Position numbers and translations under genes: made by a program
Assembly: GCF_007748075.1 (NCBI RefSeq)
Contig: NZ_CP036280.1
Span: 1,470,001-1,502,000, forward strand
Reading direction: 5' to 3'
Length of the DNA stretch: 32,000 bases
Origin: Mucisphaera calidilacus
Lineage (GTDB): Bacteria > Planctomycetota > Phycisphaerae > Phycisphaerales > Phycisphaeraceae
Shown: one piece after another, positions 1-32,000 of the stretch
How positions within the stretch are numbered: the stretch's first letter is position 1
How the letters are laid out: each line of letters begins with the position of its first letter
The notes under the pieces: model-generated
Told to the model about the DNA's origin: nothing
Databases searched by the model: none
The model's input: only the letters and a program-made list of their open reading frames with translations

Positions 1-43
1 CCACCAGATGTGTGATTCACACCATGAGCAGAGGAGCATCGCC

Positions 44-1411
44 ATGACCGCAGCCGCCAAACCCGAATTCAACTGGGAACAGCAGCCCGCCGCCCAAGCC
101 GTCGTCGACCGCCTCATCAAGGAAGCCGTCGCCCTCAGCCCCTCCGCCGAGAAAATGGGCAAGGGGATGTCCGAGCAGGCCGGCACGCGTCTGCTCGACT
201 GGCTCGACCACATCGCAGCCCCCTCAAACGCCGTCTCCGAGTCCGAACTCAAAGAGGTCGGCTTCGAACTCGTCGGGCAGACGCCCCACGGCAAACCGGT
301 CTACGAGCACCTCGGCGCCATCTTCCCCCGCGTGATCGTCAACACCGAAGCCCTGGGCCTCGCCCTCAAGGCCGACTCCGTCTCCGACTACCTCGCCACC
401 CACGGCATCGCCGCGGAAATCCATGGCCAGCCCCTCGCACGACTGCGCTCCGCACGCGTGGACCGCGACGAGAAAGCACAACTCTGGGTCATCGAACGAC
501 ACGGCTGGACCAGCTTCGAGCCGCCCGCCTACGACGCCGAACAGGCCCTCCGTTCTCTTGATCACCTCGACAGCTTCCGCACCCGAAACCGCTGGCACGA
601 CAACGACGTCGCCGGCTTCGAACACGCCTACCAGCTCATCGAACGCGTCGCCGACGACCTCGGCGAAGACTGGGCCTGCGACCTCTTCTTCGAAGCAGAA
701 CGCCAGTACTGGATGCGCCGCAACCGCGCCGCACGCGTTCAAAAAGCCCGCCAGGACAAACTCGGCCTCGGCTGGGCCAACCACGACCACCACACCTTCC
801 GCTCGGGACGTGAGGCCTACAAATACCTCATCAAGGCCCTGGAACTCATGGGCTTCTTCTGCCGCGAACGCTTCTACGCCGGAGCACAGGCCGGATGGGG
901 CGCCCAGGTCCTCGAACACAAGACAACCCGCATCACCATCTTCGCCGACGTCGACATGTCACCCGAAGAAGTCGAGGGCGATTTCGCGCACAACGGCCTG
1001 CCGGCTGCGGAAAAACTCGGCACCGTCGGCCTCTGGACCGCTCTGCACGGCGAATCCTTCCTCCAGGCCGGACTGCATCACCTCGAATGCCAGTTCGATT
1101 TCGACGGCCTCCGCGAGCAGATGAAGGCCGAAGCCGGCATCGGCATGATGGACCCCTTCAGCAACTTCGATCACCTCAAGCAGCAATTCACCGAAGGCGA
1201 ACGCTGGGCCGTCGATGCCGGTCGTATCAGTCGCCTCGTCGAGGCGGGGATGATCACCGAAGATCAAGGCGGCCAGTTCAGCACTCAGGGCGCCATCGGC
1301 TCCCACCTCGAAAACCTCGAACGCAACAACGGCTTCAAGGGCTTCAACCAGACAGGCATCAGCCACATCATCGCCAAGACCGATCCCCGTGAGCACCTGG
1401 CCAAGGCCTGA
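44..1411 (+). CDS. Conserved hypothetical protein, possibly a DUF1338/VOC-like metalloenzyme (function uncertain)
   Basis: Long ORF (track 8..1411) with strong C/G third-position bias. In-frame ATG at 44 is preceded by GAGGAG at 31-36, so it is preferred over ATG at 8. His-rich motifs (NHDHHTFRS, LHHLECQFDF) only loosely resemble the HglS/YdcJ family; no firm family match by eye. Confidence 0.7.
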   Translation: MTAAAKPEFNWEQQPAAQAVVDRLIKEAVALSPSAEKMGKGMSEQAGTRLLDWLDHIAAPSNAVSESELKEVGFELVGQTPHGKPVYEHLGAIFPRVIVNTEALGLALKADSVSDYLATHGIAAEIHGQPLARLRSARVDRDEKAQLWVIERHGWTSFEPPAYDAEQALRSLDHLDSFRTRNRWHDNDVAGFEHAYQLIERVADDLGEDWACDLFFEAERQYWMRRNRAARVQKARQDKLGLGWANHDHHTFRSGREAYKYLIKALELMGFFCRERFYAGAQAGWGAQVLEHKTTRITIFADVDMSPEEVEGDFAHNGLPAAEKLGTVGLWTALHGESFLQAGLHHLECQFDFDGLREQMKAEAGIGMMDPFSNFDHLKQQFTEGERWAVDAGRISRLVEAGMITEDQGGQFSTQGAIGSHLENLERNNGFKGFNQTGISHIIAKTDPREHLAKA

Positions 1412-1811
1412 ACAAACGCTTTTTACCTCTCTTGCCCCAATTAACGGAGATTTGCGCCGATGTCCGTCGCAGACCGAATTTCTAGGTGAACTTATGGTCT
1501 TAAAAGTCGAATCCTGTTGACACACCGCCCGTGATCGATCACTATTCTTTCAGAACGCTGAGGGCAGTCAACCCAACCAGCAGCGAACAAGAAAGAACGG
1601 CTCTGCGTCACTGACTTCTGTTTAATCAAGCATCGCACCGACGACCCCGGCCGAAGACCGGCACGCAGGGCTCGGAGAGAGAGAAAGCATGTTCACCCCC
1701 GATTCCATCTCCAGCAATTTGACAGGCACAAGCCTGGTAAATTGGGAAATGTCGAATCCGGACTTTTCGATCCTCAATCTCCAGGAAAATGAAGTAACCG
1801 ATAACTAACGC

Positions 1812-1839
1812 TTGCAGCCACCAACGTTTGGTGTATGCT
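1812..1839 (+). promoter_or_regulatory. Candidate sigma70-like promoter for paralogue P1 (TTGCAG-16-TATGCT)
   Basis: TTGCAG at 1812-1817 and TATGCT at 1834-1839 with a 16-nt spacer, about 50 nt upstream of ATG 1892. The spacer contains the imperfect palindrome CACCAA-CGT-TTGGTG. Promoter rules for this lineage are uncertain. Confidence 0.3.
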
Positions 1840-1891
1840 TCAGCACTCTCGCACACCCTTTTCCGCTTTTTCTTCGAAGGAGAAAACTGAG

Positions 1892-2443
1892 ATGTTCAAG
1901 ACCGCTACTGCTCTTACCGTTGCTCTCGCCGCTTCCACCGCTATGGCTGAAGTGACCGTCGACAAGGCCCCCAACGCCAGCCTCGCCGGCTACACCACCT
2001 ACACCGTGACCGTCACCGGTGCTGACCTCGGCTTCAACGCCGCGACCATCACCCTCGACGCCCCCGCCGGCCTCAACCAGTCCGAAGCTTTTGGTCAGAT
2101 CGGCCTCTTCGCCGACGACGGCCTCTTCGCCTTCGTTCCCTCGACGGTCATCGAAGACACCTACTTCCTCTTCAACCGTCCGGCCCTTCTGGTTGACGGC
2201 TCCTTCGGCGAGTCGGCCACCGGCCTCGAGGCTTCCTTCGCCTACGCCGATCCCATCGCTGCTGACTTCGCCGCGATGCAGGTCGTGATCGAAGACTCCG
2301 CCACCGAAGCTTGGGTCAAGATTGACCTCGCCTACCCCGGCGGCACCGAGATCATCACGGTCTTCAACGAGAACATCATCCCCACCCCCGCCACCGGCGC
2401 CCTCTTCGGCCTCGCCGGCCTGGCCGCCTTCCGTCGTCGCTAA
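1892..2443 (+). CDS. Small secreted PEP-CTERM-anchored protein, paralogue P1 (183 aa)
   Basis: ATG at 1892 preceded by AAGGAG. Signal peptide MFKTATALTVALAASTAMA/E. C-terminal IPTPATGALFGLAGLAAFRRR is a P-x-P motif plus hydrophobic helix plus Arg cluster, i.e. PEP-CTERM type. The track ORF 1835..2443 was trimmed to the internal start shared with the paralogues. Confidence 0.9.
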   Translation: MFKTATALTVALAASTAMAEVTVDKAPNASLAGYTTYTVTVTGADLGFNAATITLDAPAGLNQSEAFGQIGLFADDGLFAFVPSTVIEDTYFLFNRPALLVDGSFGESATGLEASFAYADPIAADFAAMQVVIEDSATEAWVKIDLAYPGGTEIITVFNENIIPTPATGALFGLAGLAAFRRR

Positions 2444-2491
2444 GCGACCCGGAACACTCGTTCTGACCGAGTACAACATCTGATCTTGAGG

Positions 2492-2524
2492 CAGACCCAC
2501 CAAACGGTGGGTCTGTTTCTTTTT
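2492..2524 (+). terminator. Rho-independent terminator after P1
   Basis: Perfect 10-bp stem CAGACCCACC / GGTGGGTCTG with loop AAAC, followed by TTTCTTTTT. Confidence 0.85.
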
Positions 2525-2556
2525 GTGCGAATTACCCTCTATCTGCCCATTCGGAC

Positions 2557-2584
2557 TTGTTCCGGCCTCACGGATGAGTAGAAT
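2557..2584 (+). promoter_or_regulatory. Candidate sigma70-like promoter for paralogue P2 (TTGTTC-16-TAGAAT)
   Basis: TTGTTC at 2557-2562 and TAGAAT at 2579-2584 with a 16-nt spacer, in the AT-richer spacer upstream of ATG 2719. A perfect 10-bp palindrome GACACGTGTC lies at 2639-2648 in the putative leader. Confidence 0.3.
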
Positions 2585-2718
2585 TAGATTAGGTACGGTT
2601 CCTGTATCAGTACTCCGTGCCTTCAGGGTTTTCGCCGAGACACGTGTCACGGTCCCTGGTCATCTGTTATGTGTATTGGCAAGGCCTTGTTTCACAGCAA
2701 TCCCAAAGGAGAATAGAG

Positions 2719-3273
2719 ATGTTCAAGACTGCTGCCGCTCTTACCGTTGCTCTCGCCGCTTCCACCGCCATGGCTCAGGTTGAGGTCTTCTCGGCCCCCA
2801 ACGCCAATCTCGCCGGCTACACCACCTACACCGTCGCCATCGTCGGGCCGAACGATCTCGGCTTCAACGCCGCGACCGTCACCCTCGACGCCCCCGCCGG
2901 CCTCAACCAGTCCGAAGCTTTCGGTCAGATCGGCCTCTTCGCCGACGACGGCCTCTTCGCCTTCGTTCCCTCGACGGTCATCGAAGACACCTACTTCCTC
3001 TTCAACCGTCCGGCCCTCTTGGTTGACGGCTCCTTCGGCGAGTCGGCCACCGGCCTCGAGGCTTCCTTCGCCTACGCCGACCCCATCGTCGGTGCCTACA
3101 ACGTCATGCAGGTCGTGATCGAAGACTCCGCCACCGAAGCCTGGGTCAAGATTGACCTCGCCTACCCCGGCGGCACCGAGATCATCACGGTCTTCAACGA
3201 GAACATCATCCCCACCCCCGCCACCGGCGCCCTCTTCGGCCTCGCCGGCCTGGCCGCCTTCCGTCGTCGCTAA
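2719..3273 (+). CDS. Small secreted PEP-CTERM-anchored protein, paralogue P2 (184 aa)
   Basis: ATG at 2719 preceded by AAGGAG. Near-identical to P1 except for two short patches. Same signal peptide and the same IPTPATGALFGLAGLAAFRRR tail. Confidence 0.9.
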   Translation: MFKTAAALTVALAASTAMAQVEVFSAPNANLAGYTTYTVAIVGPNDLGFNAATVTLDAPAGLNQSEAFGQIGLFADDGLFAFVPSTVIEDTYFLFNRPALLVDGSFGESATGLEASFAYADPIVGAYNVMQVVIEDSATEAWVKIDLAYPGGTEIITVFNENIIPTPATGALFGLAGLAAFRRR

Positions 3274-3321
3274 GCGACCCGGAACACTCGTTCTGACCGA
3301 GTACAACATCTGATCTTGAGG

Positions 3322-3354
3322 CAGACCCACCAAACGGTGGGTCTGTTTCTTTTT
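3322..3354 (+). terminator. Rho-independent terminator after P2 (exact copy of the P1 terminator)
   Basis: Same CAGACCCACC-AAAC-GGTGGGTCTG hairpin plus T-run, lying within the 247-nt block 3111-3357 that matches 2281-2527 with 1 mismatch. Confidence 0.85.
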
Positions 3355-3386
3355 GTGTTAAAACCGTTTCAGGCTCTGCTTGATGC

Positions 3387-3414
3387 TTGTGTCGGCTCCA
3401 TGCGCAGGTACACT
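3387..3414 (+). promoter_or_regulatory. Weak candidate promoter for the stump-P3-P4-P5 transcription unit (TTGTGT-16-TACACT)
   Basis: Hexamers at 3387-3392 and 3409-3414 with a 16-nt spacer. Only a moderate match to consensus. Confidence 0.2.
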
Positions 3415-3436
3415 AAATAAACGATCTGGGGATCTT

Positions 3437-3505
3437 GTGATGATTGAACCCGCATCCGGCGCCCTCCTCGGCCTCGCCGGCCTGACCCTCCTGCGTCGAC
3501 GTTAA
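3437..3505 (+). pseudogene. 5'-truncated remnant of a paralogue, retaining only the PEP-CTERM tail
   Basis: Reads (V)MIEPASGALLGLAGLTLLRRR-stop. It is followed by the same spacer (GAACCC..CTTTGGAGAAACACC-ATG) that separates P3/P4/P5. No signal peptide or core domain lies upstream. Confidence 0.75.
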
Positions 3506-3532
3506 GAACCCTAGCTTCTTTGGAGAAACACC

Positions 3533-4111
3533 ATGTTTAAAACCACCGCCGCCGCCCTCACCGTTGCTTGCTGCCTGACCTCAGCAGAGGCTGAGTACAC
3601 ACACCCGGATGTGGTCCAGCAATGGATGCCCGCACCCACACTGCCCGGCTACATCACCTACACCGCCTACCTCAGGGGCAGTCTACTCGGCTTCAACGCT
3701 GCCACGATCACAATTCAGGACGAGGCGGGTGTTATGAATCAGGTCGAAGCCTTCGGTCAGAAGGGCCTTTTCGCCGATGACGGCATCTTCGCCTTCGTCC
3801 CCTCGACGGTCATCGAAGACACCTACTTCCTGTTCGACCGTCCGGCGTTGTTGGTTGACGGCTCCTTCGGCGAGTACGCCACCGGCATGGAGGCCTCCTT
3901 CGCCTACGCCGAGCCCGTCACCACGGAGTTCGGCGTGATCCAGATCCTGGTCGCCTACGATGCCACGCAGATACCCTGGATGACCATCGAACTCGCCTAC
4001 CCCGGCGGCTCCGAGATCGTCACTGCCTACGACGCTCCGATCGGGAGGCCCGAGCCCGCCTCCGGCGCCCTCTTCGGCGTCGCCGGCCTGGCCCTCCTGC
4101 GTCGACGTTAA
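3533..4111 (+). CDS. Small secreted PEP-CTERM-anchored protein, paralogue P3 (192 aa)
   Basis: ATG preceded by GGAG. Signal peptide MFKTTAAALTVACCLTSAEA/E. Conserved core GLFADDGIFAFVPSTVIEDTYFLFDRPALLVDGSFGE. Tail RPEPASGALFGVAGLALLRRR. Confidence 0.9.
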   Translation: MFKTTAAALTVACCLTSAEAEYTHPDVVQQWMPAPTLPGYITYTAYLRGSLLGFNAATITIQDEAGVMNQVEAFGQKGLFADDGIFAFVPSTVIEDTYFLFDRPALLVDGSFGEYATGMEASFAYAEPVTTEFGVIQILVAYDATQIPWMTIELAYPGGSEIVTAYDAPIGRPEPASGALFGVAGLALLRRR

Positions 4112-4139
4112 GAACCCCCAACCTCTTTGGAGAAACACC

Positions 4140-4721
4140 ATGCTTAAAACCACCGCCGCCGCCCTTGCCGTTGTTTGCTGCCTGACCTCAGCAGAGGCTG
4201 AGTACACACACCCGGATGTGGTCCAGCAATGGATGCCCGCACCCACACTGCCCGGCTACATCACCTACACCGCCTACCTCAGGGGCAGTCTACTCGGCTT
4301 CAACGCTGCCACGATCACAATTCAGGACGAGGCGGGTGTTATGAATCAGGTCGAAGCCTTCGGTCAGAAGGGCCTTTTCGCCGATGACGGCATCTTCGCC
4401 TTCGTCCCCTCGACGGTCATCGAAGACACCTACTTCCTGTTCGACCGTCCGGCGTTGTTGGTTGACGGCTCCTTCGGCGAGTCCGCCACCGGCATCGAAG
4501 CCTCCTTCGCCTACGCCGACCCCGTCACCACCGACTTCGACGTGATCCAGATCGTACTCAGCGACATCAATACGTTCCCCGCCCCCTGGATGACCATCGA
4601 ACTCGCCTACCCCGGCGGCACCGAGATCATTACCGCGTTTGACGCCCCGCTCTGGGTCCCCACACCCGCCTCCGGCGCCCTCTTCGGCCTCGCCGGCCTG
4701 GCCCTCCTGCGTCGACGTTAA
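4140..4721 (+). CDS. Small secreted PEP-CTERM-anchored protein, paralogue P4 (193 aa), chimera of P3 and P5
   Basis: 4175-4482 is identical to P3 3568-3875 (308 nt). 4112-4189 is identical to 4722-4799, and 4440-4682 is identical to P5 5059-5301 (243 nt). Tail VPTPASGALFGLAGLALLRRR. Confidence 0.9.
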   Translation: MLKTTAAALAVVCCLTSAEAEYTHPDVVQQWMPAPTLPGYITYTAYLRGSLLGFNAATITIQDEAGVMNQVEAFGQKGLFADDGIFAFVPSTVIEDTYFLFDRPALLVDGSFGESATGIEASFAYADPVTTDFDVIQIVLSDINTFPAPWMTIELAYPGGTEIITAFDAPLWVPTPASGALFGLAGLALLRRR

Positions 4722-4749
4722 GAACCCCCAACCTCTTTGGAGAAACACC

Positions 4750-5340
4750 ATGCTTAAAACCACCGCCGCCGCCCTTGCCGTTGTTTGCTGCCTGACCTCT
4801 GCGCAGGCCGTCATTATGCATCCCGATGTTGACCTGGGTTCCGTCGAGGACACCCCCAATCTTCCCGGCTACACCACCGCGACCTACTACATCACGGGCG
4901 AACTCCTCGGCTTCAACGCCGCCACCATCATCCTCGACGGCACGAATTACCCGGGCGAGTTCAACCAGGTCGAGATGTTCGGTCAGAAGGGCCTCTTCGC
5001 CGACGACGGCCTCTTCGCCTTCGTCCCCACCGCCGCCGCCGAGGACACCTACTTCCTCTTCGACCGTCCGGCGTTGTTGGTTGACGGCTCCTTCGGCGAG
5101 TCCGCCACCGGCATCGAAGCCTCCTTCGCCTACGCCGACCCCGTCACCACCGACTTCGACGTGATCCAGATCGTACTCAGCGACATCAATACGTTCCCCG
5201 CCCCCTGGATGACCATCGAACTCGCCTACCCCGGCGGCACCGAGATCATTACCGCGTTTGACGCCCCGCTCTGGGTCCCCACACCCGCCTCCGGCGCCCT
5301 CCTCGGCGTCGCCGGCCTGGCCTTCCTGCGTCGACGATAA
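4750..5340 (+). CDS. Small secreted PEP-CTERM-anchored protein, paralogue P5 (196 aa)
   Basis: Internal ATG at 4750 of track ORF 4639..5340, with the same spacer/GGAG and leader as P4. Distinct N-terminal variable segment. Tail VPTPASGALLGVAGLAFLRRR. Confidence 0.9.
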   Translation: MLKTTAAALAVVCCLTSAQAVIMHPDVDLGSVEDTPNLPGYTTATYYITGELLGFNAATIILDGTNYPGEFNQVEMFGQKGLFADDGLFAFVPTAAAEDTYFLFDRPALLVDGSFGESATGIEASFAYADPVTTDFDVIQIVLSDINTFPAPWMTIELAYPGGTEIITAFDAPLWVPTPASGALLGVAGLAFLRRR

Positions 5341-5369
5341 GAACAACCGACAACGCACGACGCACCGCG

Positions 5370-5394
5370 AGCCCGCCCGCATGGCGGGCTTTTT
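5370..5394 (+). terminator. Rho-independent terminator after P5
   Basis: AGCCCGCC-CGCAT-GGCGGGCT hairpin followed by a T-run. Confidence 0.8.
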
Positions 5395-5454
5395 CGTGCT
5401 CATTTGGGCTTGCTTCTGACTGGCGGCAGGGGGGTACGGCGTGTCTAATTAGGT

Positions 5455-7179
5455 ATGAAGAACGCCTCGCCAATGAATCGCTCCGGCTTGCCCACCTTAA
5501 CCAGCCTGACACTATGCCTCGCCGGCGTCTCCGCCGTGCAGGCCCTTGAGATCGATGGCGTCCAGAACGCGGCCCTCGATCAGCCGCAGATCAACGCCGC
5601 CATCCGTCTCCCGGGCACCACCCAGCCGGTGACCGGGCTCGCCGAGGACCTGTTCGGCAACATCGTCGAGACCTTCAACATCCAGGCCTTCTACGACACC
5701 GGGGCCTCAGGCGTCCTCATGAGCACCCAGACGGCCGACGCGCTGGGCCTCACCCGAGCCCGGTTCGAGGGACAGGACGTCATCTTCGAAGACGTGGGCG
5801 TGGGCGGCGCCGACGCCTTCAACGTCTCCGAGCCTCTCATGATCGACCTCGCACCCTTCCCCAGCGTGGCGATCGACGACCCCGCGACCTACGACACCGT
5901 CTACACCCAGCGTTTCGGGCCGGTGCGGATGCAGGTCGGGCCGCTCGGCGGGATCAGCAACCCGCTGCTCCAGGGCCTCGACGTCTTCGGCATGCCACTC
6001 TTCGTCGACAAGTCCGTGCACATGGACGTCAGCCCGACGCACGACCTCTCGGGCAACATCAACACACGCGTCTACAACTATGGCAGCCGGGAGGCGGCCG
6101 CGATCCGCACGCAGCGGACGGTGCAGATGAGCTACGGCGACTTCGCCCGCTTCACCCGCGTCCTGCCCGACGGCGCCCAGGCACCGACGCTCCAGGGCAA
6201 CCCCTTCATCGGCCCCGACCCGGTCGCCGTGCTCAACGGCGACGCCGAGACGACCCAGGACGTGCCCGGAATCACCGTCCGCCACAACGGCCTGAGCCAG
6301 ACCGGCAGCTGGCTCTTCGACACCGGCGCAGCGGCATCCATCTTCTCCGAGGCACGAGCCGCAGAACTCGGCATCACCTACGACCCCGACTCCGAAGCGC
6401 CCGTCCTGCTGGTCGATGGCGTCGAAGCACCCAACCAGTTCCAGCTCTCCATCGGCGGCATCGGCGGGACCACGCAGCTCGCGGGCCTCTACCTCGACGA
6501 ACTCATCGTCCCGACCATCGAAGGCGACGGCGCAAACCCCGACGATCCCAAGCACCTCAAGTTCCTCAACGCCCCCGTCCTCGTCGGCGACATCACCGTC
6601 CTCGACCCCGTCACGCAGGAGTCCCTGACACTCGACGGCGTATTCGGCATGAACTTCCTCGCCGCATCGATCTTCATCACCGAGCCGTTCGGCATCGGCG
6701 ACCTGCGCGCCGGCGCTTTCAACGACCTCGTCTTCGATCACCCCACCGGCCAGCTGCGCATGCGCTTCAACCCCGACGTCGCGACCTTCGGCGACGTCAA
6801 CGTCGACGGACTGATCGACGCAGAAGACATCGACCTGCTCTTCGAACTGGAGGGCAACACCGACTACCTGGATTTCGCCGACCTCAACAACAGCGGCGCC
6901 GTGGACAACGCGGACGTGACCCTGCTCGTGACGGACGTCCTCAACACCACAGCAGGCGACGCCAACCTCGACGGACAGGTTGACCTACTCGACTTGTCAT
7001 CCCTTGCCGCATCGTTCGACGGCATCGGAGGCTGGTCTGATGGCGACTTCAACGGCGACCAGTGGGTCAACCTGCTCGACCTGAGCCTGCTCGCCACACA
7101 CTTCGAAACATCCAGTATTCCCGAGCCCGCGAGCCTGTTCATGGTTATGGCGGGGCTGCTACGCAGTTGTCGCCGGTGA
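5455..7179 (+). CDS. Secreted tandem retropepsin-like (double DTGA) aspartic protease with dockerin-like repeats and PEP-CTERM anchor (574 aa)
   Basis: Signal peptide ending AVQA/LE. Half 1: FYDTGASGVLMS..ADALGL (D81, nt 5695), GVGG, GLDVFGMPLF. Half 2: LFDTGAAASIFS..AAELGI (D289, nt 6319), GGIGG, LDGVFGMNFL. Four DxNxDGxxDxxD-type repeats span aa 446-550 (nt 6790-7104). Tail IPEPASLFMVMAGLLRSCRR. Confidence 0.85.
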   Translation: MKNASPMNRSGLPTLTSLTLCLAGVSAVQALEIDGVQNAALDQPQINAAIRLPGTTQPVTGLAEDLFGNIVETFNIQAFYDTGASGVLMSTQTADALGLTRARFEGQDVIFEDVGVGGADAFNVSEPLMIDLAPFPSVAIDDPATYDTVYTQRFGPVRMQVGPLGGISNPLLQGLDVFGMPLFVDKSVHMDVSPTHDLSGNINTRVYNYGSREAAAIRTQRTVQMSYGDFARFTRVLPDGAQAPTLQGNPFIGPDPVAVLNGDAETTQDVPGITVRHNGLSQTGSWLFDTGAAASIFSEARAAELGITYDPDSEAPVLLVDGVEAPNQFQLSIGGIGGTTQLAGLYLDELIVPTIEGDGANPDDPKHLKFLNAPVLVGDITVLDPVTQESLTLDGVFGMNFLAASIFITEPFGIGDLRAGAFNDLVFDHPTGQLRMRFNPDVATFGDVNVDGLIDAEDIDLLFELEGNTDYLDFADLNNSGAVDNADVTLLVTDVLNTTAGDANLDGQVDLLDLSSLAASFDGIGGWSDGDFNGDQWVNLLDLSLLATHFETSSIPEPASLFMVMAGLLRSCRR

Positions 7180-7458
7180 GCCATTCTTCTGATTCTTCCG
7201 ATCAACAGCGGCCCGGTAGCCCTCTCGCAACACCTTTAGATATAGCCTAATCGCTTGTAATTACTATTGTTATGCAAGATGGGGGCTTTTATGTAAACGG
7301 GGGTATTTTGCGCCGTTCAACACAATGCCGGGAGGAATATCGCGTTGCCACCGGTAGAGGGTGCATGGCCGGCAGGCTCTGCCTCAAGGGAGACCAAGGA
7401 CTACCCGGCAGCCGCCGACCCTACTCGGAGGATCGTCTCGGTTTTTTAAGGTTCGCCC

Positions 7459-8511
7459 ATGAAGTTCTCGCGCGAGCCGGAAAGGCGCAAGATGGTCACA
7501 CTAGCTGACGTAGCCAAGCACGCAGGAGTCTCAAAAACACAGGTGTCGTTCGTGCTCAACCGGAAAAACCTTCATCTGGTCAGTGCAGAACGACGAACAC
7601 GGATCTCCAAGGCGATCCGCGACCTCAACTACCGCCCCAACCAGGCGGCACGTCGTCTCGCGGGCAAGCCGAGTCACTTGCTCGGCCTTCTCCTGCCCGG
7701 CGGATCGGTCACGCCCTACGGACCGTTGATCCAAGGCGTACTCTCGACCGCACGACTGCGCGGGTACCAGGTCATTGTCGCACCGGCACCCACCTCGGCC
7801 GATGCGCTGCGGAAGTACATCGAGCACCTCGAGCCCTACGACCTCGACGGCATGATCTGTGTCGCCCGGCAGTCGATGTCACGCGTGACGGACCTCGGCA
7901 CCCTGATGGGCCGCTTCCGCAGGTCCGTCGTGATCGGACCCGAGGGGATCACCGGCGTCACCATCCAGGCCGACCACCGCACGGCAATGCGTGACGTCGT
8001 CCGGTACCTCGCGGAGTCGGGCCGGCGCAACATCGGCCTCATCCTGCCCGAGCAGGACGAGAGCCTGCGCACCGCCGAACGCCTGGCCGGTGTCGAGGAC
8101 GCCACCGCCGACCTGGGCTGGACGCGCAACGACGAGCTGACCTGGAAGTTCTCGCGGCGGACCCATCCCTGGCCCGACGAGAGCGAAGCGCAGGCCGCGG
8201 TCGATGCCCTGGTCGTGCGAGGCGGCGCCGACGCGATCATCGCCCACGACGACGCCTGGGCCGCCCGCATCCTCCAGACGCTCACCCTGCGTGGTCACCG
8301 CGTGCCCAAGGAGATCTCGGTGGTCGGCTACGGCAACCTGCCCTTCTCCGAACTCACCGCGCCCTCACTGACCACCGTCGACCTGCAGGAGCGCCGCATG
8401 GGCCTCACCGCCGTCGATCAACTCATCGACGCGATCGAAAACGACCGGCCCACAGAACGACGCGAGACCGTCGCCGTCGAAGCCTCCCTGATCCTGCGTG
8501 ACTCGGCCTGA
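7459..8511 (+). CDS. LacI family transcriptional regulator
   Basis: N-terminal HTH VTLADVAKHAGVSKTQVSFVLN, followed by a periplasmic-binding-protein-like effector domain. An alternative start at ATG 7492 (MVTLADV) is equally plausible. Confidence 0.85.
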   Translation: MKFSREPERRKMVTLADVAKHAGVSKTQVSFVLNRKNLHLVSAERRTRISKAIRDLNYRPNQAARRLAGKPSHLLGLLLPGGSVTPYGPLIQGVLSTARLRGYQVIVAPAPTSADALRKYIEHLEPYDLDGMICVARQSMSRVTDLGTLMGRFRRSVVIGPEGITGVTIQADHRTAMRDVVRYLAESGRRNIGLILPEQDESLRTAERLAGVEDATADLGWTRNDELTWKFSRRTHPWPDESEAQAAVDALVVRGGADAIIAHDDAWAARILQTLTLRGHRVPKEISVVGYGNLPFSELTAPSLTTVDLQERRMGLTAVDQLIDAIENDRPTERRETVAVEASLILRDSA

Positions 8512-8596
8512 TGAACCTGTCTGACTTGCCCAACGGGACCTCGTCGTGCCAAGGTCGTTCCGGCCTTCGGGGTCCCCACGGGCCTTTTCAAGATTC

Positions 8597-9196
8597 TTAG
8601 CCAGCGTTGACCGGCTCGCGACTCGCGGCCTCGCCATCGACAGTCACGCGCACCGGCTGCGGCCGGACATCGTGGTTCGGGTTGAGCGCGAGGTTGAGCG
8701 GCTTGCGATTGCCCTCGTCGTCGTACGGGATCGCGTCGCGGTCGATGATCTCCTGGATCGCCATGATCCCCTCGATGATCGTCTCGGGCCTCGGCGGACA
8801 ACCGGGAATGTAAACGTCAACCGGCAGAAACTGGTCAAGCCCCTGAACAACCGCGTACGTATCGAAAATGCCGCCCGTGGAGGCACACGCCCCCATCGCC
8901 ACGACCCACTTCGGCTCGGTCATCTGGGTGTAGATCCGCTGGATCACCGGGAGCGTCTTGATCGGCACACGCCCGGCAACAAGCATCAGATCGGCTTGCC
9001 TCGGGCTGAATCGCGTCACCTCGGCACCGAAACGAGCCAGGTCATACCGGCTGCATGCCGCGGCCATGTACTCGATACCGCAGCAGGCGGTGGCGTAAGG
9101 CATCGGCCAGACCGAGCTCCGACGCGACCAGTTGATCATCTTCTGCAGCTGCGTCGTAAGAAACATGCCCTGGGGCATAGCGGCTTCAATACCCAT
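8597..9196 (-). CDS. nuoB: NADH-quinone oxidoreductase subunit B (NuoB / 20 kDa, N2 cluster subunit)
   Basis: [26 protein letters not shown] and GCPPRPE motifs supply the four Cys ligands. AAGGAG lies 5 nt upstream of the ATG. No other nuo genes are adjacent. Confidence 0.9.
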
Positions 9197-9331
9197 AGTC
9201 GCTCCTTTGTCTCAAACCAGTCTAGGGGCCGTTTCAGCGGCGGTCCCGGGCTCCCTTACACTCTATCGGAAACTCGGCGAGCCGCCGTCAGGCAAGCCAC
9301 CCTCACCGGCCACGACACCACGGAGAACGTT

Positions 9332-9973
9332 TTGGACAACCTCGAGGTACTGGGATTCCCGCTGGGGGCATGGCAGACCAACTGCTACATCCTCGCCACC
9401 GGCTCGACCTGCTGGCTCGTCGACGTCGGCTTCGAGCCCGAAACCATGCTGGACGCCGTCTCAGAGCGAGGCCTCACGCCCGAGCGGATCGTCCTCACCC
9501 ACGCCCACGTGGACCACATCGCCGGCCTCGAACAGGCCCGTGAACGTTTCCCAGGCGTACCGGTGGCGATTCACGAATCAGAAACCGAGTTCCTCCAGCG
9601 CCCCGAACTCAATCTCTCGGCGATGCTCGCGGAACCCATCACCTGCACCGAACCCGAAGAAACCCTCACCCACGGCCAGACGCTCACGCTTGGCGAATGG
9701 CCTTTCGAGGTCCGGCACGTCCCCGGACACTCACCCGGCGGGGTCTGCCTCTACCAGCCCAAATCAAACCTCGCGATCGTCGGCGACACCCTCTTCGCAG
9801 GCTCCATCGGCCGACACGACTTCCCGACCTCCGACGGCCCGCTCCTGCTCCAGTCGATCCGCGAGCAACTGCTGACGCTGCCCGACGAGACGAGCATCCT
9901 CCCCGGACACGGACCCGCATCGACCATCGGCACCGAACGACAGACCAACCCCTTCGTCGGCACGAACCCTTAG
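9332..9973 (+). CDS. MBL-fold metallo-hydrolase (glyoxalase II / YcbL-like)
   Basis: THAHVDHIAG (HxHxDH), HVPGHSPG and GRHDF motifs. The track ORF 8546..9973 has no ATG near the domain start and runs antisense through nuoB. The start is proposed at TTG 9332, preceded by GGAG at 9321-9324, and is uncertain. Confidence 0.75.
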   Translation: MDNLEVLGFPLGAWQTNCYILATGSTCWLVDVGFEPETMLDAVSERGLTPERIVLTHAHVDHIAGLEQARERFPGVPVAIHESETEFLQRPELNLSAMLAEPITCTEPEETLTHGQTLTLGEWPFEVRHVPGHSPGGVCLYQPKSNLAIVGDTLFAGSIGRHDFPTSDGPLLLQSIREQLLTLPDETSILPGHGPASTIGTERQTNPFVGTNP

Positions 9974-10971
9974 CCGACCTTGACCGGCAACCCGGTTTCG
10001 GCCGACCGATAGACGTGATCCATCAGCGTCGCCTGAATCAGCCCATTGCGCGGGCTCGTCAGCGGCTCGACCTTGCCCCTGATCGCATCAATGAAGTGAT
10101 CAAGCGGCTGTGACGAGCTGTTGGGGATCGGCGGATACTTGATCGGCCCCTTCTTGTCGAACACGCGGATCCACCGGCCGTTCCAGCCATCAACCTCGAT
10201 CCCGCCATCCTCAAAAAGGAAGGCCATGAACGACCCGATGTTGTGCTCACAGTCACCCGCAAGCGTGAGTTGAACCAGAATGTCCGGATCGAAGCGCGCC
10301 TGAAGCGCCATGTTGACGTCCACCGCTGCGCCACGGTTGTCGGTCTGGGCAAACACCTCGGTCGGCATCGCGTCAATCGTCCAGCACAGTGTATTCAAGG
10401 GGTGGGCGCCCGAGTCATACGAAAAACCGCCGCCCGAAATCGCCTTCACCTCACGCCACGAACCCTTGACGTAGTTCTTCCACCGCTGACTGATATACCC
10501 CGAGACCATCTGCAGCCGGCCAAAGGTCTTGTCGCGGATGCAGTCACGCACGTACTGCAGTTCCGGCGTGAAAGGCGCGTTGTAGCCGATCTGCACCTGC
10601 CGTCCGGTCTGCTCTACCCTCTCGATCACGCGTTCCGCGTCCGCGGCGTTGGTCACCATCGGTTTCTCAACCAGCACATCCAGCCCCGCGTCGACCGCGG
10701 CGATGATCTGATCGGCGTGGGAGGCGTGTGGCGTCGAGATCACCACCGCGTCTATCGGCCGATGCGCGAAAAACTCCGCCTCGCTCGTGTACCGCGCGAC
10801 CTCCAGGTCGCTGGCCTTCTCGTGATCGAGGATCCACGCGATGCGTGACGCGTCGATGTCACACAACGCGGCAATCTCAGCCCCCTCGTGTACCGTGACG
10901 GCATGAAAGTGCTTCCGCTGTATCCTGCCACACCCAAGCAGTCCGATCCGGGTTGTCTTCATGGTCGCCAC
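9970..10971 (-). CDS. Gfo/Idh/MocA family oxidoreductase
   Basis: N-terminal Rossmann signature TRIGLLGCGRIQRKH and family-typical length and architecture. Its stop overlaps the convergent MBL gene stop by a few nt. Confidence 0.85.
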   Translation of the reverse strand: MATMKTTRIGLLGCGRIQRKHFHAVTVHEGAEIAALCDIDASRIAWILDHEKASDLEVARYTSEAEFFAHRPIDAVVISTPHASHADQIIAAVDAGLDVLVEKPMVTNAADAERVIERVEQTGRQVQIGYNAPFTPELQYVRDCIRDKTFGRLQMVSGYISQRWKNYVKGSWREVKAISGGGFSYDSGAHPLNTLCWTIDAMPTEVFAQTDNRGAAVDVNMALQARFDPDILVQLTLAGDCEHNIGSFMAFLFEDGGIEVDGWNGRWIRVFDKKGPIKYPPIPNSSSQPLDHFIDAIRGKVEPLTSPRNGLIQATLMDHVYRSAETGLPVKVG

Positions 10972-11056
10972 CGGGTCCTGTCTCGTGAATCACGATGCGT
11001 GTCTGTTCGAGCTTGCTAGCTTAGCGTGTAGAAATCGTTTGGCCGAGGAATGATCC

Positions 11057-11464
11057 ATGAGCAGTAAAACAGCCGACACCTTCGTCGCAGAAAACACCAT
11101 CCACATCCGCGTCCGCTACGCCGAGTGCGACCCGATGGGACTCGCCCACCACGGCAGCTACCCGATCTGGCTCGAGATGGCCCGAACCGAACTGCTCCGA
11201 GAGCAGGGGGGTGTCTACAGGCAACTCGAAGAACAGGGCATCTTCTTTGTAGTCGCAAGGATGAGCCTCCGATACCAGCGCCCCATCCGCTACGACGACG
11301 AGATCGACGTCCGGGTCCGCCTCGAACCCTCCGCGGGCGTCAAACTCGTCCACAGCTACGAGATCACCCGCGACGGCGAGAAGCTGGCCAAGGCCCAAAC
11401 CACACTGGCCTGCGTCGACCGCGACGGCAAGCTCCGCCCCGTCCCCGAGGCACTGCTGGGCTGA
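11057..11464 (+). CDS. Acyl-CoA thioesterase, YbgC/4HBT hotdog family
   Basis: IRVRYAECDPMGLAHHGSYPIWLEMARTELLRE is typical of YbgC/FadM-type thioesterases. Length is 135 aa. Confidence 0.85.
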   Translation: MSSKTADTFVAENTIHIRVRYAECDPMGLAHHGSYPIWLEMARTELLREQGGVYRQLEEQGIFFVVARMSLRYQRPIRYDDEIDVRVRLEPSAGVKLVHSYEITRDGEKLAKAQTTLACVDRDGKLRPVPEALLG

Positions 11465-11643
11465 CGCTCCCGCTACAGGGGCATGCCGCCGCCGAGGTCC
11501 GATACCTCGGGTGACCCGATCGACTTACCCGAATCCGCACAAAGCCACCAAAGCCGATGGGGATTCCGGACGAAGGCCCTTCTATGCCGGCGGCCGCGTC
11601 GCCGCCTGTGCCCCTGACGCACGCCCGGTCGGGAGATGGCCCC

Positions 11644-12543
11644 ATGGATGGCAGCTCGGTCTGGTTTCTCGCAATCCTGATTCTGTCCGTCGCCACCTGG
11701 TTCCTGGGCGTTCAGATCGCTCGAAAACGCCCCGACATCTCAGACGCCCTCATCATCGGCGGACTGGTCGGCCTCGGGGTCTGGGCCTGGCTCATGCACC
11801 GCCCCGACGTCGGCACCCAGCTGATCCCGACACGCGTGCTCGCCTATCTGGAAGGCGTCGGCAGCGTACCGCTCTTCATGCTCCTGGTCGGCGCTGCCTT
11901 CGGACGCTCCCGCAGCACCCGCGAGGGCGGTTTCACAGCCATGGCAGGCATGCTCGGGATGGTCTACCTCTTCTACGGAGGCTGGTGGATGCTCCAGAGC
12001 ACCCCGGCACACGCCTTCGGCGGACAGAGCCGCACACCCGCCGTCATGCAGACACACGATTACAGCTGCGTCGCCGCTTCATGCACCACCACCCTGCGAC
12101 TCGTAGGCATACAGACCTCCGAAGCAGAGATGGCCGAACTGACCATGACCCGGCCCGGCAGCGGATCCACCCTCATCCGCGCCGCACACGCCATGTCCCG
12201 AAAAATGGGCGACCAGGCCGAGGTCGCCATCGTCGAGATGCCCTACGAGCACCTCGACACCATGCCCATGCCCGCCATGACGCCACTCCGCTTCGAGTCC
12301 TCGCGCTACCACATGGTCACCCTGCTCCGTGTCGGCGATAGGGGGGTCTGGCTGCTCGACCCCGTCGACGGACTGGTCTACATGGCCGAACCCACCTTCC
12401 GAGGGGTCTACCAGCGCCGCCTGCTCATCCTCGGACCCGCCTCACCCACCATGCTGGCCCGCGCCGACGCGAAGATCGACCGCCTCCTGAGGATGGTCCA
12501 CGCCCTGCGACGCGACACCCTCGCACAAAAGACCGGCACCTGA
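11644..12543 (+). CDS. Membrane protein with four predicted N-terminal TM helices fused to a C39-like cysteine peptidase domain
   Basis: C39-type motifs are Q165-x5-C171 (QTHDYSCVAASC, Cys codon 12067-12069), H252 in YHMVTLL (12310-12312) and LLDPVDG. Hydrophobic segments lie upstream. Residues are numbered from ATG 11557. Start at ATG 11644 is preferred (GGGAGA 7 nt upstream, atypical codon bias upstream of it); 11557 and 11584 are alternatives. Confidence 0.7.
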   Translation: MDGSSVWFLAILILSVATWFLGVQIARKRPDISDALIIGGLVGLGVWAWLMHRPDVGTQLIPTRVLAYLEGVGSVPLFMLLVGAAFGRSRSTREGGFTAMAGMLGMVYLFYGGWWMLQSTPAHAFGGQSRTPAVMQTHDYSCVAASCTTTLRLVGIQTSEAEMAELTMTRPGSGSTLIRAAHAMSRKMGDQAEVAIVEMPYEHLDTMPMPAMTPLRFESSRYHMVTLLRVGDRGVWLLDPVDGLVYMAEPTFRGVYQRRLLILGPASPTMLARADAKIDRLLRMVHALRRDTLAQKTGT

Positions 12544-12556
12544 TCCGACCCGTGTT

Positions 12557-12584
12557 TTGACGGTGTCCGACGATCCTCTACACT
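12557..12584 (+). promoter_or_regulatory. Candidate promoter for ppdK (TTGACG-16-TACACT)
   Basis: Hexamers at 12557-12562 and 12579-12584. The leader of about 160 nt contains an 8-bp hairpin CGGGCTGC-CAGAAC-GCAGCCCG at 12639-12660. Confidence 0.3.
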
Positions 12585-12747
12585 CTCCTATCCACAGGTC
12601 GGTGCGTGATATCCCGACCCTCCCGCATGCAGTCAAATCGGGCTGCCAGAACGCAGCCCGGATACGCCGGATCGCTCCCGCAGGTAGCGACGGCATTGCC
12701 ACCAACGCGGAGACTGCTCCGCAGCCCGAGGAAGGATCGCCCCCAGC

Positions 12748-15441
12748 ATGGCCAAGAAAACCAACAAGAAGTCCAAGACCAAGAGCAAGGCCAGGAGCAG
12801 CAAAGCGGCCGCCAACAAAATGGTCTACTCATTCGGTCAGACCAAGACCGACGGCGACGGATCGATGAAGGAACTGCTCGGCGGCAAGGGCGCAAACCTC
12901 GCCGAGATGACCACCATCGGACTCCCCGTCCCCCCCGGCTTCACCATCACCACCGAGACCTGCGCCGGCTACTACAAAGAAGGCCGCAAGCTCCCCAAGG
13001 GACTCATGGACCAGGTCCGTGACGCCATGGCTCGCATGGAGAAGGAAACCGGCAAGAAGTTCGGCGACGCCAAGAACCCGCTGCTCGTCTCCGTCCGCTC
13101 CGGCGCGAAAGTCTCCATGCCCGGCATGATGGACACCGTCCTTAACCTCGGACTCAACGACACCTCCGTCGACGGCCTCCACGACGCCTCCGGCTCCGCA
13201 CGCTTCGCGCTCGACGCCTACCGCCGGCTCATCAACATGTTCGGCGACGTCGTCATGGGCGTGGACCACGAGCACTACGAAGCCGAGTTCGACCGCATCA
13301 AGGCCAAGTACGGCGTCAAGAACGACACCGACCTCAACGCCGAGGGCATGGGCGAACTGGTCGAGGCCTACAAGAAAATCTACCGCAAGTACACCGGCAA
13401 AGACTTCCCCCAGGACCCCTACGCTCAGCTCGAGGCCGGCATCGAGGCCGTCTTCAAGAGCTGGATGACCACCCGCGCCATCCGCTACCGGCAGATCAAC
13501 GAGATCACCGGACTCGCGGGCACCGCCGTCAACATCCAGGCCATGGTCTTCGGCAACATGGGCGAAGACTGCGGCACGGGCGTCGCCTTCACCCGAAACC
13601 CCTCGACCGGCGAGAACAAGTTCTACGGCGAGTTCCTCATCAACGCCCAGGGCGAAGACGTCGTCGCCGGCATCCGCACCCCCCAGCCCGTCTCCGAGAT
13701 GCCTAAGTGGAACAAGGCCATCCACAAGCAACTGCTCGAGATCAAGGACATCCTCGAACAGCACTACACCGACATGCAGGACATCGAGTTCACCATCGAG
13801 ACCGACAAGCTCTTCATGCTCCAGACCCGCAACGGCAAACGCACCGGCGCCGCCGCCGTCAAGATCGCCTGCGACATGGTCAAGGAGAAGCTGATCCCCG
13901 AGAAGACAGGCGTCAAGCGCATCCCCGCGAACGACCTCACACAGCTGCTGCTGCCTTCGTTCGACCCCGCCGCCAAGAAGAAGGCCGCGCCGATCACGAC
14001 CGGCCTGCCCGCCTCGCCTGGAGCCTCCGTCGGCAAGCTCGCCTTCACCGCCGAGGAAGCCGTTGACCGATCCCACGAGGGCGAACTGGTCATCCTCTGC
14101 CGAAAGGAAACCAGCCCCGAAGACGTCGACGGCATGCACAGCGCCGCCGGCATCCTCACCTCGACCGGCGGCATGACCTCCCACGCCGCCGTCGTCGCAC
14201 GCGGTTGGGGCAAGTGCTGCGTCGCCGGTGCCGGCGAGATCCACATCGACGAGAAACGCAAGAAGATCACCGTCAACGGCAAGACTCTCGGCGCCAACGA
14301 CCTCGTCTCCATCGACGGATCCACCGGCGAGGTGTTCGTCGGCGAGATCGACACCATCGAGCCCAAGCTCTCAGGCGACTTCGCCAAGGTCATGAAGTGG
14401 GCCGACAAGTACCGAACCCTCAAGATCCGCACCAACGCCGACACACCCGCCGACGCACAGCGGGCCCGCGACTTCGGCGCTCAGGGCATCGGTCTCTGCC
14501 GAACCGAGCACATGTTCTTCGAGGGCGAACGCATCACCGCCATGCGTGAGATGATCCTCGCCGAGACCAAGCCCGCCCGCGAGGCGGCCCTCGCCAAGCT
14601 CCTGCCCTACCAGCGCAAGGACTTCGAGGGCATCTTCACGGCGATGAAGGGCCTGCCCGTCACCGTCCGTCTCCTCGACCCGCCCCTCCACGAGTTCCTG
14701 CCCCACGACGCCAAGAGCCAGGGCGAACTCGCCAAGATCCTCGGCGTCAAGCCCGCCAAGGTGAAGCAACGCGTCGCACAACTCCACGAGATGAACCCGA
14801 TGCTCGGCCACCGCGGCTGCCGACTCTCGGTCACCTACCCCGAAATCCTCGTCATGCAGGTCACCGCGATCGTCGAGGCCGCCATCAACTGCGCCAAGAA
14901 GAAGATCAAGGCCGTCCCCGAGATCATGATCCCCCTCGTCGGCACCGACAAGGAACTCGAGATCCTCCGCGACCTCGCCGAGAAAACCATCGCCGACGTC
15001 AAGGCCGCCAAGAAGGTCAAGGGCAAGCTGGCCATCTCCATCGGCACCATGATCGAGATCCCCCGCGCCGCCCTGACCGCCGACGCCGTCGGGCAGCACG
15101 CCGACTTCTTCAGCTTCGGCACCAACGACCTCACCCAGCTCACCTTCGGCTACAGCCGCGACGACGTGAACACCTTCCTGCCCCACTACATCCAGCAGGA
15201 AATCCTCGAGAAGGACCCCTTCCAGTCGCTCGACGCCACCGGCGTCGGACAACTCGTCGAGACCGGCGTCGCCAAGGGACGCAGCGTCAAGAAGGACCTC
15301 AAGGTCGGCATCTGCGGCGAGCACGGCGGCGACCCCGCCTCCATCGCCTTCTGCCACAAGGTCGGACTCGACTACGTCAGCTGCTCGCCGTTCCGCGTGC
15401 CCATCGCACGGCTCGCGGCCGCACAGGCAGCCCTCGACTAA
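12748..15441 (+). CDS. ppdK: Pyruvate, phosphate dikinase
   Basis: MVYSFG..LLGGKGANLAEM N-terminus, catalytic-His motif GGMTSHAAVVARG, and C-terminal GICGEHGGDP. The conserved family start corresponds to ATG 12820. The 24 upstream codons (MAKKTNKKSKTKSKARSSKAAANK) keep coding-like third-position bias. Confidence 0.95.
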   Translation: MAKKTNKKSKTKSKARSSKAAANKMVYSFGQTKTDGDGSMKELLGGKGANLAEMTTIGLPVPPGFTITTETCAGYYKEGRKLPKGLMDQVRDAMARMEKETGKKFGDAKNPLLVSVRSGAKVSMPGMMDTVLNLGLNDTSVDGLHDASGSARFALDAYRRLINMFGDVVMGVDHEHYEAEFDRIKAKYGVKNDTDLNAEGMGELVEAYKKIYRKYTGKDFPQDPYAQLEAGIEAVFKSWMTTRAIRYRQINEITGLAGTAVNIQAMVFGNMGEDCGTGVAFTRNPSTGENKFYGEFLINAQGEDVVAGIRTPQPVSEMPKWNKAIHKQLLEIKDILEQHYTDMQDIEFTIETDKLFMLQTRNGKRTGAAAVKIACDMVKEKLIPEKTGVKRIPANDLTQLLLPSFDPAAKKKAAPITTGLPASPGASVGKLAFTAEEAVDRSHEGELVILCRKETSPEDVDGMHSAAGILTSTGGMTSHAAVVARGWGKCCVAGAGEIHIDEKRKKITVNGKTLGANDLVSIDGSTGEVFVGEIDTIEPKLSGDFAKVMKWADKYRTLKIRTNADTPADAQRARDFGAQGIGLCRTEHMFFEGERITAMREMILAETKPAREAALAKLLPYQRKDFEGIFTAMKGLPVTVRLLDPPLHEFLPHDAKSQGELAKILGVKPAKVKQRVAQLHEMNPMLGHRGCRLSVTYPEILVMQVTAIVEAAINCAKKKIKAVPEIMIPLVGTDKELEILRDLAEKTIADVKAAKKVKGKLAISIGTMIEIPRAALTADAVGQHADFFSFGTNDLTQLTFGYSRDDVNTFLPHYIQQEILEKDPFQSLDATGVGQLVETGVAKGRSVKKDLKVGICGEHGGDPASIAFCHKVGLDYVSCSPFRVPIARLAAAQAALD

Positions 15442-15470
15442 GCCCCACGACAACCCGAAACTCACACCAG

Positions 15471-15498
15471 CCCACCGGCACACGCCGGTGGGTTTTTT
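15471..15498 (+). terminator. Rho-independent terminator between convergent ppdK and the sulfatase gene
   Basis: CCCACCGGC-ACAC-GCCGGTGGG hairpin followed by TTTTTT. Confidence 0.85.
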
Positions 15499-15512
15499 CA
15501 TGGCTCAGCCGC

Positions 15513-17039
15513 TCAGGGCAGCGGCTCGCCCGTGGTGTCGTTGAAGTCGTTGCGAAGACTCTGCAGACGGTAGAGCAGGTCCTCCTGAACGTCGGCGTAG
15601 GCCGGGTCGCCATACACGCTGTTCATCTCCTGAGGGTCAAGACTCAGGTCGTACATCTCGAACGTGTCGTGCTCGTAGAAGTACATCAGCTTGTGCGTGG
15701 CCGTGCGCACGCCGTAGTGCGCCGGCACCCGGTGCCACGCCTCCGACGCTGAGAAGTGGTAGTAGATCGACGAACGCGGAAAAGCCGCCGGCTGCCCCTT
15801 GAGCACCGAGAGAATCGACACCCCGTGCATCGAACCCGGAACCTCCGCCCCAGCCGCATCAAGCAGCGTCGGAGCCACGTCGATGTTCTGCGCCAGATCA
15901 GCACGCGTCAGACCCGCCGGGAACCGACCGGGCCAGCGCGCGATAAACGGCATCCGGAACGACTCCTCGTACATCCAACGCTTGTCGAACCAGCCGTGCT
16001 CGCCCAGATAAAACCCCTGATCGGAGCTGTAGATCACGATCGTGTTCTCCTCCAGACCCGAGCCCTGCAGGTAATCCAGCAGCCGACCGATGTTCCGGTC
16101 AACCCCAGCCACACAGCGAAGATAGTTCCCCAGGTAACGCTGATACTTCCAGCGGAGAATCTCCGAAGGCGTCATGTCCTTCTCGTTCTCGATCAGCCAC
16201 GCGTTCTCCTCAGCGAACGCCGTCTCGTACGTCGCCCGCTGCTCGGGCGTCATGCTCCGCACCGTCGCCTCGTAGGTGAACCGGCTGTCATCATCCGGAT
16301 GATCGATCGCCAGGTCATGCCCCCAGAGCATATGCCGAGCGATCTCCATCTCCTGCACACGCTGAACCCCCGAGCGCCTCGAGTAATCGTCCTCAAGCGT
16401 CGGCGGCACGGGAATCGGATCACGGTAGAGGTGCAACTCCTGCGGCCCCGGCTGCCACGACCGGTGCGGCGCCTTGTAATGCACCATCAGCAGGAACGGA
16501 CGCTCCGCGTCACGGCCGTCCATCCACGCCATCGCCTTCTCCGTCGTCAGGTCGGTCGAATACCCCTCCACACGCCGACGGCCCTCCTCGTGATGAATGT
16601 ACTCGGGGTTGTAATACCGGCCCTGACCCGGCAGAACCTCCCAGTGATCAAAACCCGTCGGGTCCGACTTCAGATGCCACTTGCCCACAATCGCCGTCTG
16701 ATACCCCGCCTCACGCAGCAGCTTCGGCATCGTCGTCTGACTGCCGTCGAAGGTCTGCTGGTTCGTCATCTGCCCGTTGGCGTGGCTGTGCAGACCCGTC
16801 AGGATCGCGGCCCTCGACGGAGCGCAGATGGAGTTCGTGCAGAAAAAGTTCTCCATCAGCACCCCCTCACGAGCCAGACGATCAAGATTCGGCGTCACAT
16901 TACGGGTCGACCCATACGCCGAGATCGCCGACGTGGCATGATCATCCGTAAACACAAAGACGATGTTCGGCCGCCGCTCCTGCCCACGAACAGGCGACAA
17001 CAGCATCAGACAGATCAGCACCGAGAGAAATCGCTTCAT
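15513..17039 (-). CDS. Sulfatase (formylglycine-dependent arylsulfatase family), secreted
   Basis: PNIVFVFTDDH and the CAPSR (C-x-P-x-R) motif in NSICAPSRAAILTG. Signal peptide MKRFLSVLICLMLLSPVRG. Start moved to ATG 17039, which has AAGGAG upstream (track ORF extends to 17135). Confidence 0.9.
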   Translation of the reverse strand: MKRFLSVLICLMLLSPVRGQERRPNIVFVFTDDHATSAISAYGSTRNVTPNLDRLAREGVLMENFFCTNSICAPSRAAILTGLHSHANGQMTNQQTFDGSQTTMPKLLREAGYQTAIVGKWHLKSDPTGFDHWEVLPGQGRYYNPEYIHHEEGRRRVEGYSTDLTTEKAMAWMDGRDAERPFLLMVHYKAPHRSWQPGPQELHLYRDPIPVPPTLEDDYSRRSGVQRVQEMEIARHMLWGHDLAIDHPDDDSRFTYEATVRSMTPEQRATYETAFAEENAWLIENEKDMTPSEILRWKYQRYLGNYLRCVAGVDRNIGRLLDYLQGSGLEENTIVIYSSDQGFYLGEHGWFDKRWMYEESFRMPFIARWPGRFPAGLTRADLAQNIDVAPTLLDAAGAEVPGSMHGVSILSVLKGQPAAFPRSSIYYHFSASEAWHRVPAHYGVRTATHKLMYFYEHDTFEMYDLSLDPQEMNSVYGDPAYADVQEDLLYRLQSLRNDFNDTTGEPLP

Positions 17040-17164
17040 GGGAGACTCCTTGATTCGTGCACCCATGCTAGACGCAAACACAGCAATACGGGATTCTTCA
17101 GCAAAGCGACTAAACCCCCGCACGCAACACCTCACTCACAAGGGTCAGCACAAGAGGGCTCGGC

Positions 17165-17668
17165 ATGGACAACGCCCACGGCAGCCACAACGAGCCGATG
17201 CCCGCCGCACGGGACCTTGTGCCCGCCCTGCAGGACGTCTGGTACCGCTACGCCCTGTCCGTCCTGCGTGATGAGGATCAAGCCATGGAAGCCGCTCAGG
17301 AAACCGCCTTGCGGGTCATCAAGCGACTGCCACACTTCGATGGCCGGTCAACACTCAGGACCTGGACTCTCGGCATCACGGTCAACGTCTGCCGCGAGAT
17401 CCGCCGCCGACGACGGTGGTGGCCGCTCGCCAGCGACGAACGCACCACACACGACACCGACCGACTCATCCAGATCGAAGACCGCCAGCAACTCCACGCC
17501 CTGATCCGACAGCTGCCCGACCGCCAGCGCGAGGCCGTCGTGCTCCGCTTCTTCGAACACCTCTCCACACGCGAGACCGCCGAAGCCATGGGCTGCCAGC
17601 CGGGAACCGTCAAGGCCGCCATCCATCAGGCGATCGGCCAGATGCGCACGAAATGGGGTGACGCATGA
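17165..17668 (+). CDS. ECF-type RNA polymerase sigma-70 factor
   Basis: Region 2 (EAAQETALRVIKRLPHFDGRSTLRTWTLGITVNVCRE) and region 4 (LPDRQREAVVLRFFEHLSTRETAEAMGCQPGTVKAAIHQA). Confidence 0.9.
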   Translation: MDNAHGSHNEPMPAARDLVPALQDVWYRYALSVLRDEDQAMEAAQETALRVIKRLPHFDGRSTLRTWTLGITVNVCREIRRRRRWWPLASDERTTHDTDRLIQIEDRQQLHALIRQLPDRQREAVVLRFFEHLSTRETAEAMGCQPGTVKAAIHQAIGQMRTKWGDA

Positions 17669-18126
17669 CCCTCCGAAGCGACTACCAGCAGACCCGCTAC
17701 CCCGGCGACCTCCTGCGTGACGCCCGCCTGCGTCAAACCCATCGACGACGACGAACCACGCTCTTCGCCGCCGCCTGCCTCCTCCTGCCCCTCGGCATCG
17801 CCTCGCTGCTCCTCACCCAACAGCCCGACACACCGCAGCCCGAATCGACACCCTCCATCACACGCAACCCCGCGCCGCTCCTCAGCCCCGACCCGCTCGA
17901 CCACGGCATCACAACGACCATCACCAACGCCCCCGGCTTGGCCGCGGCACCACGACGCTCATTCTCACTGGCGACACCCAAACGACCGGGCGTCAGCCTC
18001 ATCCCACGACCCGCACGCCCCCAACCCAAGGAGACCACCGATGACAACACGAACCCTGATCGCCGCACTGACCCTCAGCCTGACGCTCGCGACCGCACCG
18101 CTCACCACGGCCTCCGCTCAGCCTGA
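17665..18126 (+). CDS. Putative single-pass anti-sigma factor (low complexity, function inferred from position)
   Basis: ATGA start/stop overlap with the sigma gene. It has a short N-terminal segment, an Arg cluster, one TM helix (TLFAAACLLLPLGIASLLL) and a Pro/Thr-rich tail. No zinc-binding HxxxCxxC motif. Its last 86 nt overlap the next gene. Confidence 0.45.
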   Translation: MTLRSDYQQTRYPGDLLRDARLRQTHRRRRTTLFAAACLLLPLGIASLLLTQQPDTPQPESTPSITRNPAPLLSPDPLDHGITTTITNAPGLAAAPRRSFSLATPKRPGVSLIPRPARPQPKETTDDNTNPDRRTDPQPDARDRTAHHGLRSA

Positions 18127-18682
18127 TGAAGCAGACATCATCATCGATGAAAGCATCGTCCAACTCGCCCAGGCCGATGGCGAACGACTGGAACGCGAAC
18201 TCGAAGAGCTGGAGATCATGCAGGACCACCTGCGCGAAGAGATGGAGTCCATCGAGCGCCGTCGCGAGATGATCGAACGTGAGTATCACGGCGACCGCGA
18301 CGACGACCGCTGGGAGCACGACGAAGACGAATGGGACGAGGAAGACCACGAGTACGACTTCCTGGAGGAGATCGAGGTCTACGCCAGACTCATGGAACTC
18401 GTCGAGATGCGCCACGAGATCGCACAAAACGCCTCACTGGCAGGCGTCGCCGCCGTCATGAGTGTCAAGGAGTTCGTCCACGAACCCGAGGACCGCGCCG
18501 CCTTCTTCGAAAAAGCCCTCCGCGAAGTGAAAGACCCCACCATCAAGCGCGCCATCCTGCAGGAATTGCTCGAGACCTACGGCGAACTCGACGCACACGA
18601 CAAAGCACACCGTGTTCTCTGGCACCTCATCGCCGGCGATGAGGACCGCCCCGAACGCGAACGCCGTGAACGCACGGAATAG
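18041..18682 (+). CDS. Secreted highly acidic coiled-coil protein (213 aa), unknown function
   Basis: ATG 18041 preceded by AAGGAGA. Signal peptide MTTRTLIAALTLSLTLATAPLTTASA/Q. D/E/H-rich block HGDRDDDRWEHDEDEWDEEDHEYDF at nt 18287-18361. The track ORF 17717..18682 was trimmed. Confidence 0.75.
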   Translation: MTTRTLIAALTLSLTLATAPLTTASAQPDEADIIIDESIVQLAQADGERLERELEELEIMQDHLREEMESIERRREMIEREYHGDRDDDRWEHDEDEWDEEDHEYDFLEEIEVYARLMELVEMRHEIAQNASLAGVAAVMSVKEFVHEPEDRAAFFEKALREVKDPTIKRAILQELLETYGELDAHDKAHRVLWHLIAGDEDRPERERRERTE

Positions 18683-18713
18683 AGCCACGACGACATAAAC
18701 GCCCCCCCAACCG

Positions 18714-18742
18714 CCCGTCGACACCACGTCGGCGGGCTTTTT
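18714..18742 (+). terminator. Rho-independent terminator between convergent genes
   Basis: CCCGTCGAC-ACCAC-GTCGGCGGG hairpin (one G-U pair) followed by CTTTTT. Confidence 0.75.
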
Positions 18743-18748
18743 AGTTGG

Positions 18749-19402
18749 CTAGATGCCCGCAATCAAAGCGATCAAGCGCTCGGACAACACGATCAGCCGC
18801 GACGAAATCAGCGTGTCGAAGATCACGAAACCGAACACAAAGGCGAGAATCATAAAGCCCTGATTCCCGGGCTCCCAGACAAACCGGGCATAAAAGCGCG
18901 CGTACGTCGCGACGATGTGCGATCCGTCCAGCGGGGGCACCGGCATCAGGTTAAAAACAGCCAGCCAGAGATTCGCCGAGCCCGCAACACTCAGGAACAG
19001 CACGATGCGCTTCGCCAACTCATCGTCACCAGGCAGCAACGAAAACCGGATCAGCAGACCACACGTCACCATCGCCAACAGCGCCAGCAGCACATTCGTC
19101 GCAGGACCGGCAGCCGCCACGAGCGCCTCGGCATGCCGTCCGCGCAGCCGCGACGAATCAATCGGCATCTGACCCCACGCGATCCCCACAATCGCCAACG
19201 CCACCAGCGAAAACGGCCCCATATGAACCAGCGGATTGCCCGTCAGGCGACCCATCGCCATCGGCGTCGGATCACCCAGCCGGTACGCCGTCCAGCCGTG
19301 CGCCAACTCGTGCAGCGTGATGCTGATGATCACCACCACGATCCAGCACAAAGCGAAAAACTGTGTGGCCGGGTTGAAAAGCTTCGCGATGAACAGATCC
19401 AT
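18749..19402 (-). CDS. Site-2 protease family (peptidase M50) intramembrane metalloprotease
   Basis: HELAHG (HExxH) in the first TM region and NLMPVPPLDGSH (NxxPxxxLDG) motif. Polytopic, 217 aa, no PDZ domain. Confidence 0.85.
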   Translation of the reverse strand: MDLFIAKLFNPATQFFALCWIVVVIISITLHELAHGWTAYRLGDPTPMAMGRLTGNPLVHMGPFSLVALAIVGIAWGQMPIDSSRLRGRHAEALVAAAGPATNVLLALLAMVTCGLLIRFSLLPGDDELAKRIVLFLSVAGSANLWLAVFNLMPVPPLDGSHIVATYARFYARFVWEPGNQGFMILAFVFGFVIFDTLISSRLIVLSERLIALIAGI

Positions 19403-19472
19403 AGTGATCTCCGGGGGTTCGTCGCATGTTAGACGCCTGCGGCCTTCCGTGCGGCTCGCTAGACTTCATGCC

Positions 19473-20159
19473 ATGCGACGGATGATCGTCACACTCGATG
19501 GCCCGGCAGGATCGGGCAAGTCCACCACCGCCTGGCAACTCGCCAGCCGCCTCGGCGTCGAAATGCTCGACACCGGCGCGATGTACCGCGGCATCACCGC
19601 CAAGGCACTCGACCGCGGCATCGACATCGCCACTGAGCCCCACGCCGTCATCGAACTCGCCCGCTCCTCAGAAGTCCGATTCGACTGGACACAGCAGCCG
19701 CCGAGACTCTGGGTCGGACGACGCGACATGACCGACCGCCTGCGCGACCACGACGTCACCAACTGGGTCTCCGACGTCTCATCCATGCCCGCCATCCGAC
19801 ACGTCATGGTCAAGGCCCAGCGGCGCATCGCCAGCGAGCACCCGCGGCTCGTGACCGAGGGACGCGACCAGGGCTCCGTCGTCTTCCCCGACGCCGACGC
19901 CAAGTTCTATCTCGACGCCTCACCGCAGGTCCGTGCCAAACGCCGCGCCGACCAGCTACGAGCAGCCGGAAAACCCGTCGACCTCGACCAGATCCGCGAG
20001 GCCATCATCCTCCGCGACCGCAAGGACGCCGCCCGCAAGGACGGACCGCTCATCTGCCCCGAGGATGCCCAACGCATCGACACCTCCGACATGACCAGCG
20101 AACAGGTCGTCGACTTCCTCGCCCAACGCGTCCGAGCCCTCGTGGAGGTCGAAGCCTGA
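19473..20159 (+). CDS. cmk: Cytidylate kinase
   Basis: MRRMIVTLDGPAGSGKSTTAWQLASRLGVEMLDTGAMYRG (P-loop). Internal start of track ORF 19236..20159; ATG 19482 is also possible. Confidence 0.9.
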   Translation: MRRMIVTLDGPAGSGKSTTAWQLASRLGVEMLDTGAMYRGITAKALDRGIDIATEPHAVIELARSSEVRFDWTQQPPRLWVGRRDMTDRLRDHDVTNWVSDVSSMPAIRHVMVKAQRRIASEHPRLVTEGRDQGSVVFPDADAKFYLDASPQVRAKRRADQLRAAGKPVDLDQIREAIILRDRKDAARKDGPLICPEDAQRIDTSDMTSEQVVDFLAQRVRALVEVEA

Positions 20160-20836
20160 TGTTCAGCGCCCTCTCCAAACGACAACCCGGCAGCCCCTGG
20201 TACCGCGTGGTCTGGTGGACCACCTGCGCCACCACCCTCTACGTCTGGATGATGCTCTGCTTCCGTCTGCGTATGTGGGGCCAGGCCAACCTCCCGAGCC
20301 GCGGACCCGTGCTGCTCGTGGGCAACCACCAGTCCTACATGGACCCCATGCTTCTCCCCTCCGCCTGCCACCGCCGACACTTCTTCTCCATGGCCCGCGA
20401 CACCCTCTGGGACACCGGATGGCTCGGATGGCTGCTCAGCTCGGTCAACTCCATGCCCGTCTCGCGAGGCGTCGGCGATACCAAGGCCATGCGCGGCTTC
20501 ATCGAAAAACTCAACCAGGGCCAGTCGCTACTCGTCTACCCCGAGGGCACACGCACCGACGACGGCGAGGTCAAGGAGTTCTCGCCCGGACTCATGCTCC
20601 TGATCAAACGCGCACGACCGGTCGTGGTCCCCGTCGCCGTCGAGGGACCCTACGACGCATGGTCACGCCACCGCAAACGGCCCAAACTCTTCGGACGCGT
20701 CGCCGTCAGCCTCGGCGAGCCGATCCACCCCGACGACCTCATCCCGCTCGGTGCCGAAGGGGCACTCGCCCTTCTCCAGGAACGCGTCACCGAGCAGGTC
20801 ATGACCATCCGTGAACGATTCGACCGCTGGGACTAA
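20159..20836 (+). CDS. plsC: 1-acyl-sn-glycerol-3-phosphate acyltransferase
   Basis: NHQSYMDP (HX4D) and YPEGTRT motifs. The start overlaps the cmk stop (TGATG), suggesting translational coupling. Confidence 0.85.
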   Translation: MFSALSKRQPGSPWYRVVWWTTCATTLYVWMMLCFRLRMWGQANLPSRGPVLLVGNHQSYMDPMLLPSACHRRHFFSMARDTLWDTGWLGWLLSSVNSMPVSRGVGDTKAMRGFIEKLNQGQSLLVYPEGTRTDDGEVKEFSPGLMLLIKRARPVVVPVAVEGPYDAWSRHRKRPKLFGRVAVSLGEPIHPDDLIPLGAEGALALLQERVTEQVMTIRERFDRWD

Positions 20837-20883
20837 CCCACTCGGTTTGCCAGATCATCCATAGTCCGGGATGCTACAGGCCG

Positions 20884-22722
20884 ATGGGACCCTTAGTGAT
20901 CGCCCTGGTCTCAGGGCTGCTTCTGATTCTGGCTTACGTGACCTACGGTCGCTGGTTGGGGAGACGAGTCTTCGAACTCGATCCCGGTGCTGTCTGTCCG
21001 TCCAAAAAACTCAACGACGGCGTCGACTTCGTGCCCACACCCACGCCCGTGGTCTTCGGCCACCACTTCACCTCCATCGCCGGCACCGGACCCATCGTCG
21101 GGCCCGCCATCGCCGTCATGTGGGGCTGGCTGCCCGCCCTGATCTGGATCCTCGTCGGCTCCATCTTCATCGGCGCCGTCCACGACTTCGGCTCCCTCGT
21201 CGTCTCCATCCGCAACCGCGGCCAGTCCGTCGGCGAAGTCGCCGGCCGCGTCATCGCGCCACGCGTGCGCCTCCTCTTTCTGCTCGTGCTCTTCATGGCA
21301 CTCACGATCGTTCTCGCCATCTTCGGCCTCGTCATCGCCGCCGTCTTCAAGACCTACCCCGCAGCCATCGCGCCCTGCCTGCTCCAGATCCCCATGGCGA
21401 TCCTCATCGGCGTCTGGCTCCGACGAGGCGGACGCAACCTCCTCTTCCCCTCAATCCTCGTCCTCGCGCTCATGTACGTCTCGGTCATCTTCGGCGACAC
21501 CGGCATGCTCATGGGCTTCAACGCACAACTCGCCAGCCAGAGCATGATGTGGTGGGTCATCGCCTTACTCGCCTACAGCGCCGTCGCCTCCGTCCTGCCC
21601 GTCGGGCTCCTCCTCCAGCCACGCGACTACATCAACAGCCTCCAGCTCATCAGCGCCATGATCCTCGTCGTCCTCGGCCTCATCGTCGCCTCCGCCATCG
21701 GCGGAGCACCGGTTGCCGGCGAACGCCCCGCCCTCGAACTCATCGCTCCCGTGGTCGATTGGTCTCCGGCCAACGCTCCACCCATGCTGCCCTTCCTCTT
21801 CATCGTCATCGCCTGCGGCGCCATCAGCGGATTCCACTGCCTCGTCAGCTCCGGCACCACCTCCAAGCAACTCAACGCCGAGCCCGCCGCTCGCTGCGTC
21901 GGCTACGGCGCCATGCTCACCGAAGGCTTCCTCGCCACCATCGTTACCCTCGCCTGCGTCGCAGGACTCGGCCTGGGCATCGCTTCCGAAACCGGCACCA
22001 CCCTCCTCGGTGCCGACGCATGGAACGCTCGCTACGGGCAGTGGATGGGCGACAAATCCCTCGCCTACAAGGTCGGGGCCTTCGTCGACGGTGCCGCGAA
22101 CTTCCTCAAGACCCTCGGCATCCCCTCGGGCATCGCCGTCGCCCTCATGGGCGTCCTCGTCGCCTCCTTCGCCGCGACCACCCTCGACACCGCCTGCCGA
22201 CTCCAACGCTACGTCGTCCAGGAACTCGCCAACACCATCGCCAGGCCCAACGGCAGCCCCAGCGCGGTCGCCAGCATCGTTCAGCCCTTCCGCGGCCGGC
22301 TCGGAGCCACCATCCTCGCCATCACCGTCGCCACCCTCATGGCCGCCATGCCCCTGCCCGGGCAGGCATGGGGATGGGACAACGCCGGGAAGGGGGGGCT
22401 CATCCTCTGGCCGATGTTCGGCGCAACCAACCAACTCCTGGGCGGCCTCGCCTTCATGGTCATCGCCTTCTACCTCAAACGACGGGACAAACCCGTCTGG
22501 TTCCTCATCGCACCCCTGATCTTCATGCTCATCCTCCCCGCATGGGCCATGATCCAGCAGCTCGGCGGCTGGTGGAACGCCGAATCGCCCAACTGGATCC
22601 TCATCATCGTCGCCATCAGCACCCTGCTCCTCGAAGCATGGATGATCGCCGAGGCCGCCTCCGTCTGGTGGTCCCTCCCGCGCGGCGGAGGACTGACCAC
22701 GCCTCAACTCGATTCAGCCTGA
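20884..22722 (+). CDS. cstA: Carbon starvation protein A family transporter
   Basis: GHHFTSIAGTGPIVGPAIAVMWGWLPALIWILVGSIFIGAVHDFGSL is the CstA signature region. Polytopic, 612 aa. Confidence 0.9.
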   Translation: MGPLVIALVSGLLLILAYVTYGRWLGRRVFELDPGAVCPSKKLNDGVDFVPTPTPVVFGHHFTSIAGTGPIVGPAIAVMWGWLPALIWILVGSIFIGAVHDFGSLVVSIRNRGQSVGEVAGRVIAPRVRLLFLLVLFMALTIVLAIFGLVIAAVFKTYPAAIAPCLLQIPMAILIGVWLRRGGRNLLFPSILVLALMYVSVIFGDTGMLMGFNAQLASQSMMWWVIALLAYSAVASVLPVGLLLQPRDYINSLQLISAMILVVLGLIVASAIGGAPVAGERPALELIAPVVDWSPANAPPMLPFLFIVIACGAISGFHCLVSSGTTSKQLNAEPAARCVGYGAMLTEGFLATIVTLACVAGLGLGIASETGTTLLGADAWNARYGQWMGDKSLAYKVGAFVDGAANFLKTLGIPSGIAVALMGVLVASFAATTLDTACRLQRYVVQELANTIARPNGSPSAVASIVQPFRGRLGATILAITVATLMAAMPLPGQAWGWDNAGKGGLILWPMFGATNQLLGGLAFMVIAFYLKRRDKPVWFLIAPLIFMLILPAWAMIQQLGGWWNAESPNWILIIVAISTLLLEAWMIAEAASVWWSLPRGGGLTTPQLDSA

Positions 22723-22767
22723 TCCCGTTTGGTTCTCGACCCCGATACCCTCTAAAATGACCGGTTC

Positions 22768-23226
22768 ATGACCAAACGCAAAGACCTGTGGATCCTGATG
22801 CTGCCGACCGTGCTCGCACTCGGCGGATGCTTCGCCCAGCGACCTCCCATCGAGGTCGTCAGCGTCGCCCTGACCGACCAGAGCCCCTCGGGACATGTCA
22901 TCGAGACAATCCTCGCCGTCCGAAACCCCTGGGACAAGCCCGTCCAGATCGGCCCGGTCGACTGGACCATCGAGGTCAACGGCACCACCTTCTCCGACAC
23001 CGACTCACCACCGGTCAGCCTGCCCGCCGACGGCGTCCAGACCGTCACGCTCCGCAGCGCCCTGCCCGCCACCGCCGATAAAGAGAACATCGCCTACAGC
23101 GGCCACGGCAAACTCACCTTCACGCCGCCAGGCGACTTCCGGGTCGTGCTGACCGAGAGCGGCTTCCCACTGCCCAAAGCCGACTTCCGATTTTCCGGAA
23201 GCCTCGACGCCAACACCACCCCCTGA
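22768..23226 (+). CDS. Lipoprotein, LEA_2 / LEA14-like (water-stress) domain candidate
   Basis: Lipobox LALGGC after a basic N-terminus. The beta-rich pattern (VRNPWDKPVQIGPVDWTIEVNG) resembles LEA_2 domains. The family call was made by eye only. Confidence 0.6.
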   Translation: MTKRKDLWILMLPTVLALGGCFAQRPPIEVVSVALTDQSPSGHVIETILAVRNPWDKPVQIGPVDWTIEVNGTTFSDTDSPPVSLPADGVQTVTLRSALPATADKENIAYSGHGKLTFTPPGDFRVVLTESGFPLPKADFRFSGSLDANTTP

Positions 23227-23237
23227 CCGGAGCAAAG

Positions 23238-24929
23238 ATGATGCTGAGCGAGTTCTTCGAAGACCGCCGCTACCTCATCCCATTCCGGGCCACACTCCTG
23301 CCACAGATCTTCACCGACGTCCTCGTCATCGGCACCGGCGTCGCCGGCTTCTCCGCCGCCATCCAAGCCGCCACGGGCGACAAGCCTGCCGACGTCATCC
23401 TCACCTGCAAGGGCCCCTGGAAACGCACCAGCACCGCGTGGGCCCAGGGCGGCATCTCCGCCGTCATGAGCCCCGAAGACTCCGTCGAAGCCCACACCGA
23501 AGACACCCTCGTCGCCGGGGCCGACCTCTGCAACCCCGAAGTCGTCCGCGACATCGCCGGCGAGGGCAGGCAGGCCATCGATCGCCTCATCAAGATGGGC
23601 ATGCGCCTCGACCGACCCGAAGGGGGAGGCGACTTCCACCTCGGACGCGAGGGCGGACACCGCATCCCACGCATCGTCCACGCCGACGGCGACTCCACCG
23701 GCAAGGAACTCGCACGCACCCTCCACAAGGAGATCACCAGAAACCCCGGCATCCGACTCTTCGAAGACTGCTTCGTCCTCGACCTCATCACACGCGAGGG
23801 CGCTCCGCCCACTTGCCTCGGAGCCGTCACCTACCACCCCAAACACGGTCTCCAGGTCATCTGGGCCCACACCACCATCCTCGGCACCGGCGGCTGCGGA
23901 CAACTCTTCCGCGAATCTACCAACCCCGAGTTCGCCACCGGCGACGGCCTCGCCATGGCCTACCGCGCCGGACTCGACCTCGCCGACCTCGCCTTCATCC
24001 AGTTCCACCCCACCACCCTCTACGTCGCAGGCGCTACGCGATCCCTCATCACCGAAGCCGTACGCGGCGAAGGCGCTCACATCATCGACCGCAGCGGCCA
24101 CCGCTTCATGCCCGACTACGACGAACGCGCCGAACTCGCGCCACGCGACATCGTCAGCCAGTGCATCGTCGCCCAGATGGCCAAGACCGACCACACCAAC
24201 GTCTACCTCGACGTCCGACACTTCGCCGAGGGACAATTCGCCGCACGCTTCCCGGGCATCGACCGACGCCTGCGCGACTTCGGCATCGACCCCACCAGGC
24301 AGCCCATCCCCATCCAGCCCGCTGCCCACTACATGGTCGGCGGCATCCTCGCCGACACCCACGGACGCACCAACATCGAGAACCTCCTCGCCGTCGGCGA
24401 GGCATCCTGCACCGGCTTCCACGGCGCCAACCGACTCGCCTCCAACAGCCTCCTCGAAGGACTCGTCTGCGGCTCACGCGCAGGCCTACTCGCACGCGAG
24501 ACCGCCGCCGACCGCACCAGACACACCCTCATCAAGGTCATTTCCGACATCCGACCCTCCGAACGCTCCGAACTCGACCTGCCCGACGTACGCTCGTCCC
24601 TCCGAAGCGTCATGTGGCGGCACGTCGGCATCAGCCGTGAGGGAAAACGACTCATCGAGGTCCAGGAGATGATCGACTTCTGGGCTCGATACGTCATGGA
24701 CAAGATCTTCGACGACGTCGCCGGCTGGGAAGTCCAGAACATGCTCACGGCAGGGGGGGCCATCACCCGATCCGCCCTCTGGCGCACCGAGTCACGCGGA
24801 ACCCACCACCGCGACGACCACCCCCAACGCGACGACACTTTCCGTGTTCACGACGCCTGGTCCCGGGGACTGGACCAGCCGCGAACGATACCCATACCAA
24901 CCGACGAGGCGGCGCCCCCGACCGCCTGA
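23238..24929 (+). CDS. nadB: L-aspartate oxidase
   Basis: FAD-binding DVLVIGTGVAGFSAA, plus AQGGISAV, FIQFHPT, RGEGA and ANRLASNSLLEGLV motifs. Confidence 0.9.
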   Translation: MMLSEFFEDRRYLIPFRATLLPQIFTDVLVIGTGVAGFSAAIQAATGDKPADVILTCKGPWKRTSTAWAQGGISAVMSPEDSVEAHTEDTLVAGADLCNPEVVRDIAGEGRQAIDRLIKMGMRLDRPEGGGDFHLGREGGHRIPRIVHADGDSTGKELARTLHKEITRNPGIRLFEDCFVLDLITREGAPPTCLGAVTYHPKHGLQVIWAHTTILGTGGCGQLFRESTNPEFATGDGLAMAYRAGLDLADLAFIQFHPTTLYVAGATRSLITEAVRGEGAHIIDRSGHRFMPDYDERAELAPRDIVSQCIVAQMAKTDHTNVYLDVRHFAEGQFAARFPGIDRRLRDFGIDPTRQPIPIQPAAHYMVGGILADTHGRTNIENLLAVGEASCTGFHGANRLASNSLLEGLVCGSRAGLLARETAADRTRHTLIKVISDIRPSERSELDLPDVRSSLRSVMWRHVGISREGKRLIEVQEMIDFWARYVMDKIFDDVAGWEVQNMLTAGGAITRSALWRTESRGTHHRDDHPQRDDTFRVHDAWSRGLDQPRTIPIPTDEAAPPTA

Positions 24930-24951
24930 TCGCACCCAAGAAACCCCAGCG

Positions 24952-25524
24952 ATGAGTCTTACTTACAAGCACGGCGTCTACATGGCCGACACCGCGCGCG
25001 TCCTCGGCGACGTCCAGGTCGGCAACGACGTCACCTTCTGGTACGGCGCCGCCGTCCGAGGCGACGTCGCGCCCATCGTCATCGGCGACCGCACCAACGT
25101 CCAGGACAACGCCGTCATCCACTGCGACTCCGGCATCCCCAACATCATCGGATCCGACGTCGTCATCGGACACGCCGCCATGGTCCACGGAGCAGAGGTC
25201 GGCGACGGATCGCTCATCGGCATGCAGGCCACCGTCCTCGGGCAGGCCAGAATCGGCAAAGGCTGCCTCATCGCTGCCGGCGCCGTGGTCCGACCCGGCA
25301 TGGAAGTCCCCGACGGCATGGTCGTCATGGGGCTCCCCGGCAAGATCGTCCGCGAGACCACCGACAACGAAATGAAATACATGGCCTGGCTCGCCAAACA
25401 CTACGTCGAGCTCGCACAGCTCCACGCCACGCAGACCGACCACCCCCGCGTCAAGCCGTGGGACGGCAACCAGGACCCCGCCCGCACCATCGAACACCCC
25501 GCTCCACCCCCCCTCTACGACTAA
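24952..25524 (+). CDS. Gamma-class carbonic anhydrase-like / left-handed beta-helix (hexapeptide) protein
   Basis: VLGDVQVGNDVTFWYGAAVRGDVAPIVIGDRTNVQDNAVIHCD and hexapeptide repeats. Start at internal ATG 24952 of track ORF 24844..25524. Confidence 0.85.
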   Translation: MSLTYKHGVYMADTARVLGDVQVGNDVTFWYGAAVRGDVAPIVIGDRTNVQDNAVIHCDSGIPNIIGSDVVIGHAAMVHGAEVGDGSLIGMQATVLGQARIGKGCLIAAGAVVRPGMEVPDGMVVMGLPGKIVRETTDNEMKYMAWLAKHYVELAQLHATQTDHPRVKPWDGNQDPARTIEHPAPPPLYD

Positions 25525-25540
25525 GGCAACGAGAAACCCC

Positions 25541-26269
25541 ATGATCCTCTTCCCCGCAATCGACATGCGAGGCGGCAAGGTCGTCCGTCTCTACCAGGGC
25601 GACTACGGCCAGCAGACCACCTACGGCGACGACCCGCTCTCGCAGGCCAAAGCCTTCGAACACGCCGGCGCAACCTGGGTCCACCTTGTCGACCTCGACG
25701 GCGCTCGCTCCGGAAGGATGGAACACCTCCCCTTCATCGAAGCCATCTGCAAACAGACCTCCCTCAAGGTCGAGGTCGGCGGGGGGGTCCGAACCGAAGA
25801 AAGCATCGAACGCCTCCTCCGCGCAGGCGTCGACCGCGTCGTCCTCGGCACCGCAGCACTCAAGAACTGGTCATGGTTCGAGTCGCTCATGGGCAACCCC
25901 ACCTACCGCGGGCGACTCGTGCTCGGACTCGATGCCAAGGACGGCCGTGTCGCCGTCGACGGCTGGGAACAGACCACCGAAACCACCGCCGTCGAACTCG
26001 CCCGCACCGTCAACGACTGGCCGCTCGCCGCCATCGTCTACACCGACATCGCCACCGACGGAACCCTCGCCGGTCCCAGCATCGATTCAACCCGCGAGAT
26101 GGCCGAAGCGACCATGACACCCATCGTCGCCAGCGGGGGGGTCGGCACCCTCGACGACCTCCGCGCACTCCGACAACTCCCCATCCAGGGCGCCATCATC
26201 GGTCGATCACTCTACGAGGACCGATTCACACTCGAAGAAGCCCTCGCCGCCTTCTCAGGAAACGAATGA
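25541..26269 (+). CDS. hisA: ProFAR isomerase HisA (1-(5-phosphoribosyl)-5-[(5-phosphoribosylamino)methylideneamino]imidazole-4-carboxamide isomerase)
   Basis: MILFPAIDMRGGKVVRLYQGDY N-terminus, VGGGVR and ASGGVG phosphate-binding motifs. Confidence 0.9.
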   Translation: MILFPAIDMRGGKVVRLYQGDYGQQTTYGDDPLSQAKAFEHAGATWVHLVDLDGARSGRMEHLPFIEAICKQTSLKVEVGGGVRTEESIERLLRAGVDRVVLGTAALKNWSWFESLMGNPTYRGRLVLGLDAKDGRVAVDGWEQTTETTAVELARTVNDWPLAAIVYTDIATDGTLAGPSIDSTREMAEATMTPIVASGGVGTLDDLRALRQLPIQGAIIGRSLYEDRFTLEEALAAFSGNE

Positions 26270-26270
26270 C

Positions 26271-26585
26271 ATGGCACGCACCGGCACCGGCAACGAATCC
26301 GACAACCCGCTCCAGGGCTACTTCGAGTGGCAGGTCACCACGCTCCTGCTCGCCTACGACCTCGCCGAACCCATCGAGCGAGGCGACCAGGAAGCCTCCG
26401 AACGACGACGTCGACGCGTGGAGGAAGAAGTCTCCCAGCTCTCCCTCGCCGTCATCCCCGAGAAATACCGCAACGACCCCAAGCTCAACTGGCCGCCCGA
26501 GATCATGATGACCATCACCAAGGCCACGCTCCTCCGCACCTTCGAGATCACAGGCGAAGTGCTCGAAGCCGATGTCCTCGACTAA
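26271..26585 (+). CDS. Hypothetical protein (104 aa)
   Basis: ORF starts 1 nt after the hisA stop and has native-like codon bias. No recognisable motifs. Confidence 0.55.
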   Translation: MARTGTGNESDNPLQGYFEWQVTTLLLAYDLAEPIERGDQEASERRRRRVEEEVSQLSLAVIPEKYRNDPKLNWPPEIMMTITKATLLRTFEITGEVLEADVLD

Positions 26586-26605
26586 ACCCCACCTAAGGAC
26601 GCAGC

Positions 26606-27562
26606 ATGAAGATCGTCGTCACCGATGGCGTCACCCTCAACCCGGGCGACCTGAGCTGGGAGCAACTCGCAGACCTCGGCAACTGCGACATCTACGACAA
26701 CAGCACGCCGGAAGAAAATCTCCAGCGCTGCCGGGACGCCGACATCGTCCTCACCAACAAGGTCGTCTTCGACAAAGACACACTCGAACAACTCCCCAGC
26801 CTCAAGCTCATCAGCGTCACCGCCACCGGCTACAACATCATCGACACCACGACCGCCTCCCAGCGGAACGTTGTCGTTACCAACGTGCCCGCCTACAGCA
26901 CCCAGTCCGTCGCACAGATGACTTTCGCCCTCATCCTCGAACTCTGCCAGCACGTCGGCCACCACAGCCAGACCGTCCACGAAGGACGCTGGTCCCGATC
27001 ACCCAACTTCTGCTACTGGGACAAGCCCCTCATCGAACTCGCCGGACGCACACTGGGCATCGTCGGCACCGGACGCATCGGCAGCGAATCCGCACAGATC
27101 GCCAAAGCCTTCGGCATGAACGTCATCGCCACCAACCGAACCGGCAACCCAGGCGACACCGGACTCACCATCGTCGACCGCGACGAGCTCTTCGCACGCA
27201 GCGACATCGTTAGCCTCCACTGCCCCCTGACCAACGACAACGAGCAATTCGTCAACCAGACGCTACTCACCACCATGAAACCCTCCGCCTTCCTCATCAA
27301 CACCAGCAGGGGGCAACTCATCAACGAACAACACCTCGCCGACGCCCTCAACAGCGAACAGATCGCCGGCGCCGGACTCGACGTCCTCGCCACCGAACCC
27401 CCCGCACCCGACAACCCGCTCCTCACCGCGAAAAACTGTGTCATCACGCCCCACATCGCCTGGGCAACCCGCGCCGCACGGTCACGCCTCATGGACATCG
27501 CCGTCGACAACGTCAAAGCCTTCCTCCAAGGCTCCCCCCGCAACGTCGTGAACCCTGCGTGA
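26606..27562 (+). CDS. D-isomer-specific 2-hydroxyacid dehydrogenase (glycerate/hydroxypyruvate reductase-like)
   Basis: NAD-binding GIVGTGRIG. Catalytic-region motifs NTSRG, LDV..EP and TPHIAW. Confidence 0.85.
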   Translation: MKIVVTDGVTLNPGDLSWEQLADLGNCDIYDNSTPEENLQRCRDADIVLTNKVVFDKDTLEQLPSLKLISVTATGYNIIDTTTASQRNVVVTNVPAYSTQSVAQMTFALILELCQHVGHHSQTVHEGRWSRSPNFCYWDKPLIELAGRTLGIVGTGRIGSESAQIAKAFGMNVIATNRTGNPGDTGLTIVDRDELFARSDIVSLHCPLTNDNEQFVNQTLLTTMKPSAFLINTSRGQLINEQHLADALNSEQIAGAGLDVLATEPPAPDNPLLTAKNCVITPHIAWATRAARSRLMDIAVDNVKAFLQGSPRNVVNPA

Positions 27563-27652
27563 GAATTCGCCGCAGGGAAACGACAGTTAGAGTCTTAGGC
27601 TAATCCAATCAAAACCCACTGCTGTATTTTGTAAATAGCCACTTCATGAACC

Positions 27653-27680
27653 TTGACACAAACAGCTGAAACATTAATAT
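27653..27680 (+). promoter_or_regulatory. Near-consensus sigma70-type promoter (TTGACA-16-TAATAT)
   Basis: TTGACA at 27653-27658 and TAATAT at 27675-27680, in an AT-rich spacer about 45 nt upstream of ATG 27724. The -10 element overlaps ATG 27679, which argues against that start. Confidence 0.5.
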
Positions 27681-27723
27681 GAAAGCTGGAAAGAGGGAAA
27701 CACTACAAGCAGAGAGAGTTGGG

Positions 27724-28302
27724 ATGACCTACAGGACTTTATTATTGGGTATAGCCGCTGCGCTGGTTGGCACCACCTCGGTGATCGCCAAGCCCGCTAC
27801 AACGACCGTCGTAGTCGAGGCGATGATCTCAGACATCCTCAGCGGGGACGCCACCGACGCCGCGGGCCCCTTCAGCGGCAACGACAACGGCAGTCTGACA
27901 GACGCATTCCTCAACAGCACCTTCGGTACCAATTATGACTGGACCTGGCAGGGCAAGAGCGACGACGGCGGCTTCGGCCCCTTCACCAGCAACCCCGACA
28001 CCACCAACGGCACACTGACGCTGGACGACGCCATCTCCGGCCCCTTCATCCTCTCGCTCAAAGCCGCCAACAGCTACAGCCTCTACTACTTCGACGACAC
28101 CTTCATCGGCCTGACATCCTTCGACTTCACCACCCTTGGCGTATCGCAGAACAAGCAGGGCAAGGCTCAGGACCTCTCGCACGCCGGCATCTACGCCGCG
28201 CCGCCGCCCCAAGCCTCCCCCGGCCCTGTACCCGCACCCACACCAAACGCCGCCGCAGCAGGCTTGGCGATCCTCGGCCTCGGGGGCCTCCGCCGCCGCT
28301 GA
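27724..28302 (+). CDS. Secreted PEP-CTERM-like anchored protein (192 aa), unknown domain
   Basis: Signal peptide MTYRTLLLGIAAALVGTTSVIA/K. Tail PVPAPTPNAAAAGLAILGLGGLRRR is a degenerate P-x-P motif plus helix plus RRR. Unrelated to P1-P5 by eye. Confidence 0.8.
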   Translation: MTYRTLLLGIAAALVGTTSVIAKPATTTVVVEAMISDILSGDATDAAGPFSGNDNGSLTDAFLNSTFGTNYDWTWQGKSDDGGFGPFTSNPDTTNGTLTLDDAISGPFILSLKAANSYSLYYFDDTFIGLTSFDFTTLGVSQNKQGKAQDLSHAGIYAAPPPQASPGPVPAPTPNAAAAGLAILGLGGLRRR

Positions 28303-28325
28303 TTCAACCCATTCAATCAATCAAA

Positions 28326-28352
28326 AGCCCCGCGGTTACCGTGGGGCTTTTT
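28326..28352 (+). terminator. Rho-independent terminator between convergent genes
   Basis: AGCCCCGCGG / CCGTGGGGCT stem (one G-U pair) followed by TTTTT. An A-run on the other side could allow bidirectional use. Confidence 0.75.
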
Positions 28353-28372
28353 GATGCCGGCACGCTGCATAC

Positions 28373-30325
28373 TCACCCCAGCGCCGCGTGCCAACGCCCC
28401 AGCGCCATCACCGGGAAGTACAACCGGTACAGGTGATAACGCAGATAGAACACACGCGGGAAACCCGTCCCCGTGAACTCGTTCTCGACCCAGTCGCCAT
28501 CCGACTGCTGCGTCTCAATCAGCCACCGCGCCGCAGCTTTCACAGCATCATCCTCCGGCCCGTAGATCGCCTGCAGCGTCATCATCCCCCACGCCGTCTG
28601 CGACGCCGTCGAAGGACCACGCCCCCGAAGCGACGGATCTTCATACGTGTCCGCCGACTCCCCGAACGAACCGTCCGACTGCTGCACCGACTTGAGCCAC
28701 TCACCCGCCTTGCGGATCCACGGCAGCGTCATGTCATAACCCAGCCGATCCAACCCACCAATCGACTGCCATGTGCCGTAAATGTAGTTCACGCCCCAAC
28801 GACCGAAAAACGGCCCGTCCGGCTCCTGACGCGTCTTGATGTACGCAATCGCACGCAGCACGGCAGGGTGGTCCGCCCTGAAGCCGTGATGCCCCAGACA
28901 CTCCAGCACACGCCCCGTGATGTCCGGACACGACGGGTCCTGCATCGCGTTGTGATCCGCAAACGGCACGTACTCCAGAATCGAACGGTTGCACGCCCCG
29001 CGGTCGAACGCCGCCCACCCGCCGTCCGGGTTCTGCATCGCCAGCACCCAGTCAATCCCACGGTTCGCCGCATCGATCCCGTCCCGACGACCGATCCGAC
29101 GCAGCGCCATCGCCACCATCACCGTGTCATCACAGTCGGGATACCACGCGTTCTCATACTCAAAAAACCAGCCGGCAGGGGGGACGTCCTCAGGCAGATT
29201 GTTCGCCCAGTCACCCTTGATCGTGACCTCCTTGGCCACCAGCCAGTCCGCCGCACGCCCCATCCCCTCGTGCCCCTGATCAAGCCCCGCCTCCGTCAAC
29301 GCATACGCCGCGATCCCCGTATCCCACACCGGCGAGAAACACGGCTGCAACCGGATCTCACCCGTCTCCGGATCCTTCAACATGAACCGATCCAGCTGAC
29401 GACGCGCCTCCACCAGCACTGGATGATCCTCGTCGTACCCAAGCACCAGCTGGAACGCCACCTGCAGATAAACCATCGGCGGGAAAATCGCACCCAGACC
29501 GTCACTCTGCTCCAGACGCTCCAACACCCAGCGCTCCATCGCACGCACCGAGCTCGCACGCCAGGGTGTACCACCCATCAGGTCCACCAGCTTCAGCCCC
29601 CGATCAATCAGGCCGAACACAGGCGTCCAGAACGGGTGCGGGTCCAGAACCGTCGGCAGCAAACGGTTCCGATCACGCTCCGAACGGTACAACTCATCAA
29701 TCCCCAGCCGCTCAGGCACCGCACGCACCGGCCGGTGCGTCACCACCAGACTCAGCGTGATGATCATCGCACGCGTCCACGAAGCCACCTTGTCGATGTG
29801 GAAGTAGAACCACCTGGGCAGCTTCATGATCTCAGGCGGGATCGACGGGATCGCCGAATAGGGCACCTGACCCAGGCAGGCCAGATAAAACTTGCTGAAC
29901 GTGTTGCACCGCTCGGCACCGCCCGCCGCGAGAATCGCCTCCCGCGCCCGCGCCATGTGCGGCGCACGCACGTCATCACCCGCCAGCTTCAGACAGAAAT
30001 ACCCCTTCACCGTCGCCGAAATGTCGATCTTCGAACCCGGATACTGCCCCCACGTCCCGTCCGCCCGCTGCTGACGACGCAGATACGCCGTGATCTGAGG
30101 CAGCCTCGGGTCGTCCTCCTGCCCCAGAATCCACTTCATGAGGATGTACTCGGACTGCAGAATCGAGTCGCCCTCAAGCTCCGCGCACCAGTGCCCGTCG
30201 CCATGCTGCAGACTCAGCAGCTTGCCGACCGCCGCATCCAGACCACGCTTTACGCGACCCTTCAAACCCTGCGTCGGCGGGCGTGTCATCTCGGCATCCG
30301 TGGCCTGGGGAACAGCGGTATCCAA
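28373..30325 (-). CDS. shc: Squalene-hopene cyclase
   Basis: DxDD catalytic motif (YPDCDDTVMVAMAL), multiple QW repeats (QNPDGGWA, QQSDGSFG, QQSDGDW), 650 aa. Confidence 0.95.
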   Translation of the reverse strand: MDTAVPQATDAEMTRPPTQGLKGRVKRGLDAAVGKLLSLQHGDGHWCAELEGDSILQSEYILMKWILGQEDDPRLPQITAYLRRQQRADGTWGQYPGSKIDISATVKGYFCLKLAGDDVRAPHMARAREAILAAGGAERCNTFSKFYLACLGQVPYSAIPSIPPEIMKLPRWFYFHIDKVASWTRAMIITLSLVVTHRPVRAVPERLGIDELYRSERDRNRLLPTVLDPHPFWTPVFGLIDRGLKLVDLMGGTPWRASSVRAMERWVLERLEQSDGLGAIFPPMVYLQVAFQLVLGYDEDHPVLVEARRQLDRFMLKDPETGEIRLQPCFSPVWDTGIAAYALTEAGLDQGHEGMGRAADWLVAKEVTIKGDWANNLPEDVPPAGWFFEYENAWYPDCDDTVMVAMALRRIGRRDGIDAANRGIDWVLAMQNPDGGWAAFDRGACNRSILEYVPFADHNAMQDPSCPDITGRVLECLGHHGFRADHPAVLRAIAYIKTRQEPDGPFFGRWGVNYIYGTWQSIGGLDRLGYDMTLPWIRKAGEWLKSVQQSDGSFGESADTYEDPSLRGRGPSTASQTAWGMMTLQAIYGPEDDAVKAAARWLIETQQSDGDWVENEFTGTGFPRVFYLRYHLYRLYFPVMALGRWHAALG

Positions 30326-30478
30326 AGTCAGTAATCCTCGGTGTGCGGGACGAAGTCTTCGTAAACCGCCAGTTTAATGGACCGGAGCCAATAGAGCGAT
30401 GATCTCGGCCAGAACCCATGCCTCGACGACATCGCACAACGCCAAATCACAAATCATCCCCGCGCCTCCCGCCAATAG

Positions 30479-30506
30479 AAAAACGCGGCCCCGCGAAAGG
30501 GCCGCG
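30479..30506 (-). terminator. Rho-independent terminator after the LamG-like PEP-CTERM gene
   Basis: On the minus strand, CGCGGCCC-TTTCGCG-GGGCCGCG followed by TTTTT. Confidence 0.8.
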
Positions 30507-30540
30507 CTCCTCCATCCTCAATCATCGGGTCGAAACGCGA

Positions 30541-31422
30541 TCAGCGGCGACGCAGAGCGATCAGGCCGCCCAGACTCACCAGCACGAACGACGCCGGCTC
30601 CGGCACAAAACCGCCGTCAGCCACGAAGATCCGGTTCAACGCGTCAACATCGAGCGCCTCATCCCAGACACGCACGTTGTCCTGGTAGCCATTCAACGAC
30701 GTATCAGCCGTCGGGGCCGCCGAAGTAAAACCGATGCCGAACTCCGTGTTCGCACCGCCATCACCCGACACCGGACCGATACCACCCGTCGAAGCCACGC
30801 CTGCGACAGCCAACGGGCTGTTCAGATCGCCCACATAGAACGTGATGTTGTTGCTCGCAACCGACAGATCAACACTGACCGCCAGGAAAACCCACTGATC
30901 AGCCGCGTCAATGTCCATCTGGTCCTGAAATCCCGCGCCAAAACCGTTGTTGGCACCGACAAACAGGGCCGTTCGCACATTGTCAACACCACGGTCACCC
31001 GTGTTCGGGTTGTTCAGGTTCCACGACGGCCCGGGGAACGAACCGCCGCCTTGCTCCGACATCAGACGGACATTCGACGATCCACCCTGATCCGCATTCA
31101 AACCCTGAATGTTGATCCAGGTCGAGAGCGTGAACGTGTTCAGGCCATCCACGATGTCGATGTCACCGGCCGAAAAAACGCTCCCGCTGCCCGCCGCGGT
31201 CAGATCAGCCGCAAAACCCGAGCCGGAAGGCGTGTCCGCAACACGACCGGCGGTCGCGCCGACGCTGCCGTCCGCAGCTGCGCCAAGCGTGCCCGAGTTC
31301 AACGCATCGCCCGCAGCCTCATCAAACGTCCACTCAAGCAGCAACGCCGCCGAAGCACACGGGGTCAGGCTCAGGCCAGCCACGGCAGCCAGAGCACAAG
31401 CCAAAGTCTTCTGAGTCTTCAT
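30541..31422 (-). CDS. Secreted LamG/concanavalin-like domain protein with canonical PEP-CTERM anchor (293 aa)
   Basis: ATG 31422 preceded by GAGGAG. Signal peptide MKTQKTLACALAAVAGLSLTPCASA. LamG-like pattern (LSTWINIQG, WVFLAVSVD, ITFYVGD, VRVWDEAL). Tail VPEPASFVLVSLGGLIALRRR. Confidence 0.85.
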   Translation of the reverse strand: MKTQKTLACALAAVAGLSLTPCASAALLLEWTFDEAAGDALNSGTLGAAADGSVGATAGRVADTPSGSGFAADLTAAGSGSVFSAGDIDIVDGLNTFTLSTWINIQGLNADQGGSSNVRLMSEQGGGSFPGPSWNLNNPNTGDRGVDNVRTALFVGANNGFGAGFQDQMDIDAADQWVFLAVSVDLSVASNNITFYVGDLNSPLAVAGVASTGGIGPVSGDGGANTEFGIGFTSAAPTADTSLNGYQDNVRVWDEALDVDALNRIFVADGGFVPEPASFVLVSLGGLIALRRR

Positions 31423-31655
31423 CAATCTCTCCTCATTCTCGAATAGATGTCGCAGGGGTACAGACCAAAAAACACGATTCATAAACCTGTCACACTATAA
31501 ATCACCAACCGACCCTCCGGAAGATCAATCCGACGGATTAGACCGAAAAACACATAAACCCCGCCAGAACCTAGACTTATTCAAATATGAACGCAAGAAT
31601 ATGTTATGAATTGTACATAACTTATATTATCGGACTCTGGATCGTTCACCTGTGG

Positions 31656-32000
31656 TCAAGCCCGACGCAGCATCATTGACCACGCCACCCCGATCCCCTC
31701 CGGCAACGCCTCGCACTCCTGCTCAAAAACCCGAGCAGCCAGCGTCCCCGACGTATCGTCATCCAGAACCGGGCAGCAACGCTGCACCAGAATCGGCCCG
31801 TTGTCATACGCATCATCCGCGAGATGCACCGTACAACCCGACACCTTGCAGCCCGCCTTCAACACCGCCTCGTGAACGTTATCCCCGTACATCCCCGGTC
31901 CGCCGAAACTCGGCAGCAGCGCCGGGTGAATGTTCAGCACCCGACCCTCGAAGTCCGGCGCAATCCTCAACAAACTCAACCAGCCCGCAAGCACAACCAG
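31656..32000 (-). CDS. purN: Phosphoribosylglycinamide formyltransferase (C-terminal part; gene continues beyond the window)
   Basis: LAGWLSLL..VLNIHPALLPSFGG..GCTVHLADDAYDNGPILVQ. The ORF is open to the window edge. Confidence 0.85.
   Translation of the reverse strand: MVVLAGWLSLLRIAPDFEGRVLNIHPALLPSFGGPGMYGDNVHEAVLKAGCKVSGCTVHLADDAYDNGPILVQRCCPVLDDDTSGTLAARVFEQECEALPEGIGVAWSMMLRRA

Follow-up and report, generated by a model that had tools for sequence, protein, structure and literature searches.

A recombining tandem array of small PEP-CTERM-like proteins in Mucisphaera calidilacus and its coupling to dockerin-bearing neighbours

The marine planctomycete Mucisphaera calidilacus carries a tandem array that arose by duplication of a single gene, and whose copies still swap segments, through either gene conversion or unequal recombination. 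The array lies within a stretch of 32,000 nucleotides that was analysed as a whole (the window). Gene neighbourhoods and domain fusions couple its family to dockerin-tagged PEP-CTERM exoproteins. As a whole, the array is probably a lineage-specific, recombining tandem expansion of surface or matrix proteins that are sorted by an exosortase and coupled to such exoproteins. The founder gene would have encoded a small, Sec-exported beta-sandwich protein located at the cell surface or in the extracellular matrix, predicted to be sorted by the PEP-CTERM/exosortase route. Exchange keeps the loop-rich core, last strands, sorting tail, spacers, and terminators nearly identical, and older divergence persists in one internal patch and in the outer N-terminal strands.

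Organisation of the array

Five intact genes of 183–196 amino acids (P1–P5) and one 3' stump lie head to tail on the forward strand, as an earlier note on this DNA had described. The encoded proteins match those of M. calidilacus at 100%. P1 (1892–2443; 183 aa) encodes a signal peptide, the family domain, and a PTPATG/hydrophobic/RRR tail, and follows a promoter-proximal leader (1810–1891) with the palindrome CCACCAACGTTTGGTG and an AAGGAG ribosome-binding site. Its intrinsic terminator (2488–2519), a 14-bp stem followed by a T-run, recurs with the same sequence (3318–3349) after P2 (2719–3273; 184 aa), confirming the identical terminators reported before. P2 is 92% identical to P1 at the nucleotide level, with the differences in two clusters. 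The stump (3438–3505) is the 3' remnant of a family gene and retains only the sorting tail, MIEPASGALLGLAGLTLLRRR and a stop. It is 92–95% identical to the P3 and P4 tails across 64 nt, and upstream of 3448 sequence and profile comparison found no homology to the family body.

The remaining genes are P3 (3533–4111; 192 aa), P4 (4140–4721; 193 aa), a recombinant whose 5' part matches P3 and whose 3' part matches P5, and P5 (4750–5340; 196 aa), of which the N-terminal half diverges most. The P3/P4 (4112–4139) and P4/P5 (4722–4749) spacers are identical, 28 nt long, and contain GGAG. The earlier description of conserved 28-nt spacers is accurate for these two, but the stump/P3 spacer (3506–3532) is a 27-nt variant, also with GGAG. 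No terminator was found between the stump and P5, and the terminator at 5375–5389 would mark the end of a putative stump-P3-P4-P5 transcription unit. All five copies possess a start codon, ribosome-binding site, signal peptide, and anchor. The GC content of the array (0.60–0.63) falls inside the range of the window (0.56–0.67).

By inspection, each of the five proteins begins with a Sec-type signal peptide, as previously noted; examples are MFKTATALTVALAASTAMA and MLKTTAAALAVVCCLTSAEA, both followed by E. At the other end, all five carry P-[TE]-P-A-[ST]-G, then a hydrophobic stretch and finally RRR. The assignment of these ends as PEP-CTERM tails holds for all five by motif, but by curated threshold for P3 only, which is the sole copy with a canonical PEP motif (RPEPASG) and scores 16.3 bits against the TIGR02595 cut-off of 16. 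The other four tails have PTP instead of PEP and fall below all curated PEP-CTERM thresholds.

A widespread planctomycete family

The domain of about 150 amino acids matched no family in Pfam, NCBIfam, or the PDB, in agreement with the earlier failure to assign it. The best NCBIfam PEP-CTERM subfamily match to the core was floc_PepA, whose score of 16.8 bits lies below its cut-off of 80. A family profile HMM built from 45 homologous domains (alignment A3) matches P1 at 2e-40. An exhaustive profile search returned 206 representatives, with the core domain in approximately 82 of the best 150, and a second search returned 77 clusters with named sources including Botrimarina, Pirellulimonas, and Phycisphaeraceae. 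The family comprises about 80 clusters (50% identity) in Planctomycetia and Phycisphaerae. On this profile evidence, the domain defines an apparently undescribed family, uncurated but widespread across Planctomycetota and not peculiar to M. calidilacus. Distant members pass PEP-CTERM thresholds (27.1 and 26.2 bits), and tandem arrays of family genes recur in other lineages (loci L007, L008, L012, and L020).

The closest precedents are the paralogous families of PEP-CTERM/exosortase substrates (THxN, QFxxD, FxDxF, EDSAP-1; Haft et al. 2006, PMC1569441). These resemble the array in combining a signal peptide with a PEP-type motif, transmembrane helix, and Arg cluster, in an N-terminal domain that belongs to no recognised family, in strong within-genome similarity and lineage-specific expansion, in single-gene units after long intergenic regions (here P1 and P2), and in a matrix-producing host. 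In contrast, the array core matches no existing subfamily model, four of the five tails are sub-threshold PTP variants, three copies are arranged as in an operon, and the family has a consistent dockerin-bearing neighbour.

An AlphaFold2 model predicts that the domain is an all-beta sandwich (pLDDT 84.6, pTM 0.80). The best PDB fold matches are adhesin domains (Als, MSCRAMM, zonadhesin) and type I, II, and III cohesins, with E-values from 5e-4 to 3e-2. These matches are weak (TM 0.43–0.49, rmsd about 9 Å), and adhesin Ig-like folds score equally with cohesins. The Ig-like adhesins, such as the Candida Als3 N-terminal domain, staphylococcal MSCRAMM N2/N3, and collagen-binding Cna, are likewise surface-anchored all-beta sandwiches and head the Foldseek matches by E-value (5e-4 to 5e-3), but TM-scores are 0.44–0.49, rmsd is about 9–10 Å, identity is 9–13%, and the anchoring chemistry differs. 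The predicted sandwich therefore resembles adhesin and cohesin modules only weakly, with TM-scores below 0.5.

Dockerin-bearing partners

The array's own dockerin-bearing neighbour (5455–7179, forward strand) encodes a secreted, retropepsin-like, two-lobed aspartic protease of 574 amino acids, with two DTG motifs, dockerin repeats, and a PEP-CTERM-like tail. It matches Pfam Asp_protease_2 (6.5e-12) and Dockerin_1 (32.7 bits; cut-off 22.9), and its tail scores 14.8 bits, below threshold. Across the family, the gene adjoins or is fused with a dockerin-bearing PEP-CTERM open reading frame in about 25 of 29 evaluable loci, a count in which most metagenome-locus calls relied on an ad hoc HMM together with a regular expression, only four partners passed the Pfam Dockerin_1 cut-off, and two of the 25 positives were scored by eye. 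Of 16 dockerin reading frames in the long loci, 13 adjoined the family gene or were fused with it, where 2.9 were expected (binomial 8.6e-8, which overstates independence because many loci are phylogenetically related). The partners' N-terminal domains vary: they include the aspartic protease, a 601-aa protein, a pentapeptide-repeat protein, and a ‘MSWKS’ family, among others. What stays constant, across at least five unrelated partner architectures and the fusions, is the dockerin. Judged from these neighbourhoods, the family's constant partner is apparently the dockerin module and not the protease, which is a new result; a search for PEP-CTERM and dockerin together found no paper with both terms in the library searched. 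The dockerin gene usually lies directly upstream of the family gene; here, it lies downstream of the array, past a terminator.

Because family genes are almost always found beside dockerin genes, their products may be the missing docking partner, that is, non-canonical dockerin receptors. In the likeliest mechanism, the domain would serve the Ca2+-binding dockerin module as a receptor on the cell or as a partner in co-assembly, and would be functionally analogous to cohesin. The coupled partner in this window is the adjacent protease. Direct binding of dockerin by the domain is a tentative proposal and somewhat doubtful. As in cohesin–dockerin systems, a predicted cell-anchored beta-sandwich module of about 140–150 amino acids is encoded beside, or fused with, dockerin-bearing proteins, and cohesins recur among the best structural matches. 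As in scaffoldins, the domain occurs singly, in tandem genes, or in two-domain proteins. On the other hand, the family has no sequence or profile similarity to cohesin: the Pfam Cohesin model matched it in no HMM scan, and hhalign against type I cohesins gave a probability of 0.15%. Its anchor is PEP-CTERM rather than SLH or sortase, and the dockerin proteins here carry an anchor of their own. Since both partners have their own PEP-CTERM anchor, docking is not needed to tether either. A peptidase partner also recalls the ‘planctosome’, a hypothetical structure for displaying peptidases in freshwater relatives from the Phycisphaerae (Andrei et al. 2019, PMC6461901). If docking does occur, the five diverged copies could offer several docking surfaces in the dense extracellular matrix in which strain Pan265 is embedded during growth (PMC8882080).

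Alternatively, the proteins could be structural or lectin-like, with a beta-sandwich that binds exopolysaccharide or Ca2+ through a conserved polar loop region (NQ.., F.D.N, [QE]D[ST][QY]F, ES) and cross-links a gel-like matrix; dockerin-bearing neighbours would then merely belong to the same co-regulated set of secreted matrix proteins and would not dock physically. The separate anchors and the organism's dense matrix fit this explanation, as does the link between PEP-CTERM systems, with their lineage-specific paralogue expansion, and exopolysaccharide production (PMC1569441). Carbohydrate- and chitin-binding modules were among the weak fold matches of the first model, and the invariant or near-invariant family residues (D76, E94, Q50, G19, G55, and T22) are all polar or glycine and lie in the loop-rich, lower-confidence part of the AlphaFold2 model described above. 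Yet HMM searches detected no CBM or lectin family, and a matrix role leaves unexplained why the neighbour should specifically carry a dockerin across so many unrelated architectures and fusions. We consider this explanation rather unlikely.

Recombination among the copies

Exact tracts of 308, 243, 110, and 216 nt join copies that elsewhere differ by 25–55%. The 5' part of P4 shares 308 nt with P3 (3568–3875 = 4175–4482) and its 3' part shares 243 nt with P5 (4440–4682 = 5059–5301). A 110-nt junction tract running from the P3 tail through the spacer to the P4 head (4080–4189) is repeated from the P4 tail to the P5 head (4690–4799), and 216 nt that hold the 3' end and terminator of P1 recur downstream (2312–2527 = 3142–3357). 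Recombination is significant by max-chi2 (99.9 for P4; permutation p<1e-4) and PHI (p<5e-4), and the informative sites of P4 run in order from CCCC through 81 A and 41 C to A.AA. These tests and tracts support the earlier view that the paralogues are true recombination mosaics with a homogenised core and anchor.

Within the P1/P2 and P3–P5 subgroups, dS in the conserved core and tail collapses to 0–0.05, which points to gene conversion and bears out the scaffold and anchor homogenisation proposed earlier. Conservation ‘almost to the nucleotide’ is true within these subgroups but not between them, where core identity is about 90%. Between P1 and P2 there are 43 differences in 552 nt, nearly all within alignment nt 1–180 and 361–450. 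Variation is thus clustered in two segments as the earlier note described, but the subgroups differ also in the signal peptide and the last beta-strand region (nt 481–540). In the variable segments, dS is 0.25–0.96 and omega 0.47–1.03, never clearly above 1. These segments owe their variability to synonymous divergence that is high as well, which indicates old divergence that has escaped homogenisation rather than localised hypermutation or selection. Conversion here makes copies alike instead of diversifying them.

These values bear on the interpretation first offered for the array, that of a variable surface-protein family under gene conversion. In such an antigen system, shuffled cassettes would supply diversity to diversifying selection by, for example, phage, predators, or grazers. 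Gene conversion has shaped the tandem or dispersed surface-protein families Neisseria pilE/pilS and opa, Borrelia vlsE, and Anaplasma msp2. The array shares with them segmental mosaics with very recent exchange tracts, conserved ends, localised variable internal segments, and one truncated copy, and the tandem arrays in other lineages would also suit such a system. However, it has no single expression site and no promoterless silent cassettes. All five copies are complete, separately translatable, and apparently expressed, which excludes antigenic variation from silent cassettes, and the stump contains the invariant tail only. The dN/dS check gave no sign of diversifying selection, invertible elements and flanking inverted repeats were looked for and not found, and a protein search returned no other annotated paralogues from the M. 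calidilacus genome. The antigen interpretation is therefore improbable.

Comparison with a sister genome

The small proteins could instead serve the adjacent protease specifically, as its substrates, pro-partners, or inhibitors. A Mucisphaera sp. MAG encodes a 574-aa orthologue of this protease in the same context, so that it adjoins family genes in both Mucisphaera genomes. Outside Mucisphaera, however, the neighbour is never an aspartic protease but some other dockerin-bearing protein, the third MAG copy adjoins a pentapeptide-repeat dockerin protein, and the protease's absence from the other loci (at least 25) argues against this being the family's general function. A protease-specific module is very improbable; of the earlier suggestion that protease and array form a module, the conserved linkage stands, but the general partner is apparently the dockerin.

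Assembly artefact is scarcely credible. Short-read assemblers can collapse repeats with a period near 610 nt that hold 243–308-nt tracts, or join them chimerically, but the record is one closed contig of 3.49 Mb, none of the five reading frames is broken, P3, P4, and P5 form an internally consistent three-way pattern, and independent metagenome contigs (L007) have similar tail homogenisation.

The MAG carries one family copy at the array's orthologous position, which makes the array a lineage-specific expansion. A static array in relatives would have told against the earlier note's reading, and the synteny and copy-number comparison found the array not to be static. Identity is 63–91% among the window copies, 39–58% between these and the three MAG copies, and 53–61% among the MAG copies. 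Together with the single orthologous copy, these values argue for probable expansion after speciation, or for homogenisation within the genome. P1 is the positional orthologue of the MAG gene P0006: approximately 80 nt of the P1 leader are kept upstream of P0006, and the region upstream of P2 is unrelated to this conserved leader.

Organisation of the Array

The array is a recombining and recently expanded tandem family of genes for secreted proteins with PEP-CTERM-type tails. Each predicted protein of the array has an identical or near-identical database entry from Mucisphaera calidilacus (Phycisphaerae, Planctomycetota). Five family genes lie head to tail on the + strand: P1 (1892-2443), P2 (2719-3273), P3 (3533-4111), P4 (4140-4721) and P5 (4750-5340). 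As the earlier note had described, these are same-strand open reading frames of 183-196 aa, each encoding a signal peptide, a roughly 150-aa domain and a tail, and they are accompanied by a 68-nt stump (3438-3505, + strand), in which only the sorting tail of a sixth family gene is kept. A start ATG, ribosome-binding site, signal peptide, anchor and stop codon are present in all five copies. Identical intrinsic terminators lie downstream of P1 and P2, another follows P5, and none was found in the stretch from the stump to P5. Given these terminators, and the short GGAG-bearing spacers of 28 nt that are identical between P3/P4 and P4/P5, the array is probably transcribed as three units, namely P1, P2 and stump-P3-P4-P5.

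The C-terminus of each of the five proteins, and of the stump, consists of P-[TE]-P-A-[ST]-G, followed by 11-12 hydrophobic residues and RRR. The motif is PEP in P3 and PTP in P1, P2, P4 and P5, where it takes the form PTP(A)(T/S)G that is also present in the tail of P0009, a family copy in the metagenome-assembled genome (MAG) of a sister Mucisphaera sp. (locus L003, 7818-8393). Since it recurs in this sister genome, the PTP variant is probably functional, and a variant exosortase specificity could lie behind it. P3 is the sole copy in the window at the curated threshold of TIGR02595 (16.3 bits, cut-off 16); P1 scores 12.2 bits and P5 has no match to this model. Against PF07589 (cut-off 20.7), the window proteins score 10-16 bits, and distant family members are clearly over the PEP-CTERM thresholds (27.1 and 26.2 bits). 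By inspection, each protein starts with a Sec signal peptide, whose basic n-region is followed by a hydrophobic core and then by an AXA site (AMA|E, AEA|E, AQA|V). The 'CC' in the signal peptides of P3-P5 lacks a lipobox on inspection, and a lipoprotein reading was rejected on this ground. Exosortase-dependent placement of the family proteins in the envelope or matrix appears likely.

Recombination Between Copies

The copies are mosaics of one another. In the codon alignment, P3 and P4 are identical over 308 nt (3568-3875 and 4175-4482), and P4 and P5 over 243 nt (4440-4682 and 5059-5301). The tail-spacer-head junctions share an exact tract of 110 nt (4080-4189 and 4690-4799), and P1 and P2 are identical over 216 nt that cover the final quarter of the gene and extend to include the terminator (2312-2527 and 3142-3357). 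Beyond these tracts, the same gene pairs are 25-55% different. The 129 informative sites of the P3/P4/P5 triplet run in the order CCCC, 81 A, 41 C and A.AA, giving a maximum chi-squared of 99.9 that was reached in none of 10,000 permutations (p<1e-4), and a PHI-type test across all five genes was likewise significant (p<5e-4). The recombination tests that the earlier note had called for thus uphold its mosaic. On the evidence of the informative-site runs, the maximum chi-squared and the exact tracts shared with P3 and P5, P4 is a recombinant, in which P3 supplied the main body of the 5' half and P5 the 3' half. If one unequal crossover had joined a P3-like gene with a P5-like one, the hybrid in the middle would carry a 5' part from P5 and a 3' part from P3, and the opposite is observed; gene conversion, or several events, would therefore be the simpler account of its origin.

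The core and tails had been described as conserved almost to the nucleotide. This is true inside P1/P2 and inside the P3-P5 subgroup, but the codon alignment does not extend it across the subgroups. Homogenisation of core and tail is evident from segment-wise divergence, estimated by the pairwise Nei-Gojobori method among the five copies. Between P1 and P2, dS reaches 0.26 for the N-terminal segment and 0.25 for the internal patch, against 0.055 for the core and 0 for the last strands and tail. The ratio of dN to dS (omega) in the variable segments is 0.47-1.03 for every pair, and dS is also high there, so that it is not amino-acid change alone that is concentrated in these segments. The pattern is one in which the core, tail and flanks have been homogenised and older divergence is kept elsewhere; diversifying selection, which the earlier note had implied, is not demonstrable.

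The comparison with variable surface-protein families fares no better. Segmental recombination between copies is common to the array and to antigenic-variation systems that work by gene conversion (those of the pilE/pilS, vlsE and msp2 type). However, the latter combine an expression locus with promoterless or truncated silent donors, whereas the array comprises five complete genes, and its sole truncated copy, the stump, holds the invariant tail alone, unlike the silent donor cassettes of such systems. Because each copy is complete and invertible elements are absent, the classical silent-cassette model does not fit; nor is omega demonstrably above 1. Phase-variation invertons are not supported either, as there are no suitable inverted repeats. 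A diversity-generating retroelement also finds no support, albeit in a weak test: the differences between the P1 and P2 patches span all base types, no template-like second copy of the variable patches is present in 1400-5600, and there was no reverse transcriptase among the window ORFs scanned, which were part of all ORFs.

Tail homogenisation is not confined to this genome. On an unrelated marine contig (L007), tandem family genes at 2523-3101 and 3625-4200 encode domains that are 61% identical and a 24-aa PEP-CTERM tail that is identical (IPEPAALALMSIALVGLGFFRRSK), which is homogenisation of the same kind as in the window.

Comparison with the Sister Genome

The sole close relatives that were found are in the Mucisphaera sp. 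MAG. Its syntenic region runs from a 601-aa dockerin/PEP-CTERM protein through P0006 (a family copy of 182 aa), an FHA protein, a 574-aa aspartic protease and P0007 (family domain, dockerin and PEP-CTERM) to PilZ, LacI and NuoB. P1 is the positional orthologue of P0006, with about 80 nt of the leader kept, and the upstream region of P2 is unrelated to this leader. The third MAG copy, P0009, is at a different location, immediately downstream of the gene for a 746-aa pentapeptide-repeat protein that carries dockerin and PEP-CTERM. The array is therefore not static. Window copies are 63-91% identical to one another and 39-58% identical to any MAG copy, and the MAG copies are 53-61% identical mutually. 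Since the window copies are closer to one another than to any MAG copy, the array represents an expansion in the species lineage, or copies homogenised within each genome, or both.

The P1 leader carries a palindrome, CCACCAAC(G/A)(T/G)TTGGTG, at 1823-1845, which is kept upstream of the MAG orthologue (L001, about 9920-9945); it may act as an operator or form an RNA hairpin. An Rfam scan of the whole window returned no family at threshold.

An Uncurated Domain Family

The earlier note could not place the domain in any recognised family, and database searches agree. Scans of the window proteins, 10 distant relatives and all 45 sequences of A3 (an alignment of family domains) against Pfam-A and NCBIfam gave no match to the core, and searches of PDB sequences with profiles from A3 and from A1, another family query set, gave nothing meaningful. 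Flocculation-associated PepA (NF033554) was rejected as an assignment, with 16.8 bits against an equivalog cut-off of 80 and a match to the signal-peptide and N-terminal region only.

The domain is nevertheless not an orphan: it belongs to an uncurated family in Planctomycetia and Phycisphaerae. When 1.84 billion representatives were searched exhaustively with a profile, 206 matched, and the core was present in about 82 of the best 150; the profile included the dockerin and tail columns of P0007, and about half of the listed matches were dockerin-only and were removed by a core-only HMM. A second search yielded 77 clusters. A word-index search with the full-length sequences of A2, a further query set, gave 12 matches, dominated by signal-peptide and PEP-CTERM words. 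Named sources are Botrimarina colliarenosi and Pirellulimonas nuda (Planctomycetia), together with Phycisphaeraceae MAGs. The family consensus reads S.PT.GL.GYTTYT ... GPMNQVNP.G.PTIF.D.N.F ... QDSQFLF ... ES.T.L.A.F ... AQ.V.PD, followed by a clear PEP-CTERM.

Members occur as single-domain proteins (about 190 aa), tandem genes, true two-domain proteins and dockerin fusions. Tandem family genes are found at four fetched loci (L007, L008, L012 and L020), as well as in several gene calls that join two genes. In three database entries that appear to have two domains (P0015, P0021 and P0067), an internal PEP-CTERM tail precedes a new signal peptide, and for this reason they are probably tandem gene pairs fused by gene callers, which would be further evidence that tandem arrays are common in the family.

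Association with Dockerin Proteins

As an array of PEP-CTERM paralogues, the locus is ordinary. Lineage-specific paralogue expansion with few recognisable domains, tails more alike within than between genomes, single-gene units with long upstream regions, and an association with exopolysaccharide production are general properties of PEP-CTERM proteins, and are those seen in the array (Haft et al. 2006, PMC1569441). The part worth pursuing is the pairing of the family with dockerin proteins.

Six-frame translations of 24 metagenome loci, eight look-up loci, the MAG loci and the window were scanned with the family HMM, and with an ad hoc dockerin HMM and a regular expression. A dockerin ORF adjoins, or is fused to, a family gene in about 25 of the 29 loci with enough flank (two of the 25 by eye). 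Most often this ORF immediately precedes the family gene, with the same orientation and a gap of 100-400 nt. In loci that span 7.5 kb or more, 13 of the 16 dockerin ORFs adjoin or are fused to a family gene, where 2.9 would be expected (binomial 8.6e-8, in which the independence of these related loci is overestimated). Four partners score above the Pfam Dockerin_1 cut-off and several others match below it, and most partners pass PEP-CTERM. Their N-terminal parts include the aspartic protease, the 601-aa protein, pentapeptide repeats, an 'MSWKS...' family, a 467-aa protein and others; among partner features, the dockerin alone is constant. The genomic association between family and dockerin is thus strong and independent of partner architecture. 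No canonical cohesin was detected in the scanned neighbourhoods.

In the window, the partner is a two-lobed aspartic protease (5455-7179), with a dockerin at about residues 476-553 that scores 32.7 bits (cut-off 22.9) and a sub-threshold PEP-CTERM tail. The module that the earlier note proposed with this neighbour stands: the dockerin-bearing protease adjoins the array, has its counterpart in the syntenic region of the MAG, and is exactly 574 aa long in both Mucisphaera genomes. Each protease (L001, 11228-12952, in the MAG) is one chain with two retropepsin-like lobes, each with DTGA, and two dockerin-like repeat pairs.

The MSWKS proteins (250-360 aa), which begin with these five residues, are encoded directly upstream of a family gene at L005, L007-L009, L011, L013, L018, L019, L023-L026, L029 and L030. 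They have a signal peptide, an N-terminal domain (...NPGNNPFT.. or ...IFAALGS...) without a match in Pfam, a dockerin pair and a PEP-CTERM tail. To judge from this arrangement, the MSWKS gene and the family gene form a conserved two-gene cassette.

Predicted Structure and Possible Function

An AlphaFold2 model from the 45-sequence alignment shows some nine strands arranged as an all-beta sandwich (pLDDT 84.6, pTM 0.80), and replaces an earlier model from 7 sequences (pLDDT 66). The most conserved stretch, at about mature residues 56-97, is loop-rich and has the lowest model confidence. Foldseek against the PDB gave weak matches (E 5e-4 to 3e-2, TM 0.43-0.49, rmsd about 9 A) to fungal Als, zonadhesin and staphylococcal MSCRAMM adhesin domains, and repeatedly to type I, II and III cohesins, the same picture as with the pLDDT-66 model. 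Structural comparison, too, leaves the domain outside any characterised family, and as far as this evidence goes it would be a beta-sandwich of the adhesin/cohesin kind, with no closer assignment.

The family domain matches cohesins in its dockerin partnership by gene context, but not in sequence profile. Cohesin (PF00963) had no match at E up to 1-5 in the window proteins, 10 distant members or the 45 A3 members, and hhalign of A3 with type I cohesins (1AOH, 3KCP, 2CCL; a shallow cohesin profile) was negative (probability 0.15%). Further unassigned beta-rich N-terminal domains, cohesin-like by eye, are encoded at L010 (7335-8720) and L004 (3924-4775), with the motifs ATIDVGN...GQEIEVYVTGG... 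and TVTIDVGDD...GQSIPLYATT...; they have no match to Pfam Cohesin, and one, at L010, is fused to a family domain and a dockerin-like segment.

Dockerin modules are common in Planctomycetota and in many other non-cellulolytic bacteria. Peer and colleagues are said to have reported in 2009 that dockerins often occur without identifiable cohesins. The gene context points to functional coupling of the family with dockerin-tagged exoproteins, including the adjacent protease. It is possible, if rather unlikely, that the 'GYTTYT...NQVNP...QDSQF...ES' beta-sandwich of about 140 aa is a hitherto unrecognised dockerin-binding module, unrelated or very distantly related to cohesin and anchored through PEP-CTERM and exosortase, which would form the cell-side half of a Planctomycetota-wide system of surface display. 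The main rival reading has the family proteins bind glycans or Ca2+ in the matrix and share no more than their regulation with the dockerin proteins. Growth of strain Pan265 takes the form of a viscous colloid within a dense extracellular matrix (PMC8882080), and the family would offer candidate matrix proteins for this unusual gel-like growth even if dockerin binding fails; the recurrence of the dockerin across partners of many architectures is what suggests a dockerin-binding role.

Dockerin binding, if true, would account for the docking place of the many dockerin-tagged exoproteins of Planctomycetota, and M. calidilacus, with its five diverged copies, would have a set of docking specificities that recombine. 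The nearest published idea is the hypothetical 'planctosome' of freshwater Phycisphaerae relatives, in which canonical cohesin/dockerin modules display peptidases (PMC6461901), and a literature search found no paper with both 'dockerin' and 'PEP-CTERM'. The family provides a concrete docking candidate, an uncurated PEP-CTERM-anchored beta-sandwich paired with dockerin proteins of many catalytic and structural heads, and would connect two systems of sorting and assembly that tend to be investigated apart: exosortase/PEP-CTERM and docking of the cohesin-dockerin type. Even if binding fails, the family is a new one among PEP-CTERM proteins for which an HMM could be built, and the array illustrates concerted evolution cleanly and on a small scale: its homogenised parts stand out by their low synonymous divergence, and its variable parts are not under demonstrable positive selection.

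Other Features of the Window

The large ORFs scanned in the window are housekeeping genes. Upstream of the array, a 467-aa ORF (8-1411) has no signal peptide and no significant match in Pfam or NCBIfam; the corresponding position in the MAG instead holds the 601-aa dockerin/PEP-CTERM protein. GC skew is negative in all 1-kb bins of the window (1-32000; -0.06 to -0.28), despite the location of most long ORFs on the + strand, so that C is strongly enriched in the coding strand.

Follow-up and report, generated by a model that had tools for sequence, protein, structure and literature searches.

Current views on the origin of pepsins by duplication and fusion rest on two end states, the homodimeric retropepsins and the fully diverged two-lobed pepsins (PMC2761423; PMC4140852). 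A gene of the planctomycete Mucisphaera calidilacus raises the question of whether bacteria encode a protein resembling a step between these states, and whether this protein is functionally paired with the surface proteins encoded next to it. The gene was analyzed within a window of 32,000 nucleotides (contig NZ_CP036280.1, positions 1,470,001 to 1,502,000), and all coordinates refer to this stretch. We propose that the gene probably encodes an exported, monomeric clan AA aspartic endopeptidase whose single chain combines two retropepsin-type domains that have diverged from each other. The features of the locus are as follows.

1892..5340, + strand: neighboring context, five paralogous PEP-CTERM-type "cassette" genes (ORF calls, homologue and context searches).
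5375..5389, + strand: terminator-like hairpin GCCCGC-ATG-GCGGGC followed by TTTTT, between the fifth cassette gene and the protease gene (direct reading).
5455..7179, + strand: whole gene for the precursor of the putative single-chain double-retropepsin protease (ORF call, homologue search, direct reading).
5455..5544, + strand: signal peptide, residues 1–30, predicted cleavage AVQA|LE (family alignment, AF2 helix at residues 13–25).
5545..6159, + strand: N-terminal lobe together with the beginning of the structured segment between the lobes, residues 31–235 (Pfam, AF2).
5695..5706, + strand: putative catalytic motif 1, D81-T82-G83-A84 (direct reading; D in 252 of 254 homologues).
5791..5808, + strand: tip of flap 1, DVGVGG, residues 113–118, turn of hairpin 110–125 (AF2, alignment, direct reading).
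5980..5997, + strand: psi-loop hydrophobic-hydrophobic-Gly motif 1, DVFGMP, residues 176–181 (G179 in 254 of 254 homologues).
6199..6222, + strand: inter-lobe motif NPFIGPDP, residues 249–256, invariant in the family (alignment, direct reading).
6160..6777, + strand: C-terminal lobe, residues 236–441 (Pfam, AF2; Asp_protease_2 at 30.4 bits).
6319..6330, + strand: putative catalytic motif 2, D289-T290-G291-A292 (direct reading; D in 254 of 254 homologues).
6451..6468, + strand: tip of flap 2, IGGIGG, residues 333–338, turn of hairpin 329–352 (AF2, alignment, direct reading).
6634..6654, + strand: psi-loop motif 2, DGVFGMN, residues 394–400 (alignment, direct reading).
6793..7092, + strand: four dockerin-type Ca-binding loop-helix repeats, corresponding to two dockerin-like modules, residues 447–546 (Pfam, PDB profile matches, direct reading).
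7114..7176, + strand: PEP-CTERM-type sorting tail comprising IPEP, a hydrophobic helix, and RSCRR (direct reading; about half of the family members share this tail type).

The open reading frame specifies 574 residues from an ATG start, the stop codon being included in its coordinates. The product is 100% identical to the M. calidilacus protein named "aspartyl protease family protein" by NCBI, whose record places the start at a TTG codon at position 5488 and therefore counts 563 residues. The helix of the signal peptide was modeled with a low pLDDT. In the family consensus, AxA directly precedes the conserved core, and the leader located before the core has a median length of 27 residues. More than 120 homologues were retrieved at E < 1e-90, which places the observation far beyond chance. 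Direct reading, Pfam matches, and homologues thus bear out the preliminary description of a 574-residue product in which a signal peptide precedes two halves of the retropepsin type.

Two Pfam models, Asp_protease_2 (PF13650; 46.4 bits for a cut-off of 24.3) and gag-asp_proteas (PF13975; 41.9 bits for a cut-off of 28.2), each matched the whole protein in two stretches, which span just the 30 to 60 residues closest to the DTGA motif of each half. Scanned alone against Asp_protease_2, the C-terminal half scored over the cut-off and the N-terminal half just under it (21.4 bits). The two matches per chain that had been anticipated were thus obtained with both Pfam models but not with TIGR02281 (clan_AA_DTGA), which detected a single stretch (residues 71–105) at 26 bits for a cut-off of 57.95. 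All 17 family core sequences that were scanned matched both PF13650 and PF13975, and none matched PF00026 at E ≤ 0.01. The Pfam scan of the protease itself returned neither PF00026 nor TAXi at E ≤ 1. By sequence membership, the protein is a clan AA aspartic peptidase of the retropepsin type.

The complete motif set attributed to each half, comprising DTGA, a Gly-rich flap, and the psi-loop Gly, was seen at all six sites. The hydrophobic-hydrophobic-Gly motif of the psi loop (PMC2761423) reads VFG in both halves (residues 177–179 and 396–398). The DTGA and VFG motifs of both halves were kept in 252 to 254 of 254 homologues, and the glycines of the two flaps and psi loops were near-invariant. 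The preliminary description had considered that one half might be degenerate; neither is, because the DTG triad of each half is invariant among family members. The AF2 model predicts that the flaps are β-hairpins, with strands 110–115 and 118–125 for flap 1 and 329–335 and 338–352 for flap 2. The core is devoid of Cys, which is confined to the signal peptide and the tail. Comparison of the two halves with each other revealed similarity limited to a stretch of 46 to 47 residues around DTGA, both by BLASTP (E = 0.013 over 47 residues, about 32% identity) and by hhalign (probability 66%, E = 5e-5, 46 columns). Considered alone, the sequence supports a duplication solely around the active-site loop, and the fusion is therefore likely to be old.

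Proteins sharing the core of 411 residues make up a family that, clustered at 50% identity, comprises at least 579 clusters, including 237 at E ≤ 1e-30, nearly all of which span the full core and which belong almost entirely to the Planctomycetota. The C-terminal anchors of its members are interchangeable: PEP-CTERM-type tails end 130 of the 254 homologues, at least two dockerin-like loops are present in 53 of them, and other members bear PF12951, Big-like, or CFI-box-CTERM modules. None of the Pfam and NCBIfam models that were scanned covers this family, we found no curated family model or paper devoted to it, and searches of the literature for bacterial retropepsins that are naturally fused or arranged in tandem yielded no description of this architecture.

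The AF2 model of the protease was predicted with a mean pLDDT of 87.5, mostly above 90 in the core, and a pTM of 0.78. In a Foldseek search against the PDB, tethered or covalent dimers of the HIV-1 protease (1hvc, 4qlh, 1lv1, 1g6l, and others) matched with E values of about 1e-8 and TMt values of 0.62 to 0.66 over about 367 columns, the rmsd of the superposition being about 7 Å. Since TMt could not exceed 0.5 if one lobe alone were aligned, both lobes of the model are placed as in a retropepsin dimer. Phage single-domain retropepsin-like proteins matched single lobes of the model (TMt of 0.56 to 0.66), and TMt was about 0.4 for pepsins, cathepsin D, and renin. Judging from this superposition on tethered dimers, D81 and D289 may meet across a pseudo-twofold axis as in a retropepsin dimer. 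With its two lobes, each contributing one Asp, the predicted monomer resembles pepsin A1 in architecture only. Together, the Pfam matches, the invariant DTG triads, and the two-lobe superposition support the earlier view of a fused, clearly retropepsin-like pseudo-dimer.

Two other readings of this architecture have to be weighed against a monomeric protease. The protein might be a catalytically inactive two-lobed binding protein, like TAXI-I and EDGP, two inhibitors with a pepsin fold, the latter of which (3vla) was indeed among the fold matches of the model. Inactive pepsin-fold proteins have lost their catalytic residues. This is not the case here: across 254 sequences, hardly any variation affects the DTG triad, the flap Gly motif, or the psi-loop Gly of either half, making this reading most improbable. 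It is just as hard to believe that the lobes pair between chains rather than within one chain, generating domain-swapped oligomers that would contain at least two active sites. Such pairing would be in keeping with the obligate homodimerization of bacterial single-domain retropepsins (PMC12239564), and the AF2 prediction was performed for a monomer only. However, packing of the lobes within a single chain is confidently predicted by the model, and the conserved structured segment between the lobes, together with the strong divergence of the two halves, fits a fixed pair of heterologous lobes.

The C-terminal part of the protein consists of modules that bear on its targeting. Four dockerin-type loops were read directly (residues 447–462, 476–491, 502–517, and 531–546), and Dockerin_1 (PF00404) matched three stretches at 32.7 to 41.3 bits, for a cut-off of 22.9, the highest score being obtained with the tail alone. 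Dockerins of the PDB were also matched, at E values of 1e-3 to 1e-2. The four Ca-binding dockerin-like repeats previously described are thereby confirmed. In the extreme C-terminus, IPEPASLFMVMAGLLRSCRR, a PEP motif is followed by a hydrophobic helix and a basic stretch; this tail scored 14.8 to 17.0 bits with the PEP-CTERM models (PF07589, TIGR02595), below the Pfam cut-off of 20.7. No exosortase gene was detected among the scanned ORFs of the window. The preliminary description had the protease displayed on the cell surface via its dockerin-like repeats. Extracytoplasmic or surface targeting of the predicted product is supported, because it has a signal peptide and because PEP-CTERM, dockerin, and other cell-surface tails occur family-wide; the role assigned to the dockerins, which was presumed, was overstated.

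The protease gene is preceded by the five cassette genes, which encode proteins of about 184 to 196 residues. As previously proposed, the sorting tails of the protease and of the five cassette proteins belong to one class, although four of the five cassette tails read PTP instead of PEP. The array had been described as separated from the protease gene by a terminator and about 60 nucleotides; the hairpin was found 65 nucleotides ahead of the ATG codon, in a full intergenic gap of 114 nucleotides. A search for the cassette family recovered only 7 proteins among 5.8 billion, all from Mucisphaera, and one additional copy was present in a metagenome-assembled genome (MAG) of the Phycisphaeraceae. 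Linkage to the protease was analyzed by tblastn and HMM searches over 70 loci, 63 of which came from a genome scan. Cassette genes adjoined the protease gene only in Mucisphaera sp. and in the Phycisphaeraceae MAG, in which the flanking housekeeping genes were also syntenic. An extra match of the cassette HMM, at locus L032, corresponded to an unrelated protein sharing only the PEP-CTERM tail. A general enrichment in PEP-CTERM genes beside the protease gene was not convincing either: seven were located within 2 kb, versus one to three per farther 2-kb bin, and four of the seven came from two close relatives.

The functional pairing put forward in the preliminary description would make the protease an enzyme dedicated to the processing, shedding, or turnover of the adjacent variable cassette proteins. 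In its favor, the protease gene is adjacent to the cassette genes and on the same strand in all three genomes carrying them, the class of sorting tail is common to both, and the surface-exposed retropepsin-like protease APRc processes surface autotransporters in vitro (PMC4140852). However, the phylogenomic linkage is absent outside the Mucisphaera group: cassette homologues were detected by neither tblastn nor HMM in about 58 other protease loci and were absent from four further protease contexts, whose gene neighbors are unrelated and point to no substrate. The tiny size of the cassette family also contrasts with the clusters of the protease family found across the Planctomycetota. Adjacency in the three cassette-bearing genomes is explained by descent, since synteny of the flanking housekeeping genes is also kept. 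In addition, the array is set apart from the protease gene by the terminator and, in relatives, an FHA-domain gene separates the upstream cassette gene from the protease gene. Dedication of the protease to the cassette proteins is therefore quite unlikely.

Another link between the two sets of proteins would be physical, the cassette proteins acting as PEP-CTERM-anchored, cohesin-like β-sandwiches that bind the dockerins of the protease in a small surface protease complex of the "planctosome" type. A planctosome based on dockerin-bearing peptidases has been hypothesized for other Phycisphaerae (PMC6461901). The AF2 model of a cassette protein is all-β, its roughly 150 residues forming 9 strands, and its Foldseek matches include many cohesins (2vo8, 2jh2, 2zf9, 2o4e, 4fl4_B, 8ajy, and 2bm3; E values of 4e-3 to 3e-2, TMt of at most 0.49). 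In Mucisphaera sp., two dockerin-bearing proteins flank the cassette genes, and the cassette homologue P0261 itself has a dockerin match. However, the cassette model is of low confidence (pLDDT of 63.3 from 7 sequences), none of its fold matches reached E ≤ 0.001, nanobodies and other β-sandwiches scored similarly, and Pfam and PDB searches with the cassette sequences revealed no cohesin signal. Furthermore, the PEP-CTERM anchor of the protease would make docking unnecessary for surface retention, and dockerin-bearing members of the protease family occur elsewhere without a cassette neighbor. The Mucisphaera protease might additionally dock via its dockerins onto cohesin-like cassette proteins, but we regard such a complex as improbable.

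For the monomeric double-retropepsin protease that we favor, the following mode of action can be proposed. After cleavage of the Sec signal peptide, the mature protein would begin with the conserved core and have no propeptide. The two lobes would pack with pseudo-twofold symmetry, as do the subunits in a retroviral protease, D81 and D289 forming the catalytic dyad and the Gly-rich flaps at residues 113–118 and 333–338 closing over the substrate. Activity would be expected near neutral pH because both motifs are DTGA, as in retropepsins and renin; the Ala residue following DTG has been linked to neutral pH (PMC2761423). Targeting to the cell envelope or exterior would rely on the dockerin-like modules, which bind Ca, together with the PEP-CTERM tail, and would involve an exosortase-type pathway. 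Its most likely role would be general extracellular or surface proteolysis in a heterotrophic planctomycete. Secreted or surface-exposed bacterial retropepsin-like proteases have precedents in APRc (PMC4140852) and RloA-C (PMC12239564).

Among solved structures of known nature, the best superposition was obtained with the engineered tethered HIV-1 protease dimers (family A2; 1hvc, 1g6l, 1lv1). In these dimers, and as predicted for the planctomycete protease, two retropepsin lobes of one chain pack with pseudo-twofold symmetry; in both proteins each lobe has its own DTGA and Gly-rich flap, and the sequence IGGIGG is present. The tethered dimers are artificial, with identical halves of 99 residues, whereas the planctomycete protease is natural, and a conserved structured segment connects its halves, which have about 200 residues each and contain large insertions. 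Its sequence is 12 to 13% identical to that of the HIV protease. Bacterial single-domain retropepsin-like proteases (APRc of Rickettsia, RloA-C and RimB of Pseudomonas) belong to the same Pfam families, have DTGA in common with the planctomycete protease, and are in some cases secreted or surface-exposed; they contain one domain per chain and must homodimerize, whereas both lobes are present in one chain here. Pepsins of family A1, including the bacterial shewasins (PMC2761423), are likewise two-lobed, with one catalytic Asp per lobe, and were found among the fold matches (E values of about 1e-7 to 1e-6). They differ by a single flap with Tyr75, carried by the N lobe, DTGS or DTGT motifs, disulfides, and an N-terminal propeptide, in contrast to the two Gly-rich flaps, the two DTGA motifs, and the lack of disulfides and propeptide of the planctomycete protease, which did not match the A1 model (PF00026) by sequence and reached a TMt of just about 0.4.

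The closest solved structure is that of an exported bacterial protein from Bacteroides fragilis (PDB 9iy9; "putative endopeptidase / Exported protein", 420 residues, released 2025-08-06), which is unpublished and similar in length to the core. It was the top Foldseek match (E = 5.8e-9 over 435 alignment columns), but with a TMt of 0.39 and 12% identity. The protease family profile found it weakly (E = 0.014 to 0.036) around the one DTGA region detectable by sequence (FIFDTGAGTSYMS, chain residues 166–206). A homology search with this 41-residue fragment returned no match, phmmer searches with either half of the protease did not recover 9iy9, and our literature searches found no paper mentioning the structure.

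The protein had been presented as an informative intermediate architecture. The two-lobed retropepsin-like fusion is real; the term "intermediate" was overstated, as the fusion may have arisen in parallel to that of pepsins rather than being ancestral to them. Tentatively, and with more doubt than confidence, the family may be viewed as the natural outcome of an ancient duplication and fusion in which a retropepsin-type domain retained its hallmarks (two flaps, DTGA in both lobes, and neither disulfides nor a propeptide). It would then be a living form of the "tethered homodimer" stage that has long been assumed to link homodimeric ancestors to pepsins, either independent of family A1 or sister to it. 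Independence from A1 would imply that the fusion route is repeatable, and a sister relationship that two-lobed aspartic proteases originated in bacteria.

The family is of moderate interest for the evolution of pepsins, as a large and unstudied planctomycete variant of clan AA aspartic peptidases. It would offer a widespread natural enzyme resembling the in-between step, with one chain, two recognizably retropepsin-type lobes, and two flaps. With a core devoid of Cys and propeptide and a cultured organism, it may be a tractable system in which to ask what fusion confers (asymmetric specificity, stability, or freedom from concentration-dependent dimerization), how the lobes diverged afterward, and whether fusion occurred once or repeatedly. 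Generic annotations as "aspartyl protease family protein" conceal this distinct family of 411 residues, which would add an uncharacterized class of exported proteases to the surface and secretome toolkit of planctomycetes.

An NCBI/UniRef entry from Mucisphaera calidilacus (Planctomycetota; Phycisphaerae) is 100% identical to the product of the protease ORF and carries 'aspartyl protease family protein' as its sole name. The following features were read in and around this ORF.

Window 5375-5389: terminator-like hairpin, 65 nt upstream of the protease ATG
Window 5455-7179, + strand: protease ORF, 574 aa
Residues 81-84 and 289-292: DTGA motifs
Residues 113-118 (DVGVGG) and 333-338 (IGGIGG): Gly-rich motifs
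Residues 176-181 (DVFGMP) and 394-400 (DGVFGMN): psi-loop motifs
Residues 447-462, 476-491, 502-517, and 531-546: four dockerin-type loops of the tail

The preliminary description had proposed a protein with a signal peptide, two retropepsin motif sets, and four dockerin-like repeats, encoded a short distance downstream from a terminator, and each of these elements was recovered. NCBI places the start at TTG 5488, 11 codons downstream of ATG 5455. Initiation at the ATG provides a signal peptide whose n-region is basic (MKNASPMNRSG...), and the first Met is the alignment start shared by the 574- and 584-aa orthologues. The predicted signal peptide is typical and ends between AVQA and LE; the AxA site directly precedes the conserved core in the family alignment. 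Following the dockerin-type loops, the tail continues with IPEPASLFMVMAGLLRSCRR.

As anticipated in that description, the Pfam models Asp_protease_2 (46.4 bits) and gag-asp_proteas (41.9 bits) each matched two stretches of the chain. Retropepsin-type models matched all 17 family cores tested, some of which also matched RVP and RVP_2, and the pepsin model matched none of the 17. The protease scored 26 bits against TIGR02281, for which 57.95 are required. By sequence, the protease falls among the retropepsin-like members of clan AA, outside both the pepsin family (A1) and TIGR02281. The 411-aa two-lobed core, as a unit, was covered by none of the Pfam or NCBIfam models scanned. In the tail, Dockerin_1 exceeded its own cut-off. 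The description is thereby confirmed, with two small caveats on the sorting signal thought to be common to the protease and the cassette proteins encoded upstream: the protease displays PEP-CTERM motif features, on which the assignment is based, but its score fell under the Pfam cut-off, and PTP replaces PEP in four of the five cassette proteins.

A word-indexed search returned at least 457 relatives of the protease (the best 120 all at E <1e-90), spanning ~70-75% of the query, which corresponds to the core without the tail. When the core was scanned exhaustively with HMMER against 1.84 billion cluster representatives, 579 clusters matched at E<=1e-3, of which 237 reached E<=1e-30. Nearly all of these clusters aligned the core end to end, so that the fusion defines a stable family rather than a one-off event. 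Scanning one genome per GTDB species provided 63 loci, nearly all from Planctomycetota (Tepidisphaeraceae, other Phycisphaerae, Pirellulales, and Planctomycetia), a few short contigs being binned elsewhere. Members L010, L011, L014, and L064 are located on short MAG contigs assigned to Bacillota, Nitrospiraceae, Gammaproteobacteria, and Marinobacterium; either mis-binning or a horizontal transfer from Planctomycetota could account for these assignments.

Among 254 homologues, D289 was invariant and D81 was present in 252, the remaining two being gapped. The T/S and G positions of both triads and the flap glycines (G115, G118, G335, G337, and G338) were near-invariant, and the psi-loop glycines were found in 254 (G179) and 239 (G398) sequences. 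Neither half is degenerate, in agreement with the earlier proposal. The inter-lobe motif NPFIGP(N/D)P (window 6199-6222, residues 249-256) was conserved like the catalytic triads (N249, 247/254; P250, 252/254; G253, 253/254). Comparison of the two halves revealed 32% identity over 47 residues by BLASTP (E 0.013) and a profile-profile match over 46 columns (E 5e-5), the likeness being confined to the surroundings of the active-site loop. The same restricted resemblance is reported for the two lobes of pepsin (Rawlings and Bateman, PMC2761423). This pattern indicates, at the sequence level, that the halves probably derive from an old duplication.

The AlphaFold2 model, based on a 63-sequence alignment, had a mean pLDDT of 87.5 (mostly >90 in the core) and a pTM of 0.78. 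Both Gly-rich motifs were at beta-hairpin tips (110-115/118-125 and 329-335/338-352), as in flaps. The top Foldseek match in the PDB, and the nearest solved structure, was 9iy9 (E 5.8e-9, 435 columns, TMt 0.39), a 420-residue 'putative endopeptidase / Exported protein' of Bacteroides fragilis in which one DTGA-containing segment is characterised; our literature search found no publication on this entry. Numerous covalent HIV-1 protease dimers, either tethered or made by chemical synthesis, ranked second (E ~2e-8 to 1e-7, ~367 columns, TMt 0.62-0.66), and cathepsin D, pepsin, renin, plasmepsins, and EDGP ranked third (TMt ~0.35-0.45). The tethered dimers comprise 198-203 residues in two equal lobes, so that superposition of one lobe alone gives a TM of at most 0.5. 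The higher values obtained therefore imply that both lobes of the model are arranged roughly like retroviral protease subunits, an arrangement that would juxtapose the two Asp residues. In a viral structure library, the same covalent dimer headed the matches, and individual lobes were matched by single-domain phage 'acid protease' or retropepsin-like proteins (TMt 0.56-0.66).

Most likely, the protease is exported by Sec, loses its signal peptide, and folds into a pseudo-dimer formed by one monomer. A water molecule would be activated by D81 and D289, and the substrate would be clamped by two flaps, as in retropepsins, whereas pepsins have one. No propeptide is seen; the family-wide median leader ahead of the core is 27 residues. 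Absence of a propeptide, DTGA in both lobes, and a core devoid of Cys place the protease on the retropepsin side, unlike pepsins. The Ala of DTGA is associated with neutral-pH activity in renin and HIV protease (PMC2761423). As modelled, the enzyme would resemble a retropepsin dimer in its working and pepsin in its architecture.

The C-terminal region of the family is modular. A PEP-CTERM-type tail ends 130 of the 254 members, about half of these directly after the core; at least two dockerin-like loops occur in 53, and 14 are bare cores. The remaining tails include PF12951 repeats, Big-like or SdrD-like domains, and CFI-box-CTERM. Since every one of these modules is extracytoplasmic or belongs to the cell surface, location in the envelope or outside the cell is the natural, sequence-based inference. 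No exosortase was detected among the window ORFs scanned. Distant family members have gene neighbourhoods that are unrelated to one another, more in keeping with a general extracellular protease than with an enzyme dedicated to processing.

The five cassette genes are tandem paralogues (62-91% identity to the first).

Window 2488-2519 and 3318-3349: identical terminator-like hairpins (14-bp stem) after cassettes 1 and 2
Window 3273: end of cassette 2
Window 3448-3511: sixth copy of the 64-nt segment coding for the cassette PEP-CTERM tail and stop
Window 3533: start of cassette 3
Window 4140-4721: cassette 4

The sixth copy, between cassettes 2 and 3, probably represents what remains of the 3' end of a cassette gene since lost. 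The 14-bp-stem hairpins are missing after cassettes 3 to 5, which are more tightly spaced (~610 versus ~830 nt); this difference suggests that the array arose by two rounds of tandem duplication. GC skew was negative in every 1-kb window of 1-32000 (-0.06 to -0.28), the + strand being consistently C-rich despite bearing most long ORFs.

A functional pairing of the protease with the cassette proteins had also been proposed, and cassette homologues do adjoin the protease gene in the two closest relatives. Mucisphaera sp. (L001) has two copies, one of 182 aa upstream and one of 304 aa downstream (11978-12892), the latter combining the cassette domain with a dockerin match; a Phycisphaeraceae MAG (L002) has one upstream copy. 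In both, an FHA-domain gene separates the upstream copy from the protease (L001 9511-9888; L002 9591-9968); the window lacks this gene and the 304-aa cassette-dockerin gene. However, flanking LacI, NuoB-like, metallo-beta-lactamase, thioesterase, and other genes of both relatives are syntenic with the window, so that the adjacency is inseparable from shared descent. Mucisphaera sp. also keeps in synteny the gene at window 11557-12543, whose 328-aa product has hydrophobic segments at the N-terminus and includes a Peptidase_C39-like domain (22.6 bits). Seven cassette family members, all from Mucisphaera, were retrieved from 5.8 billion proteins, and tblastn and HMM searches found no further copy in all other fetched protease loci; one extra HMM match was rejected as the common sorting tail on an unrelated protein. 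With no phylogenomic linkage outside the Mucisphaera/Phycisphaeraceae MAG group, an outcome that the preliminary description itself had named as refuting the idea, and a terminator between the array and the protease gene, the pairing is not supported.

Docking of the dockerin repeats on the cassette proteins, in a cohesin-dockerin-like manner, would be very improbable. The model of cassette 4 is all-beta with nine strands, many cohesin modules were among its Foldseek matches, one cassette homologue carries a dockerin, and a dockerin-peptidase 'planctosome' has been hypothesised for other Phycisphaerae (PMC6461901). However, the model is of low confidence (pLDDT 63.3), the fold matches are weak, and sequence searches with the cassette proteins offered no support.

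Characterised bacterial retropepsin-like proteases, APRc of Rickettsia and RloA-C and RimB of Pseudomonas, are single-domain homodimers (PMC4140852, PMC12239564), and bacterial homologues of pepsin belong to A1 proper and are predicted to be intracellular (PMC2761423). No account of natural double-retropepsin chains in bacteria emerged from our literature search. An evolutionary 'intermediate' is an appealing but unproven description, since the two-lobed protease may be a parallel fusion. The fused-retropepsin architecture itself is real and computationally well supported, and the protease represents a large, uncurated Planctomycetota family of natural single-chain retropepsin pseudo-dimers, many of them (130/254) PEP-CTERM-tailed.
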